A DNA stretch of 64,000 nucleotides, taken from NCBI GenBank assembly GCA_016182965.1, contig JACPFM010000129.1:1366-65365 (forward strand). Direction: 5' to 3'. The stretch comes from Deltaproteobacteria bacterium. Its GTDB lineage: Bacteria > Myxococcota_A > Polyangia > Polyangiales > JADJMO01. Numbering within the stretch: position 1 is the stretch's first letter; every line of letters begins with the position of its first letter. Of this stretch, positions 1-64,000 are shown piece by piece. Made by a program: the position numbers and the translations under genes. The notes under the pieces were generated by a model. It made no database searches and was not told the DNA's origin. It saw only the letters and a list, made by a program, of their open reading frames with translations.

Positions 1-113
1 ACGCGAGGCAGTGACAGACCGAGACGCGCAGCGGCTCCGCGCGACACACGACGCGGAGCCGACCGCACGAGCACGAGGCGCGACGAGTCATGGGCCGAAC
101 TGTAGCTCCCCGG

Positions 114-1184
114 TCACTTCGGCGCCTTCGACAGCTTCCCCGCGTCGAACCAGTAGATCGACGTCGCGTCGATCGTGAACGAGCTCGCCTTGGTGCCGAC
201 CACCGGCTGGGGCTTGCCCGCGCCGTTCAGCGCGACGCGGTGGATCTTGCCGGACCACAGCCAGTAGACGTGGGTCGCGTCCGCGGCCAGCTGCGTGCCG
301 TGGATGCCCGCCGCGAGGACGGTGCGGGTCACCGGCGGCGATTTCGTGACGCGGACGAGCCCGGTGGTGTCGAGGAAGATCAGCGCGTCGGCCGTCGCCA
401 GGATGTCGCCGCCCTGATCGGCGAAATCGACGGAGAGCAGCTTCGTCTCCTTGGCCGTGGACTTCCCGGTCGCCGAGTAGGGGATCGAGAGCAGCGAGCT
501 GCTGCCGTCGTCGTGCATGTGGACGGCGTAGACGTTCTTGTCGTCGGCGGTCACCGCGCCGAGGTGCATGTCGCCGTTGGACCATCCGAGGGCGGCGGCG
601 GCGAAGCCGCTCGGCTTCGACGGGTCGAAGCACACCGGCTGGAAGGAACCCGACGCGAGGAACATCGCCGTCCCCCAGTTGGTCGAATACACGCAGACGC
701 TCGAGCCCGACGCGAAGACGCGCTCGATCGGCTCGGCGAGCTTCGCGTCGGCGAGCACGCGCGTCGCGGTCGACGGCTTGGTCAAGGTGAAGAGCTGCGC
801 GGGGTTCGGCGGCTCGTTGCCCTCGAACACGTAGACGCCGCCGAGCGTCCAGTACAGCTTTCCCGCGACGACTTCGACTCGTCCGATGGGCTGGGTCCCG
901 ACGGCGACGTCGCGCACCGCGCCGCCCGCCTTGTCGACCGACTGCACCTTCTTGCCGTTCGCCCAGTAGAGCGCCGTGTCGTCGGCCACCAGGCGCATGA
1001 TGCCGGGCGTGGTCGACGCGAGCACCGTCGGCGCCGACGCGGCCGACGCGGACGTCGAGGCGGCCGGCGCGGACGCCGACGTCGCCGGCGCGGGCTTCTT
1101 CGGCGCCTCGCCGGGGGCGCGCTGAGAGACCGTGACCGCCGCGAGCACCACCCACGCAAGCACCGTCGTGCGAGCCATGCTCAT
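114..1184 (-). CDS. Secreted beta-propeller-like protein (DUF5050-like repeats)
   Basis: Start MSMARTT at 1184 within ORF 114..1559; signal peptide, Ala/Ser linker, repeated 'LVADDTALYW / LAADATHVYW / IDATSIYW' blades. Confidence 0.7.
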   Translation of the reverse strand: MSMARTTVLAWVVLAAVTVSQRAPGEAPKKPAPATSASAPAASTSASAASAPTVLASTTPGIMRLVADDTALYWANGKKVQSVDKAGGAVRDVAVGTQPIGRVEVVAGKLYWTLGGVYVFEGNEPPNPAQLFTLTKPSTATRVLADAKLAEPIERVFASGSSVCVYSTNWGTAMFLASGSFQPVCFDPSKPSGFAAAALGWSNGDMHLGAVTADDKNVYAVHMHDDGSSSLLSIPYSATGKSTAKETKLLSVDFADQGGDILATADALIFLDTTGLVRVTKSPPVTRTVLAAGIHGTQLAADATHVYWLWSGKIHRVALNGAGKPQPVVGTKASSFTIDATSIYWFDAGKLSKAPK

Positions 1185-1239
1185 GTGTCTATCCCCTTGC
1201 GCCGAGCCTACCACGGGCCTCGGCGCCGGAGGTGCAGGG

Positions 1240-4200
1240 TCAAGCGGCGCGACGTCGTCGCGCGGCCGCCAACAGGACGAGCGCGAGGACCGGGAGCGCC
1301 ACGGCGCCGCCCGGCCGCTTGTCGGCCGACATCGCGCAGCCGCCGTCGTCCTCCGGCGGCGGGAGCGCGACGCAGGTCTTGCTCGGGAGGTCGCAGAGAT
1401 ACCCGCGCGCGCAGTCGTCGCTCGAGGTGCAGCTCGTGCTGCACGCGCCGAACGCGGGCTCGCAGAGGTAGGGACCGCACTCGAAGGGGACCGCATCGTC
1501 GGTCGCGCACTTGCCGCCCGGTCCGGGGCAGTACGCCGGTCCGACACCGCTCGTCGCACCCGTGCAGCGATTGCGCGCGCACATCGTGCCCTGACCGGCG
1601 CCGATGCACTGCGAATCGGGGCCGCACGTGCCCACGCACGAAAGCGCTGCGCCGCACTCGTTCTTCAGGTCGACGCCGATCGGCTCGGGCGTGCATTTCC
1701 CCGGGCTCGTCAGCAAGGCGCACGAGTGGCAGCGGTCGGTGCACGGCGAGTCGCAGCACACGCCTTCGACGCAGTTTCCGCTCGCGCACTCACTGCCCTT
1801 GGTGCAGCGCTGGAACCCCGCGGCCACCGTGGGCGTCGCGCCCCAGTTCGGCGCGGGCGCCTCGGCGACCGCATCTGTCGGCGGCGCGCCGTCGGTGGAG
1901 GCGTCCGCGCCGGCGTCGGAACACCCGGGGACGCTCGTGCACACGCCCACCGAGCCGGGGACGTTGCACGACGAGCACGCGTCGGAGCATGCGGTCGTGC
2001 AGCACACGCCGCCCTCGCAGAAGCCGGTGGCGCACGCGTCTGGCGAGGAGCAGGGATCGCCCTGCTTCTTCCGCTTCGCGCACGCGCCCGCCTCGCAGAA
2101 CATGCCCGAGACGCAGTCGGCCGCGGTGGCGCAGGAGGTCTTGCATCCGGTCGCGCCGCACGCGTACGGGGCGCAGTCGATCGGGAGGGGCGTGGGATCG
2201 CACGCTCCCTTGCCGTCGCAGAAGGCGGCGCCGGTCGACGTCCCGCCGACGCAGGTCGCGGCCGTGCACACCGTCGACGTCGACGGATAGCTGCACCCGG
2301 TCAGCGCTCCGTCGCAGGTGCCCGCGCACGTCCCGGTGCCGGTGCACGCGACACGACCGCCGCGCGGCGCGCCTTTGACCAGCGTGCACGAGCCTGCGTT
2401 CCCCGGCTCGTTGCACGACTCGCACTGGCCGGTGCACGCGGTCGCGCAGCACACGCCGTCGACGCAGAACCCGCTGGCGCACGCACCGGGCGCGTAGCAG
2501 GTACCGCCCTTGGCGATGCCGTCGCCCCAGATCTCTGCGGTGCTCGCGACCGTGGAGCCCACCGTCCCGCCGGTGATCAACGCCGCCCCGCCCGGAAGCG
2601 GCGCCATCGCTGCGCGCAGGCGCTCCGCCGCGAGCGCGCCCGCGGAGGACCACTTCCCGGAGGCGACGTCGTAGAGGTAGGTGGCCGTCTCGGGCGTGGT
2701 CGAGGAATCGGCGGCGACCCCGCCCGCGATGAGGATGCGGCTCGTCGTGAGCGCCGCGCCTGCCGCTCCCAGCTTCGGCCCGGGCATCGCGTTGGCGGCG
2801 CCGAAGGCCCCACCCGTCGGGCTGAACATCTCGGCCGACGACACGATCGTGGAGGCGCTGAGGATACGCCCGCCGGCGACGAGGACCCGACCGTCGGCGA
2901 GCCCGACGTACGCGGCGAACGAGCGCCCGGCGGACAACGCCGGCGCCGCCGCGAACTGGTTGGTGGCGCCGTCGTAGACGTCGCCGGTCGAGTCGTTCTC
3001 GTTGTCGCTCCCGACGAGCAGCACGCGATTGGTCCCGAACCCGAAGGCGGCCCCGCGCGCGTGGTAGCTCGACGCGGCGTTGGTCACCGCCGTCGTCGTG
3101 CTCTTGGTCGCGTCCCACACCTCCGCGTCGAGGAGGTGACCGTGGCTCACGGCGTCGATGCCCGCCGCCACGAGCACCGCTCCGCTCGGCGACAAGAGCG
3201 CCGACACGTGGGAATAACGCTGCACCGAGAGCGGCGCGCCGGCGGACCAGACATCCGTGGCCGGATCGTAGACCTCGACGGTCGACGTCGCCGTGGGGTA
3301 CCCGGTGAGCGCCCCGGTCGCGCCTCCGAACACCGCGACCTTCCCCGAGGCCAACACCGTCGCAGAGTGAAGCGTGCGAGACGTCGCCGTCGCCTTGGCG
3401 ATCGTCCAGGTGCGCGTGACCGGATCGAAGATCTCGGCCGCGCTCAGCACCGACGAGCCGAAGCTCTCGCCGCCGACCACCAGGACCCTGCCGGATGCGA
3501 TCACCGACGCGGTGTGATCGGCGCGGGCGAAGGCCATCGACGTCGGCGGGCCCCACGCCGGATCGACGGCGATCGGGAACGACGCGCCGGCGGCGGCGAC
3601 CTCGGCCTCGAGCACGCGCGCGGAGCCTTCGCCGACGAGCCGCGGCTGGAGGTCGATCCGGCGATGGCTCGCGTCGACGGCGAACCACGGTTCGCTGCGC
3701 AGGCGCGCGACGCCGTCGCGGTCGAGCACCTCGACGGCTCCCATGCGGACGCGCACGTCGCGCGCGGCCGGACCGAGGCGCACGCGATAGCGCAGGGTCG
3801 TCGTCGCCTTGGCCGACCGCAGCAGGCGCAGCTCCTCGACGTGCCCGCGCGACGCCGACATCACCACGTCGACGTCGGGACGCGCTTCGGAGAACACCAG
3901 CGCGCCCTCCACGGGCGCGGCGACGACGGGCGCGTCGCCGTCGGCGGCGACCTCGATCCAGAGATCGTCGCTGACCCCGAGCCGCATCGGCCCGCCGGCG
4001 CGCGACGGGAGCCGCGCGAAGAACCCGGTGCGCAGCTCGCGCACGTCGACGAACCCGGGCCCGCCGCCTCGCGCCGGCGGCTCGTCGGCGGTGACGCGAT
4101 ACCCGTCGCCGACGCGCACGAGCGGAAGCCCGACGACGCGCGGGGCGATCTGCGGATAGCTCCTCAACAGCTCCACGGTCGCCCGCGCGACCGACCCGCC

Positions 4201-4332
4201 GCCGGTGGGACCCGATCGCGTACGCTCGGAAGACGAGCAGGCGACGATCGCGATGGACGCGATCAATGGATGAACGGCTCGCACGCAACCTCCCGCGGGG
4301 CCTCGGCCCTCGACGAAGAGTAGTCGAAGCAC
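1240..4332 (-). CDS. Kelch-repeat and Cys-rich surface protein with MYXO-CTERM-like tail
   Basis: Lipobox IVAC; Kelch repeats (HTASVIASGRVLVVGG, HSATVLASGKVAVFGG); CASGFCVDGVCC repeats; C-terminal GGC + hydrophobic helix + RRRR. Start uncertain. Confidence 0.8.
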   Translation of the reverse strand: MLRLLFVEGRGPAGGCVRAVHPLIASIAIVACSSSERTRSGPTGGGSVARATVELLRSYPQIAPRVVGLPLVRVGDGYRVTADEPPARGGGPGFVDVRELRTGFFARLPSRAGGPMRLGVSDDLWIEVAADGDAPVVAAPVEGALVFSEARPDVDVVMSASRGHVEELRLLRSAKATTTLRYRVRLGPAARDVRVRMGAVEVLDRDGVARLRSEPWFAVDASHRRIDLQPRLVGEGSARVLEAEVAAAGASFPIAVDPAWGPPTSMAFARADHTASVIASGRVLVVGGESFGSSVLSAAEIFDPVTRTWTIAKATATSRTLHSATVLASGKVAVFGGATGALTGYPTATSTVEVYDPATDVWSAGAPLSVQRYSHVSALLSPSGAVLVAAGIDAVSHGHLLDAEVWDATKSTTTAVTNAASSYHARGAAFGFGTNRVLLVGSDNENDSTGDVYDGATNQFAAAPALSAGRSFAAYVGLADGRVLVAGGRILSASTIVSSAEMFSPTGGAFGAANAMPGPKLGAAGAALTTSRILIAGGVAADSSTTPETATYLYDVASGKWSSAGALAAERLRAAMAPLPGGAALITGGTVGSTVASTAEIWGDGIAKGGTCYAPGACASGFCVDGVCCATACTGQCESCNEPGNAGSCTLVKGAPRGGRVACTGTGTCAGTCDGALTGCSYPSTSTVCTAATCVGGTSTGAAFCDGKGACDPTPLPIDCAPYACGATGCKTSCATAADCVSGMFCEAGACAKRKKQGDPCSSPDACATGFCEGGVCCTTACSDACSSCNVPGSVGVCTSVPGCSDAGADASTDGAPPTDAVAEAPAPNWGATPTVAAGFQRCTKGSECASGNCVEGVCCDSPCTDRCHSCALLTSPGKCTPEPIGVDLKNECGAALSCVGTCGPDSQCIGAGQGTMCARNRCTGATSGVGPAYCPGPGGKCATDDAVPFECGPYLCEPAFGACSTSCTSSDDCARGYLCDLPSKTCVALPPPEDDGGCAMSADKRPGGAVALPVLALVLLAAARRRRAA

Positions 4333-4522
4333 GAGCCGGACAAAGCGGAAAAATCGGCGCGTGCGCCGAGCTTCCGAGCTCGGAGCTCGCGCGCGTCGGA
4401 AGCGGGTCGCGACCTCGACGAGGCGGCATGAGCGAGCCTGCGCACGATTCGACGACGCTCACTGCGCGGCCTCGACGCCGCGGTGGAAGAGGCGATCGCG
4501 TTGATGCTCTAATCGCCCGCCG

Positions 4523-6004
4523 ATGCGGCTCTCCATCCGCGGCGTGCGCAAGGCGTTCGAGGCGACGGTCGCCCTCTCGGCGGTCGACCTCGACCTCGCG
4601 CCGGGGGAGGTCCACGCGGTCCTCGGCGAGAACGGCGCCGGCAAGAGCACGTTGATGGCGATCCTCGCGGGGGCGATCGCGCCCGACGGCGGCGCGATCA
4701 CGCTCGACGGAGCGCCCTACGCCCCGAAGACGCCGCGTCAGGCGCAGGACGCCGGCGTGGCGATCGTTCACCAGGAGCTGTCGCTGTGCCCGCACCTGAC
4801 CGTCGAGGAGAACGTCCTCCTCGGGCGCGAGCCGACGCGCTTCGGTCTGGTCGACGTGGCCGCGGGTCGGGCGCGGGTGCGCGCCGCCCTCGAGCGGGTC
4901 GGCGCGGCCTCCGTCGATCCGCGCACGCGGGCCGGCGAGCTGCCTTCGGCGGCGCAGCAGCTGGTCGAGATCGCGCGCACGCTGGCGCACGAGCAGCCGC
5001 GGGTGCTGATCCTCGACGAGCCGACGTCGAGCCTCGGCGGAGCCGACGCCGAGCGCCTGCTCTCGCTCGTGCGGGAGCTGCGCGATCGCGGTGTATCGAT
5101 CCTCTATGTTTCGCACTTCCTCGAGGAGATCGAGCGGGTGTGCGATCGCTTCACCGTGCTCCGCGACGGCGCGACGGTCGGCGCCGGGCGCATCGGCGAG
5201 GTCGACGTAGACGGCCTGGTCACCATGATGGCCGGCCGCACGGTCGAGCGCCTCTTCGAGCGACGTCTCGAGGGCGGGCGCCGCGCGCCCGGCGAGACGC
5301 TCCTCGACGTGCGCGCGCTCTCCGGCGCGCCGCGGCCCGATCAGGCGTCGTTCGCCGTCCGCCGCGGCGAGGTGCTCGGCGTCGCCGGCCTCGTCGGCGC
5401 CGGCCGCACCGAGCTGCTCCGCGCGATCTTCGGGCTCGATCGCGTGGTGTCGGGCGAGGTCCGGGTCGGCGCCTGGATGGGGCGCGGCCCTCGCTCGCCG
5501 GCCGAGTCGCTGCGGCGCGACGTCGGCCTGCTGAGCGAGGACCGCAAGCGCGAGGGGCTCGCGCTCGGGCGCTCGGTTTCGGAGAACGTCACCCTCTCGA
5601 AGCTGCCCGCGATCGTGCGCCGCGGCGACGTCACGCGCGCGACGCGCACCTGGGTCGAGCGCCTGGGCATCCGCGTCGCCGACGTCGACGCGCCCGTGTC
5701 GCACCTGTCGGGCGGCAACCAGCAGAAGGTCGCGCTTGCGCGCCTGCTCCACCACGACGTCGACGTGCTCCTGCTCGACGAGCCGACGCGCGGGATCGAC
5801 GTGCGCAGCAAGGCGGAGATCTACGCCACCATCGACGGCCTCGCCGCAGCGGGGAAGGCGATCGTCGTGGTCTCGAGCTGGCTGCCCGAGCTGCTCGGCC
5901 TCTGCGATCGCATCGCGGTCATGCGGCGCGGCCGGCTGGGCGAGGCGCGCCCGACCGAATCCTGGACCGAGCACGACCTCTTGAGGGAGGCTCTGGGCGC
6001 ATGA
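4523..6004 (+). CDS. Sugar ABC transporter ATP-binding protein (RbsA/MglA-like)
   Basis: GENGAGKST Walker A, two ABC domains, LSGGNQQKV, DEPTRGID. Confidence 0.95.
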   Translation: MRLSIRGVRKAFEATVALSAVDLDLAPGEVHAVLGENGAGKSTLMAILAGAIAPDGGAITLDGAPYAPKTPRQAQDAGVAIVHQELSLCPHLTVEENVLLGREPTRFGLVDVAAGRARVRAALERVGAASVDPRTRAGELPSAAQQLVEIARTLAHEQPRVLILDEPTSSLGGADAERLLSLVRELRDRGVSILYVSHFLEEIERVCDRFTVLRDGATVGAGRIGEVDVDGLVTMMAGRTVERLFERRLEGGRRAPGETLLDVRALSGAPRPDQASFAVRRGEVLGVAGLVGAGRTELLRAIFGLDRVVSGEVRVGAWMGRGPRSPAESLRRDVGLLSEDRKREGLALGRSVSENVTLSKLPAIVRRGDVTRATRTWVERLGIRVADVDAPVSHLSGGNQQKVALARLLHHDVDVLLLDEPTRGIDVRSKAEIYATIDGLAAAGKAIVVVSSWLPELLGLCDRIAVMRRGRLGEARPTESWTEHDLLREALGA

Positions 6005-6945
6005 AGGCGCTGCTGCGACGCAGGTGGATCGGCGCCCTGCTCGCGCTGGTCGTCGTCTTCGTGGTCATGCTGGCCCTGCGACCCGACTCGTTCGCGCGGA
6101 CCACCACCATGGTCACCATGGCGCGGCAGACGGTGATCGTCGGCATCGCCGCGGTCGGCATGACTCTGGTGATCGTCCTCGGCGGCATCGATCTCTCGGT
6201 CGGCTCGACGGTCGCCTTCTCCAGCGTGGTCGCCGCGAAGCTGCTGCACGGCGGGCACGGCGCGATGGCCGCCGTGTCCGGGGCGATCGTCACCGCCGCG
6301 GTGATCGGACTCCTCAACGGCGCGCTCGTGGCGCACGTCCGCTTGCTGCCCTTCATCGTCACGCTCGGCACGATGAGCATCGTGCGCGGCGCGGCGAAGG
6401 GCCTCGCCGACGAGCAGAAGATCGACGCCCCGGTGCGCGGCCTCGACGCGCTCCTCGCGCCGCTGCCCCCCGAGCGCGCGTGGATGCTCCTACCGCCGGG
6501 CGTGTGGATCGCGCTGGCCGTCGCGGCCGTCGCCGCGGTCGTCCTCCACGGCACGCGCTTCGGTCGTCACGTGTTCGCCATCGGCTCCAACGAGCAGACC
6601 GCGCGGCTGTGCGGGGTGGGCGTCGAGCGCACCAAGATCGCGGTGTACGCGATCGCCGGCCTGCTCGCCGGGCTCGCCGGCGTGATGGCGTTCTCCACGC
6701 TGACCGTGGGCGATCCGACCACCGCCGTCGGGCTCGAGCTCGACGTGATCGCCGCGGTGGTCATCGGCGGCGCCTCGCTCGCCGGCGGCGAGGGCTCGAT
6801 CGTCGGCGCGGTGATCGGCGCCTGCCTGATGACGGTGGTGAAGACCGGCGCCACGCACGTCGGCCTCCCCAACTGGGTGCAGGAGATCGTCACCGGCGGC
6901 ATCATCCTGGTCGCCGCCGCGCTCGATCGGCTACGCCACCGGTAG
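6001..6945 (+). CDS. Sugar ABC transporter permease (RbsC-like)
   Basis: ATG overlaps the upstream stop (ATGA); GGIDLSVGS, FGRHVFAIGSNE, ELDVIAAVVIGG motifs. Confidence 0.95.
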   Translation: MKALLRRRWIGALLALVVVFVVMLALRPDSFARTTTMVTMARQTVIVGIAAVGMTLVIVLGGIDLSVGSTVAFSSVVAAKLLHGGHGAMAAVSGAIVTAAVIGLLNGALVAHVRLLPFIVTLGTMSIVRGAAKGLADEQKIDAPVRGLDALLAPLPPERAWMLLPPGVWIALAVAAVAAVVLHGTRFGRHVFAIGSNEQTARLCGVGVERTKIAVYAIAGLLAGLAGVMAFSTLTVGDPTTAVGLELDVIAAVVIGGASLAGGEGSIVGAVIGACLMTVVKTGATHVGLPNWVQEIVTGGIILVAAALDRLRHR

Positions 6946-7659
6946 GTAGCCGCTCGACGTCGCCGGCCGGTCGTCGTCGGGGAAGAGCTCGTCGAGGATC
7001 GGCAGCTCGTCGCGCAGCTCCATCTGGAGCATCTTCGCGAACACGTCGAGCGCCACCACCGCGTTGCGCCCGGAGTCCTTGCCGCCGATGGCGCGAATGC
7101 GCTGGGCGAGGCCCTGATTGACCGCGGTGACGTCGTGATAGCGCTCGGCGAGCACCTCGAGCCCGAGCGACTCCGGCCAGCCGCGCTTCGCGCGATGGTA
7201 CTGCCGGAGCAGGTGGAAGCTGGTGGCGCGGACGATGGTCTCTTCGACGCTCGCGAACGGCAGGTGGAACCGCGCCATCGGCCGGAGGAAGTCGAGCTGC
7301 GGGCAGCCGCTCGTCGCCATCACGAGGCCGAAGAGCGAGCCCAGCGCCTCGGCGAGCGAGCACTGCTTTCCGTAGGTGCGGTCCTCCGTGATCACCTCGG
7401 TGCGGGTGACGGTGTGCGACGGCGCGTCCTTGAAGTGATCGGCGACCGCGGCGACGGCCCGCGCCGGCGGACAGAACGGCGTCGTGCGCGCTTCGAGCGT
7501 GCAGTTGCGGCACTTGTTCTGGTCGAGCGCCGTCCACGCCGGCGGCTCCGCGGGGTCGGGCTCGAGCGCCAGCGTCTCGCGCCTCAGCTGCACGAGGTGC
7601 ACGCGGTCGCGGCCGTCCGGCAAGTGGAACTTGTAGGTGATCTCGATCGGTCGCGACAT
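6931..7659 (-). CDS. Conserved hypothetical protein (DUF6901-like)
   Basis: Start MSRPIE; CRNC..CP and MATSGCP..FLRPMARFHLPFAS..ET motif. Confidence 0.7.
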   Translation of the reverse strand: MSRPIEITYKFHLPDGRDRVHLVQLRRETLALEPDPAEPPAWTALDQNKCRNCTLEARTTPFCPPARAVAAVADHFKDAPSHTVTRTEVITEDRTYGKQCSLAEALGSLFGLVMATSGCPQLDFLRPMARFHLPFASVEETIVRATSFHLLRQYHRAKRGWPESLGLEVLAERYHDVTAVNQGLAQRIRAIGGKDSGRNAVVALDVFAKMLQMELRDELPILDELFPDDDRPATSSGYLPVA

Positions 7660-7740
7660 CGAACGCCCATCGTCGCACCGGTCGCGACTTACGCAAGTTC
7701 GCGGCAACTGCCCTCGCCAGCCAGCCGGAGCCGGCGAAGG

Positions 7741-9568
<1,828 letters not shown>

Positions 9569-9570
<2 letters not shown>

Positions 9571-10654
9571 GAACAAGATCCTCGACTACCGCGACCACCG
9601 CAAAGACCCAAAGGGTTGGGCCGACGAGCTCGGCGTCTCGCAGGAGGCCATCGAGCTCTACCTCGACTCCGATGTCTTCGACTTCCACATCGATTCGTTC
9701 ATCTGGCACCGCATTCTCGGCTACGACCTGACCGAGCGGCACGACCACGGGCTGCTCGGCGCCCGGTTCTACTCCCAGGTCGACTTCCCGCGCATCCGCG
9801 AGGCGCAGATCACCGGCGCCTGCTGGGTGATCACCACGAACCCGGCCAAGGTCGCCACCGAGCGCGCGGAGACCTTCGTCCGGAACCTCGCCGAGCTGCG
9901 GTCGATCATCGATTCGGTCCCCGACGACTTCGCGTTCGTGCGCAACGTACGCGAGTACCGCGCCGCGCGCGCGGCCGGAAAGCACGGAGCCTTCATCGGC
10001 GTCCAAGGGGGCAACGCGCTCGATCGCGATCCGGCCGCGCTCGATCTCGTGCCCGATCAGGCGATCCTGCGCGTCACCCTGGTGCACCTGTCGAGCTCCT
10101 CGCTCGGGGTGACCAGCTCGCCGCTGGCCGGGCGCGGGAAGCATCGCGGCCTCACCGCCGCGGGCCGCGAGTACGTGCGGCGGCTCAACGAGAAGAAGAT
10201 CTTCGTCGACCTCGCGCACATCAGCCGCGAGGGGTTCTTCGACGCGCTCGAGGTCCACGACAAGTCGCAGCCGCTGCTGGTGACGCACACCGGCGTCTCC
10301 GGCGTGTTCCCCCACTGGCGCAACATCGACGACGAGCAGATCAAGGCGGTCGCCGACACCGGCGGCACGATGGGCGTCATCTACCACGGTCAGTTCATCG
10401 ACGGTCCGTACTTCGGCGGCACGATCGAGGGCGTGGTGCGGCACCTCGAGCACATCGTGAAGGTCGCCGGCGAGGACTTCGCCTCCCTCGGCAGCGACTG
10501 GGACGGCGCCATCTCCACCCCGCGCGACATGCCCACCTGCCTCGAGCTCCCCCGCCTCGTCGAGGTCATGTTGAAGCGAGGCTGGAAGGCGAATGTGGTG
10601 AAGAAGGTGCTCGGGGGAAACGCGCTGCGTGTGATCGAAGCGCTGCGCGGCTGA
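9569..10654 (+). CDS. Membrane (renal) dipeptidase family, peptidase M19
   Basis: DFHIDS metal motif, VDLAHIS, THTG, RNIDDEQIKAVADTGG, LGSDWDG, KVLGGNALRV. Confidence 0.9.
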
Positions 10655-10761
10655 ACGGCTCGGCCGTGCGCGAGCGTGGCCGCCGCCGCCTTCGTGCGAA
10701 ATGACTGCGCGAGCGGTCGCAGCGGGTTGCGCCGCAACGCCCGAGGACTAGGGTGCGGAGC

Positions 10762-12255
10762 GTGAAAACCCGCACCTTCCTCCTCCTTGCCTCCCTCGTG
10801 TCCGGCGCCGCGGCGTGTGGCAGCGAGACCACGAAGACCGCGCCCCTCGGCAAGAGCAGCGCTGCGATCGAGACGACGCAGAAGCTGCTGCTCACGTCGG
10901 TGGTCGTGACGCCGACGCAGGCCGAGATGGTGTCGATCTGGAACCCGCAATCGGAGACGGTCGACCTCTCGAACGTCTACCTGGCGGACTACAGCACCTA
11001 CTACGAGATCGTGAAAGGCACGGCGCCCCCCAACACCTCGGACTTCGTGGTGAAGTTCCCCGCGGGCGCCACGATCGCGGGCGGCGCGACGCACACGATC
11101 TCCCTCGCCGGCGCGACCTGCTTCAAGAACGCGTGCGGCACGACCGGCACGTTCACCGGCTACGGCGTCGATCCGACGTACGAGATCCCCACCGGCGACA
11201 CGGCGAAGGACTCCGCCACCGTGCCCGACATGATCGCGGCGGTGACCGGCGGGTACGCCTCCAGCCGCGGCATCACCAACGGCGGCGAGCCCGTGATCCT
11301 GTTCCGCTGGGACGGCGCGTCCGATCTGGTGACCGATCTCGATTACGTCTACGTCGGCACCTCCAGCACCAGCAACCCGCAGGTGGTGAAGACCGGCGTC
11401 ACCGTCGACGGTCCGGACACCGACACCACCGCGTCCGCGTACGCGAACGACACGGCCGCCCCCGCGCAGAAGACGGCCGCGCTCGCCAGCGGCACTGGCC
11501 TTCCGCTCATCGGCTCCTGCCGCACCGACTTCAACGAGACCGGTCAGACCCCCACCGGCGGCAACGGCGTCGGCGGCCGCGACGAGACCTCCGAGAACTT
11601 CACCGTCACGTGGGCCGCGTGCACCACCGCGCCCCCCACCCCGCCCTCGCCGACCGATGCCGGCCCCGACGTGCCCGAGATCGGCCTCCCCGACGCCGCC
11701 TCCGAGGTCGCCTTCGACGCCGTCTTCGGAGACGACACCGCGGTCGACGCGGTGACCGACGGCGTCGTCGACACGGGCGCAGCGGATACGGGCGCGGCCG
11801 ACACCGGCGCCGTCGACACCGGCGCCGTCGACACCGGCGCCGTCGACACCGGCGCCGTCGACACCGGCGCCGTCGACACCGGCGCCGTCGACACCGGCGC
11901 CGTCGACACCGGCGCGGCGACCGACACCGGCGCCGCCGCCGACACCGACGCCGCCGCCGACACCGGCGCGACCGACGACACCGGCGCGGCCGACGACACC
12001 GGCACGGCCGACGACACCGGCACGACCGACGACACCGGCACGACCCCGGTCGACTCCGGCGCGGCCGACACCGGCGCGACCGCCGACACCGGCGAAGTCG
12101 CCCCGTCCGTCACCGACGACGAGGGCTGCACCTGCCACGTCGCCGATCGTCCGACGAGCGAGTCGCCGGCCGCGATCGCGCTGTCGGCGCTGGCCCTCGG
12201 GCTCGTCCTCGCCCGCCGCCGTCGTGCCGGGCGGCACGTCCTCGACCGCGGCTGA
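10762..12255 (+). CDS. Lipoprotein with lamin-tail-like domain, DTGAV repeat stalk and MYXO-CTERM-like tail
   Basis: GTG start after GGAG; lipobox AAAC; AEMVSIWNP..TVDLSNVYLAD (LTD-like); GCTC + TM + RRRR. Confidence 0.75.
   Translation: MKTRTFLLLASLVSGAAACGSETTKTAPLGKSSAAIETTQKLLLTSVVVTPTQAEMVSIWNPQSETVDLSNVYLADYSTYYEIVKGTAPPNTSDFVVKFPAGATIAGGATHTISLAGATCFKNACGTTGTFTGYGVDPTYEIPTGDTAKDSATVPDMIAAVTGGYASSRGITNGGEPVILFRWDGASDLVTDLDYVYVGTSSTSNPQVVKTGVTVDGPDTDTTASAYANDTAAPAQKTAALASGTGLPLIGSCRTDFNETGQTPTGGNGVGGRDETSENFTVTWAACTTAPPTPPSPTDAGPDVPEIGLPDAASEVAFDAVFGDDTAVDAVTDGVVDTGAADTGAADTGAVDTGAVDTGAVDTGAVDTGAVDTGAVDTGAVDTGAATDTGAAADTDAAADTGATDDTGAADDTGTADDTGTTDDTGTTPVDSGAADTGATADTGEVAPSVTDDEGCTCHVADRPTSESPAAIALSALALGLVLARRRRAGRHVLDRG
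11800..11904 (+). repeat. Coding tandem repeat, 7 x 15 bp (GACACCGGCGCCGTC = DTGAV)
   Basis: Seven identical units read directly; degenerate DTG units on both sides. Confidence 0.95.
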
Positions 12256-12351
12256 TCACCCGCGCGCGACCATTCGGGCGCGTCGAGGCGCAGCAGCTCG
12301 CGAGCGTTGCCGGTGCGCGGCGTGGCAACGGCGACCACGGGATTGGATCGT

Positions 12352-13017
12352 ATGATGTCGCCCATGGCCGATCCGACCTCCCGAGCGGGTACCACCTACG
12401 TCAGCCAAGAGATCATCGCGTGGACCAATCGCGTCCACGCGTCGCACGACCCGAGTCTGCAGGCGGCGTTCGACACGCCCGCCATGACCGGCATCCCCGC
12501 GATCATGGTCGGCGAATCCGAGGGCAAGCTGCTCTCGATGCTCGTGGCCATGATCCGCGCGAAGAAGGTGGTCGAGATCGGCACGCTCGCGGGGTACTCG
12601 GCCATCCAGCTCGCGCGCGGCGTCGGTCTCGGCGGGCGCGTGTGGTCGATCGAGAACGATCCGAAGCACGCGGAGCTCGCGCGCGAGAACGTGCGGACGG
12701 CCGGGCTCGGCGCGATCATCACGGTCGAGGTGGGCGCCGGGCTCGAGGTGTTGCCACGCCTGCAGGCGCACGGGCCGTTCGACGCGGTGTTCATCGACGC
12801 CGACAAGGCCAACTACGACGAGTACGGGCGGTGGGCGGCGGCGAACGTCCGGCCGGGAGGGCTGCTGCTCGGCGACAACGCGTTCTTGTTCGGTAAGCTG
12901 CTCGAGGATTCGCCCACCGCGGCCGCGATGCGGCGCTTCCACGAGGAGGCGCGCGCAGCGTTCGAGACGGTGTGCATCCCCACTCCGGATGGGCTGCTGC
13001 TCGGGGTGCGTCGGTGA
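12352..13017 (+). CDS. O-methyltransferase (caffeoyl-CoA OMT / Methyltransf_3 family)
   Basis: VEIGTLAGYS, FDAVFIDADKANY, GGLLLGDN; start may be 12364. Confidence 0.92.
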   Translation: MMSPMADPTSRAGTTYVSQEIIAWTNRVHASHDPSLQAAFDTPAMTGIPAIMVGESEGKLLSMLVAMIRAKKVVEIGTLAGYSAIQLARGVGLGGRVWSIENDPKHAELARENVRTAGLGAIITVEVGAGLEVLPRLQAHGPFDAVFIDADKANYDEYGRWAAANVRPGGLLLGDNAFLFGKLLEDSPTAAAMRRFHEEARAAFETVCIPTPDGLLLGVRR

Positions 13018-13143
13018 GGGTCCGTCGGGCCTGCCCCGACCGACGCCCCGCTCCCGCTCTCGATTGGTCGTAGGGCGCAGCCGCTCTTCGTCGGCCGGGA
13101 GCGGTTGCGTCCCGGCGCGCGAATGCGCACCGATGGAGGGGCC

Positions 13144-13575
13144 ATGCCGATCTACCGATGCGAGTCCTGCGGAACGCTCAACCGTGTCCCTCCCGAGCGG
13201 AAGGGCCAGCGGCCCAAGTGCGGGCGCTGCAAGAACCTCGTCGACATCAGCGGCCTGCCGCAGGAGGTCGACGACGACGGGTTCGACGCCCTCTTGCGCG
13301 ACTCGCCGGTCCCGGTGCTCGTCGACTTCTGGGCGCCGTGGTGCGGCCCTTGCCACATGGCCTCGCCGATCGTCGAAGAGATGGGCGAAGAGCGCGCCGG
13401 CGACCTGCTGGTCGTCAAGGTCAACACCGACGAGGCGAAGCGCGTCGCCGGGCGGTTCGGCATCCGCAGCATCCCCACGTTCATGATCTTCCGCGACGGC
13501 AAGGAGGTCGCGCGGCAGAGCGGCGTCATGCAGCCGCCGCAGATGCGCAAGTGGATCGAGCGCGCCGTCGGGTGA
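13144..13575 (+). CDS. trxC: Thioredoxin 2 with N-terminal zinc finger
   Basis: CESC..NRV..PKCGRC zinc site plus WAPWCGPC active site; GGAGG RBS. Confidence 0.92.
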   Translation: MPIYRCESCGTLNRVPPERKGQRPKCGRCKNLVDISGLPQEVDDDGFDALLRDSPVPVLVDFWAPWCGPCHMASPIVEEMGEERAGDLLVVKVNTDEAKRVAGRFGIRSIPTFMIFRDGKEVARQSGVMQPPQMRKWIERAVG

Positions 13576-13686
13576 GGCGCCGATCGGCGCCGGCTCCGCG
13601 GCGAGCGGACGCCCTGCGTGATCCCAATGGGCGGCGCGCCCCGCCTTTGACGACGCGCGCGCGCCGATCGAAGTTCGAGCCGCTCC

Positions 13687-15582
13687 ATGTCGCCGCCCGA
13701 CCAGCAGCGTCCCGGCTGGCGTAACTTCCGGTTCCCCACGCTCGGCCAGGCGCCGCTCGATCTGCGCATCGTCGGGCGCACGCTTCTGCACGCGGTGATC
13801 GTCGGCGCCGCCGCGGGCACGCTCGGCGTCCTGTTCTTCCACGGGCTCGAGGTCGCGCAGTACTGGGCGCTCGAGCGCGCAACCGGCTTCGTCCCGCTGC
13901 GCGCGCGCGGCGAGCCGGAGGTGGCGAGCGCCGGTCCGGTGCCGTTCCGGCCGTGGCTGCTGTGGCTCGTCCCCGCGCTCGGCGCGCTGCTCGGTGGCTG
14001 GATCAGCGCGCGCTTCGCCCCCGAGACGCAGGGCGGCGGCGGCGACGCGATGATCGACGCGTTCCACACCAAGGGCGGCGTGATCCGCCGGCGCGTGGTG
14101 GTCGTGAAGGGGCTCGCGTCGATCTTCACGCTGGGCAGCGGCGGCTCCGGCGGGCGCGAGGGGCCGACCATGCAGATCGGCGCCGCCATCGGCTCGATCG
14201 TCGCGCGCTACCTGCGCGTCGACACACGCGAGCGCCGCATCCTCCTCGTGGCCGGGTGCGCGGCCGGCATGGCCGCCGTGTTCCGCACCCCGCTCGGCGC
14301 GGCGCTCCTCGCCGTCGAGATCCTCTACCGCGACGACTTCGAGTCCGACGCGCTGATCCCCGCGTTGCTCGCGAGCGTCGTGTCGTACTCGGTGTTCGTG
14401 TCCGTGTACGGCGAGTCCAAGCTCTTCGCGCACGCGCCCAGCTACCCGTTCGTGCCGGCGCACCTCCCGCTGTACGGCTTGATGGCGCTCGTGGTCGCCG
14501 TCGCGGCCGTCCTGTTCCTCACCGTGCTCCGCGCGGTGCAGGGGTGGACCAAGCGGCTCCGCCTGCGTCCGTGGGTCAAGCCGGCGATCGGCGGTCTGGT
14601 CGTCGGCGCGATCGCCGCGGCGGTGATCACCGTCCTCGGCCCGCGCTTGGGTCAGCCGGGTCAGGGCTTCGGGATCCTCGGCGGCGGCTACGGCCTCGCG
14701 CAGCTGTCGATCGTCGGCGGCGGCTTCCTCCCCGAGGGCTGGCGCGCCGTCCAGCTGCTCGTGCTGCTCCTCCTCGTCAAGATCGTCGTCACCTCGTTCA
14801 CCGTCGGCACCGGCGGCAGCGCCGGCGATTTCGGTCCGTCGCTGGTGATGGGCGGCCTGGTCGGCGGCGCGTTCGGGCGCGCGGCGCAGCTCGTCTTCCA
14901 CGACCCGCGCATCGATCCCGGCGCGTTCGCGCTCGTCGGGATGGGCACCTTCTACGGCGGCATCGCCCACGTGCCGGTGAGCTCGCTCGTGATGACCTGC
15001 GAGCTCGCCGGCAGCTACGACCTGCTCGTGCCGCTGATGCTGGCCGAGGGCGTCGCGTTCGTCGCGCTGCGCCGGCGCTCGCTCTATCACGCGCAGGTCG
15101 CCACCAAGCGCGACTCGCCGGCGCACGCGCACGAGCTCATCGCCGACGTGCTCGAGACGCGCAAGGTCTCCGAGGTGCTGGTGCGCGATCGCGCCTTCGT
15201 GCGGCTGTCTCCGGCGATGCCGCTGCACGACGTGCTCGAGCGCATCGCGGAGAACGACTGGCAGGACGCCTTCCCGGTGATCGACGCCAAGGGCGACATG
15301 ATCGGCCTGGTCGACACCGCCACGCTGCGCGGCATCGGCGCCGATCACGAGGTCGAGCGCGTGGTCCTCGCCGCCGACGTCATGCGCGCGCCGGTCACCG
15401 TGAAGCTCGAGGACGACCTGCACGACGCGGTGCAGGCGATGCTGCAGAGCGGCTTCCGCGAGCTCCCGGTCGTCGACGAGGCCGGGAAGATCGTCGGCTT
15501 CCTCGACGAGGCCGACGTGGCGCGGGTGTACGTCGAGATCACCGAGGCGGTGCCGCCGCCGTCTTCGACCCGAGGGCGGTGA
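13687..15582 (+). CDS. ClC chloride channel / H+:Cl- antiporter with CBS domains
   Basis: GSGGREGP, FRTPLGAAL, GGSAGDFGPS motifs; C-terminal CBS pair. Confidence 0.93.
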   Translation: MSPPDQQRPGWRNFRFPTLGQAPLDLRIVGRTLLHAVIVGAAAGTLGVLFFHGLEVAQYWALERATGFVPLRARGEPEVASAGPVPFRPWLLWLVPALGALLGGWISARFAPETQGGGGDAMIDAFHTKGGVIRRRVVVVKGLASIFTLGSGGSGGREGPTMQIGAAIGSIVARYLRVDTRERRILLVAGCAAGMAAVFRTPLGAALLAVEILYRDDFESDALIPALLASVVSYSVFVSVYGESKLFAHAPSYPFVPAHLPLYGLMALVVAVAAVLFLTVLRAVQGWTKRLRLRPWVKPAIGGLVVGAIAAAVITVLGPRLGQPGQGFGILGGGYGLAQLSIVGGGFLPEGWRAVQLLVLLLLVKIVVTSFTVGTGGSAGDFGPSLVMGGLVGGAFGRAAQLVFHDPRIDPGAFALVGMGTFYGGIAHVPVSSLVMTCELAGSYDLLVPLMLAEGVAFVALRRRSLYHAQVATKRDSPAHAHELIADVLETRKVSEVLVRDRAFVRLSPAMPLHDVLERIAENDWQDAFPVIDAKGDMIGLVDTATLRGIGADHEVERVVLAADVMRAPVTVKLEDDLHDAVQAMLQSGFRELPVVDEAGKIVGFLDEADVARVYVEITEAVPPPSSTRGR

Positions 15583-16161
15583 TCACCCGAGCACGTCGTG
15601 GCCGAACGCCAACAGGAGCTCGGCCACCGCGGTGAGGGGGAGGCCGACGATGGCGGTGTGATCGACCCCCTCCATCGCCTCGAACAGGAGCGCGCCGGCC
15701 GCCTCGACCTTGTAGGCGCCGGCGCAGTCGAAGGGCTGGTCGCGATCGACGTAGGCGGCGAGCTGCGCCTCGGTCAGCGCGCGCATGCGCATGACGTGGA
15801 TCACCGTGCGCGTCAGCGTGCGCCCGGATGCCGGCTCATGGACGGCCACCGCGGTGAACAGCCGGTGCTCTCGCCCCGACAACGCGCGGAGCTGCTCGAT
15901 CGCGGCGTCGCGGGAGCCGGGCTTGGTCAGCACGCGGCCGTCGACGGCCGGGATCTGATCGGCGCCGAGGATCAGCGCGTCGGGGAGCTGCGCAGCGAGG
16001 CTCTCCGCCTTGCCGCGCGCGAGCTCGACGACGAGCTCGGAGGGCTCGCGCGCGTGCCCGTGCTCCTCGACGAACGGCGGCGACACGGCCTCGTAGCGGA
16101 TGCCCGCCGCGTCGAGGAGCGCACGGCGGTACTGGCTGGTCGAGGCGAGGACGAGGCGCAT
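15583..16161 (-). CDS. maf: Maf family nucleoside triphosphate pyrophosphatase
   Basis: LVLASTSQYRRALL, ILGADQ, KPG, CAGAYKVE, IVGLPL. Confidence 0.92.
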   Translation of the reverse strand: MRLVLASTSQYRRALLDAAGIRYEAVSPPFVEEHGHAREPSELVVELARGKAESLAAQLPDALILGADQIPAVDGRVLTKPGSRDAAIEQLRALSGREHRLFTAVAVHEPASGRTLTRTVIHVMRMRALTEAQLAAYVDRDQPFDCAGAYKVEAAGALLFEAMEGVDHTAIVGLPLTAVAELLLAFGHDVLG

Positions 16162-16219
16162 CAGGACGACGCCGAGGTATGGCGCGCGATCGCGCGCGTC
16201 CACACGCTACCATCGATCC

Positions 16220-16579
16220 ATGGAAGGTCACGACAGGCTCGGCGCGTTCGTCGCCGAGCTCCGAGCGTTCGTCGCCGAGCGAGATTGGCGCAAGTTCCAC
16301 GACCCGAAGAACCTCTCGATGCTGCTCGCGTCCGAGGCGGGAGAGCTCGCCGGCGTGCTCCGCTGGGTCGACAACGCCGAGGCCGACGCCGCGGCGAGCG
16401 CCGAGCCCCTGCGGACGAAGCTCACGCACGAGATCGCCGACGTGGCCATCGCGGTCCTGCTCCTCTGCGATCGCCTCGGGCTCGACCTGGTCGACATCGC
16501 GCGCGCGAAGCTCGAGCTGAATCGCCGCAACTACCCGGTCGAGCAGGCGCGCGGGAACGCCGAGCGCCCGCCGCGCTAG
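16220..16579 (+). CDS. MazG-like nucleotide pyrophosphohydrolase (dCTP pyrophosphatase-like)
   Basis: FVAERDWRKFHDPKNL..EAGEL..EIADV..KLELNRRNYP. Confidence 0.9.
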   Translation: MEGHDRLGAFVAELRAFVAERDWRKFHDPKNLSMLLASEAGELAGVLRWVDNAEADAAASAEPLRTKLTHEIADVAIAVLLLCDRLGLDLVDIARAKLELNRRNYPVEQARGNAERPPR

Positions 16580-16613
16580 CGCGGCGTACGAGGCGCGACG
16601 GGAGCACGGACAA

Positions 16614-16993
16614 GGCCGTGTCCCTGAATCCCCCCGGGATGAATCCCGGGGCACCGAAAGCTTCGTAAGCCTGCTTCGCAGGCTCCTCGCGCTGTGCGCG
16701 GTAAAGGCGGGGGTGCGCGGAAGCCGAAAACTCGGCGGTCCGCAGGGGAGCGTGCGCGAGCGCGGGCGCGCTGCTTTGGCTGCGGAATCCAGCGAGTGCG
16801 AGCTCCGGCACTCGCCGACTCCGTCGGCAACCAACAGAAGCGTGTCGCTGTGAGCGCCGAGCATGCCCGGCGTCGACGAACCCACCCCCCCCGGCGCCGG
16901 TTGCATGCGCCGCGTCCGAGGAGCCCGCTTCAGCGGGCTTACGATGCCGTCGGTGCCCCGGGCTTCCAGCCCGGGGGCACTTAGGGACAGGCC
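16614..16993. mobile_element. REPIN/MITE-like non-coding element with ~75 bp imperfect terminal inverted repeats
   Basis: 16614-16689 is the approximate reverse complement of 16917-16993; each arm contains CCCGGG-loop-CCCGGG and AGCC..GGCT hairpins. Confidence 0.7.
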
Positions 16994-17027
16994 CTAGTCG
17001 GCCGCGCTCGCCACGCGCGTCCGGACG

Positions 17028-18509
17028 ATGCACAAAGAGGGGGTGGAACACCTCGACGTGCTCATCGTCGGCGCCGGGCTCTCGGGCATCGGCGCCGCGT
17101 ACCACCTGCAGACGCGCTGCCCCGCGAAGTCGTACGCCATCCTCGAGGCGCGCGAGAGCCTCGGCGGCACGTGGGATCTGTTCCGTTATCCGGGCATCCG
17201 CTCGGACTCGGACATGTTCACCCTCGGCTACTCGTTCAGGCCGTGGACGAACCCCAAGGCGATCGCCGACGGTTCGGCCATCCTCGCCTACATCCGCGAG
17301 ACGGCCGAGGCGTACGGGATCGATCGCCAGATCCGCTACCGGAAGAGGGTCGAGCGCGCGCGATGGTCGAGCGAGCACGCGCGCTGGACGGTCGACGTGC
17401 GCGACGGCGCGACGGGCCAGGTGGAGCAGCTCACGTGCAGCTTCCTCTTCGCCGCCGCCGGCTACTACGACTACGACGAGGGCTACACGCCGGAGCTGCC
17501 CGGTCGCGAGCGGTTCCGCGGGCGCGTCGTCCACCCGCAGAAGTGGACGCCGGACATCGAGTGGGCGGGCAAGCGCGTCGTCGTCATCGGCAGCGGCGCC
17601 ACGGCGGTGACGCTTGTGCCGGAGCTGTCCAAGCGCGCGGCGCACGTCACGATGCTGCAGCGCTCGCCGACGTACGTCGTGAGCATGCCGGAGCGCGATC
17701 GCATCGCGAACTGGGCGCGCGCGTTCTTGCCGGGCGAGGCGGCGTACGGGATCACGCGCTGGAAGAACGTGCTCCTCAGCATGGCCTTCTTCGAGCTCTG
17801 CCGGCGCTTCCCTGCGCGCGCGAAGCGGCTGATCCTCCGGCAGGTCAAGCAGCGCATCGGCGCCGGGGTCGACGTCGACACGCACTTCACGCCTCGATAC
17901 GACCCGTGGGATCAGCGCCTGTGCCTCGTGCCCGACGGCGATCTGTTCGAGTCCATCCGCGATGGCCGCGTGTCGGTGGTCACCGATCACATCGAGTCGT
18001 TCACCGAGACGGGCATCCTCCTGAAGTCGGGCCGCGAGCTTCCGGCCGATCTGATCGTCACGGCGACCGGCTTGAAGCTGAAGCTGTTCGGCGGCATCCA
18101 GGTGGAGGTCGACGGCCAAGCGGTCGATCCGTCGAAGGCGCTCGTCTACAAAGGCATGATGGTGAGCGACGTGCCGAACATGGCGTTCGCCATCGGGTAC
18201 ACCAACGCGTCGTGGACGTTGAAGTGCGACCTGGTGAGCGAGTACGTCTGCCGGCTGCTGAACCACATGGACGAGCGCGGCTACCGCGCGTGCGTGCCGC
18301 GGCGCACCGATCCGACGCTGCGCGAAGAGCCGCTCATCGACTTCAGCTCCGGCTACGTGCAACGCGCGCTCGACTTCATGCCCAAGCAGGGGTCGCGCGC
18401 GCCGTGGAAGCTGTACCAGAACTACGCGCTCGATCGGCTCACGTTCCGCCGCGGCCGCGTCGACGACGGCGTGATGGAGTTCACCGCCCGGCCGCGCGCG
18501 CGCGCATGA
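17028..18509 (+). CDS. Flavin-containing monooxygenase (EthA-like BVMO)
   Basis: GAGLSGIG, GGTWDLFRYPGIRSDSDM, HPQKW, GSGATAVT, ATG, GYTNASWTLK. Confidence 0.93.
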   Translation: MHKEGVEHLDVLIVGAGLSGIGAAYHLQTRCPAKSYAILEARESLGGTWDLFRYPGIRSDSDMFTLGYSFRPWTNPKAIADGSAILAYIRETAEAYGIDRQIRYRKRVERARWSSEHARWTVDVRDGATGQVEQLTCSFLFAAAGYYDYDEGYTPELPGRERFRGRVVHPQKWTPDIEWAGKRVVVIGSGATAVTLVPELSKRAAHVTMLQRSPTYVVSMPERDRIANWARAFLPGEAAYGITRWKNVLLSMAFFELCRRFPARAKRLILRQVKQRIGAGVDVDTHFTPRYDPWDQRLCLVPDGDLFESIRDGRVSVVTDHIESFTETGILLKSGRELPADLIVTATGLKLKLFGGIQVEVDGQAVDPSKALVYKGMMVSDVPNMAFAIGYTNASWTLKCDLVSEYVCRLLNHMDERGYRACVPRRTDPTLREEPLIDFSSGYVQRALDFMPKQGSRAPWKLYQNYALDRLTFRRGRVDDGVMEFTARPRARA

Positions 18510-19596
18510 GCAGCCGGCCGCGCGGGCGCTGGGCCGACGCGATCGCGTCGTCGATCACGTGGCGGTGCGGCGACTTCGCGCAGACCGGATCGGCGTTGGT
18601 CGGATCGCCGGTGAGGAGCATCGCCTGGCAGCGGCAGCCGCCGAAGTCCTTGTCCCGCTCGTCGCACGAGCGGCAGGGCTCCTTCATCCAGAGGTCGCCG
18701 CGGAACGCCTGGAAGGCGGGTGAAGAGCGCCAGATCCACTCGAGCGGGTGGCGGCGCACGTTGGGGAGCTCGAGCCCGCGGATCACCCGCGCCGCCTGAC
18801 AGGGCAGCGCCGTGCCGTCGGGCGCGACGGTGAGGTGGACGGCACCCCACCCGTTCATGCACGCCTTGGGGCGCTGCTCGTAATAGTCGGGCACCACGAA
18901 GTAGATGGTCATGTGCCGCCCGAGGCGCGCGCGCGCCGCCCGCACCACCGCCTCGGCGGCCTCGACCTGTGCGCGCGTCGGGAGGAGCTCGTCGCGATTC
19001 GCGAGCGCCCAGCCGTAGTACTGGAGGTTCGCGAGCTCGACGAACTCGACGCCCAGCTCCTCGGCGAGCGCGAGCAGCGGCTCGATCCGATCGACGTTGC
19101 GCCGGGACACCGGCACGTTGAGCACCATCGGGTAGCCCGCCGCCTTGATCGCACGCGCGATCGCGATCTTGTGCTCGCCGACGCGCGCGCCGACCAGCTC
19201 GTCGCCGAGGGCTGGGTCGCGCGCCTGGATCGACAGCTGGATCTGCCTCAGGCCCGCCGCCTTCAAGCGCACGAGGCGCTCCTCGGTCAGCGCGACGCCC
19301 GAGGTGATCAGGTTCGTGTAGTAGCCGAGCCGATCGGCCTCCGCGACGAGCTCCTCGAGGTCCTTGCGCAGACAGGGCTCGCCGCCGGTGAACCCGAGCT
19401 GCAGCGCGCCCAGGCTGCGCGCCTCCGCGAGCACCCGCTTCCACTCGTCGGTCGAGAGCTCGCTGTCGTACGCGTCGAGGTCGAGCGGGTTGCTGCACCA
19501 CGAGCACCGGAGCGGGCAGCGGTAGGTGAGCTCCGCCACGAGCCATAGCGGCTGCCCGCGCCCGTCAAGCGTCGGTGCGGATCCAGCCTCGCTCAC
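18481..19596 (-). CDS. pqqE: PQQ biosynthesis radical SAM/SPASM peptide cyclase PqqE
   Basis: ELTYRCPLRCSWCSNP, LITSG, LANLQYYGWA..NR, PKACMNGWG, CRSC..DFGGCRCQA, DPVC. Confidence 0.95.
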   Translation of the reverse strand: MSEAGSAPTLDGRGQPLWLVAELTYRCPLRCSWCSNPLDLDAYDSELSTDEWKRVLAEARSLGALQLGFTGGEPCLRKDLEELVAEADRLGYYTNLITSGVALTEERLVRLKAAGLRQIQLSIQARDPALGDELVGARVGEHKIAIARAIKAAGYPMVLNVPVSRRNVDRIEPLLALAEELGVEFVELANLQYYGWALANRDELLPTRAQVEAAEAVVRAARARLGRHMTIYFVVPDYYEQRPKACMNGWGAVHLTVAPDGTALPCQAARVIRGLELPNVRRHPLEWIWRSSPAFQAFRGDLWMKEPCRSCDERDKDFGGCRCQAMLLTGDPTNADPVCAKSPHRHVIDDAIASAQRPRGRLLMRARAAGR

Positions 19597-19843
19597 GCGC
19601 GTCCTCCAGGAACTGCAGCACGTCCGCCCGGATGGCGTCGACTGCCTCGACGGCGAACTCCTCGGCGAGCTGCGCGACGATGTCGGCGACGCGCTGCCCC
19701 GTGCATCGCGAGAGGATCTCCGCCGCCGTGGCGTTGAGCTTCACGATGCCCTCCGGGTAGAGCAACACGTGCGCGTCCTGCGAGGGCTCCCAGCGGAAGA
19801 GGTACGCTGGGCTCTTTCGGACCACGTCGTCGAGCCGGATCAT
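19565..19843 (-). CDS. pqqD: PQQ biosynthesis peptide chaperone PqqD
   Basis: FRWEPSQDAHVLLYPEGIVKLNATAAEIL..DVLQFLEDARERGWI; directly upstream of pqqE. Confidence 0.93.
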   Translation of the reverse strand: MIRLDDVVRKSPAYLFRWEPSQDAHVLLYPEGIVKLNATAAEILSRCTGQRVADIVAQLAEEFAVEAVDAIRADVLQFLEDARERGWIRTDA

Positions 19844-19935
19844 CAGCGCGTGTTCTCGTAGGCGGTGACCTCGAAGCCGAGCCGGAGGTCCTGGTAGGCC
19901 GGTCGGATCCACGTGCGCTTGGGGCGGTCGGTCAT
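19843..19935 (-). CDS. pqqA: PQQ precursor peptide PqqA (30 aa, absent from the ORF track)
   Basis: Manual translation MTDRPKRTWIRPAYQDLRLGFEVTAYENTR; W..P.Y.DLR.GFEVT.Y with the ExxxY core; AGGAG/GGAG RBS; TGATG coupling to pqqD. Confidence 0.93.
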   Translation of the reverse strand: MTDRPKRTWIRPAYQDLRLGFEVTAYENTR

Positions 19936-20058
19936 CTCCGGGCTCCTGTCGCGTCTCGGTCCGTCGCGAATCGGCGGTCGAACCCTGCGCGGTTGGATGC
20001 CCCGCTGCGCGCCTTGCTGCGCGGAGCGCGACCGTCGGACGGCCCGGCCCAGCCCCCC

Positions 20059-20177
20059 CGTTCGCGATCGCGTCCGCGTCCGCGTTCGCCTTCGCCTTCG
20101 CGTCCGCCTTCGCGTTCGCGTGCGCCTTCGCGTTCGCGTTCGCGTTCGCGTTCGCGTTCGCCTTCGCGTTCGCCTTC
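20059..20177. repeat. Intergenic degenerate hexamer array (GCGTTC/GCCTTC/GCGTCC)n, about 19-20 units
   Basis: Read directly; lies upstream of pqqA. Confidence 0.9.
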
Positions 20178-20186
20178 CCGCCTCCG

Positions 20187-20594
20187 TCAGCCGGTCTCGC
20201 CGGCGTCCGACGAGGCATCCACGGCCGCCCCGGCGTCGCCCGCCGCGTCGGACGCAGCGTCTCCCTGGACGTTGCCGTCCGACGTACCGTCGGCAACGCC
20301 GTCACCCCCGCCGTCGAACGGACCGGGCCCCGGCATGCAGGGCCCGTCTTCGACCGCCTGCCACGCGCCGCTCTCGCACACGAGAGCGACGGTGCGACCC
20401 GTGGAGTCGGACACGCAGACGGCCCCGCCGCTGCACGCGCACCCACGGCTCCCCGCGGCGTAGGCGCGATCGAGGTTGCTCGAGGGCGAGTAGCAGGACG
20501 CGTCGGAGGACTCGCTGGAGCAGCCGCCCGACCATGCGAGAGCGGCGAACGCGAGGGCGAGCACCGAGCACCCGAGCGACGAGGCGCGGTTCAT
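20187..20594 (-). CDS. Small Cys-containing lipoprotein
   Basis: MNRASS..LAWSGGC signal/lipobox; Cys domain ending EDGPC; Asp/Ala-rich tail. Confidence 0.7.
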   Translation of the reverse strand: MNRASSLGCSVLALAFAALAWSGGCSSESSDASCYSPSSNLDRAYAAGSRGCACSGGAVCVSDSTGRTVALVCESGAWQAVEDGPCMPGPGPFDGGGDGVADGTSDGNVQGDAASDAAGDAGAAVDASSDAGETG

Positions 20595-20986
20595 GCGGAG
20601 GTCTTTCGTGAAGGATCGTGGTTCGGACCGTGTGTCGACGAAGCAGGCTGCGTGCCACCGCCGCGCCGCGAGCGCCGAGCACCGGTCGACGAACATCCGC
20701 GCGCGATCGGTGTCCCTGGGGCGGCGCGGTGTGCCAGCCATGACGGCGCCGTCAGCCATGTTCCGCCGCAAGGGACCCCGACGCCGCGTGACGACGCGGC
20801 ACGCGCGTCGATCAGCGGCCCGCACGGCATGACGCCCGTCCACCCCCGCCGTCCACCGACCGCACGTGTCAGCCGTGTCCCCGGTCCGATCACCGTGTCG
20901 GTGACCGTCCGAGTGGCGCCTTTCACGAACGCTGCCAGTGCCTGTTTTTGACCGCTGCGCCGTTGACGGCGGGGTCTCGGCGTCAT

Positions 20987-21733
20987 ATGCTGAATCAAGT
21001 GAAGCGATCGCGCCAGCTCCCGCTCCACTTCCGCAGCCACGGCGGTCGGCGTCCGGGGGCTGGTCGCAAGCGCCGGTCCGACGATTCGGTGCCCCACGCG
21101 CCGCGCCCAGCGTTCGACGGCGCGCGCCAACCGCTGCACGTCACGCTGCGCATGGCGCGCGGGGTCTTCAACCTGCGTAGCCAACGCGGCTACCGCGTCA
21201 TCGAGCGCACGCTCGCCGACGAGCGCCGCCTCGCCGACGGCGCGCCAACCGCTCGTCGCGCGCAGCGCAGGGCACGCACCGACGCCGCCGAGGCGCCGCC
21301 GCTCCGCGTCGTGCACTACTCCGTGCAAGGCAACCACGTGCACCTGGTGCTCGAGGCGGCCGATCGGGCGGCCCTCTCGGCGCGCATGCGCTCCTTCTCC
21401 ATCCGCCTCGCGCGCAGGCTCAACGCGATGATGGGCCGCCGGCGCGGTCGCGTGATCGCCGAGCGCTACCATCTGCACGTGCTGCGCACCACGCGCGAGG
21501 TGCGCAACGCGATCCGCTACGTGGTGCTCAACCACGTGCGCCACGCCGCGCAGGCGGGTCGCGTCGGCATCACCGTCGACCCGTTCTCGTCCGGTCCGTC
21601 GTTCGCGCACTGGAGCGGGCCGGTGCGCGCGCTCGACTGGTCACCCGGCACCGGACCACCGCCAGTCGCGGCCCCATGCACGTGGTCGCTGCGCGTGGGC
21701 TGGTTGCGGCACGGGGCGATCGACGCACGTTGA
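20987..21733 (+). mobile_element. REP-associated tyrosine transposase (RAYT / Y1 HUH transposase)
   Basis: N-terminal HGGRRPGAGRK; PLHVTLR; HUH motif YSVQGNHVHLVLEA; RYH; NAIRYVVLN catalytic Tyr; DPFSS. Confidence 0.85.
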
Positions 21734-21748
21734 CCGCGCCCGCGCGCC

Positions 21749-30489: not shown

Positions 30490-31170
30490 ATGGCCTCGTC
30501 CTTCGCGCGTCTGGCGCTGCCGATCGGCGGAGCCAGCGTGGCCCTCGGTCTGTCGGTGAAGGCGCTCGCCGAGGTCGCCCTGGGGGACCTGGTGACGTTC
30601 GACGAGCGCGTGCTGCGCTCGCTCGCCGACGTGCGCACCGGATGGCTCAACGCGAGGGCGGTGGACTTCACGGCGCTCGGATCCGGGACGCTCCTGATCA
30701 TCGCGACCTTCGTCATCGGCCTCATGTTGATGTCGACCCGCGACCTCTTCGGCGCGCTGCAGCTCGCGCTCGCCGCCAGCGGCGCCGCGTTGTGGACGTT
30801 CGTGTTCAAGCACTGGTTCGCGCGACCGCGCCCTTCGGTCGTCGAGCACCTCGTGGTGGTGTCGCAGGCCGGGTACTCCTACCCGAGCGGGCACGCGCTC
30901 GGCACCGCGGCCGCCTACTTCGCGTTCGCGCTGGTCGCGCGTCGGCATCTCCCGCGGCACGTCACGCGCGAGATCCTCGTCGGGTTCGCGCTGCTCCTCA
31001 TCCTCGTGGTCAGCGCGTCCCGCGTGTACCTCGGCGTGCACTACGCGAGCGACGTGCTCGCGGGGGTGCTCATCGGCGTCGGCTGGTCGCTGCTCGTCGC
31101 CGGCGTGTTCTCCGTCCTCGAGCGCGCGCGGTTCCGCCGCTCGATGGCCAGCCTGGTCGCCGAGCCGTGA
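30490..31170 (+). CDS. PAP2 family phosphatase
   Basis: KHWFARPRP, SYPSGHA, SRVYLGVHYASDVLAG. Confidence 0.92.
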   Translation: MASSFARLALPIGGASVALGLSVKALAEVALGDLVTFDERVLRSLADVRTGWLNARAVDFTALGSGTLLIIATFVIGLMLMSTRDLFGALQLALAASGAALWTFVFKHWFARPRPSVVEHLVVVSQAGYSYPSGHALGTAAAYFAFALVARRHLPRHVTREILVGFALLLILVVSASRVYLGVHYASDVLAGVLIGVGWSLLVAGVFSVLERARFRRSMASLVAEP

Positions 31171-31199
31171 GGTCGCCAGGCGATCCCCCGGCCAGGCAA

Positions 31200-31220
31200 T
31201 CCCGGACTTCAGTCCGGGGG
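31200..31220 (+). repeat. REP-like palindrome TCCCGGACTTCAGTCCGGGGG
   Basis: Perfect 7-bp stem with TTCA loop between convergent genes; identical 21-mer on the opposite strand at 53306-53326. Confidence 0.75.
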
Positions 31221-31225
31221 GACTC

Positions 31226-32950
31226 TCATCCGCTCGCCTCGGCGAGCCCGCGGCCCATGGAGATCGCCTCGTCGAACGTGTCGCAGAAGTACACGTGATC
31301 GTGGCGCACCGAGAGGTTCGCCTTCTGGAAGACACGGCGCGGCTCGGGCAGCGGGCCGGCGATGATCACCTTCTTCTTGGCGATCGCCAGACGCTCGAGC
31401 GCGCTCTCGAGCGCGACGAGCCCCGTCGCATCGATGACGGGCACGCGCCCGAGCGCGAGGACCACGACCTTCGCCTTGCTGCCCACGGTGTGCAGGCGGC
31501 TCATCGCGTTCTGCGCGGCGCCGAAGAAGAGCGGGCCGGCGATCTCGTACACCGAGACGCCCTCCGGCAGGTCGCGGTGCTCCGCGGGCGCCTCCTCGTC
31601 GATCAGGCGCGCGTGCGTCAGCTCCGCCATGCGCCGCATGAAGAGGAGCGCCGCCATCACCACGCCGGCGGTCACCGCGATCACCATGTCGAAGGCGACG
31701 GTCAGGCCGTAGCACGCGAGCAGGACCGACACGTCGCTCTTCGGCGCGACCTTCAGCGTGTGCACGAAGTGCCGCACCTCGGACATGTTCCACGCGACCA
31801 GCAGGAGCAGCCCGGCAAGCGCCGCCATCGGCACGTAGGCCACGAACGGCGCGAGCAGGAGGATCGCCGCGAGCACCACCACCGAGTGCGTGACCGCGGC
31901 GAACGGCGTGCGGCCGCCGGCGCGCACGTTGGTCGCGGTGCGGGCGAGCGCGCCGGTCGCCGCGATGCCGCCGAAGAAGGGGGCGACGATGTTGCCGACG
32001 CCGAGGCCCACGAGCTCCGCGTCGGGATCGTGCTTGGTGCCCGCCATGCCGTCGGCGATGACCGCCGACAGGAGCGACTCGATCGCGCCGAGCATCGCGA
32101 TGGCGAACGCCGGTCCGAGCAGCTCGCGCGCCTGCTGGAGCCCGAACCCTGGACCCCACGGCAGCATCGGCCGCGGGGGCAGCGGCGGGATGCCGAGGTA
32201 GGTCGTGTCGCCGATGACCGTCTTGAACTTGCTGCCGATGGTGGCGACCTCGAACGAGGGCATCAGCCGGTGCAGCAGCGTCGTCGCCATCGTGACGCCG
32301 ACGATGGCCACGAGCGGCGCCGGCACGCGCTTGGTCACGCGCGGGAGCAGCAGGAGGATCGCGAGGGTCGACGCGGCGACCGCGAGCTCGGCGAAGCGCA
32401 TCGTGCCGCGCGCAGACCACAGCGCGTGCACCTTGCCGAAGTAGGTCTCCGGCATCTCGGCGACCTTCAGGCCGAGCGCGTCGCGCAGCTGCAGCGTCGC
32501 GATGACGGTGCCGATGCCGGCGGTGAAGCCGGTCGTCACGGGGTGCGGGATGTACTCGATGAGCCGCCCCATGCGGGCGAAGCCCATCGCCACCAGGATG
32601 AGCCCGGCGAGCAGCCCGGCCGTGAGCAGCCCCGAAAGGCCGTACTTCGTGACGATCGGCGCGAGGATGACGACGAACGCGGCCGTCGGCCCGGTGACCT
32701 GCAGCCTCGAGCCGCCGAGCAGCGCGACGACGATTCCGGCGACGATCGCCGTGTAGAGGCCGTGCTGAGGCGGTACGCCGACTGCGATGCCGAGCGCCAT
32801 CGACAGCGGCAGCGCGACGATGCCGACCACGAGGCCGGCGAGCACGTCGGCGCGGAGGGTCTCGCGGCCGTATCCCTCGGCGAGGCTGCGGCGGAGGGCC
32901 GCCGCGAACAACATCTTCTTCGGCTCACGACGCGATGCAGGCAGGGACAC
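31226..32950 (-). CDS. dauA: SulP family C4-dicarboxylate/anion transporter with STAS domain
   Basis: ADVLAGLVVGIVALPLSMAL, GPTAAF, AIESLLSA, ALARTATN, GPLFFGAA, DATG; start may be 32914. Confidence 0.88.
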   Translation of the reverse strand: MSLPASRREPKKMLFAAALRRSLAEGYGRETLRADVLAGLVVGIVALPLSMALGIAVGVPPQHGLYTAIVAGIVVALLGGSRLQVTGPTAAFVVILAPIVTKYGLSGLLTAGLLAGLILVAMGFARMGRLIEYIPHPVTTGFTAGIGTVIATLQLRDALGLKVAEMPETYFGKVHALWSARGTMRFAELAVAASTLAILLLLPRVTKRVPAPLVAIVGVTMATTLLHRLMPSFEVATIGSKFKTVIGDTTYLGIPPLPPRPMLPWGPGFGLQQARELLGPAFAIAMLGAIESLLSAVIADGMAGTKHDPDAELVGLGVGNIVAPFFGGIAATGALARTATNVRAGGRTPFAAVTHSVVVLAAILLLAPFVAYVPMAALAGLLLLVAWNMSEVRHFVHTLKVAPKSDVSVLLACYGLTVAFDMVIAVTAGVVMAALLFMRRMAELTHARLIDEEAPAEHRDLPEGVSVYEIAGPLFFGAAQNAMSRLHTVGSKAKVVVLALGRVPVIDATGLVALESALERLAIAKKKVIIAGPLPEPRRVFQKANLSVRHDHVYFCDTFDEAISMGRGLAEASG

Positions 32951-33111
32951 GAATTGGGCTCGGAGTGTAGCGCCCCGCGCCGGACGTCCAAACCTTTCGA
33001 CCACCTTTTCCGCGTGCTCCAGCAACGGTCGAGGTGTCGCGCATGGTTTCGGCCAGCGTCGCGCCGATCGGTGGCCCGCGCAGTGCAGCGCCTCATGGCG
33101 GAGGCCACACC

Positions 33112-33645
33112 ATGTTCGACAGACCGACCGACCCGACCGTTCGGGCCAGAGCCGAGGAGAAGATCGTCACCGCGTACTTCGACCGTGCCGACACGGCGAA
33201 CCGCGCGTACATCGAGCTCAAGGCTGCCGGCATCGATCCGGGCCGCATGACGATCCTCGCCAACCAGAACTTCGCGCGGAAGGATCTGGCCATCACCGAG
33301 CACACCAAGGCGCCCGAGGGCGCGGCGTCGGGTGCGGCGCTCGGCGCCGGCGTCGGCGCGCTCGCGGGCGCGTTGACGGTCGCCGGCTCGCTGCTGATCC
33401 CGGGCATCGGCTGGATCGCCGGGCCGCTCGTCGGCGCGCTGGTGGGCGCGGGCGCCGGCACCGTGACCGGCGGCATCGTCGGCGCCCTCGTCGGCGCGGG
33501 CATGCCCGAGCACGAGGCGAAGGTCGTCGAGGACGCGCTCCGTCAGGGCGGCGTCGTCATCGCGGTGCACTCGTCGCCGCGCCACGTGGACGACATCCGG
33601 CGCCTGCTGAAGCACAACGGCGGTCGTGCGCTCTCGCTGAGCTGA
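33112..33645 (+). CDS. General stress protein 17M-like membrane protein
   Basis: GGAGG RBS; KAPEGAASGA, IPGIGWIAGPL, GMPEHEAK. Confidence 0.75.
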   Translation: MFDRPTDPTVRARAEEKIVTAYFDRADTANRAYIELKAAGIDPGRMTILANQNFARKDLAITEHTKAPEGAASGAALGAGVGALAGALTVAGSLLIPGIGWIAGPLVGALVGAGAGTVTGGIVGALVGAGMPEHEAKVVEDALRQGGVVIAVHSSPRHVDDIRRLLKHNGGRALSLS

Positions 33646-33667
33646 GCTTCGGCGCGCGCGAACGCGA

Positions 33668-34168
33668 TCAGGACCCGAGGGTGAGCGGCACGGCGCCCTC
33701 ACCCTCGGTCTTGAGCCACATCGCCGCCTGCTCGCTCTCGTAGGCGAGCTGCCCTTCGTGGCGGAACTCGAAGCGGTAGATCGAGAACACGCGCGACTTG
33801 CCGCGGCGCACCTTCACCTGCGTGCACGAGCAGACCATCGGCGCGCCCGGGGTGACGAGCTTGCGGAAGACGGCGCTGCGGATGTGGGTGCCGAAGCCGA
33901 TCCACCCGTCTGCGTGGCGCAGCCCCTCGAGGTGGTAGGCGTGCACGAACCCGAGGTTGGCGGTCAGCTGGATCATCACCGCGCCGTTGACGTGTCGCGG
34001 GTGCCGCACCGGGTGTGCGCGTTGCGCGTCGGTGAACGGCAGCGGCTGCGTCGTCGGCATGCGGCAGGTCACCCGCTTCGCCTCGCGATCGAGCTCCAAG
34101 GCGTCGAAGAAGAGCACCGACGGGTCGTAGGGCATGTCGGCGAGGAACTCGGGCGAGAACGGCTCCAT
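33668..34168 (-). CDS. Hotdog-fold protein (FabA/FabZ-like)
   Basis: MPY..LFFD, HPRHVNG, FRKLVTPG. Confidence 0.6.
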   Translation of the reverse strand: MEPFSPEFLADMPYDPSVLFFDALELDREAKRVTCRMPTTQPLPFTDAQRAHPVRHPRHVNGAVMIQLTANLGFVHAYHLEGLRHADGWIGFGTHIRSAVFRKLVTPGAPMVCSCTQVKVRRGKSRVFSIYRFEFRHEGQLAYESEQAAMWLKTEGEGAVPLTLGS

Positions 34169-34240
34169 CGGGGGATGCCCATAGCAGCGCCGGCCCTGGG
34201 TGGCAGCACCGCGCCGGTTTGCCTGCGCGTGCCCGGTTCG

Positions 34241-34308
34241 AGGTCGAGGGTCGAAGGTCGAACGAGAGCGGAGAGGCTTCTCGACCTTCGACCTTCGACC
34301 CTCGACCT
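34241..34308. repeat. Perfect 22-bp inverted repeat built from GGTCGAA heptamers
   Basis: AGGTCGAGGGTCGAAGGTCGAA (34241-34262) pairs with TTCGACCTTCGACCCTCGACCT (34287-34308). Confidence 0.9.
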
Positions 34309-34324
34309 TCTCTATGATGCGCGC

Positions 34325-34615
34325 ATGTCCAAGGAGCTCGTTCGCTCGTTCGTCGCGACCTTCGGGGCGGTGTTCCTCGCCGAGCTCGGAGACAAGACGC
34401 AGCTCGCCACGATGGCGATGGCGGGCACCGCGGGCAGCGCGCGGGGGCGGTGGCTCGTGTTCCTCGCCGCGGCGACCGCGCTCGTGGCCACGAGCGCGCT
34501 CGGCGTGCTCGGCGGCGCGGTCATCGGCCGCTACGTGCGCGCGCAGACGATCGAACGCCTCGCGGGTGCGCTGTTCATCGTGCTCGGCGTGCTGATGCTC
34601 GTGCGCGCGAAGTGA
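34325..34615 (+). CDS. TMEM165/GDT1 (UPF0016) family single-domain protein
   Basis: FLAELGDKTQLAT signature. Confidence 0.9.
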   Translation: MSKELVRSFVATFGAVFLAELGDKTQLATMAMAGTAGSARGRWLVFLAAATALVATSALGVLGGAVIGRYVRAQTIERLAGALFIVLGVLMLVRAK

Positions 34616-34630
34616 GCCCGCGAGGCGTGG

Positions 34631-35029
34631 TCACTCCTTGGCGGTCTTGATGCGGCTGCTGCTCGGCCCGAAGACGCGCTCCTGGGCCTCGGCGACCGCC
34701 TTGATCTCGGTCTCGAGATCGGAGAGCGGCTCCCTGAACTCGACCACCGTGAGCCACGACCACACGCCGCGATCGGTGCGACGCTCGCTGCGGACGACCC
34801 GCGCCTCGACATCGCGCGGCGGCCGCTCCTCGTCGAGGTACAGGCTCAGCGTCAGGTCGGCGCCGACCTCACGGTGTGCTTGCGTGAGGATCTGCGCGCC
34901 GACGACGCTCAGCTCACGGATCATCCCGGTGAGCGGCTTGTTGTCGTGCACGCGCTCCTGAACGGGAAAGCACGCGAGATGACGCGTGCCACGACGACGA
35001 TCGTTCCCCCCGTCTCCCTGCGCGCTCAT
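34631..35029 (-). CDS. PilZ domain protein
   Basis: DRRRGTRH (RxxxR) and ELSVVGA (D/NxSxxG-like), VEARVVR. Confidence 0.75.
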   Translation of the reverse strand: MSAQGDGGNDRRRGTRHLACFPVQERVHDNKPLTGMIRELSVVGAQILTQAHREVGADLTLSLYLDEERPPRDVEARVVRSERRTDRGVWSWLTVVEFREPLSDLETEIKAVAEAQERVFGPSSSRIKTAKE

Positions 35030-35289
35030 GCTCCCAGGATACGCCAAACGGACCTGCGCGGGATCAAACAGCGGAGGCGGCGGCTGCCGTTCGCCCTCGG
35101 GCGACGAAGATCGGCGGCCAGGAGGCCGCCGAGGCCGATCGCCAGGGCGTCTCCGCTGGTCAGCGTCCTGTCGTGCAGCCCCGCGTTGGCCAACCCGAAC
35201 GACTCGTGTGCGATGGTATCGCCTCCGACGCCGGCCCGGGGGGGGCGCTATGCTCGGGCCACATGCGTGCCTGGCGTGCCGGCCGTACG

Positions 35290-36327
35290 ATGCGCGCGAC
35301 CGCCGTGTCGATCGCGACATCGCTCGTCGCGTCGCTCGCGGGCTGCGCGCTCGACAAAGCGGGCACCGCGGGCGACGAGCCGTTCCTCGACGAAGACGCG
35401 CGTCCAGACGCCGCGCTCGCCGAGACGCCGGCCGACGCCGAGATCGACACGTCGGCGCCCGACACGACCGACGACGACACCTCGGCGCCGGACACCCTGG
35501 TCGCCGACACCTACGTCGTCGACACCCTCATGCCGGATGGCGACGGCTCTACGTGCAACGAGACCGCGTGCGGCGCGCCGCTGCCGAGCGGCGCGAAGCG
35601 CGTCGCGCTCGTCGATCGCGGCATCGCGTGCCCGCCCGGCTTCAAGGCGACCGACGTGGTCGAGGGCAAGACCGGCGACGGCTGCACGTGCTCCTGCACC
35701 GTCGCCGTCGCGCCGCTCTGTCCCTCGACGGGCTCGGTGCAGATCCACCACGGCACCTCGGCGACCTGTGCGACCACCGGCAACGTGCTGTACCCGCCGG
35801 GCAGCGGGGTCTGCATGCCGCTCGGTTTCCCCGGTGTCGTCGCCGACTACGTGCGGCTCACGCCCCCGGCGCCGCTCGGCGGCGCGTGCGTGCCCGCGTC
35901 GACCGCCGACAAGAACGCGGTGGTCCGTCCTCGCCGTCTGTGCGAGCCGCTCTCCGGCACGTGCGCGGCCGCCATCTGCGCCTCGCCGTTCACCGAGTGC
36001 ATCGAGTACGCGGGCGCGTGCCCGACGGCGTTCCCCAACGCGGTGCCGGTCGGCTCCGACGCGTACGTCACCTGCCCCACGTGCACCTGCTCGATCTCCG
36101 CCACCTGCACCGGCACGCTGTCGCTGTTCAACACCGCTGGCTGCGGCGGCACGGCGATCCCGATCCCCGCCGACGACGTTTGCCGATCGCAGCCGTCCGC
36201 CGGCGCGAGCGTGTCGCACTACAAGTACGCGGCGAACCCGCCGGCCGGCCCCGCGTGCAAGGCGAGCTTCACGGCGGCCCCCGGAACGCGCACGATCATC
36301 GGGCAGCGGAACCTCTGTTGCCGGTGA
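35290..36327 (+). CDS. Cys-rich lipoprotein
   Basis: Lipobox LAGC; DT-rich linker; CTCSC repeats; C-terminal CCR; start may be 35263. Confidence 0.75.
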   Translation: MRATAVSIATSLVASLAGCALDKAGTAGDEPFLDEDARPDAALAETPADAEIDTSAPDTTDDDTSAPDTLVADTYVVDTLMPDGDGSTCNETACGAPLPSGAKRVALVDRGIACPPGFKATDVVEGKTGDGCTCSCTVAVAPLCPSTGSVQIHHGTSATCATTGNVLYPPGSGVCMPLGFPGVVADYVRLTPPAPLGGACVPASTADKNAVVRPRRLCEPLSGTCAAAICASPFTECIEYAGACPTAFPNAVPVGSDAYVTCPTCTCSISATCTGTLSLFNTAGCGGTAIPIPADDVCRSQPSAGASVSHYKYAANPPAGPACKASFTAAPGTRTIIGQRNLCCR

Positions 36328-36367
36328 GCGCTTGCTCTCGGCCCTCCGGCCGCGCAAGCTCTCGCCC

Positions 36368-37234
36368 GTGAAGAGGTGGCTCGCTGCGACGATCACGCTC
36401 GCCGTCGCGTGGCTCGCGTGCGCCGCGCCCGCGGGCAAGCCGGCCGCGCCCCGCCCGACGGCGCCGCCGATCGCCGCCTCCTCGGCGCCGCACCTCGAGG
36501 CGTCGCCCGCCGCCAGCCACGCCCCCGACGAGCACGACGAGCACGACGACGACGACGAGCCTCCGCCGGTCGCGCCCTCCGCCTCGATCGTCGCGCCCGC
36601 GACGGCGGCGGCGTGCAACCCGCAGCAGGCGTTCGAGTTCCTCGAGCGCAAGAGCTACATCCCGGTCAAGACGAAGAAGGCCGAGCACGACAAGGCGCTG
36701 AAGTTCCGCACGCAGAACTACGGGTGGGTGAAGGGCTTCGGCGAGCAGAGCTGGAACCCGACGCCGGCCAAGGCCAACGCCGTCGCGATCACCGTCTTCG
36801 GCCTTCCGATCACGGTGAACAAGAAGATCATCCCTGCGCTCCGCTGCGTCGAGGCCGAGATCCAGTCGTCATGCGCGGCGTTCCCCTACAAGCCCGGGGT
36901 CCTCTCCGGGCTGCGCGACAAGAACACCTACCGCGCCGGCGAGGTCACCAACCACCTCTACGGCATCGCCATCGACATCGATCCGCTCCTCAACTCGTGC
37001 TGCGGCTGCGTGAAGAAGTGGCAGGCGAGCCCGTTGTGCAAGAAGAAGGCGAAGACCATCTGGGACCGCATGTCGATGCCCAAATGCTGGGTCGACGCCT
37101 TCGAGAAGTACGGCTTCTACTGGCTGGGCCACGACAAGCTGCAAGACACGATGCACTTCGAGTTCCTCGCCGACCCCGACCAGATCATGGTCACGCCCGG
37201 CGCCGCCAAGCCGGTCGCCGCCAAGCAGCCCTGA
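36368..37234 (+). CDS. M15 family metallopeptidase lipoprotein (D,D-carboxypeptidase-like)
   Basis: Lipobox WLAC; TNHLYGIAIDID, FEKYGFYWLG, DTMHFEF. Confidence 0.82.
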   Translation: MKRWLAATITLAVAWLACAAPAGKPAAPRPTAPPIAASSAPHLEASPAASHAPDEHDEHDDDDEPPPVAPSASIVAPATAAACNPQQAFEFLERKSYIPVKTKKAEHDKALKFRTQNYGWVKGFGEQSWNPTPAKANAVAITVFGLPITVNKKIIPALRCVEAEIQSSCAAFPYKPGVLSGLRDKNTYRAGEVTNHLYGIAIDIDPLLNSCCGCVKKWQASPLCKKKAKTIWDRMSMPKCWVDAFEKYGFYWLGHDKLQDTMHFEFLADPDQIMVTPGAAKPVAAKQP

Positions 37235-37274
37235 GGGGGTTCGACCTTACCTTCGAGCATCCTCCGACGGGTCT

Positions 37275-37931
37275 TCAGACACCGAGCGGCGTCTGTTCGG
37301 TGACGGGCGCGTCGCCTTCGTCGGAGAAGCGCGGGGGCGAGGTCGACGCGCGGCCCTCGACGATGCGCTGCCGCTCGATCTGCTCGGCCGTCCACATCGG
37401 CGCGTTCGGCTCGTAGACCCAGCCCTCGAGCTCCCACTGGTCGGCGCGCGCCCGGAAGTCGATCGCGCCGGCGCGGCCGATCGCCTCGGCCACGCGTCGC
37501 GCGATGTCCCGATCGCAACGCGCGACGACGATGATCCCGCCGCGGCGCAGGCACTCGTGCGCGATCTTCGCGTCCTCCCGCGCGACGCCGAGCTCCACGA
37601 GGTCGTCGACCGGTGATCCGGTGCGCGACAGCGACGCTGCGCCGCCGAGGACGGCGAGCGGTCCCGCGGTCAGCAGCCCCGCGAGCGGGATGGCGCAGAG
37701 CACGATGCCCACCAGCGTCACGGTGAGGCCCGCCGTCGTCGCGACCGAGCCGCTGGACAGATCGAACGCGCCCTCGTGCTGCTCGCGCAGGTCGGGCGGC
37801 ACGGCCGCGTGGTGGACGATCACCGAGATCTCGTCGGTCGGCACGCCGAGCGATTTGACCGCGGCGATGCCGTGCTCGGCGGAGCGCAGGTCGTCGAAGA
37901 CGCCCATCAACACCATCATCTTGCGGGCCAT
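37275..37931 (-). CDS. General stress protein-like membrane protein
   Basis: GVFDD..AEHGIAAV, IPLAGLLTAGPL, LVELGV..LRRGGIIV. Confidence 0.65.
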   Translation of the reverse strand: MARKMMVLMGVFDDLRSAEHGIAAVKSLGVPTDEISVIVHHAAVPPDLREQHEGAFDLSSGSVATTAGLTVTLVGIVLCAIPLAGLLTAGPLAVLGGAASLSRTGSPVDDLVELGVAREDAKIAHECLRRGGIIVVARCDRDIARRVAEAIGRAGAIDFRARADQWELEGWVYEPNAPMWTAEQIERQRIVEGRASTSPPRFSDEGDAPVTEQTPLGV

Positions 37932-38188
37932 GCGGGACCTTTCGTCCAGTCCGGCGGCCACTCGGGCCGCGCCTGGGTCAGCAGCAGGTACACGGTGAAC
38001 GCGACCGCGAAGAGGACGAAGAACGCGAACAGCGAGTAGAGCGCCAGATAGCTGATGCTCTTCTTCGCGCGGTACACGCCGACCGTGCGCGGCAGCGGCA
38101 CCGAGGGGCGCCAGGACGGCCCCCGCGACGGTGAGGACGGTGTCGTCGTGACGATCAGCTCGGGTCTCGATGGCGTGGCTGGGTTCAT
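37916..38188 (-). CDS. Small membrane protein
   Basis: MNPATP start, single strong TM helix. Confidence 0.5.
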   Translation of the reverse strand: MNPATPSRPELIVTTTPSSPSRGPSWRPSVPLPRTVGVYRAKKSISYLALYSLFAFFVLFAVAFTVYLLLTQARPEWPPDWTKGPAWPAR

Positions 38189-38442
38189 GCGGCCTCGTCC
38201 GTCGACGCGCGTGCGCCGGCGAGCGAACGTCGAGCACGAACCGTGCGCGTGCAGCGGCTGCACGCTCGGGCCGCTCCCGAAGCGCAGCTCAGATGGGCCG
38301 CCGCCCGAGGTGCTTCAGTCCGTTCACTCCACGAGCGCCGCGGGCGTGGTCGTCCCGGAGAGCGTCGTGGCCTCGAGCGAGATGCGTCTTTACAGGAGGA
38401 AGGCGGAAGCAAGCCCGAAGCGCATTCCGCGGAGTATACGCG

Positions 38443-41562
<3,120 letters not shown>

Positions 41563-41566
41563 GAGG

Positions 41567-42766
41567 TCACTCCGCGACTTCCACGGCCTGGCCGTCCTTC
41601 GCTTCTGGCGGCGGGTTCGCGAGCACGGTCTCGCTCGCGGTCACGCCGGAGCGCACGAGCAGCGCGCCGCCGTCGCCGCGCGTGAAGACGATCTTCGCGA
41701 CGCGCAGCTTGCCCTTCTCGACCACGAGGATCTCGTCCTGCGCGCCGGGGCGGAGCGCCGTCGAGGGGAGCTTGATCACCGGCAGCGCCGAGCCGCCGGC
41801 GATGTGCGCGCGCACGAAGGTGCCGGCGAGGATCGGCTCGGCCCCCGGCTCGTGATCGTTGGGCAGCTCGGCCTCGACGACGATGCGGCGGGTGGCCGGA
41901 TCGACGACCGGGAGCACCGCGGTGACCTTCGCCTGCACCGTCCGGTTGGCGCTCTCGATGCGCACGGTGACCTCGGCGCCGACCTTCACGAGCGACGCGT
42001 CGAGCTCGTTGACGGTGCCGATGAGGCGCAGCCGCGAGACGTCCTTCATCTGGAAGATCGGCATGCCCGCGGCGACGAGGCCGCCGAGCGCCGTCGGCGC
42101 CATGGTGACGAAGCCGGAGAACGGCGCGTAGAGCGTGTGGTTCTTCACGTTGGCGCCCGCGAGCGCGAGCTGCGCCTGCGCGCCCTCGAGCTGCGCGCTC
42201 ACCAGATCGAGCTGCCCCGAGGCCTGGGTCTGCTGCACTTCGGGCGCCGCGCCGCTCTTCACCATCGCCGCGGTGCGCTCGGCGCTGTCTTTGGCGAGCG
42301 CCAGCTGCGCCTTGGCCGCCTTGATCTGCGCGGCGGCGGCGCTCGACTGCGCGTGCGCCTCCGTCGCGTCGAGCGCGGCGAGCAGATCGCCCTTCTTCAC
42401 GAAGTCGCCGATCTTCACGTTGAGCTTCGCGAGCGGACCGGTGGCCTTGAACGCGAGGTTCGCCTCCTGGACGGGCTGCAGCGTGCCGTCGAACGGCACG
42501 CGTGGAGCCCAGGTCGTCGACTCGCCGTGCAGCACCTTCACCGTCAACGGCCCCGACGACTTCGCCGTCGCCTCCTCCGCGCTGCGCGCGCGATCGACCT
42601 CGAGCGATTTCTGCTTGGCGACCGCCGACTTCACCTTCAGGCCGACCGGCACGGCCATGCCGACCAGCGCGAGCGCGATGACGATCTTCGTGATCGGCGA
42701 CGACCCATGCGGCGGGCGCAGGGTCGGCATGGTGGCGGCGGTGGGAGGAGGGATCTCGGAGCTCAT
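41567..42766 (-). CDS. RND periplasmic adaptor subunit
   Basis: VKIGDFVKKGDLLAALD, LYAPFSG, VDPATR, LPSTAL. Confidence 0.92.
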   Translation of the reverse strand: MSSEIPPPTAATMPTLRPPHGSSPITKIVIALALVGMAVPVGLKVKSAVAKQKSLEVDRARSAEEATAKSSGPLTVKVLHGESTTWAPRVPFDGTLQPVQEANLAFKATGPLAKLNVKIGDFVKKGDLLAALDATEAHAQSSAAAAQIKAAKAQLALAKDSAERTAAMVKSGAAPEVQQTQASGQLDLVSAQLEGAQAQLALAGANVKNHTLYAPFSGFVTMAPTALGGLVAAGMPIFQMKDVSRLRLIGTVNELDASLVKVGAEVTVRIESANRTVQAKVTAVLPVVDPATRRIVVEAELPNDHEPGAEPILAGTFVRAHIAGGSALPVIKLPSTALRPGAQDEILVVEKGKLRVAKIVFTRGDGGALLVRSGVTASETVLANPPPEAKDGQAVEVAE

Positions 42767-42783
42767 GACGTGGGCCTCTGGAT

Positions 42784-43575
42784 TCAGCCGGTGGAACGGC
42801 GCGGAGCGCGCTTCTTGGCGAGACGAACCCCCCCGGGCTCGTGGGACGACGGAGACGACGGTACGGACGAGGACGACGCCGGAGATGCCGTCGTTCCCGG
42901 GCGAGGTGCAACGTGGCTGACCGGCGGGTCAGGAACTTGCGAGTTCTGGGCCAACGCCGCGCCCGCCAGCCTCGGATCGAGCAGGCCGCCGAGCAGCACG
43001 CGCTGGACCCCGCGGACCCACGCGCGGATGTCCGGCTTCCTGTCCTGCCGGACGAGTGTCCGGGCGATGCGGTCGTATGCGCCCGCGACGACGACGCTGG
43101 CCACCTCGACGTCGAGGTCGGGGCGGTAGTAGCCGCGGCTCATTCCGAGCGCGAGCCAACCCTTGGTGCGCTCGCGCGCGCGCTCGGCGATCGCGTCGAC
43201 CAGATGACCGAACTGCGCGCTGCCGCCGCCGTGCAGCAGGAGCCGCGTGAGACCGCGGTTCTGCCAGAGGAACTCGAAGAGCTCGACCTCGCGCTCGAAC
43301 CACGCCTCGGCCACCTCGGGCTGGGTCGCGTCGACCGGACAGCAGGACGGGTCCATGTCGTCGATGAAGGAAGCCAGGCGCGCCACCATCGCCTCGACGA
43401 TGTGGCGGAAGGCCTCCTCCTTGCTCTCGAAATGCAGGTAGAAGCTGCCCTTGGACCTCCCGGCGCGGGCGGTGATCTCCTCGACGCGCGCGCGCTCGAG
43501 ACCTCGCTCCACGAACACCGCCTCTGCGGCGCGCAGCAGCTCCACCTTCGCGTTGGGGTCGACGGGTCGCGCCAT
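42784..43575 (-). CDS. TetR/AcrR family regulator
   Basis: LLRAAEAVFVERG..VEEITARAGRSKGSFYLHFESKE. Confidence 0.92.
   Translation of the reverse strand: MARPVDPNAKVELLRAAEAVFVERGLERARVEEITARAGRSKGSFYLHFESKEEAFRHIVEAMVARLASFIDDMDPSCCPVDATQPEVAEAWFEREVELFEFLWQNRGLTRLLLHGGGSAQFGHLVDAIAERARERTKGWLALGMSRGYYRPDLDVEVASVVVAGAYDRIARTLVRQDRKPDIRAWVRGVQRVLLGGLLDPRLAGAALAQNSQVPDPPVSHVAPRPGTTASPASSSSVPSSPSSHEPGGVRLAKKRAPRRSTG
42918..42931. promoter_or_regulatory. Putative TetR operator 2 (TGACCGGCGGGTCA)
   Basis: TGAC-N6-GTCA palindrome, 13/14 identical to the site at 43582. Confidence 0.55.
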
Positions 43576-43581
43576 GATTGT

Positions 43582-43595
43582 TGACCGGCGAGTCA
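43582..43595. promoter_or_regulatory. Putative TetR operator 1 (TGACCGGCGAGTCA)
   Basis: Palindrome 6 nt upstream of the tetR start codon. Confidence 0.6.
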
Positions 43596-43679
43596 GTCAT
43601 GGGTCGCGGGACGGCTGGGGTCAAGCGGGTCCGGGCAAATCGTCTTGGCCGAGCCTGCTTCCTCTGCGATTCTGCGGGG

Positions 43680-44567
43680 ATGCGATGGGCCGCGGCCGGC
43701 CTCGGCGTCATCACCGCGCTCGGGACCGCGTGCGGGTTCCCGACGTACGGGTACGTCGAGGACGGCCTCGATTCGGCGCTCGATTCGGGTGGGCCGGACA
43801 CGGCAGTCGACGGCAGCGAGGAGGCGCCGGCCCCGTTCGACGGCTGCGCGAAGCCGAACGGCTGCGGCGGCTGCGACGACGTCGGCGTCGCCGGCACACG
43901 CTGCGACCCGTGCGGTCAATGGACCTGCGCCGGCACGAAGGTCACCTGCGTCCCCGCGGCCCCCGCGCCGGGCACGACCTGCGGCCGCTGTTCGACCGCG
44001 ACGTACGCGTGCACGGTCACCGGCAAGAGCGAGTGCGCCGTCCCCGACGATCGCCTCGTCTACGAGGACGCGCAGTTCAAGACGAAGACCGACGAGCTGT
44101 GGACGCTCGATCCGCGCAGCGAGGTGATCGTCTCGTTCAAGACCGAGCGCGCGATCGCGTACTTCGACGCGAGCCTCGTGCTCCGGCGCGTGCCGCTGAC
44201 CGGCGTCCCCTCGCCGGTGAGCGGCGACGTCACCTTCACGATCTACGCGGGCAACCCGAAGGACGGGCTCGCCCCGCTCGCGACGACGAAGATGGAGGCG
44301 GCGAGCATCGGCACGACCGCCGAGTTCCGCGCCTTCGCGTTCCCGGAGATCTCGCCGCGCCCGCTCGGGACGTGGCTCTCGATCGGGATCACCACCGACT
44401 CGACGGCGAACACGTTCGAGGTGTACGGCGGCGGCGCGGCGGCGTTCCCGGCGGCGCCCACCGACACCAGCTGGTGGCACCGTGGCCTGTCGCCGACCAC
44501 CACCTGGGCGCAGGAGGCGACCACCGACCTCGCGCACGTGCTGCGCGGAAAGGCCTGTCCGCCGTGA
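43680..44567 (+). CDS. Cys-rich lipoprotein
   Basis: Lipobox GTAC; NGCGGC..CDPCG..CGRC region followed by a beta-rich domain. Confidence 0.7.
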   Translation: MRWAAAGLGVITALGTACGFPTYGYVEDGLDSALDSGGPDTAVDGSEEAPAPFDGCAKPNGCGGCDDVGVAGTRCDPCGQWTCAGTKVTCVPAAPAPGTTCGRCSTATYACTVTGKSECAVPDDRLVYEDAQFKTKTDELWTLDPRSEVIVSFKTERAIAYFDASLVLRRVPLTGVPSPVSGDVTFTIYAGNPKDGLAPLATTKMEAASIGTTAEFRAFAFPEISPRPLGTWLSIGITTDSTANTFEVYGGGAAAFPAAPTDTSWWHRGLSPTTTWAQEATTDLAHVLRGKACPP

Positions 44568-45580
44568 TCGCGCGTCGATCCATCCCGCTGCTGATCGCCG
44601 TCGCGCTGGCGTCTTCGCCGATGTCATGGGCGCCCCGCGCCTCGGCCGAGCCGACGGCCGCGGACCTGTCGGCGGCGCGCAAGAAGTTCGATCGCGCCGT
44701 CGAGCTGGAGAAGGCCGGCGATTTCAAGGCGGCGCTCGCGCTCCTCCGCGACGTGGCCGCGATCAAGCCGACGTCGCAGGTGCGCTTCCACGTCGCGCTC
44801 TGCCTCGAGCGACTCGGCCGGCTCGTCGAGGCGCGCGAGGAGTACCTGCGCGTCAAGGAGGAGGCCGAGACGAAGGAGGGTCCCGAGGGGACGGCGCTCG
44901 CGCAGAAGGCCGGCGATCGCGTGACCGATCTCGACGCGCGCATCCCCAAGGTCACCTTCAGGCTGCCCGAGGACGTGATCAGCGCGAAGGTCTCGATCGA
45001 CGACGGCGCGCCGGTGTCGGTGCTGGTCTCGCCGACCATCCGCCTCGATCCGGGCGAGCACAAGCTGCTCGTGACCTCGCCGGGGCGTCGCAGCTTCTCG
45101 CGCACGGTGATGGTCAAGGAGCGCGACGCGACGTTCACGCTCGACGTCGCGCTGCCGCACGCCGAGGAGGCGCCACCGGAGCAGCCGCCCGCGCCGACCG
45201 AGGCGCCGGTGAGCGCCGGCCCCAAGCGCGTGGTCGACGAGGCGCCGAAGAGCAGCGCGCTGCCGTGGATCATCGGCGGCGTCGGCGTCGCCTCGCTGGC
45301 GACCGCCGGCGTGTTCTACGCGCTGCGCGACTCGGCCATCCACGACCTCGACGCCGCGTGCGGCGCGGGCCGCGAGTCTTGCCCGCGCGCGATGAAATCG
45401 ACCGAAGATCAGGGGCGGCTGTACACGACGACCGCGAACGTCTTCGCCGGCGTCGGCGCGGCGGCGATCGGCACGGCGATCGTGGTGTGGATCACGCAGC
45501 CCTCGTCGAAGCCGCACGCGACGGTGGCGGTCGCCGCGAGCCCGTCGCACGCCGGGTTCACCTTCGTCGCGCCGTTCTGA
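44564..45580 (+). CDS. TPR + PEGA-like exported protein
   Basis: GTGA coupling; TPR-like VRFHVALCLERLGRLVEA; LDPGEH; C-terminal TM segments ending in F. Confidence 0.8.
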   Translation: MIARRSIPLLIAVALASSPMSWAPRASAEPTAADLSAARKKFDRAVELEKAGDFKAALALLRDVAAIKPTSQVRFHVALCLERLGRLVEAREEYLRVKEEAETKEGPEGTALAQKAGDRVTDLDARIPKVTFRLPEDVISAKVSIDDGAPVSVLVSPTIRLDPGEHKLLVTSPGRRSFSRTVMVKERDATFTLDVALPHAEEAPPEQPPAPTEAPVSAGPKRVVDEAPKSSALPWIIGGVGVASLATAGVFYALRDSAIHDLDAACGAGRESCPRAMKSTEDQGRLYTTTANVFAGVGAAAIGTAIVVWITQPSSKPHATVAVAASPSHAGFTFVAPF

Positions 45581-45589
45581 GCCGACGGC

Positions 45590-46348
45590 TCACAGGGTCG
45601 GCTCGATCGACCGGTAGAGGCGCGCGATGCGCTCGGCCCACGCGTGCGCGCCGGAGAGCGTGGCGACGCCGTCCTGCCGGAGCTCGAACGCGGTGTGCAG
45701 GATGCCCCTTCGCACGCCGTGGACCGGGACCGCATAGTCGGTCTCTTCGCTCACCCGATACGGCTCGTTGTCGCCGACCGGCATCGAAGGGTCGTCGGCC
45801 CGCAACGCCGCGAGGAGCGGGTGCGCGAGGCGGGTGTCGCTGCCGTAGAGCATGGAGATGGGCCACGGGCGCGGCGTGCCGTGGAGCGGCTCCGGGGTGA
45901 AGCTGTGGATCGAGATCAGCACCACGTCGCGCCCCTCCCGCGCGCGATCGTCGAGCAGACCGGCGATCGCGGTGTGGTAGGGCCGATGGAAGGTCTCGAC
46001 GCGCGCGGCGCGGGCCGCGTCGTCGAGGCCCTCGTTTCCAGGGATGCGGATGCCCCCGCTGACGATCGGCGTCGCGCTCGGGACGTGCGGCGGGCGGTTC
46101 TCGTCGATGACCAGCCGGGAGTAGCCGGCGAGGATCAGCGTCGCATCGAGCAGCTCGGAGAGGCGCCGCGCCACGTCGGCGGCGCCGATGTCCCAGCCGA
46201 TGTGCGTGAGCAGCTCGTCGCCCGAGATGCCCAGGGTGCCGAGCGCCTCGGGGACGCGGTGCGACGCGTGATCGCAGATCAGCACCACGCGCCCACGGGC
46301 GGAGGGCCGGACGATCTCGTAAGGGGGCGGCTCGTGCGAGCGAAGCAT
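45590..46348 (-). CDS. N-formylglutamate amidohydrolase
   Basis: CDHAS, HIGWDIGA, YSRLVIDENR, SIHSFTP, GDNEPY, ELRQD. Confidence 0.92.
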   Translation of the reverse strand: MLRSHEPPPYEIVRPSARGRVVLICDHASHRVPEALGTLGISGDELLTHIGWDIGAADVARRLSELLDATLILAGYSRLVIDENRPPHVPSATPIVSGGIRIPGNEGLDDAARAARVETFHRPYHTAIAGLLDDRAREGRDVVLISIHSFTPEPLHGTPRPWPISMLYGSDTRLAHPLLAALRADDPSMPVGDNEPYRVSEETDYAVPVHGVRRGILHTAFELRQDGVATLSGAHAWAERIARLYRSIEPTL

Positions 46349-46403
46349 GGGCGCGAAGCTTGACCCGAAAGGACGCCTCTGTCATGCCGACGCCGAACGG
46401 CGC

Positions 46404-47698
46404 TCACGGGCACGCGCGCACGCGCACGACGCTCAGCTTCCCGCCCTCGACGGCGGCCCACGCGGTGTGACCGCCGGCGACTCCGATGAAGTCGTGCTCC
46501 GGCCACGGAGCGGTCACCGTCTCGGGCGCGCCGGCGGCGGCGCCGGTCGAGTCGACGCGCTGGAGCTTCTTCTGTCCACCGGCCGTCCAGCCGGCGAGCC
46601 ACGCGCCGCCGAAGCGCGCGAGGTGCAACGAGGATTCGTCCTCGGGCGTGGTGGTGAGCCACGTCGCCGACGCTTTGCCGCCGGCGATGCGCACGACCTT
46701 CACGTCGAGCGAGGTGCGCCCCTCCCTCGACAGCACCGCCGCGACGAAGCCGCTCGCGTCGCCGCCGACGCCGCCGAGCCGCGCGCTCGAACCGCCGGCG
46801 CAGTTCCCGCTCGGCTCGTCGGAGACGACGGTCTCGTTGTGGTTGAGCATGATCGCCTTCTGCGGGTAGCAGTCCGACAGGCACAGCGCGCCGACGCGGC
46901 TGCCCGACGTCAACCGCTGATCGAGGCTGTGGCTGCAGCCCCAGCCCCAGCCCGCGCCCACGGGGTTCCCCGAGCCGTCGAACAGGCGCAGCGTGTCGCC
47001 TTGATGGCCGATGCCGTCGGGCCAACGGCGGTGGAGCGCGAAGTATGCGGCGAAGCCGGTCGGCGTGGCGACGAGCCGCCCGGACTCGGCGAACTCGCCG
47101 AACCACTCGGTGCCGACCTTGGCGTGATCGCCGCCGCCGATCAGGTTCTGCGTGTTGACCACGGCGCCGGCCGCGTTGGTGCGGAGGAGCGTCATGTAGT
47201 CGGGCGCGCGGCTCACGAGGACCGCGAACCCTCGGAGCCCGCCGCCACGCCGTAGACGTCCGACGCGTCGATCGGAACGTCCACTCCGGCGCGCGCGCCG
47301 GTCGCGTCGAGCGGGGTGACGCGGAAGCCGGCGGCGCTCCGCCACGCGACGACGAGACCGCCGGGGCGCTCGGCGAGGATCGCGCCGCCGATCGGCGCCG
47401 CGTCGGCGACGGTGGCGGTGACGATCGCCGCGGCGAGCGAGCCTCCGCCGAAGGCGCACTCGCCCGTCCCGAAGTCGGCGGGCGCGCCGTCGAACGGCGC
47501 CGACGTGTCGGCCGGTGGCGACGTGCCGTCGCTCGATGCGTCAGGCGACGTCGCATCGGTCGACTCGATCGGCGCGTCGCTCACCGCGGTGGAATCGGCC
47601 GGCGCGACCGCCGCGTCGTCTTCGGTCGCGACGTCGCCGAGCTCGCCGTCGACGCACCCGGACGCGCAGAGCAGCAGCGCGCCGAGCCACCTGGTCAC
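46404..47698 (-). pseudogene. Lipoprotein split by a 1-nt frameshift near 47228 (pseudogene or sequencing error)
   Basis: GTG start TRWLGALLLCASGC..YGVAAGSEG then a stop at 47213; protein-like sequence resumes in another frame as GFAVLVSRAPDY..to 46404. Confidence 0.7.
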
Positions 47699-48471
47699 GA
47701 CCCGCCGTCCTTCGGCGCCACGCGCACGGTGATCTTGTCGATCTCGAACGTCTGCGGCTCGGGGCGCTCGCTCACGAGGTGGAGGAAGGCCTTGGCGGCG
47801 AGGCCCGGGACCGTCGCGCGGCCGCCACCCTCGTACCAGTTGCCGTCGGCCTTGAATCCGGTCATCGGCACCGCGACGAGCGCGCCCACCGGGGCGCCGG
47901 CGGAGTCGTAGAAGTAGAGGTTGAACGCGGGCGCGCGCGAGACGCCGGAGACCCACCGCGCGGCCATCGTCATCTCGAGCTCGGTGCCGCCGGCGAGCGG
48001 CGCGGGGAAGACGACCTCCTGCCGCACGTCGCCGTAGCCTTCGCTGACGAAGCGGGCCGCCGACGCGCAGTGGTACGGGCCGATGGTGGTGCGCGTGATC
48101 GGGCCCAACCACGACACGGCGGAGGCCCCCGACCACGCCTCGAACGAGGCGTTGCTCACGAGGTTGTCGGGGGCGTCGGTGCAGCCTCCGGTGTCGGCGT
48201 CGCTCGAAGTGTCGGCGGTCGAAGTGTCGGCGGTCGAAGTGTCGGCGGTCGAGCTGTCGGCGGTCGAGGTGTCGGCGATCGAAGTGTCGGCGGTCGAAGT
48301 GTCGGCGCCGGCGTCGGCGGCGGCGTCGGCAGAGGAAGCCTCGGCTTCCGGGGCGGCGTCGTCGACCGCGGCATCGACGTCTTGCACGGCGGCGTCGCCG
48401 GTCGTCGCCTCGACCTGCTCGCCGCGACAACCCACCCAGAGGAGGAGAGCCGACGCCCACGCCCACCGCAT
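47695..48471 (-). CDS. Lipoprotein with TADTS repeats and a CBM-like domain
   Basis: Lipobox WVGC; NLVSNASFEAW..FEIDKITV galactose-binding-like fold. Confidence 0.7.
   Translation of the reverse strand: MRWAWASALLLWVGCRGEQVEATTGDAAVQDVDAAVDDAAPEAEASSADAAADAGADTSTADTSIADTSTADSSTADTSTADTSTADTSSDADTGGCTDAPDNLVSNASFEAWSGASAVSWLGPITRTTIGPYHCASAARFVSEGYGDVRQEVVFPAPLAGGTELEMTMAARWVSGVSRAPAFNLYFYDSAGAPVGALVAVPMTGFKADGNWYEGGGRATVPGLAAKAFLHLVSERPEPQTFEIDKITVRVAPKDGGS
48206..48310 (-). repeat. Coding 15-bp tandem repeat (about 7 units, TADTS)
   Basis: GAAGTGTCGGCGGTC units read directly. Confidence 0.9.
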
Positions 48472-48608
48472 CGCCCGACGATATCAGTCGGGCGCGCGGA
48501 CGCGACGGGTGGCGTGGGACGGCCGCGAGATTTCGACGGTCCCTCGAGGCCGACCGGCTGCGACCCTTCGCCGGCGAACGCCGATCTCCCGTGGCAGACT
48601 GTCCGGGG

Positions 48609-49205
48609 ATGAGCCGCGCGTACCGCGAAGGCGCTCGAGTGTCCCGGCGCGACGTCCCGGAGCGGCTCGAGTGCTGGCTGCAGGACGGCGATCGGCCTCG
48701 CTGGGTGCGCGCGGTGTACGTGAAGGCGTGGGTCACCATCATCGCGTGCGCGACGCTCTGGTCGTGGGACCTGCGCTGGCCGGCGCTCGCCGCCGCGGCG
48801 CTCGGGGTGGTGTGGGCGTCCCGCGACTTCCGGCAGCGGCGCGGAGTTTGCCTCGTGCTCCAGGTCCACGGCGATCGGGTGCGCGTCGAGCGCAAGGCCG
48901 GCGGGCCGGTCGAGGTCGATCTCGACGAGCTGCACGACGTCCGGCTCGACACCAAGAGCACGTCGAAGAACCTCACCGTCGCCCGCGCCGACGGGGTGAA
49001 CTCGGTGTTCGGCGCGGCCTCGGCGCACGACATCGTCGTCGACGTCTCGCGCATCGAGCTGGTGCTCGAGGGCGACGACGTCGTGCTCGACCCGGAGTAC
49101 ATCAACCACTCGCTCTGCTCCGAGGCGCTGCGCACGATCCGGCTGTTCTTGCGGGCGCACGGGTGGAAGCCCTTCGACGAGCGCACCGCGACCGTCTCTT
49201 CGTGA
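48609..49205 (+). CDS. Hypothetical membrane protein
   Basis: Two TM segments; C-terminal FLRAHGWKPFDER. Confidence 0.65.
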   Translation: MSRAYREGARVSRRDVPERLECWLQDGDRPRWVRAVYVKAWVTIIACATLWSWDLRWPALAAAALGVVWASRDFRQRRGVCLVLQVHGDRVRVERKAGGPVEVDLDELHDVRLDTKSTSKNLTVARADGVNSVFGAASAHDIVVDVSRIELVLEGDDVVLDPEYINHSLCSEALRTIRLFLRAHGWKPFDERTATVSS

Positions 49206-49261
49206 CGGGCCACTGCGCGCCACGTCTCCTTGCAGTCCTTGCGCGGGGAGCCGTCGAGCCT

Positions 49262-49306
49262 GGTCGAAGGTCGAACGGTCGAAGGTCGAACGGTCGAAGG
49301 TCGAAC
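49262..49306. repeat. (GGTCGAAGGTCGAAC)x3 tandem repeat
   Basis: Read directly; same heptamer as at 34241. Confidence 0.9.
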
Positions 49307-49433
49307 CAGAGGCCGAGCCCCTGGAACCCCACGGAGATTGGCTCTCGAATCGACCTTCACCTCCGACCCCGGAACCGCGCCAGCAAGGCGCCCGTCCTCT
49401 CTCTCTCCCTCTCTCCCTCTCCCTCTCTCTCGG

Positions 49434-49527
49434 CTGACGACTGACGACTGACGACTGACGACTGACGACTGACGACTGGACTGACGACTGACGACTGACG
49501 ACTGGACTGACGACTGACGACTGACGA
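49434..49527. repeat. (CTGACGA)n heptamer array: 6+3+3 units interrupted twice by CTGGA
   Basis: Read directly; preceded by a CT-only tract at about 49395-49431. Confidence 0.95.
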
Positions 49528-49541
49528 CCGGCCTCAGGGCC

Positions 49542-50153
49542 TCAGGCGCGCTTGCCGATCCCGCGGAACAGCACCTCGAGGAGCTGGTTCGCGAGCGGCT
49601 CGCCCGCAGGGAACGCGGCGAACGCGGGCATGCGCTCGGCGGCCACGCGACGCATGATCTGCGGCGCGATGCCGAGCGCGAACGTGGAGAACATCAAGAT
49701 GGGCAGCGGTACGTCGTCGACGATCTCGCCCGCTGCGACCCCCTGGGCGAGCGTGGCGAGGATCAACGGCAGGTGACCGCGCGCGAAGCGCGCCATGACG
49801 CGTTCGAGGCGGGTCGACGATAGGAGCGCCTCGCGCACCACCAGCCGGACAACGTCGAGCTCGAGATCGCTGAGCGCGCCGAGGCGCACGTACATGCGCC
49901 GCAGCCGCTCCTTGGTGTCGTGCTCCGTCGTCAGGACCTGCTCGAGCTCGCGGAGCAGCGCGGCGTAGACCTCCTCGACCACCTCGAGGAACAGATCGTC
50001 CTTGGTGGGGAAGTAGTAGTAGATCATCCCCACGCTGGTGTTGGCGTCGCGCGCGATGGTGCGGAGCGACGCGCCGTCGACGCCTTCGACGAGGAAGCGC
50101 GCGCGGGCCGCGTGCACGATGCGCGGGGCGATGTCGCTGCGAGGGCGCGCCAT
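49542..50153 (-). CDS. TetR/AcrR family regulator
   Basis: MARPRSD..ASLRTIARDANTSVGMIYYYFPTKDDL; TGATG coupling. Confidence 0.92.
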   Translation of the reverse strand: MARPRSDIAPRIVHAARARFLVEGVDGASLRTIARDANTSVGMIYYYFPTKDDLFLEVVEEVYAALLRELEQVLTTEHDTKERLRRMYVRLGALSDLELDVVRLVVREALLSSTRLERVMARFARGHLPLILATLAQGVAAGEIVDDVPLPILMFSTFALGIAPQIMRRVAAERMPAFAAFPAGEPLANQLLEVLFRGIGKRA

Positions 50154-51286
50154 CAGACGAGCTTCTTGGTGAAGCGCGCCGATGCGAACAGCACCAGCGC
50201 GACGAGGATGGCGGCCATCGCGACCAGCTGCGGCGCGAGATCGGCGAACACGCTGCCCTTGAGCACGATGCCGCGCACCACGCGGAGGAAGTGCGTGAGC
50301 GGGAGCCCCAGCGCGAGGATCTGCGCCGGGCGCGGCATCGCCTCGAAGGGGAACATGAACCCGCTGAGGAGGATGTTCGGGAGCAGGAAGAAGAACGACA
50401 TCTGCATCGCCTGCTGCTGCGTCCTCGCCAGCGTGGAGAAGAACAGCCCGATGGCGAGGTTCGCGGCGATGAACAGCGACGCCAGCCCGTAGAGCAGCCC
50501 GATCGATCCACGGATCGGCACGTCGAAGATCAGCCAGCCGACCAGCAGGATGAGGCTCATCTGCACGTAGCCGATGGCCACGTAGGGGACGATCTTCCCG
50601 ATCACCAGCCCGAGCTTCCGCACCGGCGACACGATCAGCTGCTCGAGGGTGCCGCGCTCTCGCTCGCGCGCGAGCGCCATCGCGGTGAGCATCACCATGG
50701 TCATCGTCAAGATGACGCCGACCAGCCCGGGCACGATGAACACCGCCGTGCGCAGATCGGGGTTGTACCAGGTGTTCGGCTCGAGCTCGATCGGCATGGC
50801 GACGCCGCCGGCGCCCGCCCTCTGCAGCTTCGTGACGAGCAGCGTGCTCGAGCGCGCGGTGACCATCGACGCGGCGGTGTTGGTGGCGCTGGCCACCACC
50901 TGCGGATCCGAGCCGTCGACGACCAGCTGCACGTGCGCGGTGCGCCCGCGCACCAGGTCCGACGCGTAGTTCGGCGGGATGATCAGGGCGACGCGCGCCT
51001 TGCTCGATCGGAGGCTCCGCTGGATCTCGTCGTAGTCGGAGACGTGCCCCACCAGATCGTAGAAGCCGGTCGCCTCCAGGCTGTGGGCGAGATCCCGCGA
51101 GGCGGCGCTGCCGTCCTGGTCGTACACCACCGTCGGGATGTGGCGCACGTCGGTGTTGATCGCGTAGCCGAAGAGGGTCAGCTGCACGATCGGCAGCATG
51201 AACATCATCGCCATGGTGAGCCGATCGCGCCGGAGCTGGAGCAGCTCCTTCCACGCGATGACCAGGGTGCGCAGGATGCCGGTCAT
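50153..51286 (-). CDS. ABC-2 type permease (YbhS/YbhR-like)
   Basis: KELLQLRRD, LFGYAIN, WYNPDL, ARERERGTLEQL, LSGFMFP. Confidence 0.93.
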   Translation of the reverse strand: MTGILRTLVIAWKELLQLRRDRLTMAMMFMLPIVQLTLFGYAINTDVRHIPTVVYDQDGSAASRDLAHSLEATGFYDLVGHVSDYDEIQRSLRSSKARVALIIPPNYASDLVRGRTAHVQLVVDGSDPQVVASATNTAASMVTARSSTLLVTKLQRAGAGGVAMPIELEPNTWYNPDLRTAVFIVPGLVGVILTMTMVMLTAMALARERERGTLEQLIVSPVRKLGLVIGKIVPYVAIGYVQMSLILLVGWLIFDVPIRGSIGLLYGLASLFIAANLAIGLFFSTLARTQQQAMQMSFFFLLPNILLSGFMFPFEAMPRPAQILALGLPLTHFLRVVRGIVLKGSVFADLAPQLVAMAAILVALVLFASARFTKKLV

Positions 51287-52233
51287 GCGGCCTCCGCTTC
51301 GGCGCGCACCATCGCCACGAACGCGTCCTCCACCGTCACGCGCGACCGGCGCAGCGAGTCGACGGCGACGCCGCCACCCTCGAGCACCTCGCGCACGATC
51401 CGCTCTGGATCGGCGCCGCCGCGCACGGCGACGCGGAGCGTGTGTCCGTAGTGGGCGACCTCCTCCACCTCGGGTCGCGTGCGCAGCAGCGCGGCGGCGT
51501 CGGTCGCGCGCTCGACCTCGAGCTCGGCGACCTGCAGGTGGCGACGCGCGACGATCTCGTCGGGCGTGCCGACGTCGAGCAGCGTGCCGCGGAAGATGAA
51601 CGACAGACGGTGGCAGCGCTCCGCCTCGTCCATGTAGTGGGTGGTCAGCAGCACCGTGGTGCCCTGGCTGGCGATGGCGTGGATCTGCTCCCAGAAATCG
51701 CGCCGGCTCACCGGATCGACGCCCGCGGTGGGCTCGTCGAGGAACAACAACGGCGGCTCGTGGATGGTCGCGCACGCCAGGGCGACCCGCTGCTTCCAGC
51801 CGCCGGAGAGCGTCCCGGCGAGCTGATCCTTCCGCTGTTCGAGGCCGGACGAAGAGAGCACCGCGTCGACGCGCGCCTTGCGCTTCTTCCACGCCACGCC
51901 GTAGATGCCCGCGTAGAAGCGGAGGTTCTCGATGACCGAGAGGTCCTCGTAGAGCGAGAACCGCTGGGTCATGTAGCCGATGCGCTGCTTGATCTTCTCG
52001 GCGTCGCGCGCGATGTCGTAGCCGACGACGGTCCCGCGACCGCCGGTCGGATCGAGGATGCCGCACAGCATGCGGATGGTCGTCGACTTGCCGGCGCCGT
52101 TCGGGCCGAGCACGCCGAAGATCTCGCCGCGCTGCACCGACAGCGAGACGTCGCGCACGGCGACGAGGCTGCCGAAGTGCCGCGACAGGTGCTCGGTCTC
52201 GACGATGGCCGTCGTCTGCGCGGGCGCGCTCAT
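51283..52233 (-). CDS. ABC transporter ATP-binding protein (YbhF-like)
   Basis: GPNGAGKST, LSGGWKQR, DEPTAGVDP, TTHYMDEAE. Confidence 0.94.
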   Translation of the reverse strand: MSAPAQTTAIVETEHLSRHFGSLVAVRDVSLSVQRGEIFGVLGPNGAGKSTTIRMLCGILDPTGGRGTVVGYDIARDAEKIKQRIGYMTQRFSLYEDLSVIENLRFYAGIYGVAWKKRKARVDAVLSSSGLEQRKDQLAGTLSGGWKQRVALACATIHEPPLLFLDEPTAGVDPVSRRDFWEQIHAIASQGTTVLLTTHYMDEAERCHRLSFIFRGTLLDVGTPDEIVARRHLQVAELEVERATDAAALLRTRPEVEEVAHYGHTLRVAVRGGADPERIVREVLEGGGVAVDSLRRSRVTVEDAFVAMVRAEAEAA

Positions 52234-53219
52234 TTCGCGATCCCCACGAAGGCCGGGACGCCGGCGTGCAACTTGCGTTCGGGATCGTCGATGCGCACGC
52301 GCACGCGCACGACGAGGTTCGGCCGTTCGCGCTCGCTGAAGAGGAAGCGGGGGGTGAACTCGGTCCGCCGCGCGACGTGCTCCACCGAGCCGGTGAAGGT
52401 CTGCCCGGTCGCGTCGGTGCGCACGGTGGCCTTCGCGCCGACGACCACGCCGGCGATCTCGCCCTGCGGCACGAACACGTCGACGTACGGGTGGGCGGTG
52501 TCGGCGAGCGTGGCGACGGGCGCGCCGGCGCCGGCGAGCTCGCCCGGATCGACGTGCACGTCGAGGATCGTCCCCGCGACCTTCGCCTCCACCGTGTACT
52601 TCGCGAGCTTCTCGGTCTCGAGACCGACCGCGACGCCGGCGGTCGCGATGCGCGCCTTCACGCGCGCCAGCTCCTCCGGGCGCGCGCCGTGGACGAGCCC
52701 GGAGAGCTGGCTCTCGAGCGCGCGACGCTCGCTGCCGGCGCGCGCGAGATCGCTGTCGATCTTCTCGAGATCGGCGAAGGCGAACGTGCCCTTGTCGAAG
52801 AGGCCGTGCGCGCGATCGGAGGACTTCTTCAGCAGCTCCTCCGCCGTCTTCGCAGACTTCACGCGCGCGGCGAGCGCGCCGACGTCCTCCTTGCGCGCGC
52901 CGGCCTCGAGGAGCGCGAGATCGGCCTCGGCGACCTTGACCTCGGACGCGCGCGCGTCGCGCGCGAGCTTTTGCAGCGCGTCGTCGAGGCGCGCGAGCAC
53001 GTCGCCCGACTTGACGGTGTCGCCCTCCTTCACGCGCACCTCGAGGATCCGGCCGGGGACCTCGAAGGAGACGACCCGTTCGTCGTACTCGACGACGCCC
53101 TGGTAGCCGGGCGGGACCGCCCGGTTCGTCTTGCAGCCGGCGGTGGCGAGCGGGGCAGCGAGCGCGACCGCAAGACACAGACGCAGCGAGAAATCGCGTG
53201 CGGCGGCATTCTTTACCAT
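52230..53219 (-). CDS. HlyD/YbhG-like periplasmic adaptor
   Basis: VKEGDTVKSGDVLARLD, EFTP, LVVRVRV. Confidence 0.88.
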   Translation of the reverse strand: MVKNAAARDFSLRLCLAVALAAPLATAGCKTNRAVPPGYQGVVEYDERVVSFEVPGRILEVRVKEGDTVKSGDVLARLDDALQKLARDARASEVKVAEADLALLEAGARKEDVGALAARVKSAKTAEELLKKSSDRAHGLFDKGTFAFADLEKIDSDLARAGSERRALESQLSGLVHGARPEELARVKARIATAGVAVGLETEKLAKYTVEAKVAGTILDVHVDPGELAGAGAPVATLADTAHPYVDVFVPQGEIAGVVVGAKATVRTDATGQTFTGSVEHVARRTEFTPRFLFSERERPNLVVRVRVRIDDPERKLHAGVPAFVGIAK

Positions 53220-53305
53220 GCGTCTGATAATGATGCCGAGAGGCGCCGGGCGCAATGGCCTCGGCGGTCGATTGATAATGCTAGCGCCGAGTCAAGAGCA
53301 GGATT

Positions 53306-53326
53306 CCCCCGGACTGAAGTCCGGGA
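53306..53326 (-). repeat. REP-like palindrome (reverse-complement copy of 31200-31220)
   Basis: CCCCCGGACTGAAGTCCGGGA. Confidence 0.75.
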
Positions 53327-53344
53327 GCATTCTCCGAGAGACCT

Positions 53345-56281
53345 TCAGGGCTTCAGCGAGCAGGCGAGCGGGCGCAGCGAGAACTTCCCGGCGTCGTCCG
53401 GCAGGCGCTTCAGGAGGAACGCGTGGCCGGGATCGTCCGCCGGGACGTACGCGTACCAGTCGTCGTCGCCGACGTTCGCCGTCACGAGCATCGCGTCGGT
53501 GCACGCCGCGCCGTCCCGCCCGATGCGCACGTAGTTGCCATGCGTGGTCAGCTCGCTCGGCAGATCGGCGCCGGTCAGCGAGAGCTTCACCGGGCGCCAC
53601 TCGGGGCCGCTCGCGAACATGCGGAGCCCGGCCTTCGTCTTGGCCGCGCACGGCACGAAGGCCTTCGATCCGCTCGGCGTCGTCGCGCTCGACAGGCGCA
53701 GCGCGGCCGGCGGATCGGGGGTGATCGCGTCGAACGGGATCATGCCGCGCGGATCGATGAAGGCGGACGAGGTCTCGCCGAGCCCGCTCGCGAGGACCAG
53801 CGCCGGCTTGCCGCCGACCAGCTGCAGCGCCGCCTCCTCGCCGAGGGTCCACACGGCGCGGCTCCAGGTCTTCCCGAGGTCCTCGCTCGAGATCAGCGCG
53901 ACGCTCTCGAAGCGCTGCTGCGCGAGGATGATCCGCTTGCCGATCTTCGAGCCGGCGTTGAAGCCGAACGCATCGGCGCCCGTCGGGCGCGCGAAGGTCT
54001 CGACCTTCCCGTCGTCGTGCACGAAGTAGATCGGCGACTCGCCGGTGTGGGCGAGGAACAAGAGGCCGCCGTCGACGATCTCGGTCAGCGCGCTCGGCGC
54101 CACGCGGCCGACGCGGAACGGCTTCACCTTCGGCAGCTTGGCCTTGTGGACCTTGCCCTGGGCGGCGGCGTACCACGCGAGATCGACGTCGACCGGGTTG
54201 TATTTCTTGCCGCCCTCTTCGTCGAACTTCACCTCGGTGGAGTAGGAGTAGCGCGCGAGCACCACCCCGGCGGCGGTGGTCCAGTCCCAGTCGCGCACGG
54301 TGCGCGGCCCGTTGGCCTTGGGAGGCGGCGGCAAGAGCTGCACGAGCGAAGGCGGCGCGCTGCCCTTCACCACGGTCAGGCCCGTCGTCTTGTCGTCGTC
54401 GCCGACCGGCGCGACGAGGCGCACGTCGCCGTCGAGCGCGCCGCGCGTCTCGAGCCAGAGCTGACCGGACGCCTTCTTCGGCGGACCGCTCGGCGCGCAC
54501 TGAATCGCGATCGGAGGGCCGGCAGCGGCCGGCGCGTCGTGCGGCGTGTCGCTCGGGTCCTTGATCGGCTGCGTGGTCGCCGCGATCAGCGCCTTCTCGG
54601 GATCGGGGAGCTCCCAACCGACGCGCACCGACCCGCCCTGCAGGCACCCCGACGGCGCGCATGCGACAGGCCCCGTCGCACCGAGCGCGACCTTCGTCCA
54701 ATGCTCGCCGCCGTCGGCCGTCTCCCACGCTTGCTCGTCGCCCCAGGCGTAGCCGCGGTCGCCCGCGAGATCGACGCCGTGCACGTCGAACGGCAGGTAC
54801 AGCGTGGGCGCCAGCTTGCCCTCGGGCGACAGCCGCAGGAGCCGCCACGGGGAGGCGTAGACGAGGCGCAGCCCGCCCTTGGAGTCGAGGGTCGTCGCCG
54901 CGGGGCGACCGGGCAGCGAGAGGTCGATCTTCGTCAGCTTGCCGTCGCGCTTGCCCGTGAAGACCTTCAAGGTGCCGGCCTCGTCGCCGAGCACGAAGAC
55001 GCGGTCGCGCGCGGCGTCGACCTCCGCGCTCGCGAGGCGGAGCTTCGGCGGCAGATCGAGCGGCTGCCAGTCCTTGGCGCCGAGCTTGGCGCGCGCGGGC
55101 GAGCACGGACCCGCGATGGTGGTGCACAGCTCGCCGACCGCGACCCACCCCGCGCCGGCGAGCACGCGGAACCCCGTGCCCTCGTGCCCTTCGAGCGCGC
55201 CGATCGGTTGCCACGTCTTGCCGTCGTCGGTCGTGCGGAACAGGCGCGAGGTGCTCGGATCGGCGTCGGGCTCGTGCAGGTCGACGACGACGTCGCCGCC
55301 CGAACCGGCGACGCGCACGCGCGTGAGCGCCGAGGCCGCCGTCGCGAGCGTCCACGGCTCGCCCGTCTTTCCGTCGAACGCGCCGACGGCCACCGTGATC
55401 TTCTTGCGGTGCGACACGACGTCGAGCGTCTCGACGACGTGCACGATTCGATCGCCGATCACGGTGCGCGTGCCCGCGGGCGGCGGCTTGGGAGCGCCGG
55501 TGTCGGCCTTGGCGAGCTCCGCGAACGAGGTCGCGATCTCGAGCTTCCGCGGCGAGCCGCCGAGCTTCGCCATCTTGTCGACGATCGCGCCCTCGAGCCA
55601 CAAGTCGTCGTTCGCGTCGACCTTCAGCGACGACGCGCCGATGCCCGGCGTCGCCAGCGGCGCGAAGGTCGCGCCGTCGTCGGCCGAGTACAACACCCGC
55701 TGCGGGTGGATCAGCACGAGGATCTCGCCCCGCGCGTTCGCCGCGACCGAGTGCACCACCTCGCCGGGCCCGACCGGCAGCTTGCTCTTGCTCCAAGCGG
55801 CGCCGGTGGAGCGATGCAGCGTGCCGTCCTCCTCCGCGCCGACGATCGCCGACTTCCCCATCGCGAACCTCGTCGGTCCGCTCGTCTTCGGCGCGGCGCG
55901 GGTGCTGGTCGGCGGGCCGAGCGGCTCGTCGGCGACGAACACCGTGCCGTCCTCGCCGAGGAGCGACCAGCGCGTGCCGTCGCGGCGAGCCCCGACGAGG
56001 TGTGACGCGAGGAGGAACGAGGACGCGCTGACGGTGCCGTCGGACTTCAGGAGCCAGCGTCGGCCGTGCGAGCCGACCTGGAAGATCCCCTGCGCGCCGA
56101 GATCGACCTGGGCCGCCGCGACGGTGACGCCGCTGCCCGTGAGCAGCCACCGGGCGCGCGCGGGCGCGGGCTTGGGCGCGGGCGGGGCGGCGCTGGACTT
56201 CGGCGCGACCGCGACCTTCGGCTCGGGAGCGGCCGGCGAACACGCGACAAGGAGGACCATCGACGTGAGAAGCGCGCGCAT
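53345..56281 (-). CDS. Large lipoprotein with BNR/Asp-box repeats
   Basis: Lipobox LVAC; SADDGATF, TTDDGKTW, TADGGEHW, SEDLGKTW Asp-boxes. Confidence 0.75.
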   Translation of the reverse strand: MRALLTSMVLLVACSPAAPEPKVAVAPKSSAAPPAPKPAPARARWLLTGSGVTVAAAQVDLGAQGIFQVGSHGRRWLLKSDGTVSASSFLLASHLVGARRDGTRWSLLGEDGTVFVADEPLGPPTSTRAAPKTSGPTRFAMGKSAIVGAEEDGTLHRSTGAAWSKSKLPVGPGEVVHSVAANARGEILVLIHPQRVLYSADDGATFAPLATPGIGASSLKVDANDDLWLEGAIVDKMAKLGGSPRKLEIATSFAELAKADTGAPKPPPAGTRTVIGDRIVHVVETLDVVSHRKKITVAVGAFDGKTGEPWTLATAASALTRVRVAGSGGDVVVDLHEPDADPSTSRLFRTTDDGKTWQPIGALEGHEGTGFRVLAGAGWVAVGELCTTIAGPCSPARAKLGAKDWQPLDLPPKLRLASAEVDAARDRVFVLGDEAGTLKVFTGKRDGKLTKIDLSLPGRPAATTLDSKGGLRLVYASPWRLLRLSPEGKLAPTLYLPFDVHGVDLAGDRGYAWGDEQAWETADGGEHWTKVALGATGPVACAPSGCLQGGSVRVGWELPDPEKALIAATTQPIKDPSDTPHDAPAAAGPPIAIQCAPSGPPKKASGQLWLETRGALDGDVRLVAPVGDDDKTTGLTVVKGSAPPSLVQLLPPPPKANGPRTVRDWDWTTAAGVVLARYSYSTEVKFDEEGGKKYNPVDVDLAWYAAAQGKVHKAKLPKVKPFRVGRVAPSALTEIVDGGLLFLAHTGESPIYFVHDDGKVETFARPTGADAFGFNAGSKIGKRIILAQQRFESVALISSEDLGKTWSRAVWTLGEEAALQLVGGKPALVLASGLGETSSAFIDPRGMIPFDAITPDPPAALRLSSATTPSGSKAFVPCAAKTKAGLRMFASGPEWRPVKLSLTGADLPSELTTHGNYVRIGRDGAACTDAMLVTANVGDDDWYAYVPADDPGHAFLLKRLPDDAGKFSLRPLACSLKP

Positions 56282-56339
56282 TGGCCGAGGCTATCCGAGG
56301 TCGACGCATGCGCGCGAGATGGTGCTACGCTCGGGGGTC

Positions 56340-57056
56340 ATGGATGTCCGGGCGCGTAGGTCGGCCCTCGGCACGATGGCGGCGATGGCGGCCATCGCGA
56401 CAGGCGCGGCGATCGCGCTCGCCGCGTGCGGCGGCGACGACGCCCGCGCCCTGCCGCCGCCCGCCACCTTCGGCGACGCGTCGACCGACACGGGCACCAA
56501 GAGCAAGCCCGACGCGCGCGCCGACGGTCTGCTCGCCGACGCGTCCGACGCGTCCGACGAGTCCGGCGGGCTCGGGTGCGCGCCCGACAAGAACTGCGTC
56601 GGCGCGACGATGCCGACCTGGCAGCTGCAGGACTTCCAGCCGAAGAGCCCGCGCTACGGCCACACCTACGGGCTCGAGGCGTTCAAGGGCAAGGTGACGG
56701 TGGTCGCCTTGTTATCCGGCTGGTGAGGGTTCTGTCGAACCCAGGCGTCCAGGTTGGACGTCATGCAGAAAGAGCTGAAGGCGGCGGGGCGTGACATCGC
56801 GTTCCTCGCGGTGAACTCCGCCGACTCGTTCACCAACCAGACCGAGCTCGCCGCGTCGGCCGAGTTCCCCATGTTCCAGGACACCGACCCGGTCGGCGCC
56901 TGGAAGATGCACGGCGGCGGCAAGGACGATCTCTACGTCTACGGCAGCGACGGCAAGCTCGTGCGCTACCTGCCGTACGGCGGCGAGGTCGACACCAACC
57001 TGTCCGATCCCGTCGCCTACGAAGGCGTGAAGAAGATCGTCGTCGACGCCAAGTGA
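56340..57056 (+). CDS. Thioredoxin/AhpC-TSA-like selenoprotein lipoprotein (Sec at UGA 56724-56726)
   Basis: One frame interrupted only by TGA: FKGKVTVVALLSGW-U-GFCRTQ; continues into ORF 56754..57056; lipobox LAAC; start may be 56319. Confidence 0.85.
56745..56761 (+). promoter_or_regulatory. Putative bacterial SECIS element
   Basis: GCGTCCA-GGT-TGGACGT hairpin with a G-containing apical loop about 25 nt 3' of the UGA. Confidence 0.7.
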
Positions 57057-57060
57057 GCGG

Positions 57061-57999
57061 TCACCGGCGCGCGCGTCGTGGAGGGGCGAGCCGTCGCGCC
57101 ACGTCCGCGACGAGCGCCTCGGTGAGCGCCTGCCCCTCGCTCTGCTCGGCGGTCGCGGCGAAGACCTCGGTGGGTGGCTGCGGCAGGCCGTCGAGCCGGA
57201 ACAGGCGCCCCGCGGCGACGTGCGGCGCGGCGACCACCTCGGGCAGCACGCAGACGTACCGCCCGGAGAGCGCGACCACCTCGTTGCTCGAGAGCATCGT
57301 GATCTGGAAGCCGATGCGGCGCTTCGTCTCGACGGGGAAGCCGTCCATCCGCGTGCCGCGATCGCCGACGGCGGCGACCGAGAAGGGGTGCTCGAGGATG
57401 CGCTCCGCGGGCACGTCGCGCGCGCCGAACAGCGGATGGCCCTGGCCGCAGTAGACGGCGTTGCCGAGCGCGCCGAGGCGACGACAGCGCACGCCCTCGT
57501 GCACCGTCGGATCGTAGAAGAACGCGACGTCGAGCTCCCCGGCGGCGATCTGCCGGTTCGCCTCGCGCGACTGCAGCGTCGTGAGCGCGGGCACCACGCC
57601 CGGGTGCTTCGCCGCGAGATCGAGCGCCGCCGGCACCACGAAGCGATCGGTGAGCACGCCGAGGCTTCCGATCCGCAGCTCGCCCTCGTGCACCTCGCCG
57701 AGCACCTGCGGCAGCGCCTGCTCGAGCGTGATCGTCGCGCGCTGCACCGCGAGCAGCAGCTTGCGCCCCGCCGCGTTGAGCGAGATGCGCCGCCCCGCGC
57801 GGACGAAGAGCGGCTGACCGACCGCGTCCTCGAGCAGGCGCACGGTGCGCGAGAGCGCCGATGCGCTCACGTGCAATCGCGCGGCGGCCGTCGGGAGGTG
57901 CTCGGACTCGGCGACCGCCTTGAACGCGGGGATCCACGCCCACAGGTCGCGCACGCGCTTGACCGAAGGGGCCTCGACGAGCGGCTTCCGCGCGGCCAT
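57061..57999 (-). CDS. LysR family transcriptional regulator
   Basis: FKAVAESEHLPTAAARLHVSASALSRTVRLLEDAVGQPLFVRAGR HTH. Confidence 0.93.
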   Translation of the reverse strand: MAARKPLVEAPSVKRVRDLWAWIPAFKAVAESEHLPTAAARLHVSASALSRTVRLLEDAVGQPLFVRAGRRISLNAAGRKLLLAVQRATITLEQALPQVLGEVHEGELRIGSLGVLTDRFVVPAALDLAAKHPGVVPALTTLQSREANRQIAAGELDVAFFYDPTVHEGVRCRRLGALGNAVYCGQGHPLFGARDVPAERILEHPFSVAAVGDRGTRMDGFPVETKRRIGFQITMLSSNEVVALSGRYVCVLPEVVAAPHVAAGRLFRLDGLPQPPTEVFAATAEQSEGQALTEALVADVARRLAPPRRARR

Positions 58000-58059
58000 C
58001 GGCCGAACGCTACCAGAACCCGATCGCGCCCGGGCGCGCGCCGGCGTCGTGACCCCCCG

Positions 58060-58085
58060 CGCAACGATGCGTTCGGATCATTGCG
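58060..58085. promoter_or_regulatory. Putative LysR binding site
   Basis: Imperfect palindrome CGCAACGAT-N8-ATCATTGCG in the divergent promoter. Confidence 0.45.
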
Positions 58086-58133
58086 ATGGTCGATCGCGAG
58101 GCGTCCGCTACACCGAGCGGCTGGGAGGACTTC

Positions 58134-58646
58134 ATGACTTCACTTTCCCGAGCCGAGATTCACCGCCGCGCGCTGCTCGCGGCCACCAAGGTGTCGCTGT
58201 CGGCCGCGCTGATCGTCGGGTGCGGCGGCCGCCTCGACCACGAGATGATCTCGGCGGCCGAAGGCGACACCGGCGCCGCGAACGGGAGCGACGCCGCCGA
58301 GGTGACCGTGGCGGAGGCGGGCACGCTCGAAGTGAGCGTGCTCGAGACGGGCGGCGACACCAGCGCGCGCGGCGACGCGTCGGCGTGCGGGCTCCTCGTG
58401 GAGAGCGCGCTCGCCGACGCCGGCGAGCCGGTGACCACGAGCGATCCGGCGCTGCAGGCGTGCTGCCGCGAGATCCTGCCGGCGTGGACGACCGACGGCG
58501 ACTTCGGCGTCGGCTACCGGGCAGCGCGCGCCTGCTGCTACGTCGTCGGCGGCGAGAGCTGGTGGGAGATCGGCGGCGCCGCCTGCACGCCGTGGGGGCC
58601 GCCGATGCCGCCCGAGATGCGCGCGCCCGACGAGGGGGTCGCGTGA
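58134..58646 (+). CDS. Cys-rich lipoprotein with C-terminal ACTPWGPPMP motif
   Basis: GGAGG RBS; HRRALL..LIVGC lipobox; ACG, ACC, ACC, ACT cysteines. Confidence 0.75.
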   Translation: MTSLSRAEIHRRALLAATKVSLSAALIVGCGGRLDHEMISAAEGDTGAANGSDAAEVTVAEAGTLEVSVLETGGDTSARGDASACGLLVESALADAGEPVTTSDPALQACCREILPAWTTDGDFGVGYRAARACCYVVGGESWWEIGGAACTPWGPPMPPEMRAPDEGVA

Positions 58647-59419
58647 TCGCGCTCGACTTGCGCGACGCCGCGCGCGCGCACCGGCCGGCGCTCGAGGCCG
58701 ACCCGCGCGCGCGGGCCTCGGCGATCGCGACCTGGCGCGGGCGCATGATCAACGAGTGGAGCTCGTCGCGCGTGTTCGGCGCGCTCGCCGCGCAGATGGA
58801 GCGCGCGGGCGCGTTCGCGGCGCGCGTCTCGGAGATCGAAGCGTTCGCCGAGGAGGAGCGGACGCACGGCGTGCTGTGCGGCGCGGTGGTCGAGGCGCTC
58901 GGTGGCGAGGCGCGCGCCGATCTCCCGGACTGCCCGCCGATCCCCGAGCACACCGGGGTCGATCCGGAGGTCGCCGTGCTGCGCAACGTGCTGAGCATCT
59001 GCTGCCTCTCGGAGACGGTCGCGGTCGCGCTGATCGCCGCCGAGCGCCTCGAGATGCCCGAGGGCGCGCTGCGCGATCTGCTCACGCGCATCTGGTCCGA
59101 CGAGATCGGCCACGCGCGCTTCGGCTGGACGCTGTTGGGCGAGGTGGTGCCGGCCCTATCGCCCGAGCGCCGCGCCGGCCTCGCCGCCTACGTGCCGACC
59201 GCCCTCGCCCACCTCGTCGAGCACGAGCTCGCGCACCTGCCGGCCACGCGTGGCACGCCGCCCGGCGGCGAGGCGCTCGGGTTGTGCGCGGGCGAGGACG
59301 CGCGCGCGCTGTTCTTCGACACGGTCGAGCAGGTCATCCACCCGCGGCTCTCGGAGCTCGGGTTGGTCGAGGACACGTCGGACGGCCGGCGGGTGTTGAG
59401 CGACACCACAGGTCGCTGA
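58643..59419 (+). CDS. Ferritin-like diiron protein
   Basis: GTGA coupling; WRGRMINE, EERTH, CLSETVA, DEIGHARFGW (two ExxH motifs). Confidence 0.82.
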   Translation: MIALDLRDAARAHRPALEADPRARASAIATWRGRMINEWSSSRVFGALAAQMERAGAFAARVSEIEAFAEEERTHGVLCGAVVEALGGEARADLPDCPPIPEHTGVDPEVAVLRNVLSICCLSETVAVALIAAERLEMPEGALRDLLTRIWSDEIGHARFGWTLLGEVVPALSPERRAGLAAYVPTALAHLVEHELAHLPATRGTPPGGEALGLCAGEDARALFFDTVEQVIHPRLSELGLVEDTSDGRRVLSDTTGR

Positions 59420-59467
59420 CGATCGTCGCGATCCTGACGACAGGGACCGCATGGCGTCGTCAACGCG

Positions 59468-59782
59468 ATGACGCTGCTCCTGGAATTCCCGGCGAGCGCA
59501 CGCGGAACGCGCCTTGCTAGCATGAACTTCCCGAAGCTCCGCGCCTGCTACGAGGGCCAGCTGAAGAAGGACGCAAGCGCGACGGGCACGGTGAGCTCGG
59601 AGTTCATCATCGACGAGGAAGGCAAGGTCGCGAAGCTCGACGTCACGGTGAGCGGCGCTCTCACCGATCCGGCGCTCGCTCCGTGCTGGACCGCGGTCTT
59701 GAAGGCGCTGCAGTTCCCACATCCCGAGATGGGCAAGGTGCTCGTCCGGTATCCGATCGCGGTGGAGAGCGAGCAAAGGTGA
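59468..59782 (+). CDS. AgmX/PglI C-terminal (TonB-C-like) domain, stand-alone or remnant
   Basis: LRACYE..G.V..EFIIDEEGKV..CW..LQFP..VRYPI. Confidence 0.6.
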   Translation: MTLLLEFPASARGTRLASMNFPKLRACYEGQLKKDASATGTVSSEFIIDEEGKVAKLDVTVSGALTDPALAPCWTAVLKALQFPHPEMGKVLVRYPIAVESEQR

Positions 59783-59865
59783 TCGCGACCCGGGCCGGAC
59801 AGAGGCAGCCGAGCCGCTCCCCTGCGGCGCGCTCGGGCGCCGGTTCGTGATACGAACCACTCGTC

Positions 59866-62800
59866 GTGCGCCCCGAACGCCCCCGCGAGTCCACCGCGCG
59901 CGTGAAGTCCCAGCTTCGCGCGCACCTCGATTTCCTCCACGGCGTGCCGCTCGCGGTGGACGACGGTGCGATCTCCTGGCTGGTGCTCCCCGCCGGCGAG
60001 GTCGTGCGCGTCGACGGCACCACCCTGAGCGGGGCGACCCGATGCGTGCGCGAGCTCCTCCGCGAGCCAGCCCTGCTCGCCCGCGTCGTCGGCGACACCG
60101 ATCGCTGGAAGGCCCGCGTCCTTTCGGCGATCGAGCGCCTCAAGCCGGCGCTCCATCGCGATGCCCCGCTCGACGACGCCGTCGCGGATCTCGTCGGCGC
60201 GCTGCCTTCGGGGGCCGCGCGGCGCGCGCGCAAGGCGCTCGGCGATCCCCGAACCCGCGCGATCGCCGCGCGCGTCCTGTGGGCCCACGCGCTCGAGCCG
60301 GAGGTCGTCCCCGCCGCGCTGGCCGCGCTCGACGACCACTGGGCGCTGCTCGCGTCGATGTCGGACGCCCCCGTCGCCTGCCACGCGCTGCTCCGCATCG
60401 CACGAGAGGACGGCCCTCGGGCCGGCGCGCTGTTCGCCTGGCTCGAGGAGGCGACGGAGACCGGCGCGCCACGCTGCGATCGGCGCGCCTTCGTCGACGC
60501 CTTCCCGCTCTCCGTCGAACCTGCCTCCTCGCCCGTCAGCGTGCGAGCGCCGCATCCGGCGCCGAAGCAGCAGCTGACCGCGCTGCCGAAGCTCGCGACG
60601 TGGCTCGGCCAGCAGGACGCGCGCACGCGCCGCGCCGCGCTGTCGCTGGTGACGGCGAGCGCACCGCTCGGACGGCTGCGCGAGTGGACCGTCGCGTGGG
60701 AGGAGCTCGCTTCGCTCGACGCCGCGGCGCGCAGACGAAAGGAGTGGCGGCCGGACGCGCCGATCATCGGCAAGCTCCGCGCGTTGAAGGACCGGCTGCC
60801 GCCGCCCTGCGATCTGGAGGCGTTCGTCGGCGCCGTCCGCGTCCTCTCGGACTCGCGCTGGAGCGAGGTCGTCGATCCGCTCGTGCGAACCCTCGCGGTG
60901 GTGCCCGCGCCGGCTCGTGCGCGGTACCTCGAGTACTGGGCGGAGATCGTGCGCGACGCCGACGAGCCCGCGCGGCGGCGCATCCCGGCCTACCTCGCGG
61001 CGTTCCGCGGCTGGGCGGCCACCGCGACCGAACTCGCGCCGTGGCGCGTGCTGTCCGAGCTCGACCACCCGGTGCGCACCTGGGCCTCGCCCGACGAGGG
61101 CCTGATCGTGTCGCTCCGCGGCGACGGCGTGTTGCAGCGGTTCTTCGCGACGTTGGCGGCGGCCCAGACGCGCGACATCGATCTGCTCGAGACGGTGGTG
61201 ACGTCCTCGCGCGGCGAACCGCGGCTGCTCGCCGAGCGCGCCGACGCCTTGTCGAAGCACGACCTGCCCCCGAGCCGCCTGAAGCACGCGCTCCGCCTCG
61301 CCGACGCGCTCGGGCCGACGACCACGGAGGAGTGGGTCACGCTGGTCGTCGCGCTCGCCACGCGCGCGGCCGCCGCGCTCGACCGAGCGTGGTCGAACGC
61401 GCCCCTCGACGACGCCGTCCGCGCCTGCATGCGGCGCACGTTCGTCGCCAGCCCGCACGTCATCGCAGGCGTCTCGCTGATGGTCGCGATCGCCGACGAG
61501 GTCCCGCCGCCGATCCGGGCTAGCGGCGATCTCCCGCGGTGGGCCGCGCGCTACCCCGAGCCGCTGCACCGCGCCCTCGCGCGCGTCACCGAAGACGTCG
61601 CGCGAAAGCTCCTCGACGACGACTTCCCGGCGGACGAGTCGCTGAAGAGGCAGATCCGTGCGCTCGAAGCCCGCGCCGACGCGACGCCCGCGATGCGCCG
61701 GCGCATCGAGACCTTGCGCGCGCGCATCGGGGTCGAGCGGGAGCTCAGCGCGCGGCGGCTCTCGAACCTCGCGGGCAAGCTCGAGCAGGCCGCGGACCGC
61801 GCGTGGTTCGGCGAGTGGTCCGGCCGCTTGCGCGAGGCGTGCGCGCGCACCATCGAGCGCTTGCTCGGGAGCTGCCCCTCGTGGGCGCTCGAGGACCACA
61901 ACCTGGCCGCCCTGCACGCCGCGCTGGAGCTCGAGCCCGAAGGTCGCGATCTCGCGCTGCGCCTGTTCCGCCTGCGCACCGGGCCGAGGCCGTGGGACCT
62001 CTCGGAGGCCCCCGAGAACGTCGCGTTCGTGAGGGGGCTCCGCGCGCGCGGCATCGATCCGCGGCCTTGGATCGACGGCATCGGCGTGATCGAGCGCGCG
62101 GGTCCCGACGGCGCCACGTGCCTCCTGTCGCTCGAGGACGATCCGCTCGAGATCTTCCAGATGGGCGAGCGCTTCGGCACCTGCCTGAGCGTCGGCTCCT
62201 CGAACTACTTCTCGGTGTTCGCCAACGCCGCCGACATCGACAAGCGCGTCGCCTACGGGCGCGACGCCGAGGGCAAGGTGCTCGCGCGCTGCCTCCTGGC
62301 CTTGACCGATGACGGCCACGTGCTGACGTTCCACGCCTACGCGCACCAGCACTCCGAGGTCTTCGCGCGGCTGTTCGGCGAGCTCGCCGCCATGCTCGCG
62401 GAGAAGATGGGCACCGTCTGCGCGCCGAGCGGCCGCGTGCGCGCCCGGGTGGCGAAGAACTGGTACGACGACGGACCGATCGATCTCGCGGGCCAGTTCC
62501 CCTTCCTGCACGACGAGCGCAGCCGGCTGCGTCGATCGATGCGCGAGATCGAGCCTGCCGAGGTGGTGCGCCTCGCGGCCGAGGCCTTCGAGCCGCGCCC
62601 GCTCGACGCGCTCACGATCCCGCTCGTCCTCTCGCTGCCCGAGGTCGACGCGCGCCCCGAGCTCGCCCTGCCGCTCGTCGCGCTGCTGACGGATCCTGCA
62701 CGAGGAGAAGGCGGGCCGCTCTCGGAGTCGTTGCGCCTCCGGGCCGCCGAGCTCGCGCATCGCGCAGGCGACCTCGCGCGCGCGCGGGCGCTCGCCGGCG

Positions 62801-63099
62801 ATCTCGTCGCGGCGGAGCTCGAGGCCGGTCTGACGAGCGAAGACGGTCACCAGAACCCGCGGCTCCTTGCGATGCAGCTCGACTTCGATCCGGCTTCGGT
62901 GCTCGCGATCGCGCGCCGCGTGAGCAAGCGCACGCGGGGCACGTGGATGGATCAACGGCGGCGCCTGGCCGCGGCGATGGCCCTCGAGCGGCTGGGGCGG
63001 CTCCGGCGCGCGCTCGAGGTCTTGCGGACCCCGGCGCGCCTCGAGCTGCGCGAGGCCGAGGAGCTCGCCAGGCGCATCGAGGGCAAGCTGCGCGGCTGA
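59866..63099 (+). CDS. Large hypothetical protein
   Basis: 1077-aa helical ORF with a conserved-looking core DPLEIFQMG..TCLS..NYFS..KRVAYGRD..ARCLLAL. Confidence 0.7.
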   Translation: MRPERPRESTARVKSQLRAHLDFLHGVPLAVDDGAISWLVLPAGEVVRVDGTTLSGATRCVRELLREPALLARVVGDTDRWKARVLSAIERLKPALHRDAPLDDAVADLVGALPSGAARRARKALGDPRTRAIAARVLWAHALEPEVVPAALAALDDHWALLASMSDAPVACHALLRIAREDGPRAGALFAWLEEATETGAPRCDRRAFVDAFPLSVEPASSPVSVRAPHPAPKQQLTALPKLATWLGQQDARTRRAALSLVTASAPLGRLREWTVAWEELASLDAAARRRKEWRPDAPIIGKLRALKDRLPPPCDLEAFVGAVRVLSDSRWSEVVDPLVRTLAVVPAPARARYLEYWAEIVRDADEPARRRIPAYLAAFRGWAATATELAPWRVLSELDHPVRTWASPDEGLIVSLRGDGVLQRFFATLAAAQTRDIDLLETVVTSSRGEPRLLAERADALSKHDLPPSRLKHALRLADALGPTTTEEWVTLVVALATRAAAALDRAWSNAPLDDAVRACMRRTFVASPHVIAGVSLMVAIADEVPPPIRASGDLPRWAARYPEPLHRALARVTEDVARKLLDDDFPADESLKRQIRALEARADATPAMRRRIETLRARIGVERELSARRLSNLAGKLEQAADRAWFGEWSGRLREACARTIERLLGSCPSWALEDHNLAALHAALELEPEGRDLALRLFRLRTGPRPWDLSEAPENVAFVRGLRARGIDPRPWIDGIGVIERAGPDGATCLLSLEDDPLEIFQMGERFGTCLSVGSSNYFSVFANAADIDKRVAYGRDAEGKVLARCLLALTDDGHVLTFHAYAHQHSEVFARLFGELAAMLAEKMGTVCAPSGRVRARVAKNWYDDGPIDLAGQFPFLHDERSRLRRSMREIEPAEVVRLAAEAFEPRPLDALTIPLVLSLPEVDARPELALPLVALLTDPARGEGGPLSESLRLRAAELAHRAGDLARARALAGDLVAAELEAGLTSEDGHQNPRLLAMQLDFDPASVLAIARRVSKRTRGTWMDQRRRLAAAMALERLGRLRRALEVLRTPARLELREAEELARRIEGKLRG

Positions 63100-63147
63100 C
63101 AACTTCGCCATGCTCACGACGCGGCCCGGGACCGACGAGCCCGCAAG

Positions 63148-63182
63148 AAAAAGGCCGGCGCTCACCTCGCGGGAGCGCCGGC
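63148..63182 (-). terminator. Rho-independent terminator
   Basis: 10-bp stem GCCGGCGCTC/GAGCGCCGGC followed by a T-run on the minus strand. Confidence 0.7.
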
Positions 63183-63220
63183 GCCGTGGTCGCGTCAGTC
63201 GCGTCAGACGCGTCAGATGC

Positions 63221-64000
63221 TCACTGGCAGGGGCAGACCGACTTCCACCTCGTGCTGTCGCAGGTGCCCTTCGTACCGTCGGCCATGGTCCGGTGGTTCT
63301 GCGGGCAGCCGCTGTAGCTCGAGCAGATCAGGCGGCCGGTCGGCTCCACTTCGAGGCAGCCGTACGTGTAGCTGGCGATGCTGTACGTCGAGTATCCCAG
63401 CGCCACTCGGAGCGCCTCGCACTCCGTCGCGGTGTCCTGGGCCGCGAACCAGGTCGCGTTGTCGATGGTGAACGGCATGCCGTTGGCCGCGCAGACCTCG
63501 GCGCAGCCGTTGCCGCAGGTGTTGGTCGGGTCGGTGCACCACGGCACTCCGCCGACGATCTTGCAGGTGGGCGGCGTCGCGACGCAGACGCCGCTGGAGC
63601 AGTACGGCGTGGTACCGCCGCACTTGTTCCCGCAGAACCCGCAGTTGTTCACGTCCGACTTGGGATCGCTCTCGCAGCCGTTCGTGGCGTTGCCGTCGCA
63701 GTTGTTCTTGCCGCCGGTGCAGAGCAGCGAACAGGTGCCGCTCGCGCACACCGCCGTGGAGCTCGCGCCGCTCGGGCACGAGGTGCCGCAGGCGCCCGTC
63801 GCGCTGCAGTTCGTCGGATCGTGGCGGGTGTTGGTGCAGGCGCCGCTGCAGAGCGAGAGCCCCGCGCCGCACGTGGTCGAGCACGTGCCGCCGCTGCAGA
63901 CCTTGCCCGCCGCGCAGACGGTGCCGCAGGTGCCGCAGTTGGCGTTGTCGGTCTGCAGGTCGTGGCACTTGCCGTCGGTGCAGAGCGACGTGCCGCTGAT
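63221..64000 (-). CDS. Cys-rich repeat protein (MXAN_6577-like), 5' end outside the window
   Basis: Frame open to the window edge: DLQTDNANCGTCGTVC, CDGNATNGCE, DVNNCGFCGNKC. Confidence 0.8.
   Translation of the reverse strand: MSGTSLCTDGKCHDLQTDNANCGTCGTVCAAGKVCSGGTCSTTCGAGLSLCSGACTNTRHDPTNCSATGACGTSCPSGASSTAVCASGTCSLLCTGGKNNCDGNATNGCESDPKSDVNNCGFCGNKCGGTTPYCSSGVCVATPPTCKIVGGVPWCTDPTNTCGNGCAEVCAANGMPFTIDNATWFAAQDTATECEALRVALGYSTYSIASYTYGCLEVEPTGRLICSSYSGCPQNHRTMADGTKGTCDSTRWKSVCPCQ

Follow-up and report, generated by a model that had tools for sequence, protein, structure and literature searches.

An apparent stop codon in a myxobacterial gene almost certainly specifies the active-site selenocysteine of an exported redox lipoprotein

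A TGA codon at positions 56724 to 56726 of the window (the whole 64,000-nucleotide stretch of myxobacterial DNA analyzed here) raises the question of whether it terminates a gene or specifies an amino acid within one. Open reading frame (ORF) calling with translation table 11 cuts the frame into 54879..56726 and 56754..57056, the split that had been reported in a first-pass annotation. When the TGA is read through, the frame continues to 57056, as that annotation had also stated, and yields a single 238-residue protein. The codon occupies the place of the first Cys in a W-C-x-x-C motif, and the read-through translation has the expected local motif, S-G-W-U-G-F-C, with U denoting selenocysteine (Sec). 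TGA is an ordinary stop codon in this genome; it ends four neighboring genes and the selenoprotein gene itself. As judged from the sequence, the apparent stop almost certainly encodes Sec, as an active-site residue of an exported redox lipoprotein. Thioredoxin-fold selenoproteins with a UxxC motif are a well-known kind, and mis-annotated selenoprotein genes are likewise familiar. The elements of the coding sequence are as follows.

56340 to 57056, plus strand: selenoprotein coding sequence of 238 residues plus the stop codon TGA (57054 to 57056), open once the TGA at 56724 is read through.
56340, plus strand: likely ATG start codon, with an in-frame ATG at 56319 as the alternative.
56724 to 56726, plus strand: UGA read as Sec (U129), the first position of the U-G-F-C132 redox motif.
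56733 to 56735, plus strand: TGT codon of C132, the second redox residue of the motif.

In each of the 20 Sec-form genes that were examined (16 distinct downstream sequences), the TGA fell in one shared alignment column; these genes consisted of 9 same-family homologues and 11 further genes from other assemblies and metagenomes. Exactly one TGA was present in each of eight homologues from five same-family genomes. Orthologues were 55 to 63% identical to the window protein over 183 to 237 residues, and the Sec-form genes that keep both the TGA and the downstream frame span ∼45 to 76% identity. In the comparison with L056, 64 of the 109 codons 3′ of the TGA were identical, 16 differed synonymously, and 29 differed nonsynonymously. 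The other three comparisons were similar, with synonymous changes at 15 to 17 of the 109 downstream codons across all four.

If the TGA were a genuine stop, the locus would be either a decaying pseudogene or a gene for a 128-residue lipoprotein stub, with the 100-codon ORF at 56754 to 57056 being separate or untranslated. That is exactly the division obtained by table-11 ORF calling, and such stubs and C-terminal pieces are present in databases. However, the stub would be predicted to break off partway through a thioredoxin fold, its last residue directly preceding the active site; 20 genes spanning a wide range of identity maintain the TGA and the frame beyond it, with synonymous changes continuing past the TGA; and the relatives with Cys at this position are continuous proteins. 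Termination at this codon is considered very improbable. The pieces in public collections, which end in S-G-W or comprise the ∼100 C-terminal amino acids, instead agree with the initial claim that standard annotation misses the gene.

Inspection of homologues for Cys at the Sec position had been suggested as a check, and Cys was found there. The Sec column contained TGC or TGT in eight other relatives (L055, L061, L064, and L066 to L070), which were used as controls, and Cys was also present in proteins P0002 to P0004 and in most full-length library matches; the other homologues keep the TGA. Cys was the only residue that alternated with TGA at this column. A look-up of P0002, a natural Cys form, in the ESM Atlas returned Myxococcota clusters and some phage-labelled AhpC/TSA clusters, which are leads only. 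The Sec forms represent roughly five to seven lineages on family trees. A FastTree tree required seven changes between Sec and Cys labels, with starred branches forcing at least three, and a quick IQ-TREE run required five, with starred branches forcing only one. By these trees, Sec may have had one or many origins in the family.

An assembly or sequencing error might also produce an in-frame TGA, and the metagenome-assembled genome consists of 226 contigs with an estimated contamination of 4.5%. However, the same codon was recovered in homologues from at least five other genomes and nine metagenome contigs. Furthermore, a contig from a second sample of the source study (run X3, record 17) was identical over 56574 to 56870, the codon included, so that an error is effectively refuted. 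The sequencing-run data were contigs throughout. Only three groundwater runs of one study held at least half of the sampled words of the stretch, and the fraction in other runs was at most 0.12. An RNA contig from X18, which is no sign of expression, and contigs from X4 are diverged relatives that span the codon; among the rows listed, there was no difference at 56724 to 56726.

Two hairpins had been described downstream of the codon, and both were located.

56727 to 56742, plus strand: hairpin 1 (GGGTTC/TGTC/GAACCC), with a 6-bp stem and a 4-nt loop, which abuts the UGA and may be an accessory or lower helix.
56744 to 56762, plus strand: hairpin 2, the candidate SECIS and putative SelB-binding element, with an 8-bp stem whose outer pairs are G-C and G-U.
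56752 to 56754, plus strand: GGU triloop of hairpin 2, 26 nt after the UGA.

Hairpin 2 had been delimited as the 7-bp GCGTCCA-GGT-TGGACGT element, which lies at 56745 to 56761 and extends to 8 bp at 56744 to 56762. In the bSECISearch model of the bacterial SECIS, the apical loop contains a G and is located 16 to 37 nt from the UGA. The 3-nt apical loop of hairpin 2 is small for a SECIS.

Of the distinct Sec forms, 16 of 16 had a hairpin whose triloop, GGU or GGC, begins 18 or 26 nt 3′ of the UGA, versus 1 of 7 distinct Cys forms; kinship among the Sec-form sequences means that counts such as 16/16 overstate independence. The equivalent hairpin in the other Sec subgroups has a GGC loop at +18, and G-G is kept in the loop of every Sec form. 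Among 8,000 mononucleotide shuffles, 379 (4.7%) had, by chance, a GGN-triloop hairpin with 4 bp or more in the 10- to 35-nt range. Within the orthologue group, 95.8% of the cells of hairpin 2 pair, and two of its pairs change on both sides. The corresponding value for hairpin 1 was 83%, with two of six pairs changing on both sides (GC/CG and CG/UA), and hairpin 1 was absent from L023. It is hairpin 2, not hairpin 1, that is the feature common to all other Sec forms.

The covariation score was 0.238 in the orthologue group, compared with 0.135 in shuffles (a score that 1 of 500 reached), and 0.204 in the other Sec forms, compared with 0.094 in shuffles (a score that 0 of 500 reached). When the 3′ partners were slid, paired cells fell from 90.5% to 23 to 50% in the orthologue group and from 74.8% to 31 to 45% in the other Sec forms. 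The stem of hairpin 2 is built from codons that are rare in the four neighboring genes, AGG (3 of 343 Arg codons) and TTG (9 of 248 Leu codons). Folding of 65 nt of the window sequence gave −24.2 kcal/mol (z = −2.0); equally stable folds arose in 10 of 200 shuffles. The 48 nt that follow the codon had mean folding energies that did not separate Sec forms (−14.3 kcal/mol) from Cys forms (−13.3 kcal/mol; Mann-Whitney P = 0.36), and a scan of 56600 to 56900 against Rfam (E values up to 10) found no family, the only matches being miRNA and sRNA matches at chance level. The evidence from folding of single sequences is modest, and the comparative evidence is much stronger. The proposal that the second hairpin is a SECIS gained from the position of its G-G loop within the expected distance, its covariation, and the rare codons of its stem.

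The machinery for Sec insertion, which had been named as the first thing to look for, is present in the same assembly. A tRNA-Sec scored 65.1 bits and was called by ARAGORN as tRNA-SeC with anticodon tca, and selA (483 bits), selB (280.6 bits), and selD (350.7 bits) were detected; selA, selB, selC, and selD were all above curated cut-offs. The selD gene of this genome has one in-frame TGA of its own.

Insertion of another amino acid would also produce a full-length protein. The UGA might be read through without selenium, for example, by a near-cognate Trp or Cys tRNA, with the hairpin merely slowing termination. In other systems, stable hairpins that follow a stop codon are able to promote read-through, and the identity of the inserted residue is not readable from sequence alone. 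In opposition to this, the genome has a complete Sec pathway in which selD itself contains a TGA, the position is that of the nucleophilic Cys of a redox motif with only Cys alternating with the TGA, and the loop G-G is invariant among Sec forms, as recognition by SelB would require. Selenium-free read-through is, in our assessment, highly unlikely. The features that mark a bacterial selenoprotein gene, a conserved in-frame UGA, Cys homologues, a hairpin with G in its loop 3′ of the UGA, and selA, selB, selC, and selD, were all found. It is highly probable that 56340 to 57056 is a real Sec-encoding gene, with decoding, product, and role as proposed below.

The predicted product has three parts.

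56340 to 56429, plus strand: putative lipoprotein signal peptide, read directly from the sequence, with R4, R6, and R7, a hydrophobic stretch, and the lipobox L27-A-A-C30.
56427 to 56429, plus strand: TGC codon of the lipobox Cys30.
56430 to 56597, plus strand: low-complexity tether (residues 31 to 86), rich in Asp, Ala, Ser, and Thr and ending in a Cys pair.
56577 to 56579 and 56595 to 56597, plus strand: codons of the tether Cys pair, C80 and C86.
56598 to 57053, plus strand: thioredoxin-fold redox domain (residues 87 to 238), SelP_N/AhpC-TSA/Redoxin-like.

The pattern [LVI][ASTVI][GAS]C closes lipoprotein signal peptides. The earlier lipoprotein reading is consistent with L-A-A-C30, which comes after a charged N terminus and a hydrophobic segment, lipidation itself being predicted. 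A lipobox was also present in eight of nine same-family homologues and in the truncated database pieces P0005 to P0009. Homologues have a matching Cys pair (C-x2-C or C-x5-C) just ahead of the domain, and C80 and C86 may form a disulfide.

Pfam matches of the window protein were SelP_N (N-terminal region of selenoprotein P; 50.9 bits; cut-off, 23.2), AhpC-TSA (39.4 bits), and Redoxin (36.3 bits), with SelP_N ranking first. Among 150 family members scanned, 132 matched SelP_N and 4 matched GSHPx. An AlphaFold2 model of the domain had a mean pLDDT of 94.9 and a pTM of 0.90, and in this model U129 is predicted to lie between a strand (33 to 39 of the domain) and a helix (44 to 62). The best Foldseek matches were DsbE 3gl3 (TM-score normalised to the query, 0.77; E value, 4e-10), ResA, and DsbF, at 15 to 20% identity; AhpC and glutathione peroxidase folds were also among the structural neighbors.

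During translation, SelB carrying Sec-tRNA(Sec) would bind the hairpin at 56744 to 56762, and Sec would be delivered at the UGA at 56724 to 56726, where translation would then not end. The TGA at 57054, which lacks such a hairpin, would terminate translation normally. The product would be a prelipoprotein that is cleaved and lipidated at Cys30, and the acidic tether of ∼55 residues would hold the protein on the periplasmic side of a membrane. The U129-G-F-C132 center of the TlpA/ResA/DsbE-like domain would cycle between selenol/thiol and selenenylsulfide, with a CcdA/DsbD-type membrane electron shuttle recharging the protein, the presumed direction of electron flow. Such electron supply is available in the genome, which has four DsbD_TM matches above the Pfam cut-off. 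The most likely role is that of an extracytoplasmic thiol-disulfide reductase or a peroxide-reducing redoxin, with a disulfide or a peroxide as the presumed substrate.

It is somewhat unlikely that the protein, while being the selenoprotein described, has a UxxC center that functions mainly as a peroxidase or that handles or binds selenium or a soft metal in the periplasm. SelP_N is the best family match, the N-terminal part of selenoprotein P has been reported to have peroxidase activity, and the AhpC and glutathione peroxidase neighbors and the few GSHPx matches within the family point the same way. However, the best structural matches are reductases of the DsbE, ResA, and DsbF type, and the motif is of the W-C-x-x-C type of thiol-disulfide oxidoreductases. 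Synteny comparison with the homologue loci revealed no conserved gene neighborhood and no conserved redox partner, so that nothing there points to a substrate or partner. The upstream BNR-repeat gene is kept only at the same-genus locus L027. A LysR gene is found nearby in the window, in L046, and in L054, at 29% identity and in differing arrangements. A scan for sigma-70 promoters and terminators found nothing on the plus strand.

Membership in known families was evaluated by profile matches. The Prx-like thiol:disulfide oxidoreductase selenoprotein family (PF00578, UxxC), as described in passages of PMC13188914, has Sec in place of the first Cys of CxxC, a thioredoxin fold, Cys-form relatives, and a SECIS hairpin inside the ORF, all of which resemble features of the gene in the window. 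The window protein passes the cut-offs of PF00578 (39.4 versus 26 bits) and PF08534 and carries U-G-F-C. In contrast to that family, however, its best family is SelP_N, the likeness seen here being one of Pfam match and motif. The terms SelP and PF04592 had no occurrences in the searched passages of the selenoprotein family table of PMC13188914.

The best NCBIfam match was NF053656 (TUGYCR motif thioredoxin fold (seleno)protein), the only NCBIfam selenoprotein model that the window protein touches, with residues 91 to 236 aligning with profile positions 1 to 145 of 146 and a U-G-[FY]-C-[RQ] center in common. However, the score was 70.2 bits versus a cut-off of 100, and the motif is G-W-U-G-F-C-R rather than T-U-G-Y-C-R. 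The window protein is thus a protein of the same kind, but it represents a sister group of NF053656 and is not a member. The TlpA, ResA, CcmG (DsbE), and DsbF reductases share with the modeled domain a fold with a central insert and a redox motif at the N terminus of helix 1, and the window protein, too, is predicted to be exported and membrane tethered. It differs from them in having Sec for Cys, in its low identity of 15 to 20%, and in lacking cytochrome-maturation neighbors, and it scored 25.5 bits against the TlpA equivalog NF047696, versus a cut-off of 230.

The match to SelP_N (PF04592) had an E value of 1.7e-13 at 50.9 bits and covered profile positions 8 to 124 of 234. The window protein was also 42% identical over 99 residues (E value, 3e-23) to P0160, the strongest SelP_N match in the set (130.9 bits), in which the start of an x-x-x-C motif aligns with the Sec position. 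The SelP_N score and Trp-rich tail of P0160 suggest that it is a selenoprotein P from an animal, translated with Trp for TGA. On the family tree P0160 had a branch 1.35 long and no supported placement. Unlike selenoprotein P (SELENOP), which is a secreted plasma protein, the window protein is a predicted bacterial lipoprotein; it has no His-rich or Sec-rich C-terminal domain, ends at residue 238 after the fold, and has a single Sec, and its candidate SECIS is a bacterial hairpin within the ORF rather than an element of the 3′ untranslated region.

The family and the head of selenoprotein P share the fold, ∼40% identity, and Sec at the same active-site position. On this basis, we tentatively suggest, as a possibility that is still doubtful, that, among prokaryotic proteins, this lipoprotein family of mostly myxobacterial members may be the nearest relative of the selenoprotein P redox head of animals. 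In excerpts of Lobanov et al. 2008 (PMC2397514), the SelP domain is regarded as only distantly related to bacterial TlpA and ResA. Searches of the literature on SelP-like or TUGYCR bacterial proteins and on selenoprotein P in Myxococc- taxa returned nothing relevant; Baclaocos et al. 2019 may treat bacterial homologues. If the kinship were true, the UxxC head of selenoprotein P would have descended from, or been exchanged with, a bacterial family that was already switching between Cys and Sec, and it would be more than distantly related to TlpA and ResA, contrary to the 2008 proposal.

The gene adds to the known UxxC thioredoxin-fold selenoproteins, and its kinship with the redox domain of selenoprotein P is the point of interest. 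Because standard annotation cuts this gene and its relatives in two, a set of environmental selenoproteins is invisible in databases. Polyangiales-type myxobacteria are predators with large genomes. The gene would add a selenium-dependent extracytoplasmic redox protein to these organisms, and the matched natural Sec and Cys forms would permit tests of why an exported active site uses selenium. Through its match to SelP_N, the protein may serve as a tractable bacterial model for that part of selenoprotein P which is least understood, and it may offer a concrete lead on the origin of that domain.

Under translation table 11, ORF calling split the gene at the TGA at 56724-56726 into two same-frame, plus-strand ORFs (54879..56726 and 56754..57056), as the first-pass annotation had described. 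When this TGA is read through from the ATG at 56340, a single protein of 238 residues is obtained that ends at the TGA at 57054-57056, with the internal TGA at the first position of the redox motif (S-G-W-U-G-F-C-R, around residue 129). TGA is an ordinary stop codon here, ending four Pfam-supported neighboring genes as well as 56340..57056 itself. Judged from sequence, 56340..57056 is almost certainly a genuine selenoprotein gene.

The window's own assembly and 40 related genomes, 41 in all, were searched in six frames, which recovered eight clear homologues in five same-family genomes, 43 to 63% identical. Each of these has a single TGA within its match; the weaker matches in these 41 genomes contained no TGA. 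The TGA column is common to all nine aligned same-family genes, within V-T-V-[VA]-A-L-L-x-x-[WS]-U-G-F-C-[RQ], and the alignment runs on for 109 to 112 residues beyond it. Downstream of the TGA, 109 codons were compared with those of four orthologues and carry 15 to 17 synonymous and 29 to 48 nonsynonymous differences, a pattern resembling that of the 42 codons before it. Further loci, drawn from a species-representative genome collection and metagenome contigs, supplied eleven extra Sec-form genes (L053, L054, L056-L060, L062, L063, L065, and L071). The homologues with Cys at this column that the first-pass annotation had proposed to look for were also found, with TGC or TGT in L055, L061, L064, and L066-L070; two Cys forms cut by contig ends (L072 and L073) and two distant loci (L074 and L075) were left out of later counts. 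Standard annotation does miss this type of gene, as public N-terminal pieces (P0005-P0009) stop at ...S-G-W or ...A-S-W. Full-length Cys forms (P0002-P0004) are present in public protein collections.

At one homologous locus (L024; genome G006, contig C8), the TGA, hairpin, and domain are all kept, and the N-terminal region is in a different frame from that of L025 and L026. No in-frame start codon at L024 is followed by a convincing signal peptide with a lipobox, and the disruption may come from a frameshift or from faulty assembly.

Half or more of the window's sampled words occurred in each of three groundwater runs from one study. Two of these runs are possible sources of the window DNA, and the third yielded a 297-nt contig identical over 56574-56870, the TGA included. 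Contigs from diverged relatives in a sediment run and a sludge metatranscriptome span the codon, and among the differences listed for them none falls at 56724-26. These run data are contigs, which cannot show expression.

The Sec machinery is complete: selA, selB, selC, and selD were all present in the window's own assembly (9.6 Mb, 226 contigs, 91% complete). The tRNA-Sec scored 65.1 bits, above the gathering score of 47, and was called tRNA-SeC, anticodon tca, by ARAGORN, and the selA and selB matches scored 483 and 280.6 bits. The selD match in the same genome (350.7 bits; G000, contig C1:28269-29216, locus L018) has one in-frame TGA inside it, which suggests that the selenophosphate synthetase of the source organism is probably a selenoprotein too.

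Both hairpins noted in the first-pass annotation are present. Hairpin 1 (GGGTTC/TGTC/GAACCC, 56727-56742) abuts the UGA, and hairpin 2, the candidate SECIS (GCGTCCA/GGT/TGGACGT, 56745-56761), extends to 8 bp over 56744-56762. Elements recognized by bSECISearch reportedly have a G in the loop, 16 to 37 nt from the UGA. The RNAfold minimum-free-energy structure of 56721-56785 contains both hairpins (-24.2 kcal/mol; z = -2.0). Equal stability was seen in 10 of 200 shuffles; on its own, such single-sequence evidence is suggestive, not compelling. No Rfam family matched the hairpin region. For the comparison of Sec and Cys forms, 28 genes gave 23 distinct downstream segments (16 Sec and 7 Cys), which were scored for a GGN triloop that starts 10 to 35 nt after the codon and is closed by a stem of 4 bp or more. 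Sec and Cys forms did not differ in overall folding energy (P = 0.36).

GGN-triloop hairpins downstream of the Sec/Cys codon. The sequences are akin, so that the Sec and Cys counts are not independent trials.
Distinct Sec forms: 16/16
Distinct Cys forms: 1/7 (4 bp, GGA loop, +30)
Mononucleotide shuffles of Sec segments: 379/8000

Six distinct sequences make up the window's orthologue group (alignment A4), in which the loop is GGU at +26; the other Sec forms (nine distinct sequences; alignment A5) have GGC at +18. Locus L025, whose first 48 nt are the same as those of L024, was for this reason omitted from both alignments. In A4, the two-hairpin structure had 90.5% of cells paired, compared to 23 to 50% with the 3' partners slid, and both partners are changed in 4 of 14 pairs, with G-C replaced by C-G in the same-genus locus L027, for instance; the covariation score of 0.238 (0.135 in shuffles) was reached in 1 of 500 shuffles. 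The upper stem in A5 changes from U-A to G-C (three sequences) and from C-G to G-C (one and two sequences), with a covariation score of 0.204 (0.094 in shuffles) that was reached in 0 of 500. The stem in the window uses the codons AGG and TTG, which make up only 3 of 343 Arg and 9 of 248 Leu codons in the four neighboring genes, a codon choice that speaks for selection on the RNA.

Two Leu codons, TTG and TTA, lie at 56709-56714, 4 to 5 codons before the UGA. The G+C content of the window is 71.7%, and TTA accounts for 0 of 248 Leu codons in the four neighboring genes; it occurs in the stretch before the UGA in five of nine same-family genes (the window and L024-L027). It is possible that these codons provide a translational pause ahead of the recoding site or form part of the RNA structure.

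The earlier description of the product as an exported thioredoxin-fold lipoprotein was supported as well. A predicted lipoprotein signal can be read from the sequence (R4, R6, and R7, a hydrophobic stretch, and the lipobox L-A-A-C30), and the lipobox is found in eight of nine same-family homologues, the exception being L024 with its out-of-frame N-terminal region. Residues 31 to 86 make up an Asp-, Ala-, Ser-, and Thr-rich tether, with C80 and C86 at its end. The domain that follows (residues 87 to 238) was modeled by AlphaFold2 from alignment A1 with a mean pLDDT of 94.9 and a pTM of 0.90, and the model places Sec after strand 33-39 and before helix 44-62 (domain numbering). The best Foldseek match was DsbE-like 3gl3 (E value, 4e-10; TM-score, 0.77). 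ResA and DsbF came next, along with further exported thiol-disulfide oxidoreductases, and AhpC and a glutathione peroxidase ranked lower; by sequence, the PDB gave only weak matches to PDI, TlpA, ResA, and CycY. Four DsbD_TM-type membrane proteins scored above the Pfam cut-off in the genome, indicating that reducing power has a way to reach the periplasm, on which the 56340..57056 protein may draw.

The gene is flanked by the following.
53345-56281, minus strand: 978-residue BNR/Asp-box repeat protein, upstream of and divergent from the selenoprotein gene
Minus strand: LysR regulator, convergent with the selenoprotein gene

The BNR protein is 40% identical over ∼470 residues to the product of the same-position gene in L027. 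It is the only window neighbor that recurs, and only in L027; neighbors at other loci are unrelated, and the selenoprotein gene appears to stand alone. At L046, a gene for two cytochrome c domains fused to a rhodanese domain (3540-4562, minus strand) lies convergent, directly after the same-genus orthologue, and a LysR regulator comes next. A LysR gene is present in the window too, which lacks the cytochrome-rhodanese gene.

The top Pfam match of the protein was SelP_N (50.9 bits; cut-off, 23.2), above AhpC-TSA and Redoxin, and the nearest NCBIfam model, 'TUGYCR motif thioredoxin fold (seleno)protein', scored 70.2 bits, below its cut-off of 100. The A1 profile matched 1395 of 1.84 billion representatives at E ≤ 1e-3 and 116 at E ≤ 1e-30. 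Most full-length top matches have W-C-x-[FY]-C-type motifs, and 17 top matches are pieces starting at profile position 50 or later, the remnant expected of a split Sec form. SelP_N was matched in 132 of 150 family proteins scanned (the window's protein and 149 matches). Genome loci were labeled Myxococcales, Polyangiales, Polyangiaceae, or Deltaproteobacteria MAGs, apart from one 'uncultured Enterobacteriaceae' bin (record CAZLMW01...) that holds Sec forms L053 and L054 and a Dictyostelium-type repeat protein; this label looks wrong, and the family looks otherwise myxobacterial.

For trees, rows with fewer than 125 profile positions were dropped, except C-terminal pieces that started at position 50 or later and covered 90 positions or more, which left 155 of the 172 matched rows. 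The window fell in an all-Sec clade of six rows (98 to 99% support). Sec forms were scattered among Cys forms, with 7 changes (FastTree) or 5 (IQ-TREE quick), of which well-supported branches forced only 3 and 1, respectively.

Several relatives depart from the usual architecture: in P0139 (612 aa), the domain is present as four degenerate tandem copies that lack the CxxC motif, P0149 combines a long Cys-rich insert with a Kazal domain at its C terminus, and P0150, the C-terminal piece of a probable Sec form, has an extra tail of ∼230 residues. When the ESM Atlas was searched with P0002, several of the nearest clusters (0.91 to 0.93) were AhpC/TSA-like with phages (Uroviricota) as recorded members, a lead that phages may carry relatives of this redoxin family.

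The strongest SelP_N score (130.9 bits) belonged to P0160, a 590-aa protein with a long Trp-rich tail that shares 42% identity with the window protein across 99 residues (E value, 3e-23). The Sec position aligns with Trp in P0160, which would be selenoprotein P translated with TGA as Trp. In a tree with P0160 added, from which the 17 fragments and P0139 were also left out, it had no supported position.

UxxC thioredoxin-fold selenoproteins are already known, and 56340..57056 adds another. A 2026 review of prokaryotic selenoproteomes describes, in the text available, several such families, namely, a Prx-like thiol:disulfide oxidoreductase and a thiol:disulfide interchange protein as well as a Redoxin family and a UGC-containing TlpA, and that text contains neither 'SelP' nor 'PF04592' (PMC13188914). 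Lobanov et al. (2008) described the SelP N-domain as a distant relative of TlpA and ResA from bacteria (PMC2397514). On these sequence comparisons, the unusual feature is a bacterial family that, Sec included, is close to the head domain of selenoprotein P.
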